A stretch of 64,000 nucleotides of DNA, from contig CATNEN010000033.1 of NCBI GenBank assembly GCA_950097015.1, forward strand, positions 4,712,001 through 4,776,000, given 5' to 3'. The first letter of the stretch is position 1; each line of letters opens with the position of its first letter. Under the pieces are notes generated by a model. That model saw only the letters and a program-made list of their open reading frames with translations, was not told the origin of the DNA and did no database searches. This document shows, one piece after another, positions 1 through 64,000 of this stretch. Origin of the DNA: Macrostomum hystrix. Its lineage: Eukaryota > Animalia > Platyhelminthes. The position numbers were made by a program, and so were the translations under genes.

Positions 1-667
1 GGGAGCGGAGAGAGACGCCGGGGCGGAAGGCAGGCGGCCGTGATTGACAGGTAAAAAATTAAAGGTGTGGATGCAATAGAGAGCATAAGTGAGAAAGAAC
101 TGAGAGATGGGGCCAAGGATGAGGGCATTAGGGACGGGAATTCCCAGTGCCAGCCTTCTCAATCTTATTTGGCGCTAACTATTAAAGACTGAAAAACACA
201 CTGCGCTGAATAACTCATGAGTGTGTGAGTATCTGAGACCTGCACACACACACTCGGGAATCTGTAAATGAGACAGCCTCATTGTGAACCAATGCAGTTT
301 ACAATATGCTCGCCATCGTCAGGATTTTACCGAACGCTCTGATAACGGAGCCAGTTTAAAAATGTTCATAAAACTGGTCTGTATTGAGCAGACTGCAATG
401 CTGAGTTCATGGGGTCAATTTCAACACCTCAAGTTAAATCGATTAGCGCATTTATCTTTCATAAGCAGTGAGGGGCCAGATTTTGGCGTCGGACAGGTCC
501 CACTTCCTCTACGGTGTTGGCACGGGATTATTCAAATCGTTTAAGACCTACTGCGAGTCCTGATCCCCACAATAACTGGCGGTGTTTCTATGGCAATTTC
601 TAGGTGTCTAGAGAGAGAGACTAGGGGGGGAATTCGCTCAGTGGGAATAAAGGACCACCAAACTCAC

Positions 668-817
668 CTGAGCAGTTGCGACTGACGAGTTGAGCTGCCG
701 ACGGATCCGAGAGCGGGCTGAACGTCGCGCACCTCCGCGCACCAGAACTGCCGTCCCGCTGTCGGCCATATCTCAGCTGCTGCTGGCTCCTGCCCCCTGT
801 TTCACACACTTTATATA
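668..817 (-). promoter_or_regulatory. Possible TATA box plus first coding exon of a minus-strand gene running off the left edge
   Basis: Minus strand: TATATAAAG at 817-809, ATG at 769, 34 codons (MADSGTAVLVRGGARRSARSRIRRQLNSSVATAQ), then a consensus donor CAG|GTGAGT at 668/667. No homology recognised. Confidence 0.3.
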
Positions 818-2091
818 ACGGCTGGGGCCAGAGAGGAGAGAAGAATGAGAACGGAGAAGGGCCCTTTTACCACTCTCGTGCTTGGAGACCCGAGGACCTC
901 CTTGTGGCTGCCGGGCTCTCATGCTTGAGGCCGCGGTCCAGGCGGGAGGGCTCCTCAGCCATAACGTGAAGAGCATGTAAAGTGCACTTTCTAAGGTCTT
1001 ATCCCTAATACTCTATGGGGATCTCGGCGCGGGACTCCCCCCTACCTTCTTCAGCGCGCTAAGCCCTCCTGAGAAGGACCGCAGCTGAGGGCGGCGATCG
1101 CCCTGGGAGACACGTAGCGGAGCTCCCGCCGCCCTGGATCCCCCACTTCATCTTCTCCTGGCAGCGGAGCGCGCCTCAAGTGGCTTGGGACAAATGTTTG
1201 ATTTTTGCGTGAAGCCCCCTTCACGGCCTGTCTCGCTCCTAATCCCTTCCCACCAGTCTTTAAATTCCCCCCCGCCCACGACTCCTCCCCTGCCCCGAAT
1301 CCCAAGCCGTCTTTCGCCCAAGGGCGCCGGTCCTGGCAAGATCCCAAAGCAGCCTATGCTTTTTCCCTACGTCACTCCTCACTGGGGATTACACGCGCTA
1401 GTTAATATCCCTGGCAAAAAACTTTCCTTAATTGCGAGCTGTTTGTGGCAGCAGAATTGTCAGGCAAACATCAAATAGTTTAGCTGTTGGCTCCCGTCAA
1501 GACCTGGCCGTGATTTGTCTGTGATAGCTGGCGCGTGAGGAATTCCGGCTTTGCTTTCACAGAACAAAGTAGCGAAAAATGAGAGCTCAACTGAATGGGC
1601 ATCCGAGATTGGGGATTTTGCTCGGTTGTATAATTTTCTGTTACATTGTGCATCTCGATAAATGCAGGTAATTTTCGATAATTTCAACAAAAAACTCGAC
1701 CACCTATTTATTGTGTTGCCACGCAAAATGAGAATTGCTGCAAAAAGCAATTCTGCTCCGAAGTGAAACTTGTGCAGTCTTTGTTCATTATCAAAAACTT
1801 TTTTAATTCTTTGTTTTCAACTGAGGGAAGGAAGAATGAGTTTCAATGAGGAGGAAGTAAAATACATTGTGGTATAAAATTTTTCGAAACTCATAACTTT
1901 TTTGGAAACTACGAATTGAGAATGCATTGCGACAGCTATTCCACCCGCCCTTCCAAACCAACTGCTTATCAACTTACCTGCTTCCTACGAGAATGAAAAA
2001 ATTAATGCTAGGCATTTCCCGGAAAAAAACTATATTTCGCAAAGGCTCGCAGATTGGTTTAGATTTCGGGACTTAGCTGCGCAATGTGCCT

Positions 2092-3050
2092 TCATCTCAT
2101 CCGATTCTCACAACTTTCTCATCCGATTCTCATCCGATTCTCACAACTTTCCCATCCGATTCTCACAACTTTCCCACCCGATTCTCACAACTTTCTCATC
2201 CGATTCTCACAACTTTCTCATCCGATTCTCACAACTTTCTCATCCGATTCTCACAACTTTCTCATCCGATTCTCACAACTTTCTCATCCGATTCTCACAA
2301 CTTTCTCATCCGATTCTCACAACTTTCCCATCCGATTCTCACAACTTTCCCATCAGATTCTCACAACTTTCCCATCCGATTCTCACAACTTTCTCATCCG
2401 ATTCTCATCCGATTCTCACAACTTTCTCATCCGATTCTCACAACTTTCCCATCCGATTCTCACAACTTTCCCATCAGATTCTCACAACTTTCCCATCCGA
2501 TTCTCACAACTTTCTCATCCGATTCTCTCAACTTTCTCATCCGATTCTCACAACTTTCCCATCCGATTCTCACAACTTTCTCATCCGATTCTCCCAACTT
2601 TCTCATCCGATTCTCACAACTTTCTCATCCGATTCTCCCAACTTTCTCATCCGATTCTCTCAACTTTCTCATCCGATTCTCACAACTTTCCCATCCGATT
2701 CTCACAACTTTCTCATCCGATTCTCCCAACTTTCTCATCCGATTCTCACAACTTTCTAATCCGATTCTCATCCGATTCTCACAACTTTCTCATCCGATTC
2801 TCACAACTTTCCCATCCGATTCTCACAACTTTCTCATCCGATTCTCCCAACTTTCTCATCCGATTCTCACAACTTTCTCATCAGATTCTCATCCGATTCT
2901 CACAACTTTCTCATCAGATTCTCATCCGATTCTCACAACTTTCTCATCAGATTCTCATCCGATTCTCCCAACTTTCTCATCCGATTCTCACAACTTTCTA
3001 AACCGATTTTCACAACTTTGTCAACCGATTTTCAACTTTCTCATGGATAT
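2092..3050. repeat. 22-bp minisatellite (CATCCGATTCTCACAACTTTCT)n
   Basis: About 40 visible tandem units with occasional shortened units. The ORFs over it are repeat translations. Confidence 0.95.
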
Positions 3051-3074
3051 TCATGATTTCCTCATATATTCTCA

Positions 3075-3486
3075 GGACTTTCTAATGTGTTCTAATGACT
3101 TTCTCATGTGTTCTTATGACTTTCTCATGTGTTCTAATGACTTTCTCATGTGTTCTAATGACTTTCTCATGTGTTCTAATGACTTTCTCGTGTGTTCTAA
3201 TGACTTTCTCATGTGTTCTTATGACTTTCTCATGTGTTCTAATGACTTTCTCATGTGTTCTAATGACTTTCTCATGTGTTCTTATGACTTTCTCATGTGT
3301 TCTAATGACTTTCTCATGTGTTCTAATGACTTTCTCATGTGTTCTTATGACTTTCTCATGTGTTCTAATGACTTTCTCATGTGTTCTAATGACTTTCTCA
3401 TGTGTTCTAATGACTTTCTCATGTGTTCTAATGACTTTCTCATGTGTTCTAATGACTTTCTCATGTGTTCTAATGACTTTCTCATA
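3075..3486. repeat. 21-bp minisatellite (ATGTGTTCTAATGACTTTCTC)n
   Basis: About 20 near-perfect units; shares ACTTTCTCAT with the adjacent 22-bp array. Confidence 0.95.
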
Positions 3487-4489
3487 GGTGCTCTCAGGAA
3501 TTGCTCCCTCAGGACTCTCAGGAAGGCTCTCACTGCATTGTTCTCGCATTCCATCCAGATTCAGTGAGCAACTTAGGCTACGAAGCACCTCAATTCGGTT
3601 ATTATTATAGACCGTTTGGCAGTGCTCACCCAACGGATTGAGCAGTGTGAAAAATACTGTGGATACAGCTGCGGTGCCCAGTTAATCACTCAAGAACTGT
3701 TTAGCAATTAATTGTCTCTCGCCCTCGGCCCCGCACTGCCGTTTCCAAAAATTTTCGCAGATCACTTCAAGTAGCACTTGGCCTTGGAGTGCTGGGCTGG
3801 GGGTAACGGGCTCTGAGGCTAATCAAATGAGACTCTGAGTTCTTCTGGCACCTCAGCAGATCCAGGAGCAGTAACAACCGGCCAGGCCGCTACTATCGAT
3901 GATGCCACGAAAAAATAAGCAAAATACGACCGAGGCGAAGGCCCAGGAAAACTGCGGGCAAAGTGGGAGAGTCGCCACTTCAGCCGGTCAGTGTCCAGTC
4001 AATTTCTGCCAATTCTTCTCGGCCGACTCTCACACAGCCGGCCGGCCCACTTCAGCCAGTCAAGCCTTTGGTCCGCGGCCGAGGCGGGGGCCTCGGGGAC
4101 CGGCCTCCTCAAGAAGAGAAAGTTTCACATGCCGGACTCCGCGGCTGCGCGGAGCACCTGGAGAAGCGGGGGGGCCCGGGAGACCACTCAAGTGGGACCC
4201 GGCTGAGCTGAAGAGGTTCATTTGTTGCTGAAGAGTTTGTGGGAGAAGGTTCAGCAAATAGCTCTGGCCAAGTGAGCACAGTGTTTGAGCATTTCGATAT
4301 TGGCTTTGCTGGCTCATTGTTGTTGCTCCTGCGGCCCAGGAGAAAGTTGACTGAAATGTTTTGTAAGAAAATTCCAGAAACTGCAAATAGTGCTCAACTG
4401 TTTTCCAAGGTATTTATCACCATCATCTTATGAATATTAAATGGCAGAGCTTTGAACTGGGAGAGCACGTTAGACACAAATTAGAACAG

Positions 4490-7400
4490 AAAAACACGAT
4501 AGACACACTTTGGAACTGAAAGATGTGTTAGACACACTTTGGAACTGAAAGATGTGTTAGACACACTTTGGAACTGGAAGAGAGTGTTAGACACACTTTG
4601 GAACTGGAAGAGAGTGTTAGACACACTTTGGAACTGGAAGATGTGTTAGACACACTTTGGAACTGGAAGAGAGTGTTAGACACACTTTGGAACTGAAAGA
4701 TGTGTTAGACACACTTTGGAACTGGAAGAATGTGTTAGACACACTTTGGAACTGGAAGAGAGTGATAGACACACTTTGGAACTGGGAGAGAGTGTTAGAC
4801 ACACTTTGGAACTGGAAGAGAGTGTTAGACACACTTTGGAACTGGAAGAGAGTGTTAGACACACTTTGGAACTGAAAGATGTGTTAGACACACTTTGGAA
4901 CTGGAAGAATGTGTTAGACACACTTTGGAACTGAAAGATGTGTTAGACACACTTTGGAACTCAAAGATGTGTTAGACACACTTTGGAACTGGAAGAATGT
5001 GTTAGACACACTTTGGAACTGAAAGATGTGTTAGACACACTTTGGAACTGGAAGAATGTGTTAGACACACTTTGGAACTGGAAGAATGTGTTAGACACAC
5101 TTTGGAACTGGAAGAATGTGTTAGACACACTTTGGAACTGGAAGAATGTGTTAGACACACTTTGGAACTGAAAGATGTGTTAGACACACTTTGGAACTCA
5201 AAGATGTGTTAGACACACTTTGGAACTGGAAGAATGTGTTAGACACACTTTGGAACTGAAAGATGTGTTAGACACACTTTGGAACTGGAAGAATGTGTTA
5301 GACACACTTTGGAACTGGAAGAATGTGTTAGACACACTTTGGAACTGGAAGAATGTGTTAGACACACTTTGGAACTGGAAGAATGTGTTAGACACACTTT
5401 GGAACTGGAAGAATGTGTTAGACACACTTTGGAACTGGAAGAGAGTGTTAGACACACTTTGGAACTGGGAGAGAGTGTTAGACACACTTTGGAACTGAAA
5501 GATGTGTTAGACACACTTTGGAACTGGAAGAATGTGTTAGACACACTTTGGAACTGAAAGATGTGTTAGACACACTTTGGAACTGGAAGAGAGTGTTAGA
5601 CACACTTTGGAACTGGGAGAGAGTGTTAGACACACTTTGGAACTGGAAGAATGTGTTAGACACACTTTGGAACTGGAAGAATGTGTTAGACACACTTTGG
5701 AACTGGAAGAGAGTGTTAGACACACTTTGGAACTGGGAGAGAGTGTTAGACACACTTTGGAACTGAAGAATGTGTTAGACACACTTTGGAACTGGAAGAA
5801 ATGTGTTAGACACACTTTGGAACTGAAAGATGTGTTAGACACACTTTGGAACTGGAAGAGAGTGTTAGACACACTTTGGAACTGGAAGAGAGTGTTAGAC
5901 ACACTTTGGAACTGGAAGAATGTGTTAGACACACTTTAGAACTGGAAAGAATGTGTTAGACACACTTTGGAACTGGAAGAATGTGTTAGACACACTTTGG
6001 AACTGGAAGAGAGTGTTAGACACACTTTGGAACTGGAAGAATGTGTTAGACACACTTTGGAACTGGAAAGAATGTGTTAGACACACTTTGGAACTGGAAG
6101 AGATGTGTTAGACACACTTTGGAACTCAAAGATGTGTTAGACACTCTTTGGAACTGGAAGAATGTGTTAGACACACTTTGGAACTGGAAGAATGTGTTAG
6201 ACACACTTTGGAACTGAAAGATGTGTTAGACACACTTTGGAACTGGCAAGATGTGTTAGACACTCTTTGGAACTGGAAGAATGTGTTAGACACACTTTGG
6301 AACTGAAGAATGTGTTAGACACACTTTGGAACTGGAAGAATGTGTTAGACACACTTTGGAACTGGAAGAGATGTGTTAGACACACTTTGGAACTGGAAGA
6401 ATGTGTTAGACACACTTTGGAACTGGAAAGAATGTGTTAGACACACTTTGGAACTGGAAGAATGTGTTAGACACACTTTGGAACTGGAAGAGAGTGTTAG
6501 ACACACTTTGGAACTGGGAGAGAGTGTTAGACACACTTTGGAACTGAAAGATGTGTTAGACACACTTTGGAACTGGAAGAATGTGTTAGACACACTTTGG
6601 AACTGAAAGATGTGTTAGACACACTTTGGAACTGGAAGAGAGTGTTAGACACACTTTGGAACTGGAAAGATGTGTTAGACACACTTTGGAACTGGAAGAA
6701 TGTGTTAGACACACTTTGGAACTGAAAGATGTGTTAGACACACTTTGGAACTGGAAGAATGTGTTAGACACACTTTGGAACTGGAAGAATGTGTTAGACA
6801 CACTTTGGAACTGGAAGAATGTGTTAGACACACTTTGGAACTGGAAGAATGTGTTAGACACACTTTGGAACTGAAAGATGTGTTAGACACACTTTGGAAC
6901 TCAAAGATGTGTTAGACACACTTTGGAACTGGAAGAATGTGTTAGACACACTTTGGAACTGAAAGATGTGTTAGACACACTTTGGAACTGGAAGAATGTG
7001 TTAGACACACTTTGGAACTGGAAGAATGTGTTAGACACACTTTGGAACTGGAAGAATGTGTTAGACACACTTTGGAACTGGAAGAATGTGTTAGACACAC
7101 TTTGGAACTGGAAGAATGTGTTAGACACACTTTGGAACTGGAAGAGAGTGTTAGACACACTTTGGAACTGGGAGAGAGTGTTAGACACACTTTGGAACTG
7201 AAAGATGTGTTAGACACACTTTGGAACTGGAAGAATGTGTTAGACACACTTTGGAACTGAAAGATGTGTTAGACACACTTTGGAACTGGAAGAGAGTGTT
7301 AGACACACTTTGGAACTGGAGAGATGTGTTAGACACACTTTGGAACTGGAAGAATGTGTTAGACACACTTTGGAACTGGAAGAATGTGTTAGACACACTT

Positions 7401-8935
7401 TGGAACTGGAAGAGAGTGTTAGACACACTTTGGAACTGGGAGAGAGTGTTAGACACACTTTGGAACTGGAAAGATGTGTTAGACACACTTTGGAACTGGA
7501 AGAATGTGTTAGACACACTTTGGAACTGAAAGATGTGTTAGACACACTTTGGAACTGGAAGAGAGTGTTAGACACACTTTGGAACTGGGAGAGAGTGTTA
7601 GACACACTTTGGAACTGGAAGAATGTGTTAGACACACTTTAGAACTGGAAGAATGTGTTAGACACACTTTGGAACTGGAAGAATGTGTTAGACACACTTT
7701 GGAACTGGAAGAGAGTGTTAGACACACTTTGGAACTGGAAGAATGTGTTAGACACACTTTGGAACTGGAAGAATGTGTTAGACACACTTTGGAACTGAAA
7801 GATGTGTTAGACACACTTTGGAACTGGAAGAATGTGTTAGACACACTTTGGAACTGGAAGAATGTGTTAGACACACTTTGGAACTGGAAGAATGTGTTAG
7901 ACACACTTTGGAACTGGAAGAATGTGTTAGACACACTTTGGAACTGAAAGATGTGTTAGACACACTTTGGAACTGAAAGATGTGTTAGACACTACTTTGG
8001 AACTGGGAAGAATGTGTTAGACACACTTTGGAACTGGAAGAATGTGTTAGACACACTTTGGAACTGAAAGATGTGTTAGACACACTTTGGAACTCAAAGA
8101 TGTGTTAGACACTCTTTGGAACTGGAAGAATGTGTTAGACACACTTTGGAACTGAAAGATGTGTTAGACACACTTTGGAACTGGAAGAATGTGTTAGACA
8201 CACTTTGGAACTGGAAGAATGTGTTAGACACACTTTGGAACTGGAAGAATGTGTTAGACACACTTTGGAACTGGAAGAATGTGTTAGACACACTTTGGAA
8301 CTGGAAGAATGTGTTAGACACACTTTGGAACTGGAAGAGAGTGTTAGACACACTTTGGAACTGGGAGAGAGTGTTAGACACACTTTGGAACTCAAAGATG
8401 TGTTAGACACACTTTGGAACTGGAAGAATGTGTTAGACACACTTTGGAACTGAAAGATGTGTTAGACACACTTTGGAACTGGAAGAGAGTGTTAGACACA
8501 CTTTGGAACTGGGAGAGAGTGTTAGACACACTTTGGAACTGGAAGAATGTGTTAGGCACACTTTAGAACTGGAAGAATGTGTTAGACACACTTTGGAACT
8601 GGAAGAATGTGTTAGACACACTTTGGAACTGAAAGATGTGTTAGACACACTTTGGAACTGGAAGAATGTGTTAGACACACTTTGGAACTGGAAGAATGTG
8701 TTAGACACACTTTGGAACTGGGAGAGAGTGTTAGACACACTTTGGAACTGGAAGAGAGTGTTAGACACACTTTGGAACTGGAAGAGAGTGTTAGACACAC
8801 TTTGGAACTGGAAGAATGTGTTAGACACACTTTGGAACTGGAAGAATGTGTTAGACACACTTTGGAACTGGAAGAATGTGTTAGACACACTTTGAAACTT
8901 GAAGAATGTGTTAGACACACTTTGGAACTGGAGAA
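4490..8935. repeat. 29/30-bp satellite (TGTGTTAGACACACTTTGGAACTGGAAGAA)n, ~4.4 kb
   Basis: About 150 contiguous units with a few recurring variants (GAAGAA, GAAGAG, GGAGAG, AAAGA). No spacers. Confidence 0.97.
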
Positions 8936-10024
8936 AACTGTGCTAGGCTGCTAAAAGCATGTTTAATGTCGGACATGTTCCACATACATTTGAAATAGAG
9001 CAGAGCTTTCAACCCCAGATGCTGCATCCGCAGCACGCAGCCTAGCAAACAACGGAAAAATTCCTACAAATTGATATGCTAATTTATTTCCTTCGAGCCC
9101 TTCAACTGTCGTCTGTGTCAATGAGAGTCGACCAAAAGTCAGTTGGCTGCGGATGTCCAGCCAAATATTTGAGCTGCCGGACTCAAAATATGCCAACTCA
9201 GCATAGTCTGCTCCTCAGTGGGATAATTTCTGATCTCCATCAAATCAGAGAAACTTTCACTGTAAGCTCCGGCGCACGCTGGTCACGTGACCTTTATAGG
9301 GGATAAATCTGCAGAGCTGCATCGGCGCCCAGCAGGAAATTTCGCGCATAAAATTATCCCCTTTCCGATCCGCCAGCAAACTTCTCCATTCCAGCGAAAT
9401 ATATTCCTCCGACAGCTAGGGGGGGATTTTTAGGGCCCGCAAAGTGGGTGGAGCTGCTAATTGAGTTGGGGATTCGCATTGTTCCTGGCTAGGCCTGACC
9501 TGTCAGTCACAGCGAATGGAATTCGCTGATGCTGCCGTTGAGTGAAGCTTCACTGGGATCTCATTGTTAGCGAGATCTGCGGGGTGGGGCTGGTTCGTAC
9601 TCGACCATACTCAGCACCCGGCCCCGGCACCGCTGTGCAAACAGATAAGGCCAAGTCAAGTGGCACCGTGTCTAACAGTTCCAGAATCCGTCATCAAACA
9701 GCCTTGCTGCATCCTGCCATTGTGTCTCCCCCCGCCTGGGACAATAAAATCCTAACTTGTCCCCCAGCTGCTAATGGGGATTTCAGAATAAAAAGTTGCA
9801 TCCACTGAGCACACATTGATGAGCTGGGAGAGCAAATTGATTGTCACAAGAGCTGCATGCATTGGCAACTTTAAATGCGACTCAAATGGTTCGGGATTTG
9901 TTAAAACTGAAAAAAACATCCGCTGACCGAAACTTTCCAGAAGCGAAACGTTCGAGAACATAATCTCTAAAGTATTATTTAGACTCTTGAATAATTTCAG
10001 GACATTTCAGACATTTTGTGAGGT

Positions 10025-10285
10025 GGCGATCCAGCCCATTTCGCTGACTCCTGAGCACACACGCACACAGATACTGTACACGGGCGCGCACTCACACAGG
10101 CGTGTACATCTGCCCTGACTTTTGTCATCGTCAGGCAGTGTACACTCTCACTGTGCTTTGGAGGTTGGCCCTCAATGACGTAAATTGCACGACAAGCCCC
10201 CCAAGCCTTCTCTTCGCGGCTGCGCCCCAAATGAATGTGCGGAATCGAACTTAGGAACGTTAACCCCTCAGCCGCAGCGCTTCCA
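10025..10285 (-). mobile_element. tRNA-derived SINE copy (diverged head)
   Basis: Body matches copies at 31.9, 46.5, 57.6 and 58.0 kb (GCTGACTCCTGAGCACAC...CTGCCCTGACTTT.TCATCGTCAGGCAGTGTACACTCTC). B-box-like GTTCGATTCC on the minus strand near 10245. Confidence 0.75.
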
Positions 10286-11166
10286 AAACGGCTGTGTACA
10301 ACTGTTCAGTCCATGGACTGGAAAGGCTGCTGATGCGGGAAATCATGAGCTGAAGCCCTAAGGAATTATGCGTCTCGTTAAAATAAGAAAATTGCTTTTC
10401 TTTGGCTGAGATTCGAACTCAAGCTCTAACCCATTGGATTACAAGCGGAAAGTAAAGAAAATGGAAAGCTTTATAAGAAACAATTTAAACTAAATGCAGC
10501 AGAACTCACAAGTTAACTAAGAAAGAGGCAATCTTTTTAGAAAAAAATTTGTATAAATGAGTTTGGGAATAAAAACAGCTTTGGGAGTTAAGGCAAACCT
10601 ACTGTGGGAAAACTACGCGGTACTGAGCAGCAGGCCAAGTACAGGGCAGGGGATCGGGATTTGTGCAACCTTGCTTGAGAAGCACAATTTCAGAATGGTG
10701 CAAGGGGGTAAATCTAACGTTCCCCCCCCAGTTCCAAGTCCTAAGCAATGAGACAACGAAGAAAAAAAGACGAAAAATAAATTGCCTCCAGTCCCCAAAA
10801 GAGTTATGAACGATTTTTTTCAGTAAAACATTTTCTGAATTTAGACACACCAATGTGGCTTTGTTATATTGAATTTACGGTAACTGGACGCTGTCCCGCC
10901 CGCCCGTCTGTCTGCCTTTCTCTCTCATTTTTCGTTTTGTCTCCCTTTCGCGTCTCATTTTTCTGTAGTTGCCAAGTAGTATCGAGGCACTTGACAATTT
11001 TTCAACAAGGCCTCTTCAACAAGCGGCCCGCCACGCGCGCACTGGCCTGGCTGTCCATCCAGCCGCTACGAGTCAACATTTTCTGACTAAATTTGAACGA
11101 CGTCCCGTGCGAAAAAACTCTCGTTTCTGTGCAGGCAGATGACGGTGCTTGCGGTGGCTTGCGTAC

Positions 11167-11285
11167 GACATCCGAGACAATGTCTGACTGGACTGGGCCA
11201 TAGACATGCGAGACAATGTCTGATTGGAATGTGCCACAGACATCCGAGACAATGACTGACTGGACTGGGCCACAGACATCCGAGA
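11167..11285. repeat. 36-bp tandem repeat, ~3.3 copies
   Basis: GACAT(C/G)CGAGACAATG recurs at 11167, 11203, 11239 and 11275. Confidence 0.85.
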
Positions 11286-11299
11286 AATTATGTTGATTC

Positions 11300-11782
11300 T
11301 ACCCTACAATCCTACACTGCTCAGCCCTACAATCCCACGCTGCTCAGCCCTACAATCCCACACTGCTCAGACCTACAATCCCACGCTGCTCAGCCCTACA
11401 ATCCCACGCTGCTCAGCCCTACAATCCCACACTGCTCAGACCTACAATCCCGCACTCAGCCCTACAATCCCACGCTGCTCAGCCCTACAATCCCACACTG
11501 CTCAGACCTACAATCCCGCACTCAGCCCTACAATCCCACGCTGCTCAGCCCTACAATCCCACACTGCTCAGCCCTACAATCCCACACTGCTCAGCCCAAC
11601 AATCCCGCACTGCTCTGCCCTACAATCCCACACTGCTCTGCCCTACAATCCCACGCTGCTCAGCCCTACAATCCCACACTGCTCAGCCCTACAATCCCAC
11701 ACTGCTCAGCCCAACAATCCCACACTGCTCTGCCCTACAATCCCACACTGCTCTGCCCTACAATCCCACACTGCTCAGACCT
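11300..11782. repeat. 23-bp minisatellite (CCCACACTGCTCAGCCCTACAAT)n
   Basis: About 20 visible units. Confidence 0.93.
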
Positions 11783-12330
11783 AAAATTTCACATGGTCGG
11801 CCCAGCAGCAGCAGCAGCAGCAGTCAGCTCTATCATAAAAATTTCACAGCTGCATGGTCAAGCCGCAGGTGCAGAAGGCCGAATCAGCCAGAAATATTGT
11901 TTTGAGAGGGACGGAGCCAAGTGGACTGAGATTGGATATGATGGGGAAGGCAGATTCATCAGCCAGGGCACACGGCATGCATAATTGAGCAGTGTGCGGT
12001 GGCCAAGGAGGCAGTTGAGAGGCCGAGCTCGAGCTGGCGCGGTCGGCGGGCTCGCGGGAGTGTGAAATCGGAGATCCAGCGATGGCGGGAGACGTGACTG
12101 CGGATATTGCCGCTCGCTGGCGGCGACAATTGCTCAACCAATTCTTCTCATTCTACCAACACCGGCATTTACAAAGCAAAGCAAAGGCCAAGGTAGAGAA
12201 TGCTATTTAATAATTCATGGCCAGCTATTGAGAACTACTCGACAACTTTTGAGACTGCCAGAATGAACTTGAGAACATCTGAAAGCCAAGAATGGAAAAT
12301 AAATTAATTTGTATTAATTAAATGTATTAA

Positions 12331-14985
12331 TGACCCACAACACACCAGATCAAATTGGTCAGACTGACCCACAACACACCAGATCAAATTGGTCAGACTG
12401 ACCCACAACACACCAGATCAAATTGATCAGAATGACCCACAACACGCCAGATCAAATTGGTCAGACTGACCAACAACACGCCAGATCAAACTGATCAGAC
12501 TGACCCACAACACGCCAGATCAAATTGATCAGACTGACCCACAACACACCAGATCAAATTGATCAGACTGACCAACAACACGCCAGATCAAATTGGTCAG
12601 ACTGACCCACAACACACCAGATCAAATTGATCAGACTGACCCACAACACACCAGATCAAATTGATCAGACTGACCAACAACACGCCAGATCAAATTGGTC
12701 AGACTGACCCACAACACACCAGATCAAATTGATCAGACTGACCCACAACACACCAGATCAAATTGATCAGACTGACCCACAACACGCCAGATCAAATTGG
12801 TCAGACTGATCCACAACACGCCAGATCAAATTGGTCAGACTGACCCACAAAACACCAGATCAAATTGGTCAGACTGACCCACAACACACCAGATCAAATT
12901 GGTCAGACTGACCCACAACACACCAGATCAAATTGGTCAGACTGACCCACAACACACCAGATCAAATTGATCAGACTGACCCACAAAACACCAGATCAAA
13001 TTGGTCAGACTGACCCACAACACACCAGATCAAATTGATCAGACTGACCCAGAACACGCCAGATCAAATTGGTCAGACTGACCCACAACACGCCAGATCA
13101 AATTGATCAGACTGACCCACAACACGCCAGATCAAATTGATCAGACTGACCCACAACACGCCAGATCAAATTGGTCAGACTGACCCACAACATACCAGAT
13201 CAAATTGGTCAGACTGACCCAGAACACACCAGATCAAATTGGTCAGACTGACCCACAACATACCAGATCAAATTGATCAGACTGACCCACAACACACCAG
13301 ATCAAATTGGTCAGACTGACCCACAGCACACCAGATCAAATTGATCAGACTGACCAACAACACGCCAGATCAAACTGATCAGACTGACCCACAACACGCC
13401 AGATCAAATTGATCAGACTGACCCACAACACACCAGATCAAATTGATCAGACTGACCAACAACACGCCAGATCAAATTGGTCAGACTGACCCACAAAACA
13501 CCAGATTAAATTGATCAGACTGACCCAGAACATACTGAATCAAATTGATCAGACTGACCCAGAACATACTGAATCAAATTGATCAGACTGACCCACAACA
13601 CACCAGATCAAATTGATCAGACTGACCCACAACACACCAGATCAAATTGATCAGACTGACCCACAACACACCAGATCAAATTGATCAGACTGACCCAGAA
13701 CATACTGAATCAAATTGATCAGACTGACCCACAACATACTGAATCAAATTGATCAGACTGACCCAGAACATACTGAATCAAATTGATCAGACTGACCCAC
13801 AACATACTGAATCAAATTGATCAGACTGACCCACAACATACTGAATCAAATTGATCAGACTGACCCAGAACATACTGAATCAAATTGATCAGACTGACCC
13901 ACAACATACTGAATCAAATTGATCAGACTGACCTACAACATACTGAATCAAATTGATCAGACTGACCCACAACATACTGAATCAAATTGATCAGACTGAC
14001 CCAGAACATACTGAATCAAATTGATCAGACTGACCCACAACATACTGAATCAAATTGATCAGACTGACCCACAACATACTGAATCAAATTGATCAGACTG
14101 ACCCACAACATACTGAATCAAATTGATCAGACTGACCCAGAACATACTGAATCAAATTGATCAGACTGACCCAGAACATACTGAATCAAATTGATCAGAC
14201 TGACCCACAACATACTGAATCAAATTGATCAGACTGACCCACAACATACTGAATCAAATTGATCAGACTGACCCAGAACATACTGAATCAAATTGATCAG
14301 ACTGACCCACAACATACTGAATCAAATTGATCAGACTGACCCAGAACATACTGAATCAAATTGATCAGACTGACCCAGAACATACTGAATCAAATTGATC
14401 AGACTGACCCACAACATACTGAATCAAATTGATCAGACTGACCCACAACATACTGAATCAAATTGATCAGACTGACCCAGAACATACTGAATCAAATTGA
14501 TCAGACTGACCCACAACATACTGAATCAAATTGATCAGACTGACCCACAACATACTGAATCAAATTGATCAGACTGACCCAGAACATACTGAATCAAATT
14601 GATCAGACTGACCCACAACATACTGAATCAAATTGATCAGACTGACCCACAACATACTGAATCAAATTGATCAGACTGACCCAGAACATACTGAATCAAA
14701 TTGATCAGACTGACCCACAACATACTGAATCAAATTGATCAGACTGACCCACAACATACTGAATCAAATTGATCAGACTGACCCAGAACATACTGAATCA
14801 AATTGATCAGAGTGACCCACAACATACTGAATCAAATTGATCAGACTGACCCAGAACATACTGAATCAAATTGATCAGACTGACCCACAACATACTGAAT
14901 CAAATTGATCAGACTGACCCACAACATACTGAATCAAATTGATCAGACTGACCCAGAACATACTGAATCAAATTGATCAGAGTGA
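12331..14985. repeat. 34-bp satellite (GACTGACCCACAACA[CACCAG/TACTGA]ATCAAATTGATCA)n
   Basis: About 78 units in two variant domains, with an internal palindrome GATCAA-A-TTGATC. Confidence 0.97.
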
Positions 14986-15719
14986 TTAGACCCATGCCTG
15001 AAAAAATCTAAAATGGGAAATAACATTCTGCTGTGAAACATTTCAGTTCCCAAGAGGCTGATTGAGCTGATTCTGATTTCTGAAAGCCACTTTCAGCTGT
15101 CAGTTCCACAGCCAGGTCAGGTTTTCCCCTAAAATGCTACGCTCGTAAACAATTCGGACAAGATCCCAATGAAATTAGTTGGCCACACTTCAGTCGCCAC
15201 ACCAGCGGCTTCTGCTCACAAAATGCCGCCTGAGCAGGCAGAACTCGCGGCCTCCAACTCCATGTCCGACCCGATTTACCCCGCAGCAGATTGAAAGATT
15301 GAAAGATTGAGTAGAGAGCGGGAGAGATCGGGTGAGTGCGCTCAAGTGGCCCTTGTAGTTCCTGGCCTGCCCGTATTCGGTCATTAGCTCACCGCGTAGC
15401 GACTTATTCGACTGCAGGCTCGAGACCCCCTGAGCCAGCGCGGCTTTGAGTTAATTGCCGACCGAGGCCAACCTCCGCCCGCCGCGGCATCCGCAATGGG
15501 GGACGCAGCCTCTCTGTCCTGCATCTTTTGTCTGTCTTTCAATCGGCCGACGGTCCTCAGTTCGCGGAGTGGCCTCTCGTCCTCATGGCTTCCTGTCTCT
15601 GAGTTTCTTCCGAGAGCTTTTTTCTGGCCTTTCAAACTGCCATTTTGCCGACACAGCTGGGCTCGCTTGATTCTTTGGGATTTTCTCCGTGCGGCTCCAT
15701 TCGAATCAGTCGAATTGTT

Positions 15720-16872
15720 CCTCATTCTGGCATTCTCACATTCTTAATATCCTAATTCTAAATCTCCCATTCCCAATCTCCCATTCTCACAATCCCATTC
15801 TTTATCTCCCATTCTCAATCACCCATTCTCAATCTCCCATTCTCAATCCCCCATTCTTAATCTCCGTTCTCAATCTCCCATTCTCAATCTCCCATTCTCA
15901 ACCTCCCATTCTCAATCTCCCATTCTCAATCTCCCATTCTCAATCTCCCATTCTCAATCTCCCATTCTTAATCTCCCATTCTCACAATCTCATTCTTAAT
16001 CTATCATTTTCAGAATTCCATTCTTAATCTCCCATTCTCACAATCTCATTCTTAATCTATCATTTTCTGAATTCCATTCCTAATCTCCCATTCTCACAAT
16101 CTCATTCTTAATCTATCATTTTCAGAATTCCATTCTTAATCTCCCATTCTCACAATCTCATTCTTAATCTATCATTTTCTGAATTCCATTCTTAATCTCC
16201 CATTCTCACAATCTCATTCTTAATCTATCATTTTCAGAATTCCATTCTTAATCTCCCATTCTCACAATCTCATTCTTAATCTATCATTTTCAGAATTCCA
16301 TTCTTAATCTCCCATTCTCACAATCTCATTTTTAATCTATCATTTTCAGAATTCCATTCTTAATCTCCCATTCTCACAATCTCATTCTTAATCTATCATT
16401 TTCTGAATTCCATTCTTAATCTCCCATTCTCACAATCTCATTCTTCATCTATCATTTTCTGAATTCCATTCTTAATCTCCCATTCTCAATCTCCGTTCTC
16501 AATCTCCCATTCTCAATCACCCATTCTCAATCTCCCATTCTCAATCTCCCATTCTCAATCTCCCATTCTCAATCACCCATTCTCAATCTCCCATTCTCAA
16601 TCTCCCATTCTCAATCTCCCATTCTCAATCTCCCATTCTCAATCACCCATTCTCAATCTCCCATTCTCAATCTCCCATTCTCAATCTCCCATTCTCAATC
16701 TCCCATTCTCAATCACCCATTCTCAATCTCCCATTCTCAATCTCCCATTCTCAATCACCCATTCTCAATCTCCCATTCTCAATCTCCCATTCTCAATCAC
16801 CCATTCTCAATCTCCCATTCTCAATCTCCCATTCTCAATCACCCATTCTCAATCTCCCATTCTCAATCTACC
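15720..16872. repeat. 14-bp minisatellite (AATCTCCCATTCTC)n with a central 56-bp higher-order block
   Basis: Monomer array on both flanks; 56-bp period (e.g. 16026 to 16082) from about 15970 to 16480. Confidence 0.93.
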
Positions 16873-17329
16873 AATTGTCACTATTCCATCTGTATTCTAC
16901 CAAAAAACTTTTTTTAAACAGATTTAATATGATCCAGCAGCTTTCCCTGACTACGCAGACGCCGGACAATGCCGACTGTGTCCCAGTAAATGGATATTGT
17001 GATATCTTGGGAACAATGGGCTCTTCAGACACAATGGCCTCATGGCTTTACAAAAAAACTCGTAAATAGTCGATAATGTTTGAGCAAATAGGGAAAAAAC
17101 GGTGACGCATTTTGGCAGCAATCCGGGACACTGGGGTACCTGAGCAGGTTCTGCTCAGGGAAAGTTCCGCATTGAGGCTGCCGCACGTGACTTGTCGGGA
17201 GCCAGAAGTCAAAGCAGTCAATTAAAGATCCGGTTCCGGGATAATCACGCGATTTTCTGACCCTCAACTTCTTTTTTTTCTTTACTGCAAGTAGTATCAG
17301 AGAACTTTCCATCAAATGTTTATTTGATT

Positions 17330-17800
17330 CGCCGTTTCTACCCTCCCAGATCCCTCAGCGGAGTTGCCGTTTCTACCCTCCCAGATCCCTCAGCGGAGTC
17401 GCCGTTTCTACCCTCCCAGATCCCTCAGCGGAGTCGCCGTTTCTACCCTCCCAGATCCCTCAGCGGAGTCGCCGTTTCTACCCTCCCAGATCCCTCAGCA
17501 GTGTTGCTGTTTCTACCCTCCCAGATCCCTCAGCGGAGTCGCCGTTTCTACCCTCCCAGATCCCTCAGCAGTGTTGCTGTTTCTACCCTCCCAGATCCCT
17601 CAGCGGTGTTGCTGCTTCTACCCTCTCAGATCCCTCAGCTGAGTTGCTGTTTCTACCCTCTCAGATCCCTCAGCGGAGTTGCTGTTTCTACCCTCTCAGA
17701 TCCCTCAGCGGAGTTGCTGTTTCTACCCTCTCAGATCCCTCAGCGGAGTTGCTGCTTCTACCCTCTCAGATCCCTCAGCGGAGTCGCCGTTTCTACCCTC
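17330..17800. repeat. 35-bp minisatellite (TTCTACCCTCCCAGATCCCTCAGCGGAGTCGCCGT)n
   Basis: About 13 units; period 17341 to 17376. Confidence 0.93.
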
Positions 17801-18654
17801 TCATTTTATGAGTAGGGCAAACGGTCCTTGATTTGGATATAGATTGCAATTAATTGTGACCGAATCAGCGGGTGTCCGCAAACAATTCGACATGGAAACA
17901 GAAATTTCAATTACATCTGGCTTTATCGGTTTGTGAACAGAGAAACAATTATAAGAAAAAATGGCAGCCAATTAAAGTGTCGCAAGGAGGCCCAAGATCG
18001 ACAGTTGCCAGGGGGGTTGCACACTGCGGGGCTTGCGTAGATAGTATGATCACTTTTTCGTCCAACCGAGAGCATCACATCATTGAGCACAATGAAGTCA
18101 CAAACTAAGGACAATATTACACACACGCCGCCCTCTCTCTGGGGGCTCTCAAGTGGCTGGGGGCTTCAGAGCTGGATCTGATTGTTGGCCTATTGTTCCC
18201 TAAAGCCATATAGAGTGAGGACAGACGGACCCAGTCTATTGCTGCCATCTGGCGAGCCCGCGCGCCCTTATTGAAGGCGAACTCAATTCAGTTTCTCATT
18301 CGATTGCAAATTATCTAGACAGAATTCGTTTATTTGGCTGTGTTTTTTAACTCTTATATGGTCTTCATTTGATCACTGTTCTGATCTTTATGCTGTTTCA
18401 ACAATGCGCTTAAATACAATAAACCCACTTCACAATTCTAATAATTACAATTTGACTCTAACGATGTGCTAAAAATCTGGCCTGACGGTCACAGAAAGGT
18501 AACACTACTCAGTCATAATCTCTTAATAACCAACTGTCAATCAATATTGACTACAAGCAAGAAACACAAGTAATTCGCTTTTAAACAAAAAATTGTATTA
18601 TTGGTATATTTTTGTTATTATTAGAATTATGAAAGCGAAAACCAACATTAAATT

Positions 18655-18700
18655 AGTTGTTCGACTCGTTTCGCACTCCTAGGTGCATCTTCAGGTTTAT
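18655..18700 (-). ncRNA. Hammerhead-ribozyme-like core of Penelope-like element type (degenerate)
   Basis: Minus strand reads CTGAAGA-T-GCAC-CTAGGA-GTGC-GAAA-CGA-GTC: CUGANGA, one extra nt, 4-bp helix II, GAAA, minimal helix III, GUC. Helix I pairs for only ~1 bp. Confidence 0.4.
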
Positions 18701-21700
18701 TTTTTGAAACGAAATGAAACAGGTTTTGCGAATAAATGTGTAATTGGTTGACACGAAAAGTAGAAAATTTATTAAACAAATCGATATTTGAGAACACATG
18801 AACACATAATTATAATTATAAAAAGAATTATTGCACGACTGTTATAGTTTTTGGCGCAATAAAATATTGACCTCATAGTTTACTAAGATAGGTTTTCTGA
18901 TAAAAAAAACATTTTTAAATTATGTACTAGCTACATATGGAAGTTCGAAGTATATATCATACCGTGGCAGCTTTATCCAACACTATTCGAAGCAAGGTCT
19001 ATAGACCAAACTGAGGAACGTACAAGGGAAATAGGTCTAGGGATCGTACACTTTCATCCAGCACTATGGCACCATGGCATAGTTGTAAGCTCAAATAAAC
19101 GTACTTATCATTATACGTTTTCGAGTACAAATGCCCTTAAGTAAATGAATCATCCAAGACCTCTCCTTAACAATTGAATAAACACATTCTAGCACAAAGC
19201 TCCCGATTCAATGTAATTGAAAACTTGCTTCTTTGGATAGCAGAAATTTAGTTGAAAGTCAAATTATAAACGTTTTGAACGTCAAAATAAAAATGTACTT
19301 GATCTCTAGTTAGACGATGTTACCGTTATAAAATATAACAAAGTCTAATATAACAAGGCTGTAGTTTTATATAACAAAATGGGCATATAATTTTGCGTTT
19401 TCAATGTTTTTAACTTAAAAACTTGCATTCAACTTCTGATCTTAACGATAAGTACAAGAAACGATTTTACTCGGTGCTCGATTAAAAATTGTAATTTTAC
19501 GTCGCTCGCTCTAGTGAACTGTGCCACATCTTGCAGGATTATCTTGACATCTGAACCATTGTTTTATTGAGCTCCGATCAGTTGAAATGAATACTTATGC
19601 AACATTTAATTAGCATGGTGTGCATAATAGTTAATCTTTAAATCTAAATGCTTCTTAGTGCTGTTGCTTTGCTTGCTTCATTCAAAATGTTAAAAAGTGT
19701 TCATGCACTAATGCAGACTGAAGGAATCGAATTTAATTAAAAACCTATGTAATGCCGCTACAAATATTTCGGTAGTCATTGAAAGTATGAATTTGTTACA
19801 TATAAAGTCTGTTATACTTGATTTAAAAATAAATACCTGCAAATATTTTTGTGCCCATATTGCTGTTGTAAACACAAAATGAAAAAGAACTTTCAGTTCC
19901 AGTAGTTTTATTTGTTAGCTTTTTGTAGCTTTATCTAACAACTTATGAGATTTAGTATGTACATATTACTTTTGCTAAGTAATTGTATTGACAATATAAA
20001 TTATCAACTAGGAAATCAACTAAATAGTGAAATATATTTTTTATTTCAAGTGTATAAATAGCTTTTTATAAACAAGAAAATCTATTACTTTGCTATTTTA
20101 GTTTTAATTAAAAGAACTAAAAACTGGAAATCTTTTTTTGTTTATAGTAATTGAAATAACTATTTCATATTTCAATAATTTTTCCTTTAAATTATATTTT
20201 TTATGTGTAAAGCTAATATCAATACTATAATATTTATTGTTCCAGTCTTCTTTGTCCCATTATCAAGATGCAATATTTTTCAATATTCATTTCAGATGCA
20301 GACAAGATCAAACATTCTGTTGATGTGGTGATAAAATAAGCAGGCAAATGTGAGAAAACAAATGATTGTAGCCATTGTTTGGCCTGTTTTCTATTGACTG
20401 TCATCATGCCCATTTAATAAAAATCTGTCTCAATAGCTGCAATGCCATGACAGCTGTTGCAGAAAGTTGATCAATATTTTTTCTTTCTCTTAAAAAATAC
20501 CTGCATCCACTTATAATATTTGTTAGTCTGTTTTGTATGTTATGTCTGCCCAGCTGTACACTGCTGACAATAAATCAAGTCACGTCACATCTGTACATGC
20601 TGGGGGAGTTGCTCTAGTCAGCGAAGTTTCACATTGCCTTCCATTGCCATTTTAAAGGCACTTTTGCCTTTACATTGACAGCTGTTTTTGTCCACTCATA
20701 CTGTCAGTGAATAGAGTAGAATCATACCCAATCGTCATTGCCTTCACTCCTTCATATACTCAAGAGCCACTAATTCTTTCTGTGCATATACAAGTACAGC
20801 AAGCATCTTTCTAATCAAACCCCTTTATACAAGGATAACCCCATTAAATTATATTCGTCTCATGACAATTAAGTAAGTCATAATTAAATAGTTTTTTTCG
20901 ATAGAAGGACCACTTTTCGCCTTTTGGTTTATGATTTCGTGTTTAAAACTTCAAATGTAAATATGAGTGAGAGCTCATTTCAGCAATTTTGTGTTTCTGT
21001 TTTCGATTATTTTTCTTCAACTCCGGGCACCAAACTACACTCGTGTTAGTAGTGCAAGGCACATTTTTTTGCTTTTTTGTGATTGACACTTAAAAATCAA
21101 AGAGAGTTTTTTTTCTCGAAACCTGTCGCTTTTCTCTCCTCTTACTGTTTTGCTTCCCACATTCCTATTCAACTCGCGGCAGAAGACTATTAATATATTT
21201 TGCCCATTATTGTGCCATTTATATGTTTTTATCGTTTATTTTTTAATTATAGAAGGCTGCTTGATTTGAAATTAACTGCTTTAAATGCTCTGTGGATATT
21301 GTCTTTGCCGCAAAAATTTGTCCGCTTGTTTCGATAATTATAAAATGCGCTTTGTGGATCAGAAAAACAGCTTTCAAATATACACGATGTGCAGCGGAAG
21401 AGACTAAAGCAACTGAATGCAAAAAAGTTGTTTCAAGGTTGCTTTCATCAACACTTGGAAATCGCGAACTAAGTGGATGTAGAGGATCTATTGCTGTCCA
21501 CTTTCGAGTCGAAGTTGACAGAATGCGAGTCAAATCACACTTCAATTCAAGGCACTTGGCTTCATCAAGTTAGTTGGAAATAAAAATCCAGACCATAGTC
21601 CTTCAAGCTGGAATCGGACCATGAATTGGACAGGAGTCAGATTGCGAGCCTGGAATGGGGTGAGATGTCTCGGCGTTTCTCGGCGTCGACTGGATCGACC

Positions 21701-22107
21701 AGCTACTGATTTCAGTCGGTTCAGCCTTAAGTTGACAGCCCCTTTTAAGGACACCGTTTAACTCGCTTCGCTTGGTCAATAATCAAGAAAAATAGAAGGA
21801 AAATATAATAAATTGATTTCTGCATGCGCTTTCTTCTACGAAAACTGCTCAATGCTACTTGGCGCTGCAGTAGATCCTTACTAGCCAACTAAGGCATGCG
21901 AACCTATAATGATCTTGGGCACAGGAAAAACTTGTTTATATTAGTTAACTTTTTCTAGTCAATATTTTTTTATGTCAAACTAAAACAATTTTTATTACAG
22001 AAAAAAAAAATACGGTATTAAAAACAATTATCGAATTTTGTTTTCGCGCCGTTTTAAAAAATGATTTTGAACGTACAATTATTAAGTTCTGCACAGTAAA
22101 GAGAAGG

Positions 22108-23540
22108 CGCTTTATAGGGTGCAGGGCAGAGCCTGTCGTATGACGCTGGGCGCCCCACCCTCCACTCCCTTCGAAGGCATGAATGCTTTCCTCAACGCTA
22201 CACCCATTGACATTTTCGTCAAGGGGGAAGCAGCAAAAGTCCACCCGTCGTCTTCTTGATGCGGGCGTCTCCTTCCAGAATTCGCGAGCCTTCTCGAAGC
22301 GCTCCCTTCTGCCTCACTCTGACCTCTGCCTGAAAACTCTGGGCGAGTGCGGAGGGCTCACCATCCTTTCGGACGGGGCCCCGGCCACTTTACTCCGGAG
22401 CCACAGGTACAAAGTCAGCATCTCCCCTCGTAATGAGGTAAAGGACTGCTGGGATGACCCGGCAGTCCACTGTTACACTGACGGCTCTCTGATTAACGGT
22501 AAATCGGGATTCGGAGTGTGCGTCGCCTCGGGTGGTGAGGTCCTCTGGACCCACTCCCAATACTGTGGCAAGAGCTCTAGCGTTTTCCAAAACGAAGTGC
22601 TCGCCATCAGCTTCTGTGCGGCTGAGCTGCGCCAGAGGCAGCTGGCTGGTCGGAGGATCTTTTTTCACTCCGACAGTCAAGCAGCCCTCAAGGCCCTCAG
22701 CCGCTGCACCTCTCGCTCCAGAACCACCTTGGACTGCAACACCCAGTTAAACGGGTTGGCGCAGTCTAACAAGGTGGAGCTGCTGTGGATCCCTGGGCAT
22801 GCCGGGTTCACAGGGAATGAGATGCCGGACCAGCTTGCTAAGGCTGGAGCAGCCAGCTCCCTGATGGGCCCGGGCCCGGAGTCCCCGATCCCCATCTCTG
22901 TTGTCAACTCCAGCATCAACCGCTGGATGGAGACCCAGCACCGGAGGAGGTGGTCCAGCACCCTGAACTGTCGCCAGTCCAGGGCTGCGGTGCCAACCCC
23001 CTCTAGTAACCTGCGTAAGGCCTTACTCAGGCTTAACCGCAGAGACCTTAGAGCAGTCACTATGGCTCTTTCGGGACATGGCTGCTTCACCAGACACCGC
23101 TACCTTCAAGGCCACGTGCCTGAGGAAACGTGTCCCTTCTGCTGCTCCGGATGCGAAAATGCAGAGCATTTCATCGGCCACTGCCCGGCCTTCACCCAAG
23201 CTAGGCTAAAACATCTCGGGCCGGCACCGACCCTCGCCGAAGCCTGCTCGCCCGAGAATATCCCACAGCTCGCCCACTTCCTCCAGGATACCGGTCGAGC
23301 TGATTTCTTCCCAGCCTATGGCGAGGAAGATCGCGCGGCGGAATCGACCGACGGACCACCCTGAGCGGCACCGCCTCGCTGGAGGCTGTCTGGCTGCCAG
23401 GGGTTAGCGATATGGGCGGCATCAGCCGCCTCCTCGCTACGTCCGTCATGGAGGCTCCCTGCCGCTAAGTCAAGTAAGAAAGAGAATGCGACTGCTTGAT
23501 AAATTCCCAAAGCAAGATCAAGATCAAGAACAAGATAAAA
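22108..23540 (+). mobile_element. 5'-truncated non-LTR retrotransposon with RNase H and C-terminal CCHC knuckle (LOA/I/R1-like group)
   Basis: RT-thumb end [43 protein letters not shown], frameshift near 22248, RNase H motifs [25 protein letters not shown] and [19 protein letters not shown], then [13 protein letters not shown] short (CAAGAT)n run at 23513-23537 may be the tail. Confidence 0.9.
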
Positions 23541-24114
23541 AATGCTCTATACATACACGAGCTAACTGCAATAAGCACTGGAGGCTTACACACGCTAACC
23601 TATAGCCACATCAGGTACAATTACATGTACAAGCCATGCACTGAAATACGGACTGACTTCCTGCTGAGCTTGCTAGTTTTTACCGACATACTTGTTCAGT
23701 ATTCTTTAGACCCCGGAATATTCATTTTACTAAGTCACTGTACGAGCTACAACTTAACAACACGACTTTGTACAACAACAATTTACTCTTCAAATATTGA
23801 CAGAAATTTAAATACGAAGTAAGTAATTATTATAGAGAACAAGTAGTCACTGCCGCTTGTACTCGTAATGCTATTGAAACACAAGATAGATAATTTGTGC
23901 CATGTCTTCAGTTCATGATTGATTGTTCCGATCCGATCGATATTCCGACCCGAAGCCACTGGTTGCCGACGACCGAGTCTACAATTATAAAAGTGCAAAG
24001 TTAATGGACTATTGTGGCAATGTGGCCTGAAAGCATTGGAGATGTGCCTATATTTTTGTTCATAAAACTATTTTTTTATTAACAGCTGACCTGTCCTTCG
24101 GCTATCCTCTGCGC

Positions 24115-25098
24115 TCAGTCTTTCTTCATGAGTCTCGCTGTCATATTGCTAAGTTCGATGTCCCAATCGGCTTCATTGCGTACAGCACTCGAGCCCAATG
24201 GCCATCTGGCATAGTCTTCAGTGTTCAGGCGGGAGTACCGCACGCGTCTGCGCCTACAACGAGGAAGCACTGCCACAACAACAGCTACCGACGCCAAGCA
24301 GAGAGCTCCGATCACCACTGCATATTTTAGTCCGTGTCGATTGTCAAGGTCTCTTTCAGAGCTTCGCTTGTGCACCTCACTATTGGTGGCTTCCGTCGTG
24401 TCACTGTCTGGGTTTGTCTGGCCATTTGTCGTTACCGTCGCATCACTCGGTGGGCCTATCTGTTCCATGGTTGCTTCTGTTGTATCACTCGGAGGGCCTG
24501 TCTGCTCCATGGCTGCTTCTGTTGTATCACTCGGAGGGCCTGTCTGCTCCATGGCTGTTTCTGTTGTAATACTCGGAGGGCCTGTCTGCTCCATGGCTGC
24601 TTCTGTTGTATCACTCGGAGGGCCTGTCTGCTCCATGGCTGCTTCTGTTGTATCACTCGGAGGGCCTGTCTGCTCCATGGCTGTTTCTGTTGTAATACTC
24701 GGAGGGCCTGTCTGCTCCATGGCTGCTTCTGTTGTATCACTCGGAGGGCCTGTCTGCTCCATGGCTGCTTCTGTTGTATCACTCGGAGGGCCTGTCTGCT
24801 CCATGGCTGTTTCTGTTGTAATACTCGGAGGGCCTGTCTGCTCCATGGCTGCTTCTGTTGTATCACTCGGAGGGCCTGTCTGCTCCATGGCTGCTTCTGT
24901 TGTATCACTCGGAGGGCCTGTCTGCTCCATGGCTGTTTCTGTTGTAATACTCGGAGGGCCTGTCTGCTCCATTGCTGTTTCTGCATTTGCTGATTTGGCT
25001 TCGTAGTCAGCGGTGAGTCCTGTCGCAGATGCAACTACGGTAAATAACGAAATAAGTGACCAAATCTTTATCAAAAGTCTTGCCTTTTCGCTGCACAT
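24115..25098 (-). CDS. Mucin-like single-pass type I membrane protein (327 aa) with 14-aa T/E/P-rich repeats
   Basis: True ATG at 25098; hydrophobic signal (LLIKIWSLISLFTVVASA); ~12 near-perfect and 2 degenerate repeats of AMEQTGPPSDTTEA; TM YAVVIGALCLASVAVVVAVL; basic stop-transfer RRRR; YSRL tail. Confidence 0.85.
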   Translation of the reverse strand: MCSEKARLLIKIWSLISLFTVVASATGLTADYEAKSANAETAMEQTGPPSITTETAMEQTGPPSDTTEAAMEQTGPPSDTTEAAMEQTGPPSITTETAMEQTGPPSDTTEAAMEQTGPPSDTTEAAMEQTGPPSITTETAMEQTGPPSDTTEAAMEQTGPPSDTTEAAMEQTGPPSITTETAMEQTGPPSDTTEAAMEQTGPPSDTTEATMEQIGPPSDATVTTNGQTNPDSDTTEATNSEVHKRSSERDLDNRHGLKYAVVIGALCLASVAVVVAVLPRCRRRRVRYSRLNTEDYARWPLGSSAVRNEADWDIELSNMTARLMKKD

Positions 25099-26124
25099 TT
25101 TGCTTTACAAGTTTTTATGATTATTTCTATTAAGTTACTTCGACACACATTTTTTCCTAAGCTTTGCGTGGCAAGCTAAAATAAATATTCACTGTTTACC
25201 GGAAGCGAAGACTATTTAGCTAAGTGATCAAGTGAATCCGATCTTTACCAACTTTGAAGTCATCCAATAGCAGCTTTTAATTTGCAAGATAGGAAGTGCT
25301 GACTAATTAAATTTTTATATATAAACCAGGACATCCTGCTATTCTTGTCGTTCTAAAAACGCAACAAAAGGCAGAACCAAACCGCCCGAGCGTTGCTGTT
25401 GATATCGTTCCGATGGATAAATTATCAAAAAAGTAATTGAGGTCCTGCTTCTACTAACAGCTTATGCAGATCCTTCAAATGAATCGGCTGACTCGACAAA
25501 AAAAACTTTTTATTTTAAACCCTGCAACAATAAATTTCAAAAGTATCCGCAACTGGCTGTTACTCTACACCCAAACAAAAAGATGTTAAATAACATTCGC
25601 ACATTCTGAGAACAAAAATTCTCGTCAAGAATAATGACGAGAAGACGAGTGACGAGTGAATTATTAAGAATTTATTTACGAGCCAAAGTAACAGGACTCT
25701 ATAGTACTGCCTTAGTTAGACAAATTCAAGACTGAAGAAGTGGCGCGTGAGGCACTCGGGCAAACACTAAACACCAACCCTTCAACAGGGTGATACATTG
25801 TTTAAAGACTGTTTTATCGAGAGACCAACTGTATCGAGTGATAAATGGACAACTAGCAGCTAAAACACAAAAGATAATTATATAACAAGGAAACAAGGAA
25901 ACAGATAACAAGGAAAATGAAACAAGGGTATCGATCGTACAACCTGCCTTTTTATCGGGAATGGCTTCATTTATACCATATTTTTAGTAGAAAAACACTA
26001 ACTTTACTAACAGGAAAACTTAGTAAAAAATTGGTCTGGCCCTCAATGCCCAATACTCTACTCAACCCTACTCAATTCAATGTTTTCGCGATCCTGACAG
26101 TTCCGTAACTTAAGTGCTCAGCGC

Positions 26125-26637
26125 TTACACTCGAGCGAGAATGACTGGGTCGCTCTGCACCGACAGTCCGTGGTGGGACCCCAGAGGCTCTGACTCGGTG
26201 TCCGACAAGATCGAATATTGAACCACCGTTCGCCTGCGATGCACAATGCCGCCAGCGATTGCAATTAGAAGCAGTAGTGCGATCACTCCACCACTAGTAG
26301 CTGAGTAGAATGTCACAGTGCGCCTGTAAACGCAGACTCCGCGGCTATTGCATACATAGGTTGAAAATATGCTGCCAGTCTTGGTGTGATGGCTGTATTG
26401 GCTGACATATATATTAGAAATTCGGTTGGTGGCCAGGCTCGACAAATTATGCCGCGACAATGTACGCCGAAAGAGATTGCTCGGCGCTGTCTTCAAAGGT
26501 TGGAAACGCCCACCAAGCGCGATTCTATTCCGGGGTTGTTGCCACTGTCCGCGCTGCCTCTGTCTCTGCAATCCGGACGCATTGGCTGAGGCCAAGACGG
26601 CCGCCACGAGGAGGCCTAGAGCTAGGCTATGAAACAT
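26125..26637 (-). CDS. Orphan single-pass type I membrane protein (170 aa)
   Basis: ATG at 26637; clean signal peptide MFHSLALGLLVAAVLASANA; ectodomain with CNSRGVC; TM GGVIALLLLIAIAGGIV; tail RRRTVVQYSILSDTESEPLGS. Confidence 0.8.
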   Translation of the reverse strand: MFHSLALGLLVAAVLASANASGLQRQRQRGQWQQPRNRIALGGRFQPLKTAPSNLFRRTLSRHNLSSLATNRISNIYVSQYSHHTKTGSIFSTYVCNSRGVCVYRRTVTFYSATSGGVIALLLLIAIAGGIVHRRRTVVQYSILSDTESEPLGSHHGLSVQSDPVILARV

Positions 26638-27257
26638 TTGCGCACTTTAGTTTAGTTCGTGGGACGATCAACAAGTTAGGTTTTTTTCAGCGCCTCTGGC
26701 TTGCCTTAAATTTATTTTAGTTATTACCATAGACAGTGTCCTACACTTGTAAAAAAATGTTGCTGCCTTTATTCAACAGTTCGAGAATCTGCAGCACTTG
26801 AAATTACTTCACGTAGTTTAGTAGCTTCCTTGCAGTGGCTGCCTAAAAGTGGCCTCCTTCGGGGATATTTTCTGGTTTTCTAGTCTAGCTCAGTCCTTCA
26901 TTAATTTGGAGGCTTTAGATAGAATGTACATTCTATATTCTGTACATTTTCCACCCTCCTCTTCCCTCCTAGCCTCTATCCCTGAGCGGGTAGCAGTGTG
27001 CCCAGGCATCACAGCTCTTATCGATTTTCTCCACAGGGTTTGTGAGTCAGCTTACAGGAAACCTCTGCCCGGCAGGTCCCGCTGCTTTCAAAGCAGCATG
27101 CGTACATTATCTCTTTATTTCTATTTTGGAGACAAGCCTGCACTCCTTCTGCTCCTTTTTGAAACAGGGTTCGGCAAAAGTTGGCTTGCCAACAAAAGAG
27201 AGAATCTAAGAGTGAGGAGTACTGTCCTGGGATGCGTTCTTGATTGTTCTCAGCCCA

Positions 27258-28300
27258 GATGAGACAGGGGAGAGATGAGACGGGAGAGATAAAACAGAAG
27301 ACAGAAAAGACAGGGGAGAGATGAGACAGGGGAGAGATGAGACAGGAGTGAGATAAGACGGGAGAGATAAAACAGAAGACAGAAAAGACAGGGGAGAGAT
27401 GAGACAGGGGAGAGATGAGACAGGGGAGAGATGAGACAGTGAAGAGATAAGACAGGGGAGAGATGAGACAGTGAAGAGATAAGACAGGGGAGACATGAGA
27501 CAGGGGAGAGATGAGACAGTGAAGAGATAAGACAGGGGAGAGATGAGACAGTGAAGAGATAAGACAGGGGAGAGATGAGACAGTGAAGAGATAAGACAGG
27601 GGAGAGATGAGACAGTGAAGAGATAAGACAGGGGAGACATGAGACAGGGGAGAGATGAGACAGGGGAGACATGAGACAGGGGAGAGATGAGACAGGGGAG
27701 ACATGAGACAGGGGAGAGATGAGACAGGGGAGAGATGAGACAGGGGAGAGATGAGACAGTGGAGAGATGAGACAGGGGAGAGATTAGACAGGGGAGACAT
27801 GAGACAGGGGAGAGATGAGACAGGGGAGACATGAGACAGGGGAGAGATAAGACAGGGGAGACATGAGACAGGGGAGACATGAGACAGGGGAGAGATGAGA
27901 CAGGGGAGACATGAGACAGGGGAGAGATGAGACAGGGGAGAGATGAGACAGGGGAGAGATGAGACAGTGGAGAGATGAGACAGTGAAGAGATAAGACAGG
28001 GGAGACATGAGACAGGGGAGAGATGAGACAGGGGAGAGATGAGACAGGGGAGAGATGAGACAGTGGAGAGATGAGACAGTGAAGAGATGAGACAGGGGAG
28101 AGATGAGACAGAGGAGAGATGAGACAGGGGAGAGATAAGACAGGGGAGAGATGAGACAGTGGAGAGATGAGACAAGGGAGAGATGAGACAGTGGAGAAAT
28201 GAGACAGGGGAGAGATGAGACAGTGGAGAGATGAGACAAGGGAGAGATGAGACAGTGGAGAAATGAGACAGGGGAGAGATGAGACAGTGGGGAGATGATA
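27258..28300. repeat. 16-bp purine-rich minisatellite (GAGACAGGGGAGAGAT)n
   Basis: About 60 units with variants. Confidence 0.95.
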
Positions 28301-28306
28301 CAGACT

Positions 28307-28679
28307 TCACTCGGAGGGCCTGTCTGCTCCATGGCTGCTTCTGTTGTATCACTCGGAGGGCCTGTCTGCTCCATGGCTGCTTCTGTTGTATCACTCGGAG
28401 GGCCTGTCTGCTCCATGGCTGCTTCTGTTGTATCACTCGGAGGGCCTGTCTGCTCCATGGCTGCTTGGGACTGTCTGCTCCATGGCTGCTTCTGTTGTAT
28501 CACTCGGAGGGCCTGTCTGCTCCATGGCTGCTTCTGTTGTATCACTCGGAGGGCCTGTCTGCTCCATGGCTGTTTCTGTATTTGCTGATTTGGCTTCTTA
28601 GTGAGCGGTGAGTCCTGTCGCAGATGCAACTACAGTAAATAACGAAATAAGTGACCAAATCTTTAAGAGCTATCAAAAG
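28307..28679 (-). pseudogene. Truncated pseudogene copy of the 24.1-25.1 kb mucin-like gene
   Basis: Near-identical signal-peptide region and 42-bp repeats. TAC to TAA stop at 28600-28598, a frameshifting deletion near 28465, no start codon (replaced by the hAT-like end) and no TM or tail (replaced by satellite). Confidence 0.88.
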
Positions 28680-28745
28680 CAGGGGTCGGCAAACTCCGGC
28701 CCGCGGGCCAGATGCGGCCCTCGAAGCCCCTAAATCTGGCCCGTT
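28680..28745 (+). mobile_element. hAT-type DNA transposon/MITE terminus
   Basis: CAGGGGTCGGCAAACTCCGGCCCGCGGGCCAGATGCGGCCC resembles the terminal and subterminal pattern of hAT (Charlie-like) elements. The matching right end was not found in the window. Confidence 0.65.
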
Positions 28746-28779
28746 GCCCCTTCCACCACCTATAGTCCTATAGTATCCT

Positions 28780-29378
28780 ATCTCATCTCTCCAGTGTTTT
28801 ATCTGTCCTGTGTCTAATTATCTCTCCCCTGTCTCATCTCTGCCGTGTCTCCCGTCTCTCTCCGTCTTATCTATTCTCATCTCTGGCTCATCCCTCCCCT
28901 GTCTCCCGTCTCTCTCCAGTCTTATCTATTCTCATCTCTGGCTCATCCCTCCCCTGTCTCGTCTATCCGGTGTCTCATCTCTCCCATTTCTCATCTATCC
29001 TGTGTCCAATATCTCCCATTTATCATCATTTCTCATCTCTCCCATTTCTCATCTCTCCCATTTCTCATTTCTCCCCTGTCTCGTCTATCCGGTGTCTCAT
29101 CTCTCCCATTTCTCATCTCTCCCATTTCTCATCTCTCCCATTTCTCATCTCTCCCATTTCTCATCTCTCCCATTTCTCATCTCTCCCATTTCTCATCTCT
29201 CCCATTTCTCATCTCTCCCATTTCTCATCTCTCCCATTTCTCATCTCTCCCATTTCTCATCTCTCCCATTTCTCATCTCTCCCATTTCTCATCTCTCCCA
29301 TTTCTCATCTCTCCCATTTCTCATCTCTCCTATTTCTCATCTCATCTATCCTGTGTCTCATCTCTCCCCTTTCTCATA
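28780..29378. repeat. 16-bp minisatellite in inverted orientation (TCTCCCCTGTCTCATC, variant TCTCCCATTTCTCATC)
   Basis: Reverse complement of the flanking GAGACAGGGGAGAGAT family; a homogenised variant occupies about 29095-29340. Confidence 0.9.
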
Positions 29379-29437
29379 TTCCTACAGTTAATACGGCCCG
29401 CTGTCTTCCTATAGGTTCTCTCCGTGGCCCGCTCGCT

Positions 29438-29910
29438 ATAGAGATAAAACAGAAGACAGAAAAGACAGGGGAGAGATGAGACAGGGGAGAGATGAGACAG
29501 GAGTGAGATAAGACGGGAGAGATAGAACAGAAGACAGAAAAGACAGGGGAGAGATGAGACAGTGAAGAGATAAGACAGGGGAGAGATGAGACAGTGAAGA
29601 GATAAGACAGGGGAGACATGAGACAGGGGAGAGATGAGACAGGGGAGACATGAGACAGGGGAGAGATAAGACGGGAGAGATGAGACAGGGGAGAGATGAG
29701 ACAGGGGAGAGATGAGACAGGGGAGAGATGAGACAGGGGAGAGATGAGACAGGGGAGAGATGAGACAGGGGAGAGATGAGACAGGGGAGAGATGAGACAG
29801 GGGAGAGATGAGACAGGGGAGAGATGAAACAGGGGAGAGATGAGAGAGGAGAGATGAGACAGGGGAGAAATGAGACAGGGGAGAGATAAGATAGAGGAGA
29901 GATGAGACAC
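29438..29910. repeat. 16-bp purine-rich minisatellite, second forward block
   Basis: Same unit as 27258-28300, and opens with the same complex GAGATAAAACAGAAGACAGAAAAGACAGG segment. Confidence 0.93.
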
Positions 29911-30445
29911 CGGCCTTTCTAGCCAACTAGTCACTCGGATTGATTATTGTTTAATAATTCAATTACCTTGTATTATAATAATAATTATTAGTTAATAATA
30001 GCATTTTATTAAAATTACGCACGCTAGAAAAATAAGTAGCGAAAAAATACGCTTACAAATATTCGAGACTCAGCATTCAACTACTACTACTGTCTACCAA
30101 CAGTAGAAATGTTTGGATGTGAACTATCTGAAAAATTACTTGCAAATGTTCTTGATTAGACTTCGACTTTAAACTGCATATTGGACCGAATTCAAGTGCG
30201 AGATATAAAAAATCAATTTCTGTATCAAGCGATCTTCCTTATCAGTCGAAACGATACGCTATTTCTCCCCTTTGGAAAGACCACGGGGTATTTCAAATAC
30301 CCACTGCCTACTTCAGGATAGCTCCAAATACGGAATAACAGATTTTCCTGAAAGTCTCCTAGTCTCCTAGTTCGACTTTATCCGAAAGTTAAAAGTTGCT
30401 CCGAGAGGGTGCGCCTGAGATTTTATTTATTATGTTACGAAGCTG

Positions 30446-31720
30446 CTACACAGAAGCAGCCGCCCAGCCAAAGCAAGGACATCTGGCCATAGACAATACA
30501 ATAGACAATAGACACCAGGTTTGGTCCGTTGTCAGATACGACAATGTCCTGTAAACCATGCGTGGCGAAGCACTGTCGGAGTCTCTGTATAATTGCAGCT
30601 GACGACGTTGCCAACTACGAGTGTGCATCCACCATCACGAGCAATATCTTTCCTTCCACAGGACAAGCAAAGCCGATGTGAAGGCGCGACCACGGCCTGT
30701 CGGGCCAAGCCCAAGGCTTCAGAGGCACTGGTGCCGGAGCCTTTTGCAGCGCCCAACGCTGAATTCTGCTAGAAGCCATGGCATGTATTGGCTTCGACTC
30801 GTGCAGCAAACCCTAACAGTGGCTTGTGATCGCTAACCAGTGTGAGTGGGAGGCAAACGCGGTCGGCTTATCAATGCTGTCAATACGGTGACAGATATCT
30901 GCTCCAATGCCGTACGGTGATGCATCGCACTCCAGTACCAGCGGCTTTTGCACATCAAAATGACCAAGCACAGGTGCCCTGCTGAGCAGCTCCTTGCACC
31001 TTCAGAAAGCAGCATCTTGAGCGGCATCCCATAACCATTCGACACCGCTATTCAGCGATCGATGCAGCGGAGCCAGCTCGGTCGACAGGTTAGACAGGAA
31101 TTTTCCGTAATAGTTAAGTATCATTGGGCTTTGGCGCATCCACGATTGCCCGCACTTTCTATTGCAGCGGATGTAGGCCAGCAACATCGATCCGGTGCCC
31201 GAGGTAGCTCACGCTATCCTGCATGAAGCTGCCATTATTTAGCCCGCACTTCAAACCACTTTGCTGAAGACGTTGTAGAACCAGCTCAAGAGAGCGCAGA
31301 TGGGACTTTTCGTCCCCTCCCATGATGATCAGGTCATCGATGAAACAGGCGACATGTGGAATGGCCTGCAGCAAGTTGTCCATGTGCCGCTGGAAAATTC
31401 CAACCGCCGGAGCCACTCCAAACGGAAGCCAAGTATAGCGCAGAAGACCTTTCGACGTGTTGATGGTGCAGATCCGCTGCGAGGCCTCATCGAGTGGCAT
31501 CTGAGAGTAAGCCTGCGACAGATCCAGCTTCATAAACTTCTGCCCCCCCGGCCAGCTTGGCGAAGAGCTCGTCAATCCGTGTAAGTGGGTAATTGTCTGG
31601 CTCTGCGTCGAGATTCACAGTCTGTTTGAAATCTGCGCAAATTCGGACCGATCCGTCAGGCTTGTGCACAGGGACAATTGGCGATACATAGTCAGAGCTG
31701 CTCATAGGCTTGAGCACTCC
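30446..31720 (-). mobile_element. Decayed Ty3/Gypsy LTR retrotransposon pol relic (RT, RNase H traces, integrase)
   Basis: SPIVPVHKPDGSVRICADFK; LDLSQAYSQMPLD; LPFGVAPAVGIFQR; FIDDLII; VSYLGHRID; FLSNLSTELAPLH; SSRIQRWAL; PWSRLHIGFACP..LLVMVDAHS. Multiple frameshifts and deletions. Confidence 0.92.
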
Positions 31721-31884
31721 CTGCTCAATTTATTTTTCATGGACTAATTATAAAGCAGTTCATAACATGGACTGCTTTGGCGGGCAAACGGGGAATACAT
31801 GGAACATATTAATACATTTATGATTAAATGATTAAACGTGAAAATCGTTTACGCATTGCTAGGAGTCGAGAAATGGAAAAGTGG

Positions 31885-32135
31885 GCAATGGCACATCATC
31901 AGGTTACAGCAAATCCTGAGCAAGCACGCACACAGATACTGAACGCAAGCAAACACACACACAGGTGTGTATATCTGTGCCTTACTTTCAGGCAGTGTAC
32001 ACTCTCATCGCACGACAACCCCCTAAGCCTCTCGGCGGCTGTACGCCAAAAAATGTGTCCTCGACGCGGAATCGATCTCAGGGACCTCGGTGCGGGAGAC
32101 AGACGCGTTAGACCGCTCTGCCACTGTGAGCCACG
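31885..32135 (-). mobile_element. tRNA-derived SINE copy
   Basis: Minus-strand head GTGGCAGAGCGGTCTAACGCG (A-box) and GATCGATTCC (B-box-like). Body matches the other copies with internal deletions. Confidence 0.75.
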
Positions 32136-33113
32136 TGAGACAATCGCTGGTCGCGAGTAAATAAGGATTACTTCAGAAAAAGTAATTATAAGAGTCTAGA
32201 CGTCCATCTCAGCAATCTCTGACCCGCTGGTTATCCAATCGATCTAAAGAGATCTCGAAAACTTCAAAACAAACTGGCCGCCCCACAGCACTGGCTGTGC
32301 CTCGCAAATTTTTTCCATCTGTCATTGTAGCCGCCCCCTGCCTAGTGTCTAATGCATCGAATATGGACTCTATAATGCTGGGAGAGACAAGAGAGCTGGG
32401 AGGGATTTGGTGAGCTCAGGTCGGTTCTGTGCATCCTGGGATCGGGTCGCAGCAATAATCCTAGCCCACCACGGCTCAAGCTCGAAAGCCCCCATCATTC
32501 TCCGGGGAAATATTGAGGGGTGCAGCGCCCTGGCGTAGGATGCAGGATGCGAATCATGGAGGAAATCCCTTTGCCATTCCTCTTTTCTCTTCCTCTGTCT
32601 CCGTCCCGCAGCCCCACTGGAAGACGAATGATGGAGAACCAGCCTCATCGGTCTCGCTAGTCTCTCTCTGACCTCCGCCCCAGTTTCTCATTGCTGGGCA
32701 CGGCTGAGTGCGACTCGTTTGTATTTTCCCCTCTTTCAGGATCCCCATCCCGCGCTCTCCTTTCTGTCTTAGAGAGGCTTTTTTCTACATTTTCTTCGCG
32801 TGAGGGCGAGAAACTGCGGACGCGGCCAAGTGTGCTGGTGGCTCCTGGCCGCGCAGGCCCGCACCGAATGAGAGGCCTCATCGCGAAGGGGAGGGTGTAG
32901 ATACCCTGCACGCTGCGTGATGGGATTCTTTCGCTTTTCCTCATCTTCCTCCTCTCTCCCCTTTCCCGTCTTTTTTCAGTCAATGGCTGAAATGAGGAGC
33001 ATCTCGATTCAATGGGGAGCGACTCGAATTCATGAATTTTAAAACGTGGACATAAAAACCGGTAAGGATAAGGGGAGACCGGTAAGGGGGGGAGAGGCAG
33101 CGCAGGCCCTCTG

Positions 33114-34183
33114 ATGGCGCTACCGAAGTCCTCCAGCAGACGCTTGCTAGCCTGCGTTGCAGCCGAGCTGCTCGCTGTGGCCGGAACATTGACTTTCATC
33201 GCCACCAGGAGTCCCCTGCCACAGCCCCAGCCTCAGCACAGGCCGCATGCGGATCCGATTGGCCAAGCCAGTCGCATTGTACACCAGAGCTGGAAGACAT
33301 CCAGTTTATCCCCGCGCTTCGAGCGCTGGCGCAGCACCTGGCGCCGCTGCTTCCCAAACTGGCGCCATCTACTGTGGACGGACGATATGAACGAGGCTCT
33401 GGTCAGGCGGGTGGCACCTTGGTTTCTGCATACGTACACCGGCGGTCTGCGGAGGCACCCGATTTGTCGGGCCGATGCTGCCAGGTTGGGCCTTCAGGGA
33501 GAACGGCTGAACTCAAGAACCTGATCGAGGGCAGTTTGAAAATTCATAGTACAATTAAAAACGGGATCAAGTGATTGAAACTAAACTTGAAATCGCCTCC
33601 TTAAAATGGTGCAGAAACCTCTGCTACTTTGTTCAATATCCAATCAAATCCCAGGTATGTCTACATGCATGAGTTTGGAGGCCTCTACACGGACCTTGAC
33701 AACGTCTGCCTGCGCGAATTTGAGGCGCGTCTCTCTGGCTGTCGTGTCCTGGTCGGCCGAATGCGGACTCTACGCGGATCCAGAGACACCTTCGGCTACT
33801 ATGAGAACTCTTTCCTGTACTCCGCTGTGCCCGGCCACCCGCTCTGGCTGCGTCTACTTCGCGACGTTCAGGCGAACGTGGCGGCTGCAGAGATCGCCGA
33901 AGCATCCGGCGACGTTGGCAGCATTCCTGAGGAGATCTGCGGTCCGATGGCGCTGACCCGGGCCCTGCGAGTCGCCGCTGCTGATCCGGCTGCAGGCATC
34001 TGCCTGGCACCCGCGCGCGAATTCAACCCGTTCTCTTGGGTGGCTGACAACGTCACCGCGGGTCCATGTCGCGATCTGAACCGGATGACGGACGCTGAGG
34101 AGGCCCTTTGCCGCTGGCAGCATAGAGACTCATTTGTGCTACAGTTCCACACTCAGGTTTGGAAGTCGGGCCGGCTTGTCTGA
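33114..34183 (+). CDS. Glycosyltransferase family 32 (DXD, OCH1/SUR1-like), type II membrane, 2 exons, ~299 aa
   Basis: Exons 33114-33484 and 33655-34183 (phase-2 GT-AG intron) join to give RADAAR|YVYMHEFGGLYTDLD. Also RIVHQSWK, WTD, an N-terminal signal anchor and a C-terminal FHTQVWK. Confidence 0.88.
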
Positions 34184-34242
34184 TCGTTTTCGTAAAGATG
34201 AGCATGGAAAGGTTGCTTGACTAAACTAACACCGGAGTGAGC

Positions 34243-35237
34243 ATTCTTGAGGTTGATGTTGATGTGTGAACGTAACTTACACACCATTGAACACGCGTCT
34301 AAAAAAATGTTAAAGCATTTTTTTTACTTTTTTAATTTTTCTATGCAAACTCACATGTCATCTTCTAACTTTCGCCGTCAGATTAAGTAGCATATTCAAC
34401 TCTTACTACATTTGCTCTTTGTTCCTTGTAATATTTGCAAAGTAAACTGATGGGTAAAAAGCAGAAATCTAGTGTGCATGGCGACAATTACTAATTATAA
34501 ATGTTAATATCTAAGTTAAATATAAATGAGATTGATGCAATCTCAGAGCTTTGCCGATTTAATAAACAAACAAACAAACAAAGACTTGAGGTGTGCTGAG
34601 ATCTACGTTTCTTTATCGTGATGTGCAAGATTACATTTTACCCTTCCTCGCTCCGGACCAGAAGGCGTTTCGAGATAAAACCGTGGTAGAGCTGTGGACC
34701 AACGAGAGCTCGGCCCTGCAAATTTGGAACTCGTAGGAGGAAAAGTGCCAGCAAATACCAGAAAATGACACTTCTATTATTTGACTGGAAAGCAATAGTA
34801 AATTTTCGCAATTTTACCAATAAATCACATAAATAAATAATAATTTTCTTTTTTTACTCCAACCATAGACAGCCGAAATAAAGGGAAAATTTGTTATGCA
34901 TTCCTCACTTTCCGGCAAGCAAGTGAGGTATGTCGATGATAAAAAGTTTCGTTTATTGCCCTGGGCGATCGGGAAATAAATCATTTATTCCCTGGGCAAA
35001 TAAATGAAATGCTTTAAGACATCGACTGCGTTGGCAGGCAAACGGGGAATAAATGTATAATATTCCCCATTTATTTTGTTGTCTAGCGGGCAAAACCACC
35101 AGGTGTCTCGTTAATTGACCGAGGCGAAGCCGAGTGAGAGGCGAAGGCGAATGAGCGAGATACCGAGATTTTTTAGACGCGTGTTCAATGATTTGTAACT
35201 TACGTTCACACATCAACATCAACCTCAAGAATGCTTT
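34243..35237. repeat. ~75-bp inverted repeat pair (34243-34318 and 35168-35237), MITE-like
   Basis: GCATTCTTGAGGTTGATGTTGATGTGTGAACGTAA...TTGAACACGCGTCTAAAAA and its reverse complement about 850 bp downstream. Confidence 0.75.
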
Positions 35238-35521
35238 TGGCCCTAGACAACTAAATGAGTGGGGAATATGGTATGTATCCCTAACTTGAAGTGGGCAAAC
35301 AAACAATTTTATTTTTAGCGATATTAGCGATTTCGTTTAATTCTGTTTGTCTATGGTTGTGCTATAGTTCTGTGTTATAGTTAATTTATTTGCATCGATG
35401 CAAAGTGAAATAAATAATTTATTGCACTACATGTAGTGCAAATAAATTAAAAGCTTAAAAACATAGATACTGCCCGGGGCAAGTGTGGGATACGTATACA
35501 ATCTCTCCCGTTCATTCATTT

Positions 35522-35580
35522 ATCTGTGGCCGTCAGAGCGACTGAGAAACAAGTTCTCAGTCGCTCTGACGGCCACAGAT
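35522..35580. other. Perfect 27-bp stem / 5-nt loop hairpin
   Basis: ATCTGTGGCCGTCAGAGCGACTGAGAA-ACAAG-TTCTCAGTCGCTCTGACGGCCACAGAT; the arms are exact reverse complements. Confidence 0.95.
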
Positions 35581-35630
35581 CGCTCTGAGATCTCGGTTTC
35601 TCAGAGAAACGAGTTTGAAGTCGTTCTGGC

Positions 35631-38553
35631 CATAGACAAATTAATAAACGGGAGAGATCACAGATTCTATATTACCTAGATGCGTCACTCATACCCCAGC
35701 TGGCCGCTGCGCGAAAACCCAGGAATTTTGACCACAGACAAGTAAGTGCCTATGGAGCAAGCGATCAGCAATTAAATGCTTGCTTTTATTCCTATCTGAT
35801 TTTTTCACGATATATTGGACCTGATAGATACAGTGAGCCCATCATCAGGGACGAACAATGCAAAAAAACAAAATATCAAAGGGCGGATTGCAACATATCA
35901 TCAAATTTGACGATTGATTAAGCTTTAATTCTCAGCAAAATCGATACAGAACTCACAGCAAGTCACTGCAACTTGCTCAACTTGTGCTTAGCTGCAACGC
36001 AATCCCGCTCCCTCCGGATCGCCCTCATTCTCTGCCTGCACCAGTGATGCAGGCGAGTTCTGACGAAGAGTCGCCTAGCTCGCGCGTTGCCATCGCGCAA
36101 ATGCTCTTGGCAGAAAGGCAGAGTAACATCCTCTTGCTCAAATCGGTGTACAATCGATGCGAGGACGCCATCAGGGGATGAAGCGGCTGCCATCACTTGC
36201 CGGAACAGCTGCTCCATTTGACCCAAAGCAGCTGCGCATTCTTCTGTTGGCTGCGTGAGGCCGAACTTGGCGTCCGCGAAGGCCCTATGCTCAAATATTC
36301 TGGCTGCAGATTCGCTCGTCATGAGCAGCAGCTTGCATGAATCACAGTCGAACACCAGAAGCTTGCGCAGCAGCCAGCCGCCGATGTAGGGGGTGACTTC
36401 CTGCACTTCAACGACATCGCAGGCTGGTGTGGCTGCGGAGCTCTCCTTGGCGCCGTTCTGCGCTGCACAGGTCAGCTGCTCACAGCTGGCCGATGGGCTC
36501 TCGCGTGCAAGCTCGGAGACTGAGTGACAAGCCTCTACCGCAAGAGTATCTCCATCCTCTTCGCAGTTAGTGCCGCTTGCCAGCTTGCGCTCAATTCTGC
36601 CAGCACTGATGGATCGAAGCGCTTCTAGGAATGCCTGAAGCTCAGGCTTGTCGTTGAATCCGTTGCGCCCTCGCACCATTGAGAAGAAGTTCTGCAGTAA
36701 TTAAATTAGTTTGATTTGCTGAGTCAGTAGACCAAGCAAATTACCCTTAAGTAGCAGTCCCAAGGGGGCGGGAATTCCCCAGTGGGGGTGACAGGCCCCA
36801 CATGGCATGGAACATGTAGTTAGCTCGTTTTTTACCTGGAGTCTGTTGTCCGAGCTGTGTGCGGGACGTGCTGGCAATTTTTCTCATGGGGGGGATTTCC
36901 CCTTTAGCCTAGCCGCTCCCCTTGAGAAGCGCTGTGATTGTCTGCGCTTGGTTGCAGCTTTGCCCCTCCCCTCCTGAGTGCCGCTGCATTTAAGCATTTG
37001 TGTGCATTAAGTTCCCGCGCCCCCAACGCAACAAGAGCACTGCTGCTGAGCAGCACCACTGCGCTGTCCTGCCGACCGATTCCGGAATTGAATTTCCACT
37101 GATTCCCCGCATGTTTATTCGCGCTGCTCATTGCGTGCTGGGGCGCAATGAGCACGAGTGACTCCGACGCCCGTAGGTCAGCAGGCGGTGAGCGGGGACA
37201 CCTGGGTGAACACAGGTGCCTGTGCACACCCACGCTGGCCGCAGGGCTGAGAGCACCACTCTGCGCAAGCACGCAATGGTAAACCGCTACTGTTGCGAGC
37301 TCAGATGCTACAGCGAGCTGCGTGCTTGTAACACTAAGAATACCATTTCCTATCACCTCACATGCAGTATTACATAATTATTGCCACGAATGCTAGTCGC
37401 TCCCACCCCTTTTTTAATCTCCCGTTCCGATTCTGCACTTTCCTCTTTCTCTCTCACTTTTTGCATTCTCCTCTCTCCCCTTCTGAATTTGACACTCCCG
37501 CCCTCCCTCTCACTGCCTCTCCGAGTCGTTTTATCGCCTCGCCTCAGCTTTTCCGAACTTCCATCTCCCCTTCATCCCCACTTTTGTGTTAAATTCATTG
37601 AAAGGCTTATTTCATCTGCACATTTTCACTCACCTCGACATGGTCCTGTGAAAAGCGTCGCATGCACAGATAGTGGTGACCAGCTTGGCTCAAGCAGTGG
37701 GAAATGAGATGCTTCGCTGATTCAATCGACAGTAGCCAGGCCTCTTTGAAAGGCATCGCAGTCTTCGCTCGGCTACCGTTCAGTGGAATGAAGCGCCATG
37801 TCCGGATGAAAACCTCAGAAAACGAGGTTTCTGAGCCGTCAGGTGAATCTATGCGATGCAGGACCGGTGGATAGATGTTGTCAGCGATGTCATCCGGCAG
37901 TGGCTCAGGCTCCCAGTCCATGCGCTGCAATCGCGGAGGGAAAGTTGCAGGCCATGGAACGGCGTCTTTCCTCAACCGAGCCGAGCGCCTGTCACGTGGT
38001 GCGATGGGGTAGTCCGAGTCCTTAAAGTGCAGGCTGCAAACCTTCAGCCTACGGCTTCGCGCAGTCTGCACATCCATATTCTGGAGCTCTAGCACTCGAA
38101 TCCATTGCGCTGCCACCTCATCATCGCTCGGAAACTGATTCAGGTGCACAGCGAAGCCGTGTTGTGAAACTGGCGTGTTCTCCCTCGAATCACAAGCAGC
38201 AGCGCAGCAGCGATGCCCGCTCATCACTGGTTGGTGTTCGTAACCAGTTGTGGAGGATTGCGCTGTGCCAACCTTAAAATCTGCAGCTCTGCTTGCAAGT
38301 GAGAGACGATCATGGCTAATATAATATAATATAGAATCTGTGATCATGGCTGCCGCTTGACTGCAGCAGCGTAAAATGTCTGTGGCATAAACCCTGAGTT
38401 TTTCGCAGAGGCATTGAAAGCGGCAACTGAATGCATTAGAAATTGCTGCAGTGGCGCATCTAGATAATATAGAATCTGTGGGAGAGATAGTATTTTTCCC
38501 CAACTTGGCTCGGTATTGTGGAAAAAAGAACTATTATAGCTCAACAGTCTATG
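35631..38553 (-). mobile_element. Internally deleted P-superfamily (THAP9-like) DNA transposon, ~2.9 kb
   Basis: CATAGAC termini at 35631 and 38553 (inverted). 30-bp subterminal inverted repeat CACAGATTCTATATTA(C/T)CTAGATGCG(T/C)CAC near 35659 and 38451-38480. Flanks GTTCTGGC and GTTCTGAT (6/8 match, decayed 8-bp TSD). Encodes THAP and the transposase C-terminus. Confidence 0.75.
35963..38224 (-). CDS. THAP domain plus P-transposase C-terminal region, spliced, ~439 aa, central catalytic core missing
   Basis: Exon 1 is 38224-37634 (CCAAAC..QFP..W..VCSLHF THAP). A phase-0 GTGAGT..CAG intron leads to exon 2 at 36691-35963. The junction reconstitutes YLCMRRFSQDHVE|NFFSMVRGRNGFNDKP, the conserved QDxLENxF motif of P transposases. 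Confidence 0.75.
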
Positions 38554-38923
38554 GTTCTGATCGAAACGGAACAATCCCGAGTTTGATGCGATAGCTAAAG
38601 CGTCCGGGACAAATAAATATTTCTTCGTCCCGGACAAATAAATGCTTCAACACTAGACCATAGACTTATTTGACCGGGACAAGTGGGGGATAAATCTCTA
38701 ATTACGAGCTAGTTAAGAGTGCAACAACAAGTTGTCGCAGACAAAACGGGTTCATACCTTATGCTCCATGGCAAAAACATGGCATTAGCACTAACCTTAG
38801 ACTGGAAGTATTTTTTGCGTATTATCTCAAGCCGCAGAGCAGAAAAGCACAAAAAAACGATAGCCGAACTGCTCGGATAATATCAAGCCACAAGCGCTGC
38901 AGGCCACAAGCTCCCAAAGTAAA

Positions 38924-40164
38924 ATGTTTACGCTGACGCTAACGCTGTTCGCGTCCTGCGTAGGAATCCTTCTGATCCTCTTGGGCGTCATGGTCTTCCT
39001 GTTGGCCTCCGGTAGATTTTTCAGAAGCGATTCGGACCAAAAAGTTGAGTCTTGTATGATAAATCAGCCAACCTTCAGCTGCGCTGTTGAAGTTCTCGTG
39101 CTTGATGAGCATCTGCAGATCACCAACACTGATGTGCAGCAGATTCGCATGGATGGATCGGGTCTCGGTAGCGGGCTGCGACTGGTGACCGAGGAACAGC
39201 TCCAGCTGACACTGCAGCCCGATTTTTGCGTGTACCGATTGTTCTCCCTGGACACAGGAGATGAGGAGACAAATGACAAGCAGTTTCTGCAGATCAAGGT
39301 CGCGCCAGACTTTGTGGAGGTTAAACCGATACAGAAGCTTGTGAAGCAGCGTCTTGAGATCATCATCTGGAAACTGAAGCCGCACAAAGTGCGTTCAGAG
39401 TATCAGCTATCGGAGCGGCAGGTGTTCTGTGGCTTCCTGCACAAGACTGTGCACTGCGATCGTACCAAGGGAAGGTATTTCAAGTGAGTGGTCAGACCAT
39501 ATTGAATGCTTCTAGAATTCAGAAAAAAACATATCGATGGAGCAATATAGATTGCTGATGGTTAAGTGCTGTTTTTCACCGAAAAGTCAGTATCGATTTA
39601 CCTTTAACTCACAGATTCCTTGTGACAACAAAAGGAATGCAGACGCGCCAGACGCCATTCAATTATCAGAGCAAAAGCATATTAGGACTGCATGGGCAGA
39701 AACACTGCCTGCTGACCCTGCGGGTGGAGCCGGAGAGAGTCATGGCTGCCAACCAGAGTAGCCTCCCAATGCAGGTGGTCGTTTATCAGCAATCAGAGTC
39801 TCTGAAGCGGCGGCTCAGCCCAGAAATGCAGGACCTGCCGTTGAATGGGAAGTTCTCTTTCTCGATGCTTAGAGCCCACCCGTCGAGCAGCGCTTTAGAG
39901 AGTCCACGCAACGCGCTTCGACTGCACCTGAACGAGAAGCAGCTAATTATCAAGCCCCACTGCATGCTCCGCAGTCTGCCACTGAGCTGTGAAGTGTGCT
40001 TGCCTGATCCGGAAGGTGACTCGCCCTCGCAAATTGTGTCAGGCGAGTTCCGGACGCCTCTGCAGCTGCCGCGAGGGCCGCATCGATACGTTATATCGTT
40101 CTATCTGCACACGGAGACTGGAGAGTCTGCAGCTCGCTCGCGCTCTCCACCCTACTCTAAGTAG
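38924..40164 (+). CDS. Orphan protein with N-terminal signal anchor, 2 exons, ~366 aa
   Basis: Exons 38924-39474 and 39615-40164. A phase-2 intron (GTATTT..CACAG) joins the two ORFs in frame (GR|FLVTTK). N-terminal hydrophobic stretch of ~27 aa. No family recognised. Confidence 0.72.
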
Positions 40165-41755
40165 TCTATAGGCAGATACTGTTTTCTCGGGGTTACAGCT
40201 GTGAGGAATATTTTTAGGCGCCTTCTATGGGATTTCGACGGATATTTTTGTCCGTGCAAGAACGTAAGAATTAAATAATTCTTTTTTACTAACAAACTTA
40301 TTCGGCCCCGAAAAATCCATGTTTTATATATGCTCACGCCATTTCTGCTAGAGTCGCCCCGCCCTGTTACTCGTAACAATCGTTTGCGTTCGCAGTTAAC
40401 CTTCTAGTTGTCAAATAGTAAAATGTTCATACTTTTTTACTTTTCTTTTGTGTCTCGTGAATATCAGGCATTAGATTTTAAATCCAGTTAAGATACGAGT
40501 ACATTGTGCTGTGCCCCAGTCAGATGTGCGGTAATGCTCTTTTAAGTTCGCTCTAAATCTAGAAATTAATAACGATGCATATTAATTTGTTTAAAAACAC
40601 CATTTGTTATACTTCACCGAAACAGCCACCTCAATTTTACTATAATAATGAAGCTCCGAGGGGAGGAGAAACTAACTTTCACGACTGCCGAATGTTCGAG
40701 TAAATGACAAGCGAGTTCTACTCAGTGAATAATAAAAAACTTATAAAGGGAGTGATTGAGCGTCAAAATCATATATCTAGGGTGTTTTTTTCGACTGCTT
40801 AATTAAGACTAATTAAGACTGCGTAAACGAAAGGTAATTGTGTGAATAAAATTACAAATCAGTGCATTGAGTTAGGAATTGAGTTATACGAGAAGACCGA
40901 AATTTCACAAAGCCGAAAAGTAAAAATGCAGACCCCTTCACAAGACCGAAACTTCATCCCTATACTAAAATTCAAAACTAATATATATATATTAAGACCG
41001 AAACTTCACAACGCCTTATGAAGCGTCGTGACTTGTGATAAGGCGTTGTGAAATTGTGAAGCCACCCACCCCCAAATCAGTCTGCTTTGTCAAAACTTCG
41101 CTATGGTAAACAGAAATGGCAGAGGGGGATAGATCTTAGCTTTGGAGATGCGAGGGAGAGTGAGAAATAAGCTATTCTACATCCACCTCCTCCAGCAATT
41201 CTTAGCCTTTTGCTAAAACGAATATAATCAATAATGCGTACTCAGGCAAGGAAGCAGGACTAATCTGTACTTTGTTTGCTACGCACATTTCCAGACAATT
41301 ATACTTAAATTTCCAAGAAATGCTAAGGACAATTTCTGAGCTGAAATGCGCAGGGCGGGCGGCCGATAGTTCTATAAATAGAACTGTGTACCCTCGTTGA
41401 GTGTACGTAGTCACCCACCCCACTCCACCACAGTCCAAACCCAATTCAGGGCTGGAATGGAACAGAGCCTGTCTGCCCCACAAAACAAAGCCTTCGCATT
41501 CCGAGACGGGAGGTTGAGAGTCCACAACAAGCCATTTGAATCAGACAGCAAGCAAAACAAGGCGACATTATTTTCAAGAATAATCTTGAGGTAAATTGCT
41601 CCTTGCTCCTTCTCTTCCGTAATTTTGAATTTTTCTACATCTCTATGCTATATTAATTGAGAGGTGAAGGCGTAGCTAACAAATTGTTAATCTGTTAATC
41701 TGTTAGTTGTTACTTGCTAACCTTATTTTTTCTCAGAATCTGCACCCTAGACGCC

Positions 41756-42331
41756 ATGTTCGACCAACCGATCCGCATCTGCGCCCTCATCCTGTGCGTG
41801 TTGGCTATCGCAGTCAGCAGCACACCGGACATCATCGACGACTTAAAGAACACGCTAACTGGCAAGTCCAGCTCAGGAGGCAGTGGCGTGAATTTCAACC
41901 TGGACGGTTCGGGAGCCAGTATTGGAGTCATGAAAGACGAAAATATGTTCTACTATATGGAGTGCAGAGCCGGGGTGTCCACTGGCGGCCTCAACGCCGG
42001 CTGCCAGCGGGTCTGGAAGGCGCTGTTCTACGTCTGCGTTGTGGGCGGCGGTCTCCTGGCCGTCCTGCTGCTCAGCTGCTGCTTCTGCTGCTGCTGCGCT
42101 CCGTGCAGGAAGAAGCGCATAGTCACTTATCAGCCGGTAAGTCACATCAACTAATCAGTTGCTTCGCTGCTCTTTGTACACACAACTGACCCATTTTCAT
42201 GAGTCACCGCCTCACCCTGATTCCCGCAGGTAAGCCATCTGGGCCAGATCAGCAGCGTGGTTGTACATCCGCAGACTAATCCGAATCCGCCGCCGCCCAG
42301 CTACGGCGATGTGCCGATGCTGCGCCCTTGA
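41756..42331 (+). CDS. Small type I membrane protein A: two-Cys ectodomain, TM, poly-Cys, PPSY tail (160 aa)
   Basis: Exon 41756-42136 (signal peptide; C-x12-C; TM LFYVCVVGGGLLAVLLLS; CCFCCCCAPC), phase-0 intron 42137-42229, exon 42230-42331 ending NPPPPSYGDVPMLRP. Confidence 0.85.
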
Positions 42332-42865
42332 ATTTGCGCCGAAATTTGAAATGAAATCTGATTTTTTAAAAACTTGTTTGCGTCGGAGCGAAATGCAGAA
42401 TTCGGACTCCTTAGGTGTTAGAGAAGTGTCACATTATCACAGGAAAACATTTTTAAAGCCTATATGTTGCGGTAGCGTTTCTTACTCGTAGACTAATTTT
42501 GTCGTAGTTCTTAAACTTTACACTGACTTAAGGGCGTCTATCATAAAAAAATAATTTTGTATCATTTTAACTCGTCAACCCAGAAAAAGCTTCATGTTTA
42601 AACGGACAGCTAAAACTCCATTTTACGAGCGCGTAAACATTATCTAAGTTTTCAAATTTTCAGCTATTTTCGTTTTAAAATTGAAAAAATCCGAATCAGT
42701 AACTATTGGATGCTTGTCTCTTATAGTGTAGCTGAAAACAATTCTGCAAATTAAAATGTGTTTTAATTTTTAATAAACAAAACATATGGTATTATCACCA
42801 AAAAACTTTTTTATATTTTTTGTTTCTCTGCTATGCCTCTTTCATTTTACTCTTGATTATAAACG

Positions 42866-43332
42866 GGTTCTCCAGCCACCCTCCCAGATCCTCGGGTTCT
42901 CCAGCTACCCTCCCAGATCCTCGGGTTCTCCAGCTACCCTCCCAGATCCTCGGGTTCTCCAGCTACCCTCCCAGATCCTCGGGTTCTCCAGCTACCCTCC
43001 CAGATCCTCGGGTTCTCCAGCTACCCTCCCAGATCCTCGGGTTCTCCAGCTACCCTCCCAGATCCTCGGGTTCTCCAGCTACCCTCCCAGATCCTCGGGT
43101 TCTCCAGCTACCCTCCCAGATCCTCGGGTTCTCCAGCTACCCTCCCAGATCCTCGGGTTCTCCAGCTACCCTCCCAGATCCACGGGTTCTCCAGCCATCC
43201 ACCCTCCCAGATCCTCGGGATCCCCAGCTACCCTCCCAGATATTCGGGTTCTCCAGCCACTCTCCTAGATCCTCGGGTTCTCCAGCTACCCTCCCAGATC
43301 CACGGGTTCTCCAGCCATCCACCCTCCCAGAT
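42866..43332. repeat. 29-bp minisatellite (CTACCCTCCCAGATCCTCGGGTTCTCCAG)n
   Basis: About 15 units. Confidence 0.94.
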
Positions 43333-43507
43333 ACTTTAGCCGCCCTCTGGGGAGCAAAAGCAGGATTTCAGGATTCATACAATCCCCTCATTAAGTTCAT
43401 ATCGCAAATTACACTGGTACTCTCAAAAAGCTAATACTTTTGGGTCCCTTCTGTTGGCCCCAAGCCTAATCACCTCTTGGCTGGCAACCTAAGCAGACAA
43501 AACCTAC

Positions 43508-44270
43508 CCCCTCCAGCAGCAGAGAACCAATGTCCCCCCAGCAGCAGAAGACCAATGTCCTCCCAGCAGCAGATGACCAATGTCTCTCAGGAGCAGAGAA
43601 CCAATTAAATGTCCCCCAAACGGCAGAGAACCAACGTCCCTCAGGAGCAGAGAACCAATGTCCCCCCCAGCAGCAGAGAACCAATGTCCCCCCCAGCAGC
43701 AGAGAACCAATGTCCCCCCAGCAGCAGAGAATCAATGTCCCCCCCAGCAGCAGAGAATCAATGTCCCCCCCAGCAGCAGAGAACCAATGTCCCCCCCAGC
43801 AGCAGAGAACCAATGTCCCCCCCAGCAGCAGAGAACCAATGTACCCCCCAGCAGCAGAGAACCAATGTCCCCCCAGCAGCAGAGAACCAATGTCCCCCCC
43901 AGCAGCAGAGAACCAATGTCCAATGTCCCCCCAGCAGCAGAGAACCAATGTCCCCCCCAGCAGCAGAGAACCAATGTACCCCCCAGCAGCAGAGAACCAA
44001 TGTCCCCCCAGCAGCAGAGAACCAATGTCCCCCCAGCAGCAGAGAACCAATGTCCCCCCCAGCAGCAGAGAACCAATGTCCCCCCAGCAGCAGAGAACCA
44101 ATGTCCCCCCAGCAGCAGAGAACCAATGTCCCCCCCAGCAGCAGAGAACCAATGTCCCCCCAGCAGCAGAGAACCAATGTCCCCCCAGCAGCAGAGAACC
44201 AATGTCCCCCCCAGCAGCAGAGAACCAATGCCCCCCCTAGCAGCAGAGAACCAATGCCCCCCTAACAGAA
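43508..44270. repeat. 25/26-bp minisatellite (CAGCAGCAGAGAACCAATGTCCCCC[C])n
   Basis: About 30 units with a variable C-run. Confidence 0.94.
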
Positions 44271-44837
44271 GAGAACATCCATAATACTTGGGTACCAAAC
44301 CCCCAGCAAGAAATGTTTGAATCCCTCGATATGCTTCATACTCGATACTTCATGCTACCCCTCGAAAATTCATTCTACGTACTTCTTAATCATTCAGCAC
44401 TTTTCTTTAGTTTAAAAATTATAACGCTAAAAGCTACTTGTGCTGGAGCAGTCTTCAATTCGTTTAACGATTGAATAACGCTTGGATCAATGCTCGAGAA
44501 AATGTTACAATTTTAAATGAATAACGCTTTTAGCTGTGCTCAACATATTTATTTAAGTTCTGAATCTGAAAACGCTATGCTAAAAATATTCCCTTAGTTT
44601 TAGAATCAAATTACGCTTGCTGCTACACCCGGGGGAGTTATATTCTTACTCACAGCGATAAAGATAATGATAAACAGGAACTTCCGTTTTTACTGTTGGT
44701 ATTAAAAAATTGAAGGAAAAAGAAGCAGTTACAAACTGATGCTGAAATTAAACTCGCATTCTGCAAAATAATACAAGTAATAGTACTTTCCTGCGCCCCA
44801 ACAGGCAACCAATGCGCCCCCAAAAGGCAATTAATGT

Positions 44838-45260
44838 CCCCCCTAGCAGGCAAATAGTATCCCCAGCAGGCAAATAGTATCCCCAGCAGGCAAACAGTAT
44901 CCCCAGCCGGCAAATAGTATACCCAGCAGGCAAATAATATCCCCAGCAGGCAAATAATAGCCCCAGCAGGCAAATAATATCCCCAGCTGGCAAATAATAG
45001 CCCCAGCAGGCAAACAGTATCCCCAGCAGGCAAACAATATCCCCAGCAGGCAAATAATAGCCCAAGCAGGCAAACAATATCCCCAGCAGGCAAACAATAT
45101 CCCTAGCAGGCAAACAATATCCCCAGTAGGAAAATATTATCCCCAGCAGGCAAATAATGGCCCCAGCAGGCAAACATTCTTAAACTGATACTGAAAGGAA
45201 GGAATATCCCTAGCAGGCAAACAATATCCCCAGCAGGCAAACACCAGTAATATCCCCAGC
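44838..45260. repeat. 20-bp minisatellite (ATCCCCAGCAGGCAAATAAT)n
   Basis: About 18 units; shares CCCCAGCAG with the preceding array. Confidence 0.92.
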
Positions 45261-45671
45261 ATCTAGTATACTGTGATTTATTCTCTTTAGGAAAGCAGAG
45301 AACGAAAGTTAGCCGTACAGGATTCGGATGCCACGTCCCGCAACCATTGTTTCTGTGGCAGCAGATGTGACTTTATTCCTATTCAACGTGCGGCAAAATG
45401 AAACTTAAGTTGTATGGGAGGGCTGTCAGCTGTTGCAACCGCGTTGACTCAACCTAAAGAATTAATAAATAATAAATTGGCAGAGAAACTGAAAGGAAGG
45501 AAATAAACTGGCCAGTCCCTGCAATGTCAGCTGGACCTGTCGACACTCCTCATGTCCTGAACACTACTCTCTACCTAGACCTTGCAGTTAAAAAGGAGCA
45601 GCTTATGCGGTTAGTGCGTCTGAAAATGGGAAATTAATCCAAAGAGACATTGCAGAGAGACATTTGTTAGA

Positions 45672-48030
45672 ATGAGACTCAGAAGAAGCTGCAAGCCTTG
45701 GCTGGCCGCTCTGCTCATAGCTCAGATATGCAATGGCTGTCTTGTAACGGCTATCGACCTGAACAATATCAATGGTGTCAGCATTGGCACAGGGGGAGTC
45801 AGTTTGACTTCTGACTCTGGAAATATATTATATTATGAAGAGTGCAGCAGCTCCATCAGCACCTCCGGAGTCAAAGCTGGCTGCCAAAAACAATGGAAGC
45901 CGCTATTCTACGTCTGCGTGGTCGGTGGCAGTATTGCGGCACTGCTGATTGTCACCTGTTGCTGCTGCTGCTGCTGCTGCTGCCGCCGCTCTCGTGCTCC
46001 GGCGCAAACCACGGTGGGAATATGGTTTCTGAGATTGGGTTGTGAGTTCAGGTGCTTAGGACATTGTCATGTGTGATGAGAAATGGGGTGTATGAGATAG
46101 GATGTGTGAGATAGGGTGTGTGAGATAGGGTGTGTGAGATAGGGTGTGTGAGATAGGGTGTGTGATAAAGGGTGTGTGAGATAAGGGTGTGTAAGATAGG
46201 GTGTATGAGATAGGATGTGTGAGATAGGGTGTGTGAGATAGGGTGTGTGAGATAGGGTGTGTGAGATAGGGTGTGTGAGATAGGATGTGTGAGATAGGGT
46301 GTGTGAGATAGGGTGTGTGAGATAGGGTGTGTGAGATAGGGTGTGTGAGATAGGGTGTGTGACAAAGGGTGTGTGAGATAAGGGTGTGTAAGATAGGGTG
46401 TAAAATAGGGTGTGTGAGATAGGGTGTGTGAGATAAAAAAGTATTATATCATTGTTTACAGGAGGTCTGTGGGCACTGACAAATTGTTGGGCGCCGGTAC
46501 CTTGCGAGGAGGCAATTTTTCCCATTCCGCTGACTCCTGAGCACACATATGCCATATACGGTGGCGCACACTCTGCACAGGTGTGTACATTCGCCCTGAC
46601 TTTCTCATCGTCAGGCAGTATATTCCACTTTCACTGGGCCTTAGAATTTGGCCCGTGTGTGAGATAAGGGTGTGTGATAAAGGGTGTGTGAGATAGGGTG
46701 TGTGAGATAGGGTGTGTGAGATAAGGGTGTGTGAGATAAGGGTGTGTGATAAAGGGTGTGTGATAAAGGGTGTGTGATAAAGGGTGTGTGAGATAAGGGT
46801 GTGTGATAAAGGGTGTGTGATAAAGGGTGTGTGATAAAGGGTGTGTGAGATAAGGGTGTGTGATAAAGGGTGTGTGATAAAGGGTGTGTAAGATAAGGGT
46901 GTGTGAGATAGTGTGTGTGATAAAGGGTGTGTGAGATAGGGTGTGTGAGTGATAGGGTGAGTGAGATAAGGGTGTGTGATAAAGGGTGTGTGAGATTGGG
47001 TTTGTGAGATAAGGGTGTGTGATAAGGGTGTGTGATAAAGGGTGTGTGATAAAGGGTGTGTAAGATAAGGGTGTGTGAGATAGTGTGTGTGATAAAGGGT
47101 GTGTGAGATAGGGTGTGTGAGTGATAGGGTGCGTGAGATAGTGTGTGTGATAAAGGGTGTGTGAGATAGGGTGTGTGAGATAGGGTGTGTGAGATAAGGG
47201 TGTGTGAGATAAGGGTGTGTGAGATAAGGGTGTGTGATAAAGGGTGTGTGAGATTGGGTGTGTGATAAAGGGTGTGTGAGATAGTGTGTGTGATAAAGGG
47301 TGTGTGAGATAGTGTGTGATAAAGGGTGTGTGAGATAAGGGTGTGTGATAAAGGGTGTGTGATAAAGGGTGTGTGAGATAAGGGTGTGTGATAAAGGGTG
47401 TGTGAGATAGTGTGTGTGATAAAGGGTGTGTGAGAGAGGGTGTGTGAGATAAGGGTGTGTGATAAAGGGTGTGTGAGATAGTGTGTGTGATAAAGGGTGT
47501 GTGAGATAGTGTGTGTGATAAAGGGTGTGTGAGATAAGGGTGTGTGAGATAAGGGTGTGTGATAAAGGGTGTGTGAGATAGTGTGTGTGATAAAGGGTGT
47601 GTGAGATAGGGTGTGTGAGTGATAGGGTGTGTGAGATAAGGGTGTGTGATAAAGGGTGTGTGAGATAAGGGTGTGTGAGATAAGTGTGTGTGATAAAGGG
47701 TGTGTGAGATAGGGTGTGTGAGATAAGGGTGTGTGAGATAGGGTGTGTGAGATAAGGGTGTGTGATAAAGGGTGTGTGCCAAAGGGTGTGTGAGATAAGG
47801 GTGTGTAAGATAGGGTGTGTGAGATAGGGTGTGTGAGATAGGGTGTGTGAGATAGGGTGTGTGAGATAGGGTGTTTGTATTGAAAGTGATAGTTTTAATT
47901 ACGAGCTATAACATTTACTGATGTTTTACAGAGCGCTGCCCAGTCGCATATCGTCATAATGGGCGGTGGACTGCCGACCCAGCTAGAGCAACAGCAGCCG
48001 CAGCCGCCGCCTCCGCCGCCAAAATACTAA
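45672..48030 (+). CDS. Small type I membrane protein B, paralog of A: two-Cys ectodomain, TM, 9xCys, C-terminal PPKY (~146 aa)
   Basis: Exon 45672-46013 (YYEEC-x12-CQKQWKPLFYVCVVGG matches A). The only phase-0 donor seen is a weak GTGGGA at 46014. Acceptor TTTTACAG at 47931, then exon 47932-48030 SAAQSHIVIMGGGLPTQLEQQQPQPPPPPPKY. The exon join is inferred. Confidence 0.72.
46085..47875. repeat. 15/16-bp minisatellite (GTGTGTGAGATA[A]GG)n in two blocks (46085-46436, 46655-47875), intronic
   Basis: Visible tandem units interrupted by a SINE fragment. Confidence 0.94.
46490..46655 (-). mobile_element. Headless SINE fragment inside the minisatellite
   Basis: GAGGAGGCAATT..CCCATTCCGCTGACTCCTGAGCACAC...CCCTGACTTTCTCATCGTCAGGCAG matches the SINE body. 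Confidence 0.75.
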
Positions 48031-48267
48031 ATTTAAGTTTTAAAATTGACCGTTTTCCTGGTTGAGCTTGTAACCATTGATATTGATACATTTAGAACTT
48101 CGCTCGTTCGAGCGTACTCGTAATAAACGTTTGGACCGATTAAACTACTTCTCAAACTAACACTTTCAATTAAAGTAATATTAAAACGTGCCGATTTCAA
48201 AATAAATATACTCATAAAAATCGTTGGTTACAAAGCCACAGGCTGATGTCTCAGCTGATCAGCTGAT

Positions 48268-49068
48268 GTGGTCATCAGAGCAAGTGTCTCAGTTGATGTG
48301 GTCCTCAGAGCTAGTGTCTCAAAAGATGTGGTCCTCAGAGCTAGTGTCTCAATTGATGTGGTCCTCAGAGCTAGTGTCTCAATTGATGTGGTCCTCAGAG
48401 CTAGTGTCTCAATTGATGTGGTCCTCAGAGCTAGTGTCTCAAAAGATGTGGTCCTCAGAGCTAGTGTGTCAGTTGATGTGGTCCTCAGAGCTAGTGTCTC
48501 AAAAGATGTGGTCCACAGAGCTAGTGTCTCAATTGATGTGGTCCTGAGAGCTAGTGTCTCAATTGATGTGGTCCTGAGAGCTAGTGTCTCAGTTGATGTG
48601 GTCTTCAGAGCTAGTGTCTCAATTGATGTAGTCCTGAGAGCTAGTGTCTCAAAAGATGTGGTCCTCAGAGCTAGTGTCTCAATTGATGTGGTCCTCAGAG
48701 CTAGTGTCTCAATTGATGTGGTCCTCAGAGCTAGTGTCTCAGTTGATGTGGTCCTGAGAGCTAGTGTCTCAGTTGATGTGGTCCTCAGAGCTAGTGTCTC
48801 AGTTGATGTGGTCCTGAGAGCTAGTGTGTCAGTTGATGTGGTCCTCAGAGCTAGTGTCTCAATTGATGTGGTCCTGAGAGCTAGTGTCTCAGTTGATGTG
48901 GTCCTGAGAGCTAGTGTCTCAATTGATGTGGTCCTGAGAGCTAGTGTCTCAAAAGATGTGGTCCTCAGTGCGAGTGTCTCAATTGATGTGGTCCTGAGAG
49001 CTAGTGTCTCAATTGATGTGGTCCTGAGAGCTAGTGTCTCAATTGAGGTGGTCCTGAGAGCTAGAATT
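48268..49068. repeat. 30-bp minisatellite (GTCCTCAGAGCTAGTGTCTCAATTGATGTG)n
   Basis: About 27 units. Confidence 0.95.
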
Positions 49069-49349
49069 ATTTAAAAGCTTTTTGGAAGAGCGGTGCCTTC
49101 TCCCACCTCATTAATGGCAGCAAAGCTCTATGTCAAGAGCCGGGTAGGACATTATCGACCCGGGAACAGACCTTGCAGTTTTTCATAAGCTAGCAACTCT
49201 GCCGGTCACTATCTGTATTGAATAGGGGCTCGCATATAAGACAAAACGAACGCGTATACGTGCATATAACAGACAAGCAAGACTGCTGCATTTCTAGAAA
49301 TCGGTTCATATCCTCAATGTAAGTGCTCATTGTCTCAATCAGAAGATTA

Positions 49350-49665
49350 GATCACAGACAGCAGATCACAGACAGCAGATCACAGACAGCAGATCACAGA
49401 CAGCAGATCACAGACAGCAGATCATAGACAGCAGATCACAGACAGCAGATCACAGACAGCAGATCACAGACAGCGGATCACAGACAGCAGATCATAGACA
49501 GCAGATCACAGACAGCAGATCACAGACAGCAGATCACAGACAGCAGATCACAGACAGCAGATCACAGACAGCAGATCATAGACAGCAGATCACAGACAGC
49601 AGATCACAGACAGCGGATCACAGACAGCAGATCACAGACAGCAGATCACAGACAGCGGATCACAG
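49350..49665. repeat. 14-bp minisatellite (CAGACAGCAGATCA)n in a probable 5' UTR intron
   Basis: About 22 units between donor GTAAGT at 49319 and acceptor TTTTCAG at 49688. Confidence 0.93.
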
Positions 49666-49709
49666 TAGATCACTCGATCTATTTTCAGGTTTCTAGGCCA
49701 GACGACAAG

Positions 49710-50021
49710 ATGCTGCTGCTGCTGCTGTTGTCGCTTTCAACGCTTTCAGCCAGTTTCCCCGATGTCTCACAGCGTGAAAGTCCATCGAGCTTTGACCTCT
49801 CTGCAGCATCTAGACCTAATTATCAGGAGGAGGAATCTTTTCTGATATACAACTGCTTCGACACGGGAAAATCTCAGGGCTTACAATTCAAAACGGACTG
49901 CGTTCGGAATTTCACTTTTGTGTCCTTCATCTTCGCACTGGCTGCCATTCTGCTTGCCATCTATGTGACCCTATTTTTTGTGAACTGTTGTTGCTACTGC
50001 TGCTGCTGTTGCTGCTTCTAA
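49710..50021 (+). CDS. Small type I membrane protein C: two-Cys ectodomain, TM, terminal poly-Cys (103 aa)
   Basis: ATG after a splice acceptor; signal MLLLLLLSLSTLSAS; YNC-x14-C; TM FVSFIFALAAILLAIYVTLFFV; ends NCCCYCCCCCCF. Confidence 0.75.
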   Translation: MLLLLLLSLSTLSASFPDVSQRESPSSFDLSAASRPNYQEEESFLIYNCFDTGKSQGLQFKTDCVRNFTFVSFIFALAAILLAIYVTLFFVNCCCYCCCCCCF

Positions 50022-50149
50022 CGAAATAACTGAAGACCTAAATTAACTGAAAAACAATCAAAAACTGTCTCGTTTCTCAGCCGGTGTTCGGGTCTACTCG
50101 TTTTACTGGATAGACATACTTTATACCAAATTTTTTAAAGTAAGCCCGA

Positions 50150-50828
50150 CCCTTGACCCTAACTCACCTGGCCTTTAACCCCAACTCACCTGGCCTTTAA
50201 CCCCAACTCACCTGGCCTTTAACCCCAACTCACCTGGCCTTTAACCCCAACTCACCTGGCCTTTAACCCCAACTCACCTGGCCTTTAACCCCAACTCACC
50301 TGGCCTTTAACCCCAACTCACCTGGCCTTTAACCCCAACTCAAATGGCCTTTAACCCCAACTCACCTGCCTTTAACCCCAACTCACCTGCCTTTAACCCC
50401 AACTCATATGGCCTTTAACCCCAACTCACCTGCCTTTAACCCCAACTCACCTGGCCTTTAACCCCAACTCAAATGGCCTTTAACCCCAACTCACCTGCCT
50501 TTAACCCCAACTCACCTGGCCTTTAACCCCAACTCACCTGGCCTTTAACCCCAACTCACCTGGCCTTTAACCCCAACTCACCTGGCCTTTAACCCCAACT
50601 CACCTAGCCTTTAACCCCAACTCACCTGGCCTTTAACCCCAACTCACCTGGCCTTTAACCCCAACTCACCTGGCCTTTAACCCCAAATCACCTGGCCTTT
50701 AACCCCAACTCAAATGGCCTTTGACCCCAACTCACCTGCCTTTAACCCCAACTCACCTGGTCTTTAACCCTAACTCACCTGGCCTTTAACCCCAACTCAC
50801 CTGGCCTTTAACCCCAACTCATATGGCC
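50150..50828. repeat. 22-bp minisatellite (AACCCCAACTCACCTGGCCTTT)n
   Basis: About 30 units. Confidence 0.95.
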
Positions 50829-51278
50829 TTTCTTGACTCATCGTTGAAAGCCTTGGAACCCGACCCTTATAAGCTCATTCCCTACCTGTTGGAAATGGTT
50901 TCCATGTACTCGTACGAGTCGTCGCACTCATTGTTCTCACATTGTTCACGCCTTTCCGACGAAGAAAAAAATCAGATTTTAACGAAAAGTTTTCGCAAGC
51001 CAGTTTTTTGCTTTCATTTGCTTTTAACAAAATACGAGCTAAGACTTGGCGCACCCATACCTGGCTTTCGAAGGATAATTAGCATAGCCTTATCAGCTCT
51101 AATTTGAATTTACTGGACCGGACATCGAGGCTGCGACCAGCATGCGGCTCTCAGGTTGTTTTCCAAGCGAGATACTTGCAACTCGATACCCCAAAACCAA
51201 CTAATTATATTTAAAAAGATCTAGAGATGAGAGCAGCACTAGCAAGAGTTGAGGGCAGCTGGAACGTACCTCGGCATC

Positions 51279-53003
51279 ATGCCATCGAAGAGCTGGCGAA
51301 ATCTATTTCTAGTCTTCGTCACGAGCATCTGCATCGCAGCCTCTGTGCAGCCACAGAAGCAACAGCAGCAGCAACAAGATCAACAAGAGGAAGAGAACCC
51401 TGAAGTAATGTACCTCACACTGGAGAACCTTAGCAATGGGAGTCTTTGCTGCCGGCTGAACGACACCTCAGCCAGCCGACTTGTCGACTGCACGGGCTGC
51501 GGCCTAAGACATGTGCCGCTGCTGCATCCGGATCTTCGGCCTGACGCTCTGCTCCTCGCCAGAAACCGCATCCGGGCGCTGATGCCCGGCACCTTCGTCA
51601 ACGCCAGCGGACTACGCCGACTTGACCTGTCGGCGAATGCCCGGCTGGCGCGCCTTCCAGCCGGCTGTCTGGCCGGCGCTGCTGACAGCCTCTTAGAGCT
51701 GGACCTCAGCGACACCGGACTGTCCGACTCCGCCTGCGAAGGTCTCGAAGGTCTGCGGCATCTGCGCCGACTCCGAATGGCCGGACTGCGCCAGCTGGAT
51801 TCGCTGCCCGCCCAGCTGGCTGGCCTGCCGAAGCTGCTGGAGTTGGACGTCTCGGATGGCGGCCTGTCGGTAATCCGGGCCGGTGATTTCCCACCTGTGT
51901 GGAAGCTGGAATCACTCAGGCTGACTCGAACCCAGGTCTACTGGCTCGAGGCTGCTGCGTTTGATCCGTTGAGAGACAGCCTGCGGCAGCTGGAGATCTC
52001 AGCGCCAACCCTGGGCCGAACGCTGGTGAAGGAGGGCGGTTCGGTATTTTCCGGCGCCTGGAACCACGTGCTGCGTCGACTGCCAAAACTGAACAGCCTG
52101 CTTCTCAGTTCCCACCCACCTGTGTTGAATTGCACAGAAGGCGACAGAGTCAAGGGACTCCCTGATCACATGGCCTGGCTAGCAGTGTTGCCGTTGCGCA
52201 GCCTGCGGCGACTCGTTCTGGACGGTAATTGTCTAAGCAGAGCTCCGCCCAGCTTGGGCCGCGAACTACTGCCTGAGTTGCGTGAGCTCAGCCTGGCTGG
52301 CAACCCATTTGTCTGCGTCTGCGGCACAGCGTCCTCTCTCATTCCACCTGTCGGTGTGTCGGGAATCGTCTGTGCGACCTTGGAGGCGATGCTGCTAGGA
52401 CATGTGGATCCCTGCCCCACTCTTCGCCAGCCAGCAACTCCAGCGCCCGTGTTACAGTCGCCTCAGCCGCCCTCGCAACCGCATGCGGGACTAATTATTG
52501 CCACATCCATTGTGACTAGTCTGACCTTCCTGGCTGCAGTGGCAGTTGCTGCTGTCATTGTCTATTATCGGAAATTCGCCGTAGCTGCATCCTCAGCAAT
52601 CTCTGTGGCAGCCTCGAGTGAGACCAAGCAGATCGCAGTCTACGCCGAGTACGAAAGACCCATTGCTGGTGGGTCCAGCTCAGGAGTTGGTGGCGACGCC
52701 TACGAGGTGCTCAATGAGCCATCACTGCCGCCACCGCTTCCTATGCCGACCAGGACAGCTCGTCGCTTCTTTCGTCGGAGCGAGCGACCTCAAGCCACTG
52801 CGAATGACGAGCAGCCGCCGGCCCCGCCACCTCCGCTGCCGCCTCGCCCGCCAGCCGCTCCAGCCGCGCCACCGCCGCGACAATGTCCCAAAACTGTCCC
52901 AAAACCTTTTGGGACTGGCGCTGGAGGCATTGAAAACGCAGCTTACACGCCTGCAGATGACAAAGCCACCTCCGATACTCTGCTCATTGTTGCTCAATTC
53001 TAA
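51279..53003 (+). CDS. Single-exon leucine-rich-repeat transmembrane receptor (574 aa), no TIR
   Basis: ATG at 51279; signal peptide; LRR-NT (CCR..VDCTGCGLRHVP); multiple LxxLxLxxN-type repeats; LRR-CT NPFVCVC; TM; tail with YAEY, YEVL, poly-Pro and NAAY. Confidence 0.9.
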   Translation: MPSKSWRNLFLVFVTSICIAASVQPQKQQQQQQDQQEEENPEVMYLTLENLSNGSLCCRLNDTSASRLVDCTGCGLRHVPLLHPDLRPDALLLARNRIRALMPGTFVNASGLRRLDLSANARLARLPAGCLAGAADSLLELDLSDTGLSDSACEGLEGLRHLRRLRMAGLRQLDSLPAQLAGLPKLLELDVSDGGLSVIRAGDFPPVWKLESLRLTRTQVYWLEAAAFDPLRDSLRQLEISAPTLGRTLVKEGGSVFSGAWNHVLRRLPKLNSLLLSSHPPVLNCTEGDRVKGLPDHMAWLAVLPLRSLRRLVLDGNCLSRAPPSLGRELLPELRELSLAGNPFVCVCGTASSLIPPVGVSGIVCATLEAMLLGHVDPCPTLRQPATPAPVLQSPQPPSQPHAGLIIATSIVTSLTFLAAVAVAAVIVYYRKFAVAASSAISVAASSETKQIAVYAEYERPIAGGSSSGVGGDAYEVLNEPSLPPPLPMPTRTARRFFRRSERPQATANDEQPPAPPPPLPPRPPAAPAAPPPRQCPKTVPKPFGTGAGGIENAAYTPADDKATSDTLLIVAQF

Positions 53004-54562
53004 CTCAGCTCGCAAGAACTTCGATTTCTAAATGCGAGAGTAATAACTGAGCGACTAAAGGACAGTGCAATGACAAGACTGAATGCGCGGGGTCGACATG
53101 ATGACCGAATAATTTCTCTGACATAAGTCATTAGCCATCATTGTGTCTGGATCCTGGGGTCACAAAGACCATTGTTTCTGTGGGCGTTCTGTCTTAGATC
53201 TGTCTTAGATACCGATTCTGTATTCTTCAGCTACTGGCAACAGCAGCAGAAATGTATTGAAAAAATGCTTTTGTTTTTTTCCTAGGCTTCACAGCGATGC
53301 CATTTTCTTTAATAATTATTTTCCACTTCTAATACGAGTATACATTGTATTCATAAAACCAATACATAGGCAGAATGTTTGTGATCCAGCATAACTACTT
53401 GTGCACAATTACGGCTGCTCTCTAATTTCTCGTTTCTCCAGCATAGCGTTTCGCTTATCCACATATGCGATATCCACAAGTGAAACTGCGCATTAAATGT
53501 ATGACCCACATCCACTGTTTGCATATTAGAAACAATATTACGAGTATATGGAGTTTCACTTCTGTTTACACTGGATCATACCACTCTCAACCGCAAAACC
53601 CTATTCCCATGCCATATGTTCGTACAATTAGTGAGTCCGCGATGGTACACATGTCACTTCACGTGTTCTGAATGTAACTTTTAGATCTTGTCAATTTGCA
53701 AATAAAAATTCAACAGCAAATTCAATATCGGCTTCATGTTTCTTTTCTGAACAGCCTAAAACTCAGAACACACCCTGTTAGAGCACTGCTTTGAGAAGGG
53801 ACCTTACTTTACTTGCAGTTAGTCTAAGTAGTGCAAAACGTATTTGGACAACTGTAGAATAACGGTAGTGTAGTATACATGCATTACACTTGTCCTGGAA
53901 GTAAGAAAAACTCTCTTTGCATTAGTAGAAATCAATTTTCAAGCAGACGCGGCTGACACGGCAGAAATTTTAGCGCTGCGTCAACAAACCCGAAATAAGT
54001 CGTTAACTGGAACAGCTAAAACTGACCGAGAGCATAGGATCAGCTCTATCTAAAATTTTCTGGCAACAGCCAAAACAAGCAAGTTATGTGGGCAACTGTG
54101 GGAGCATTTTATACAAAACAATAGAAAATTATTACAATTACCACAAAAAACTCAATTGAAGTTTAGAACAGTTTGATATCAATGCTCAGTCACAATAAGT
54201 GCTCATTGAGTGCAAGCCGCTGTTTTAATAGACAAGGGTGCAATACAATCCCATCTGCTAAATATAGCTCTAAACCTAATAGATACAAATAGCGCGTCTA
54301 GTTCCAGCCATGTTTGTAGACACACGAGCAGAATCACGTTGGTACAATAGCTGCTGTTTGACAATTATTTTCACTGCCATTCTTTGTTCCACTTGTTAAG
54401 GGATAAAATGACTTGCAGTTATGCATTAATCAGCGAACGAACACAAGGAGTACTAATAATAAACAACCCTGATAGCAAATTTGTTACTATTGCCAAAAAA
54501 GATCAGTGATTAAATGTTCAGTTCAAAAAGAAATGTTGATAACAAAATACCAAATCCGCCGC

Positions 54563-57219
54563 CTATTGAATAGTCGGAGTTGTGGAAATTGTAGCTGGGT
54601 TAGTAGTGTAAAACTGCACGTTGTTCTCCGCGTCCGACCTCACGTACACGGCGTACAGCTTCGGCGCGAACAGGATGGAGAGCAGCAGCGCGTGGGTGAG
54701 GCTGCACGAGAACGCGAGTAGCAGCATCGCGGTGGTCAGCGAGTTGGCCGTGAGGGCGGACGGAACGAAGGCGGACCACAAGAAGAGGCCGGAAACTCCG
54801 CTGGCCAAGATGCACTTTGTGTCGTGAAAGTTGTCGGGCAGAGATCGCGTCTTCAGCGACAGGCCGCAGGTGACAGTCAGGATGAGCAGGTTGCAGCACA
54901 GCGGCGTCCAGAACGCCGTGGCCGCGATCGCGCAGTTCCTCTCGACGAACGGCGGCTTCAGAGAATCTGTCACGATTTGGTTGAGCTGCGCTCTGAGCGG
55001 TCGGAGTGTCGTCACCACGGTGAGCAGAGCGCACTGCAACAGATCATTCGAATGACCTACAATGAAACTGATTCAGCAGGATTACTGCTCAAGTGCTGAT
55101 GTGCGAAAAGACTCACCATCCCAAGGATAACAGTTGTCAGCGCGATGAGCATCGGCTTCTGTCTGGCGAGCCATGGAACCGGACGACCCATCGTGGACGC
55201 AGAGAAAATCAGGTGAACTCGCAGAGTCTTCACCAACTGACTGGCGTAGCAGGCGCTCAGACTGAGCTGGAACGAGCAGTTCAGAGCGTTGCACACTGCA
55301 TCGGAGCTGTCCGCTGTGAACAGAGCCAGACACACAATGCCCAGTAGGTTGCCGCTCATGCAGGTGACGGACAGGTGAATCGACGAGGCCTTGATGAGCT
55401 TGTGCTCTCGTTGGTTGATGAACATGGCCGAAACAATGAGCAGGAAAATCAACAGCACTGCGAGACTAGCAAGCAGCAACGGAAACTGCATGCCGTCTCG
55501 CCACACGTACACCGAGATCGGGTCGCAGCTCAGTCGGTCTGCACTGGGCCAGTGGAACTCGGGACACGACAAGCACGACCTGCCGTCGACGGACACGACC
55601 TCCTGCTTGAAGCAGGCCTTGCATGTGAAGCAGCAGGCGTCAGTGTCAAGTCTGATCTCACCCGCACTGCGTGGAGCACTGCAGAATGAGCTCGGCACCC
55701 TCTGCTGCAGTTGGTGCGGGTCCCAGCTCGAGTTTCTCCACCAACGGATTGGTGTGAGGTCCGAGCCGGTCAGCACAAGACCCGAGCTCTCCGTCCACGT
55801 CCCGACCTTCGTCAGTCGACCGTCCGGCTGCTCTTGACGAACCTCGTACGCCGGAGATCCATCACCATTGGCATCGAAGCTCACGTTTCCAGTTCGCATG
55901 AACGGGAAGCTGGAATTCGACAACAGCCTCATCACCTTCTGACCGGTGACGCACGCACTCACGGCCGTGACGTTCGGCCACACGTCGGCGCAGTCGATGA
56001 TGGCCACTCTCTCGATGCATGCGACCAGGATGCTGATCGAGTCAAGCAGTCTGGCTACCGGAGCCACCACCGTGTCCGTCGACACGCTCGACTTGTCTCC
56101 GATTCGACAGCTTCCAGTTGAGCAGCATGCGGCTGCTTCCTCGGTTGAGCAGTTAAAGAGCAGTCTGAGCAGACGGTCTCCCCATGGGAATCCGAGAACC
56201 TCGCTTGCATTGAGTGAGTGGTAGAACCGGATGAAGTCGGGTGTGGCGAACGATGGAAAGGAGATATAGAGGGCGCCTAAAGTGTAGTGCTTGAACCGAT
56301 CGGAGTTCGTGTCAGAAGTCACGATAACTCCTTTCTGGTTATAAATTTCTCTTAAAATGAGCTCCGGGACGTGCTCGAACAATTCGTACACTAGGAATGC
56401 TTTGAGGCTTGGCTTCTGCCGAATCATTTGCACGACTTCGTCGACGGAAGTGAATGTGTTGATGGCTGTCACAAAGGCAATGCAGATGCTAGCGTTGGTT
56501 CCAGGTAACCGGGCGTTTTGCAGCAAAAGTCTGGTGCTTTGAAGGAGACCACGACCGTACACATCGTCTCTGTAGACGATTGCTAGGTAAGTCCAGTTGA
56601 GGTGCATCACGAGATCGACAGCTGTTTTGGCCTGATAGCTGTCCGGTGGCACCAGCCGGTAGACATTGGGAAACTGTGTCTTGTCGGACAGTGCATCACT
56701 GCTGGCCTCGGTGGCTAATTGCGGCAGGCCATGCGAAGACACCAGGGTGGACAAGAGCTGGGTTGTGCTGCTGTACCAGCCAGCGGCCAGAGCATGGACG
56801 GGGTAAAAGTTTTCACTAAGGATCGGTATCGTCAAATTGCAAAGCGATGTGGGACTCAGACCCGAGTCCCAGATTGGTCTCAAACGCTTCGCTAGGCTCA
56901 CAGTGGCTTGCTGCATCAGACAGGTGTCCAGGAACACCAAGCCAAGCAACTGATCCGCAACAGGTGCTGCCGGTAGAGTGCTTTTCAATCGAGTATTTGC
57001 CCGCTTGACGGCGTAGAACGGCGCAACGGAGCGAAGGAACTCCAGCTCTGAGATAGCGTAGCTGGACACCTGGCACTGGTAGCGGGAGGTCTGCACCACA
57101 GCCAGGCTGAACATGCTTCCATGGTGGCAGGCGATCTGCTGCTTCTGCAGCTGCTGTCCAGATAAGCAGCACAATGTACCGAGCAGAACCCACTGGCCTG
57201 CGCAAGATCGCCAAGACAT
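54563..57219 (-). CDS. Class C GPCR (metabotropic glutamate receptor-like), copy 1, 2 exons, ~857 aa
   Basis: Exons 57219-55117 and 55033-54563 with an 83-nt phase-0 intron GTGAGT..TTGCAG. Signal peptide; Venus flytrap motifs (LSDKTQFPNVYRLVPPDSYQAK, FDANGDG); Cys-rich CCFTCKAC..CLSC; 7TM with KTRSLPDNFHDTK and LFAPKLY. Confidence 0.92.
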
Positions 57220-57619
57220 CGTGTTAGCAAAAGTCTAAACCTGTTTGCTTTTCTATTTGCTATCTAAAGCTTAGTTATTGGATGTCTAATCATTTGGTGA
57301 GAGGAAAACTTTCGGTCAGAACTTCACCCAGGGGATATATGTCTTCTGAAATGGAATGGAATCGGTCGATATGAGGATTCCCTCCACCTGAGTGGTGGGG
57401 AAGAGACATCAGCCTATGAAACGGCAGATGCTGTTTAATTCTACTGTTGACTAGCTCCTGCAATTACCTTTATTTGTTTTTTTCAGCACGAAGCATTTAT
57501 GTTATTGGTTTCCCTTGATCTTTTCCTTTTGTCTTAACTACCATGAATACCGAATGAATTTTGAAGAAGGTTGAGTGAAGCAAATATTTTTACTGCTTTA
57601 ATATATGTGTGATGGAATA

Positions 57620-57955
57620 GGTGTGCGGGCAATGGCACATCATTTAGTGACACTAGACCCGCAGCCAGCGAGGAGGCAATTCTGCCCATTTCGCTGACTC
57701 CTGAGCACACACGCACACGGATACTGTACGCAAGCATACGCTCATACAGGTGTGTACATCTGCCCTGACTTTCTCATCGTCAGGCAGTGTACACTCTCAC
57801 TGTGCCTTGGAGGTTGGCCCTCAAAGGCGTAAATTGCACGACAAGCCCCCAAGCCTTCTCTCAGCGGCTGCGCCCCAAATGAATGTGGCCTCGCCGTGGA
57901 ATCGAACTTAGGGACCGTGGCGCGAGAGGCAAACGCGATAACCGCTCTGCCACCG
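57620..57955 (-). mobile_element. Full-length tRNA-derived SINE
   Basis: A-box GTGGCAGAGCGG (57953-57942) and B-box GTTCGATTCC on the minus strand, with a ~330-bp body. Confidence 0.82.
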
Positions 57956-58021
57956 ACCCCCCTACACGGACCGACCCTTTGCTATCGCAGAGGCATAGAG
58001 TCAATGGCAGAGACTCTGCAG

Positions 58022-58325
58022 AGTCAATGGCAGAGCGGTTATCGCGTTTGCCTCTCGCACTAAGGTCCCTCAGCTCGATTCCATTAAATTGGGGCGCAGC
58101 CGCGGAGAGAAGGCTTGGGGGCTTGTCGTGCAATCTACGCCCTTGAGGGCGTACCTCCAAGGCACAGTGAGAGTGTACACTGCCTGACGATGAGAAAGTC
58201 AGGGCAGATGTACACACCTGTGTGAGCGTATGCCCGTGTACAGTATCTGTGTGCGTGTGTGCTCGGGATTCAGCGGAATGGGCAGAATTGCCTCCTGGCT
58301 GCGGGTCTAGTGTCACCAAATGATG
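58022..58325 (+). mobile_element. Full-length tRNA-derived SINE, inverted relative to its neighbour
   Basis: A-box TGGCAGAGCGG and a degenerate B-box GCTCGATTCC. The body is the reverse complement of 57620-57955 with scattered differences. Confidence 0.82.
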
Positions 58326-60144
58326 TGCCCAAAGTTAGTCAGTAGCCAGAGGCAACTTGACAGGTTTTAAGAACTCTCCCACCCGAGTTTTTTCAACTTG
58401 CTCAGAGAAAGTGGAACAGTTTCGATATGGATATTTGAGTGTGTCCACTCCCAGTCCACTGTCCACTCCCAGTGTAGCTTGTCGGTTTTGCTACGTATCA
58501 GTTTGCAGCAACTGCTGGTAGCTTGCAAAAAAGTTTAACACACATTATCAGCCTCATATCTTCGTCAAATTCATTCTACAGTTATGCATGATCATTTTAA
58601 TGCTTTTAGACGCTCTGGTCGATCAGACACGTAGCAAGTCTGCTATCTAACAGGAATACTCGGTCAAATTAGTTTGCGTGTTACATTAAACTTGTATCGA
58701 CTGCTAAGCAGCTAACTGAAAGATTTGTGAATGCTTTGGTAAATAATTCGTATTTAGCTAATGGCAGCAATCAGGACATTTTGATCTAAATTTCTAGGAT
58801 TAGTAGATCCACTGATTGTAACAATTCCCAATCGGTTTTACTTTCCATTAAAGTTCTAATGGAATCCACCGATTAGCTGTGTTTTTCGCGACTGATACTT
58901 AACAGTAGCAAGGCTATTATGCCTCCTGGGGATAGACCACGGAGGGTATTAAGAGTCAAATATCCACTGCCTACTTCACGTTGAATATCCCGACGATACC
59001 GTTGCTTTGTGATTCTGAAAGTTGCTTCGTTGGATAGAGCGAAAATTTCTTGCCCATTTGTTAGATTTCCATGGCGATTGGCTGAATATTTTGGGAGATA
59101 CAGAAAAAAATGTGCTATTTTCCCAAATACCCTCGTTGCTTTTCTACTGTTAAAGCTTGGCTCTTGTGATAGGAAAATTTTCGAATGAAAATGCTCCCTT
59201 TGATTCTGCCTCACTGGTCAAGGTGGTCATGCTAAGATGGGGCAGAGGCTGGCTAAACAGAAGCACTCGCCATTACCTGTACCTTTGATTGTATTTTCGG
59301 ATTCCATTTTTTTCAGCTCTTTTGGCGTCTCCTTGAGACCGGTAGATTCCATCGGCGTTTGTTTTAAAATAAGTACGTCCCACTTCAGACGTCCCACTCA
59401 GGTAGCAGTCTGTAGTCGCTTCCCCATCAAGGCGTGACCATAAAAGTTATGATTCGTTTTCTAAAAGTATGTGGGTGTACACTTTCAAAATGGACTATGT
59501 ACGTCTTCACTTTTTTACTCAATTCCGAGGGACTGCAGTAGCGAACAGGCTGTATGAATTATGGATGTTGCTGAGTGTGTTGGTGAGATTGAGAACCATC
59601 AGACAATAGAACCAGCAGTAATCGAGGACATCTGCACTTTCCGAAATTTTCACAAAAAACTTTCCTAATTAATTGTTTGCCTCTAACAGACACCGCTGTT
59701 TCATAACAATATTTTACCTTCTATGTACTACTGTTAGTAATTATATGTAGGCAGGCATTCTATAAAAAGGGATAGTGGCTTTCTAACTTTCTTCTAGACT
59801 TCTAGAACATTACAACCGAAATTCAAGGAATTCTGAGCAGCTCATATTTCATTGAATTGAAAATTGCATGAAAGAATTCACCAAATAAAAAAGCCATTGT
59901 CTGAGGAAACTTAATAGCTTTTATCTAGCTTACATGCAGGTTTTGCAGCCAATTTGATAACTGCGGTCAATGAAGGCTTAGTGACGCTGGTGCACTTTCC
60001 CTTCTACAAATCGATAGCCCAGATTGACGCGCCACGCTTCATTGGTCGCATTTCGGGCGTGGCCTCGATTGACTTTGACGAGGCTATAAAAGCCAGAATC
60101 ACTTTCCTGCTAACAAGTCTGCATAGAAGAGATTCGCACGCAGG

Positions 60145-62780
60145 ATGGCAGAACAAGCAGTCGCAGTGCTCAGTTTCGTTCTGCTGCTACAGTCCGCTGC
60201 TCAATTTGTGAACTACCAGCCCAATCAGCTGATCTGCACACCTGGTGGCATTATTAACCTGGCCGTGGTCGAGAGCACACAGTTCTACTGCGACAGACCC
60301 GACACGGCGATGACCGAGTCCGTCTTCCTGCGCAACCTGGCGCCTCACTTCGCGGCCAAGCTCGTCAACGCGAACTGGAGTAGACGGGGTCTGAGCATCG
60401 GCCTGTTGCATCTTGACCCTTGCTACTCTGACCGTCGTATTGTCGACCTGTTGAAGCGGGTCAGGCCTGCATGGACCAGTCCCAATGGACTCGGCTTCGG
60501 AGGCGGATTCTGTCATCAGCAGGTAAACAGCCTCAGAGAACAGTTCTACTTTGTTCACGCAGTCATCTCTGGTTGGAGGAGCAGCGAGACACAGCTAGTG
60601 TCCAGCCAGGTGTCTCTCTACTCCATGCCTCAGGTGGGCAACGAGTGCAGCAGCGACGCTCTGTCCGACAAGTCGCTCTACCCAAACTTGTTCCGTCTGG
60701 TCGCACCAGACAGTTATCAGGCCAAAGCAGTGGTGGATCTTGTGCAGCATTTCAACTGGACACTGGTGGGCATTGTGCACAGGGACGACGTTTATGGGAG
60801 GGGCCTGCTGCAGAACACTCGACTGCTGCTGCAACAAACAACCAAGGGGCGAAGAGGCACGTGTCTAGCGTTTTCTTTTCCAGTGAACGTCTTCTTCACG
60901 ATCGAAGATTGGCATGTTCAATTGAATAAGTTTCCGCACCTTCGTGTTTTTCTAATGTTTGAAACATTCAGCAGCATTCCCAACTTTGTATTCGAGGCTA
61001 TTAGCATTCGTAATAATATAATTGTGACCACTGATACCAACTCAGTGGCTTACAAGCATTACACTTTGGGAGCGCTCTACATTTCGTTCCCGCGATTCGC
61101 CACACCCGACTTCATCCGGTTCTACCACTCACTCAATGCAAGCGAGGTTCTCGGATTCCCATGGGGAGACCGTCTGCTCAGACTGCTCTTCAACTGCTCA
61201 ACCGAGGAAGCAGCCGCATGCTGCTCAACTGGAAGCTGTCGAATCGGAGACAAGTCGAGCGTGTCGACGGACACGGTGGTGGCTCCGGTAGCCAGACTGC
61301 TTGACTCGATCAGCATCCTGGTCGCATGCATCGAGAGAGTGGCCATCATCGACTGCGCCGACGTGTGGCCGAACGTCACGGCCGTGAGTGCGTGCGTCAC
61401 CGGTCAGAAGGTGATGAGGCTGTTGTCGAATTCCAGCTTCCCGTTCATGCGAACTGGAAACGTGAGCTTCGATGCCAATGGTGATGGATCTCCGGCGTAC
61501 GAGGTTCGTCAAGAGCAGCCGGACGGTCGACTGACGAAGGTCGGGACGTGGACGGAGAGCTCGGGTCTTGTGCTGACCGGCTCGGACCTCACACCAATCC
61601 GTTGGTGGAGAAACTCGAGCTGGGACCCGCACCAACTGCAGCAGAGGGTGCCGAGCTCATTCTGCAGTGCTCCACGCAGTGCGGGTGAGATCAGACTTGA
61701 CACTGACGCCTGCTGCTTCACATGCAAGGCCTGCTTCAAGCAGGAGGTCGTGTCCGTCGACGGCAGGTCGTGCTTGTCGTGTCCCGAGTTCCACTGGCCC
61801 AGTGCAGACCGACTGAGCTGCGACCCGATCTCGGTGTACGTGTGGCGAGACGGCATGCAGTTTCCGTTGCTGCTTGCTAGTCTCGCAGTGCTGTTGATTT
61901 TCCTGCTCATTGTTTCGGCCATGTTCATCAACCAACGAGAGCACAAGCTCATCAAGGCCTCGTCGATTCACCTGTCCGTCACCTGCATGAGCGGCAACCT
62001 ACTGGGCATTGTGTGTCTGGCTCTGTTCACAGCGGACAGCTCCGATGCAGTGTGCAACGCTCTGAACTGCTCGTTCCAGCTCAGTCTGAGCGCCTGCTAC
62101 GCCAGTCAGTTGGTGAAGACTCTGCGAGTTCACCTGATTTTCTCTGCGTCCACGATGGGTCGTCCGGTTCCATGGCTCGCCAGACAGAAGCCGATGCTCA
62201 TCGCGCTGACAACTGTTATCCTTGGGATGGTGAGTCTTTTCGCACATCAGCACTTGAGCAGTAATCCTGCTGAATCAGTTTCATTGTAGGTCATTCGAAT
62301 GATCTGTTGCAGTGCGCTCTGCTCACCGTGGTGACGACACTCCGACCGCTCAGAGCGCAGCTCAACCAAATCGTGACAGATTCTCTGAAGCCGCCGTTCG
62401 TCGAGAGGAACTGCGCGATCGCGGCCACGGCGTTCTGGACGCCGCTGTGCTGCAACCTGCTCATCCTGACTGTCACCTGCGGCCTGTCGCTGAAGACGCG
62501 ATCTCTGCCCGACAACTTTCACGACACAAAGTGCATCTTGGCCAGCGGAGTTTCCGGCCTCTTCTTGTGGTCCGCCTTCGTTCCGTCCGCCCTCACGGCC
62601 AACTCGCTGACCACCGCGATGCTGCTACTCGCGTTCTCGTGCAGCCTCACCCACGCGCTGCTGCTCTCCATCCTGTTCGCGCCGAAGCTGTACGCCGTGT
62701 ACGCGAGGTCCGACGCGGAGAACAACGTGCAGTTTTACACCGATAACCATGCAACTACAGTCACGCCTTCAAGGTTTTAA
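60145..62780 (+). CDS. Class C GPCR (mGluR-like), copy 2, 2 exons, ~850 aa
   Basis: Exons 60145-62229 and 62313-62780; same architecture and same 83-nt intron as copy 1. Confidence 0.92.
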
Positions 62781-64000
62781 CTCAAGAATACGAAATTGAA
62801 GTACACCTTTTCCCACTATAAACCTTTATAAGAAAAGTTTCATCTTAGCTCTCATCTCGGCGTTGTACTAGTAAAGTACTGCCTATTAGATTCCTCCCAT
62901 GGACTCAGGAATGTTTTCAGTGAGTGCGTCCTTAGAGTTTTATCGAAGACTATTTTTGTAGTCCAGTATACTCGTAATCCTTGTTTTAAAGTCCTGTGTG
63001 AAGAAATGTGAGTAAGACTTTTTAATTCATAAAAATAATTTGTACGAGTAGATCTAAAATGTATTTACAACTGGCCTTGCAGTTGGTATATTTTTTTCTT
63101 GTGACCGGCCCCTGAGAGCTCTTTAGCATCTGGTTTAATTTTTTAAGCTAGAGTCATGAATTATGATACCTTAGGTATTTTTTGATATTCTGGTTTTGGT
63201 TGCTTTGATGACTTGAATTTAAACTGTAAGAATTTAGGGGGAAAAGTTAAAAGTTTGTGTTCTGATGTTTCTAACTGGTTTGGACTGCTGAGTTGCATAT
63301 ATTTCGAATTTGTGTCGATCCCCACCTCATCCAGTGTGCGTCGTACGCTCTCTGAAGGCCGTCGTGCGCCGTACCCTCGATGTGCCTATATTACGAATCA
63401 AAATCGTTAATGTAAAATATTACTTGAATTGTACATTCGATTGTTTCAAAGGGAGTGTCGTGACTGTGCCTAATTAAAGTGCCCAGTGCACCTTGTTTGT
63501 GAGCGAACCCCCTGCAGTTGGTTTCTTATTTTCGATCACGGCCTGCGCCGCGCTCATTTTTGACTCTGCACCTCTTCCCCCTGTTATTCTGCACTCAGCC
63601 GGCTGGTACCAGTTGTTGTACCTCCCCCCCTAGTTGTTTATGCCGTGCGCTGCGCTGATAGGCGGGGCCGTGTTTTTGGGGGTCTTGTGTCTGCCCTGGC
63701 CCCTCGTGGGTGGGGCTTTAGCCCTGTTCTCTCCCCCCAGCCGCGGCGCTATTTTTTATGGAGCACTGGAGAACACGATTACCTACGACGCCCATCACGA
63801 AATCACCGACTGCCTTGCCTCCCCTCTACGATAACTCTGCTGTTTGAGGGTCTCGACTGATTCGCAAATATCCGGCACGATCTACGGTCATCCGGCCCTG
63901 CCTGCGTCGCGCGGTTGTTTCTATACTTCTGGTTAGTAAGCCTTCGCCTCCGCGTTTGTCCTTTGTTGGGGTTAGCTTAGGTACCCTTAGGTAGGAAGTT

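Follow-up and report, generated by a model that had tools for sequence, protein, structure and literature searches.

Gene conversion that is restricted to one region and opposed by selection was reviewed for the RHCE/RHD and protocadherin clusters (PMC3966226). Among class C GPCRs, gene conversion was reported, upon statistical detection, for the OlfC/V2R-like receptor genes of fish, where it was handled as a tree-building nuisance; in the accessible part of that source a domain-delimited constant cassette is not reported (PMC6588630). The genes A, B and C of the flatworm Macrostomum hystrix, described here, resemble the protocadherin variable exons and RHCE/RHD as clustered paralogs with one coding part homogenised and another diverse, a pattern that was read as selection opposing conversion (PMC3966226). 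In contrast to these systems, the trio consists of complete class C GPCRs instead of alternatively spliced variable exons, one member is inverted, homogenisation covers ~60% of the gene, from within the Venus flytrap to a point shortly beyond TM7, and a second, distantly related cluster repeats these limits. With the OlfC/V2R-like genes (PMC6588630) the trio shares its receptor class (flytrap, nine-Cys domain and 7TM) and the clustering of paralogs; it differs in its two-exon genes, which are not orthologous to OlfC or V2R. Literature searches brought up no Macrostomum paper that deals with gene conversion or with clusters of class C GPCRs. The process is already well known; what stands out here is the unusual sharpness of its limits, which recur in a second cluster, and the value of the locus is that of a good example, not of a new principle.

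Gene models and domain architecture

The window, meaning the whole stretch of DNA that was analysed, comprises 64,000 nt of the M. hystrix assembly GCA_950097015.1 (contig CATNEN010000033.1, positions 4,712,001 to 4,776,000, forward strand), for which PacBio reads were assembled by canu, followed by Arrow and Pilon polishing (PMC10468722). Gene A (minus strand, 857 aa, 57219-55117 + 55033-54563) was modelled with exon 1 at 55117..57219 (signal peptide, Venus flytrap, nine-Cys domain, TM1-TM3), an intron of 83 nt at 55034..55116, which on sequence comparison matches those of B and C exactly, and exon 2 at 54563..55033 (TM4-TM7 and tail, stop included). Gene B (plus strand, 850 aa) has exon 1 at 60145..62229, an 83-nt intron, GTGAGT...TTGCAG, at 62230..62312 and exon 2, stop included, at 62313..62780. 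Both frames are open. According to the gene models, the start codons of the divergently oriented genes are separated by a spacer of 2925 nt (57220..60144), within which a ~330-bp high-copy interspersed repeat occurs twice, in mutually inverted orientation (57634..58329; 95-97% to copies across the genome). This spacer had been put forward as a putative bidirectional promoter of a chemoreceptor pair that may be heterodimeric.

Sequence searches were run exon by exon. In both A and B, the Pfam domain 7tm_3, with 251 profile positions in total, was matched from position 9-135 by exon 1 (E 5e-17) and from 129-251 by exon 2 (E 7e-14). ANF_receptor was found at aa 133-455 in B and 141-461 in A (E 3e-25), and NCD3G was matched with E 4e-8 and 32-33 bits, which lies under the Pfam gathering cut-off of 38.9 bits. 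On these matches, A and B are predicted to be intact two-exon class C GPCRs with Venus flytrap, nine-Cys domain and 7TM. A word search with B exon 1 in a collection of 5.8 billion proteins gave nothing at E <= 1e-20, even this genome's own protein being absent. The best match of B exon 1 among solved structures was mGluR3 (8tqb, HMMER, E 2e-36), covering residues 69-677 of the 695-residue query. The mGluR3 residues S151, T174, D194, Y222 and D301, which bind the alpha-amino-acid moiety, align with S, S, D, Y and D of B (HMMER, 8tqb_A); K389, which contacts glutamate at its distal carboxylate, is paired with Val378 of B in a stretch of low similarity, so that this pair is tentative. A and B keep the domain order of mGluRs, but with little sequence similarity, a very short cytoplasmic tail and one cysteine fewer in the nine-Cys domain.

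The constant tract and its variable surroundings

In the preliminary description, 61096-62740 and 56250-54606 had been taken as inverted copies including the 83-nt intron, and this was borne out. The constant tract, termed R3, occupies 54606..56250 in gene A (minus strand) and 61096..62740 in gene B (plus strand; aa 318-836 and the intron), and the two copies differ by 3 mismatches in 1645 nt, which may be an underestimate, since Arrow/Pilon polishing can erase small inter-copy differences. Read in the register p + q = 117346, the sole mismatches within 61096-62740 are at 61191, 62704 and 62711, leaving a longest perfect A-B run of 1512 nt (61192-62703); when the positions of the A-B differences were shuffled 10000 times, the longest identical run was 88 nt. 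An inverted-repeat search returned arms at 54591-56325 and 61021-62755 with 98% identity.

Synonymous divergence was measured along the CDS, as had been proposed (Nei-Gojobori). Between A and B, dS is 0 to 0.005 in R3, with the intron likewise identical, and is saturated (1 to infinity) across the first ~315-317 codons, in agreement with the strong divergence that had been noticed for the N-terminal flytrap parts. Directly upstream of the tract, 13 residues (KHYTLGALYISFP) are the same in both proteins while 9 third positions differ, and the last ~13 residues of the tails vary between A and B, both much as first described.

With its start at B aa 318, the tract cuts into the ANF_receptor domain (aa 133-455), hence ~170 Venus flytrap residues are constant, and it ends ~13 codons short of the stop codon. 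Both ends adjoin conserved motifs, one being next to F-x-T-P-D and the other shortly behind P-K-L/V-Y-A. The boundary between constant and variable parts thus does not split a ligand-binding from a signalling half; the cut is the hinge inside the Venus flytrap, and the exchange units depart from textbook domain borders. By the mGluR3 alignment and the lobe limits of these receptors, the 5' limit falls on a structural boundary of the flytrap.

A search of the genome for further paralogs with this tract, suggested beforehand, yielded one more copy, in gene C. It lies 14.4 kb downstream of B, beyond the window, and carries the tract with 14 differences, so that the presumed pair is a cluster of three genes with the layout A(-) B(+) C(+); the description of its members as old paralogs with a homogenised tract stands. 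Frames and splice sites are intact in all three. Within R3, the site patterns are AB|C at 14, BC|A at 3 and AC|B at 0 sites; the 3 A-private sites are all close to the tract ends, and B-private sites are absent. In R1, BC|A is found at 268 sites.

The variable head of A (aa 1-323; 56251..57219, minus strand) is a single copy in the genome, with dS to B of ~2 or saturated and an aa identity of 0.44-0.47. R1 of B (60145..60822, plus strand) has a dS of ~2 to A and equals that of C (2-3 differences, dS 0), from the exact ATG onwards; B and C are identical over codons 1-226 and differ mainly in an island of ~79 codons, the R2 core (~aa 227-305; 60823..61059, plus strand), in which A, B and C are all different. 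For this island, B versus C gave dS 0.68 and dN 0.20 (measured over aa 219-317), i.e. dN/dS ~0.3. The C-terminal tail (62741..62780, plus strand; last ~13 residues) likewise differs among the three. Selection for receptor diversity may be at work in the variable parts; their dN/dS is below 1 (~0.25-0.3). Similarity between B and C begins at the ATG and stops before the stop codon, and the flanks beyond the coding sequence could not be aligned. Because of this confinement, and because an old island lies between identical blocks, a recent whole-gene duplication does not account for B and C. Hidden donor cassettes were sought across the genome and none was found; with only 3 copies of the tract and 1 copy of the A head, donors elsewhere were ruled out.

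Comparison with paralog E and a second cluster

Paralog E, which is unlinked, has aa identities in R1/R2/R3 of 0.44/0.40/0.40 to A and 0.43/0.39/0.40 to B. Since E is uniformly ~40% identical, the tract is not intrinsically conserved. The idea that the cassette merely ranks as the best-conserved protein part was ruled out, E being no less diverged there (0.40) than in its head (0.39-0.44); within the family, conservation peaks in a stretch of R1. Purifying selection as the source of identity was ruled out as well, synonymous sites and the intron being identical. Separate trees by gene region, recommended at the outset, showed long branches and an unresolved three-way split of A, E and (B,C) for R1+R2, and near-zero branches of A, B and C for R3.

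From head to tract, GC3 rises from 0.63-0.65 to 0.73-0.74 in A, B and C (p 0.005-0.016) and from 0.63-0.65 to 0.86-0.87 in D1-D3 (p 1e-10 to 1e-14), and shows no rise in E (0.60 to 0.59, p 0.74). The 83-nt intron has only 43% GC and no GC excess, so the excess is limited to third codon positions. Among the 14 differences between A/B and C, strong bases favour A/B 8:4, a W-to-S bias that is not significant.

D1-D3 belong, with D4, to a second cluster on another contig (C3), which has ~33% aa identity to B and the same mosaic pattern. Its 5' tract limit is at aligned column 368, compared with 366 in the trio, and its 3' limit at exon-2 column 144-146, compared with 147, i.e. the limits of the two clusters agree within 2-3 codons of aligned positions. 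In the tract, the D copies differ by 1-3% (dS 0.01-0.08); D4 has a 2-nt frameshift and nevertheless kept the tract. Blocks are shared here too, D1 and D2 having part of R1 and D1 and D4 having R2 in common.

The gene order (-,+,+) is common to both clusters. Inheritance of the boundary from an ancestral (-,+,+) cluster was considered and found unsupported, as the trees make the heads of the clusters reciprocally monophyletic (100/100 support) and put A at no shorter distance from D3 than from D1. An inheritance of this kind could be hidden by conversion that took place earlier in the heads.

At codon 511 (61675..61677, plus strand; mirror in A 55669-55671), the nine-Cys domain has its second conserved Cys in C, E, D1-D3 and mGluR3 but Arg in A and B. 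All conserved cysteines of this domain are kept in C, E and D1-D3. The constant module of A and B thus appears, from the aligned sequences, to have lost a family-invariant cysteine.

Origin of the mosaic

The mosaic is sharply delimited and lacks donors outside the cluster, and GC3 is in excess in the cassette only. Inside old paralogs, synonymous and intronic divergence falls suddenly to ~0, adjacent segments have different genealogies between flanks without similarity, and the tract is GC-biased (GC3 in A, B, C and D1-D3; not in E, not in the intron), all of which are marks of gene conversion. Recurrent, region-restricted interlocus gene conversion is regarded as the best explanation for the A/B/C mosaic and as probably correct. 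As old, clustered paralogs that encode mGluR-like class C GPCRs, A, B and C would have undergone recurrent, non-reciprocal conversion, by which one cassette stayed near-identical in all of them. This cassette begins where the flytrap crosses its hinge (B aa 318), takes in the second lobe-1 half, the nine-Cys domain, the entire 7TM and the intron, and finishes ~13 residues beyond TM7. Fold-back pairing may have served for the inverted genes A and B, and direct repeats for B and C. The N-terminal flytrap segments and the cytoplasmic tail would have stayed outside conversion and diverged to saturation, with the exception of the first 226 codons, which were probably also exchanged between B and C. 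As regions are converted or escape separately, each gene would be a mosaic of exchangeable blocks (R1, R2, R3 and tail). Conversion would have been continuous since duplication, and its limits may be held by loss of homology, by selection against overwriting of specificity-determining flytrap segments, or by both.

Homogenisation of old duplicates, as first proposed, is thus upheld by a dS of ~0 in exons and intron next to saturation upstream, unalignable flanks, the lack of any other donor and the GC3 excess. The further proposal, conversion over the transducing module with a diversifying sensing lobe, holds for the non-reciprocal exchange over a defined tract and fails in that part of the Venus flytrap is constant and the cytoplasmic tail variable.

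Conversion may be real while its limits are neutral, set by chance loss of homology, without selection to combine a variable sensor with a constant transducer and with genes that are maybe redundant or partly decaying; this is possible, if somewhat unlikely. It is in keeping with dN/dS < 1 in the variable parts, with the loss of the invariant CRD cysteine in both A and B and with the tract retained by the frameshifted D4, and a boundary would maintain itself once homology was lost. The heads of the clusters are reciprocally monophyletic, yet both limits lie within 2-3 codons of the same aligned positions, for which chance agreement was calculated as ~0.006 and 0.008 (own arithmetic, uniform placement over ~850 codons); the position of the 5' limit on a structural boundary of the flytrap and the undamaged frames and splice sites of the trio also speak against neutral limits.

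Rather doubtful, and put forward tentatively, is a modular diversification of receptors, in which at least two independent clusters undergo conversion within a cassette that is bounded alike in structure (by the flytrap hinge crossing at one end and shortly beyond TM7 at the other), R1 (~first lobe-1 segment), R2 (lobe 2 core) and the tail are kept distinct and are sometimes swapped whole, and the limits are held by selection and not by chance. The block swaps cited in this context are R1 of B/C, part of R1 of D1/D2 and R2 of D1/D4.

It is improbable that the 3' two-thirds of the gene were copied only once, and recently, into a diverged paralog, e.g. by template switching at short conserved motifs, in which case A-B identity would reflect only the recency of the event. 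The motifs F-x-T-P-D and P-K-L/V-Y-A beside the tract ends and the near-perfect A-B identity would fit, and an R3 as diverged as that of E (40% aa) would not have allowed homologous conversion to start; the trio, however, would call for a minimum of two to three in-frame events whose ends almost coincide, and the four-gene D cluster for more. Divergence is moreover graded (3 and 14 differences in the trio; dS 0.01-0.08 in the D cluster), the 3 A-private differences are close to the tract edges, as for nested events, and the tract-confined GC3 excess requires many rounds of conversion. For gene A, a single replacement event is conceivable. An artefact, by collapsed or cross-polished paralogs or a fold-back chimeric read, is highly improbable, even though short-read polishing of a canu assembly with Arrow/Pilon can homogenise near-identical repeats (PMC10468722), because the 1.6-kb arms are 4.7 kb apart where a missed-adapter palindrome would have abutting arms, unique sequence encoding two different intact ORFs flanks them on both sides, ~50% divergence is not convertible to identity by polishing, the pattern is found again on another contig, and copy C, 17 kb away, retains 14 differences and the D copies 1-3%, so that the assembly resolves such paralogs.

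With recurrent interlocus conversion as the preferred explanation, the locus would represent a receptor family that holds one transducing module in co-evolution while the ligand-binding pieces drift apart, and in which a radical change, the loss of a disulfide cysteine, was apparently spread between paralogs by conversion. As two distantly related clusters have the same limits, it can be tested whether function-based selection or loss of homology sets the limits of conversion. A, B and C would constitute three natural chimeras for the mapping of ligand specificity in an uncharacterised flatworm receptor family and, if the modular scheme is true, combinatorial ligand specificities would be carried on one co-evolving transducer.

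Gene models, inverted repeat and a third gene

Gene B (850 aa, plus strand) was modelled with exon 1 at 60145–62229, an intron of 83 nt at 62230–62312 (GTGAGT...TTGCAG) and exon 2 at 62313–62780, and gene A (857 aa, minus strand; 57219–55117 and 55033–54563) as its mirror image. Single exons served as queries in the database searches, and joined proteins were used only for codon analysis. Pfam returned ANF_receptor and a complete 7tm_3 domain, spread across the two exons, for both genes, together with an NCD3G match scoring under the Pfam cut-off; the closest solved structures were mGluR3 and mGluR5 (E values of 2e-36 and below).

A repeat search of the window gave inverted arms at 54591–56325 and 61021–62755 with 98% identity. 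In the register p + q = 117346, A–B identity climbs over 61024–61124 from ~0.3 to 1.0 and drops again after 62724. Within 61096–62740 the sole mismatches are 61191, 62704 and 62711, and the longest perfect run spans 1512 nt (61192–62703), compared with at most 88 nt in 10000 shuffles of the A–B difference positions. The inverted copies named in the preliminary description were thereby confirmed, but its view of the genes as a pair did not hold: a search of the genome (220.45 Mb, 42 contigs) with the tract gave a third copy, 99% identical, at C33:4790140–4791782 (+), making a trio. Gene C (contig C33:4789189–4791824, plus strand) starts 14.4 kb downstream of the B stop codon and, as A and B, consists of two exons around the same 83-nt intron.

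Several further elements were annotated in and beyond the window. A near-palindrome at 57634–58329 is formed by two inverted copies of an interspersed repeat of ~330 bp with very high copy number (>5000 first-look candidates, copies 95–97% identical). About 1.6 kb past the 3′ end of gene A, a single-exon ORF of 584 aa (51249–53003, plus strand) encodes leucine-rich repeats (LRR_8, LRR_4), a transmembrane stretch and a proline-rich tail, and a tandem array with a period of ~66 nt (self-matches 93–95% identical) occupies 50150–50831. The B–C spacer carries a Tc1/mariner-type transposase ORF (HTH_48, HTH_32, DDE_3; C33:4787524–4788606, plus strand) that ends 583 nt upstream of the C start codon. 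A Pao/BEL LTR retrotransposon (C33:4791957–4798873), with flanking direct repeats of 297 nt (99.3% identical) and a pol ORF containing Peptidase_A17, RVT_1 and an integrase zinc domain, begins 133 nt past the C stop codon.

Mosaic relationships and the unlinked paralog

In a three-way alignment, relationships among the genes shift along their length. Over R1, the first block of the head (60145–60822, B aa 1–226), B equals C apart from 2–3 differences (dS 0) and A is distant from B (dS ~2, amino acid identity 0.47). In the core of R2, the remainder of the head (60823–61059), all three are distinct; B and C differ there with dS 0.68 and dN 0.20, measured over aa 219–317. Over R3, the constant tract (61096–62740, B aa 318–836 plus intron), A equals B save for the three sites near the ends, 14 sites set C slightly apart, and B has no private sites. 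The last ~13 residues, the tail, are again distinct in A, B and C. The B–C similarity sets in precisely with the ATG and breaks off short of the stop codon, and the B–C comparison gave no alignable flanks outside this block. The three sites private to A are close to the tract ends, at distances of 95, 37 and 30 nt, which fits a latest A–B event (at most 61192–62703) nested in older ones.

Paralog E, unlinked to the trio (C39:9523300–9526415, minus strand) and with an additional intron within the 7TM region, served as a control. Its identity in R1/R2/R3 is 0.44/0.40/0.40 to A and 0.43/0.39/0.40 to B. The R1+R2 tree is an unresolved three-way split of A, E and (B,C) with branches of 0.65–0.9; in the R3 tree, branches are near zero for A, B and C and 1.5 for E. 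Since E is as diverged in R3 as in the head, and its R3 branch is long, R3 is not a slowly evolving region, and absent exchange A–B identity there would be expected at ~40%. Homologous conversion cannot initiate at ~40% amino acid identity, so the simplest history would be one in which R3 homogenisation has continued uninterrupted since duplication while R1 and R2 diverged.

Second cluster, base composition and alternative explanations

A second paralog cluster was found on contig C3, comprising D3 (3366683–3370411, minus), D1 (from 3383305, plus), D2 (from 3391189, plus) and, ~225 kb away, D4 (3140740–3143197, minus), all with ~33% protein identity to B. D1–D3 (C3:3366683–3393650) show the same gene order (−,+,+) as A/B/C. 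All four have diverged heads followed by a 97–100% identical tract up to just short of the stop codon; D1 and D4 have R2 in common (dS 0.09), and D1 and D2 part of R1. D3 carries a 1.35-kb insertion at the intron, and D4, with a 2-nt deletion (frameshift) within the tract, is probably a pseudogene.

In A, B and C, GC3 increases from 0.63–0.65 over R1+R2 to 0.73–0.74 over R3 (Fisher p 0.005–0.016), and in D1–D3 it goes from 0.63–0.65 to 0.86–0.87 at the tract start (p 1e-10 to 1e-14); in E it is 0.60 and 0.59 (p 0.74). This pattern fits long-term GC-biased conversion limited to the cassette, although the 83-nt intron has 43% GC and strong bases in A/B are favoured just 8:4 among the 14 A/B-versus-C differences.

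For A, a single replacement event is a less likely source of the identity: the graded divergence among copies, the raised GC3 and the similar pattern of the D cluster are hard to reconcile with it. An assembly artefact is an unlikely cause of the A–B identity: the published Macrostomum hystrix assembly (~220 Mb, 42 contigs; inbred line SR1) was made with canu and Arrow/Pilon polishing (PMC10468722), and polishing could have erased a few true differences, but the arms are short, 4.7 kb apart and anchored by unique coding sequence, and copies 1–3% apart were kept separate elsewhere in this gene family. A recent duplication of a whole gene is ruled out, as all identity blocks end within coding sequence and the B–C island (dN/dS ~0.3) is old. 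Purifying selection on the protein is out as the cause of R3 identity, synonymous sites and intron being identical as well. The genome search found no donor outside the trio, with three copies of the tract and one of the A head, whose next best match is 47% identical. The gene conversion proposed initially is thus supported by the identical synonymous sites and intron, the shifting relationships and the absence of an outside donor, with the corrections that the genes form a trio, that the tract begins within the flytrap and stops short of the tail, and that B and C are mosaic.

Tract limits on the receptor, and precedents

In a HMMER alignment to mGluR3 (8tqb_A), B aa 318 corresponds to H328 and B D297 to D301. 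With lobe 2 of mGluR1 taken as 206–343, mGluR3 residue 328 presumably falls where the chain returns to lobe 1 from lobe 2. This placing is consistent with published T1R2 cleft residues, 277–307 in lobe 2 and 382–383 in lobe 1 (PMC3335050). On the alignment, R1 would comprise the first lobe-1 segment and the beginning of lobe 2, R2 the lobe 2 core, and the cassette the second lobe-1 segment, the last lobe-2 strand, the nine-Cys domain, the 7TM region and ~13 residues past TM7. The description of a variable ligand-binding half and an identical signalling half is therefore only approximately right: the constant tract includes the second lobe-1 segment of the flytrap, and the tail is variable.

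In this single alignment, B has S, S, D, Y and D at the five alpha-amino-acid-binding positions of mGluR3, and Val at the position of the lysine for the glutamate distal carboxylate. The ligands may thus be amino-acid-like, other than glutamate, as is the case for several class C chemoreceptors. At B aa 511 (61675–61677; A 55669–55671), inside the perfect A–B tract, both genes encode Arg, one of three amino acid changes within 11 residues that divide A/B from C. This position is the second conserved Cys of the nine-Cys domain in C, E, D1–D3 and mGluR3, and at aa 501 the C state also matches the D genes; to judge from this distribution, the A/B state at 511 is derived.

When the proteins of the two clusters were aligned together, every 5′ limit fell at a conserved F-x-T-P-D motif: column 366 for A–B (B aa 318), 354 for B–C, 368 for D1–D3 and 373 for D1–D2 and D2–D3. 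The 3′ limits in exon 2, read as the onset of dense differences, lie at column 147 for A–B, 145–147 for B–C, 144–146 for D1–D3, D1–D4 and D3–D4, and 136 for D1–D2. Since the two sets of heads are reciprocally monophyletic (100/100 support), the limits look independently acquired. By our own arithmetic (uniform placement, ~850 codons), the chance of such close matches is ~0.006 and ~0.008, values that are indicative only because one conservation profile is common to both clusters.

A literature search on Macrostomum found nothing on such conversion. Gene conversion has been reported for catfish OlfC genes, which encode class C chemoreceptors (PMC6588630), and region-restricted conversion opposed by selection for RHCE/RHD and protocadherin clusters (PMC3966226). 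The recurrence of both limits in the D cluster is the one feature still unexplained; the process itself is already known, and the A/B/C trio is a further example of it.
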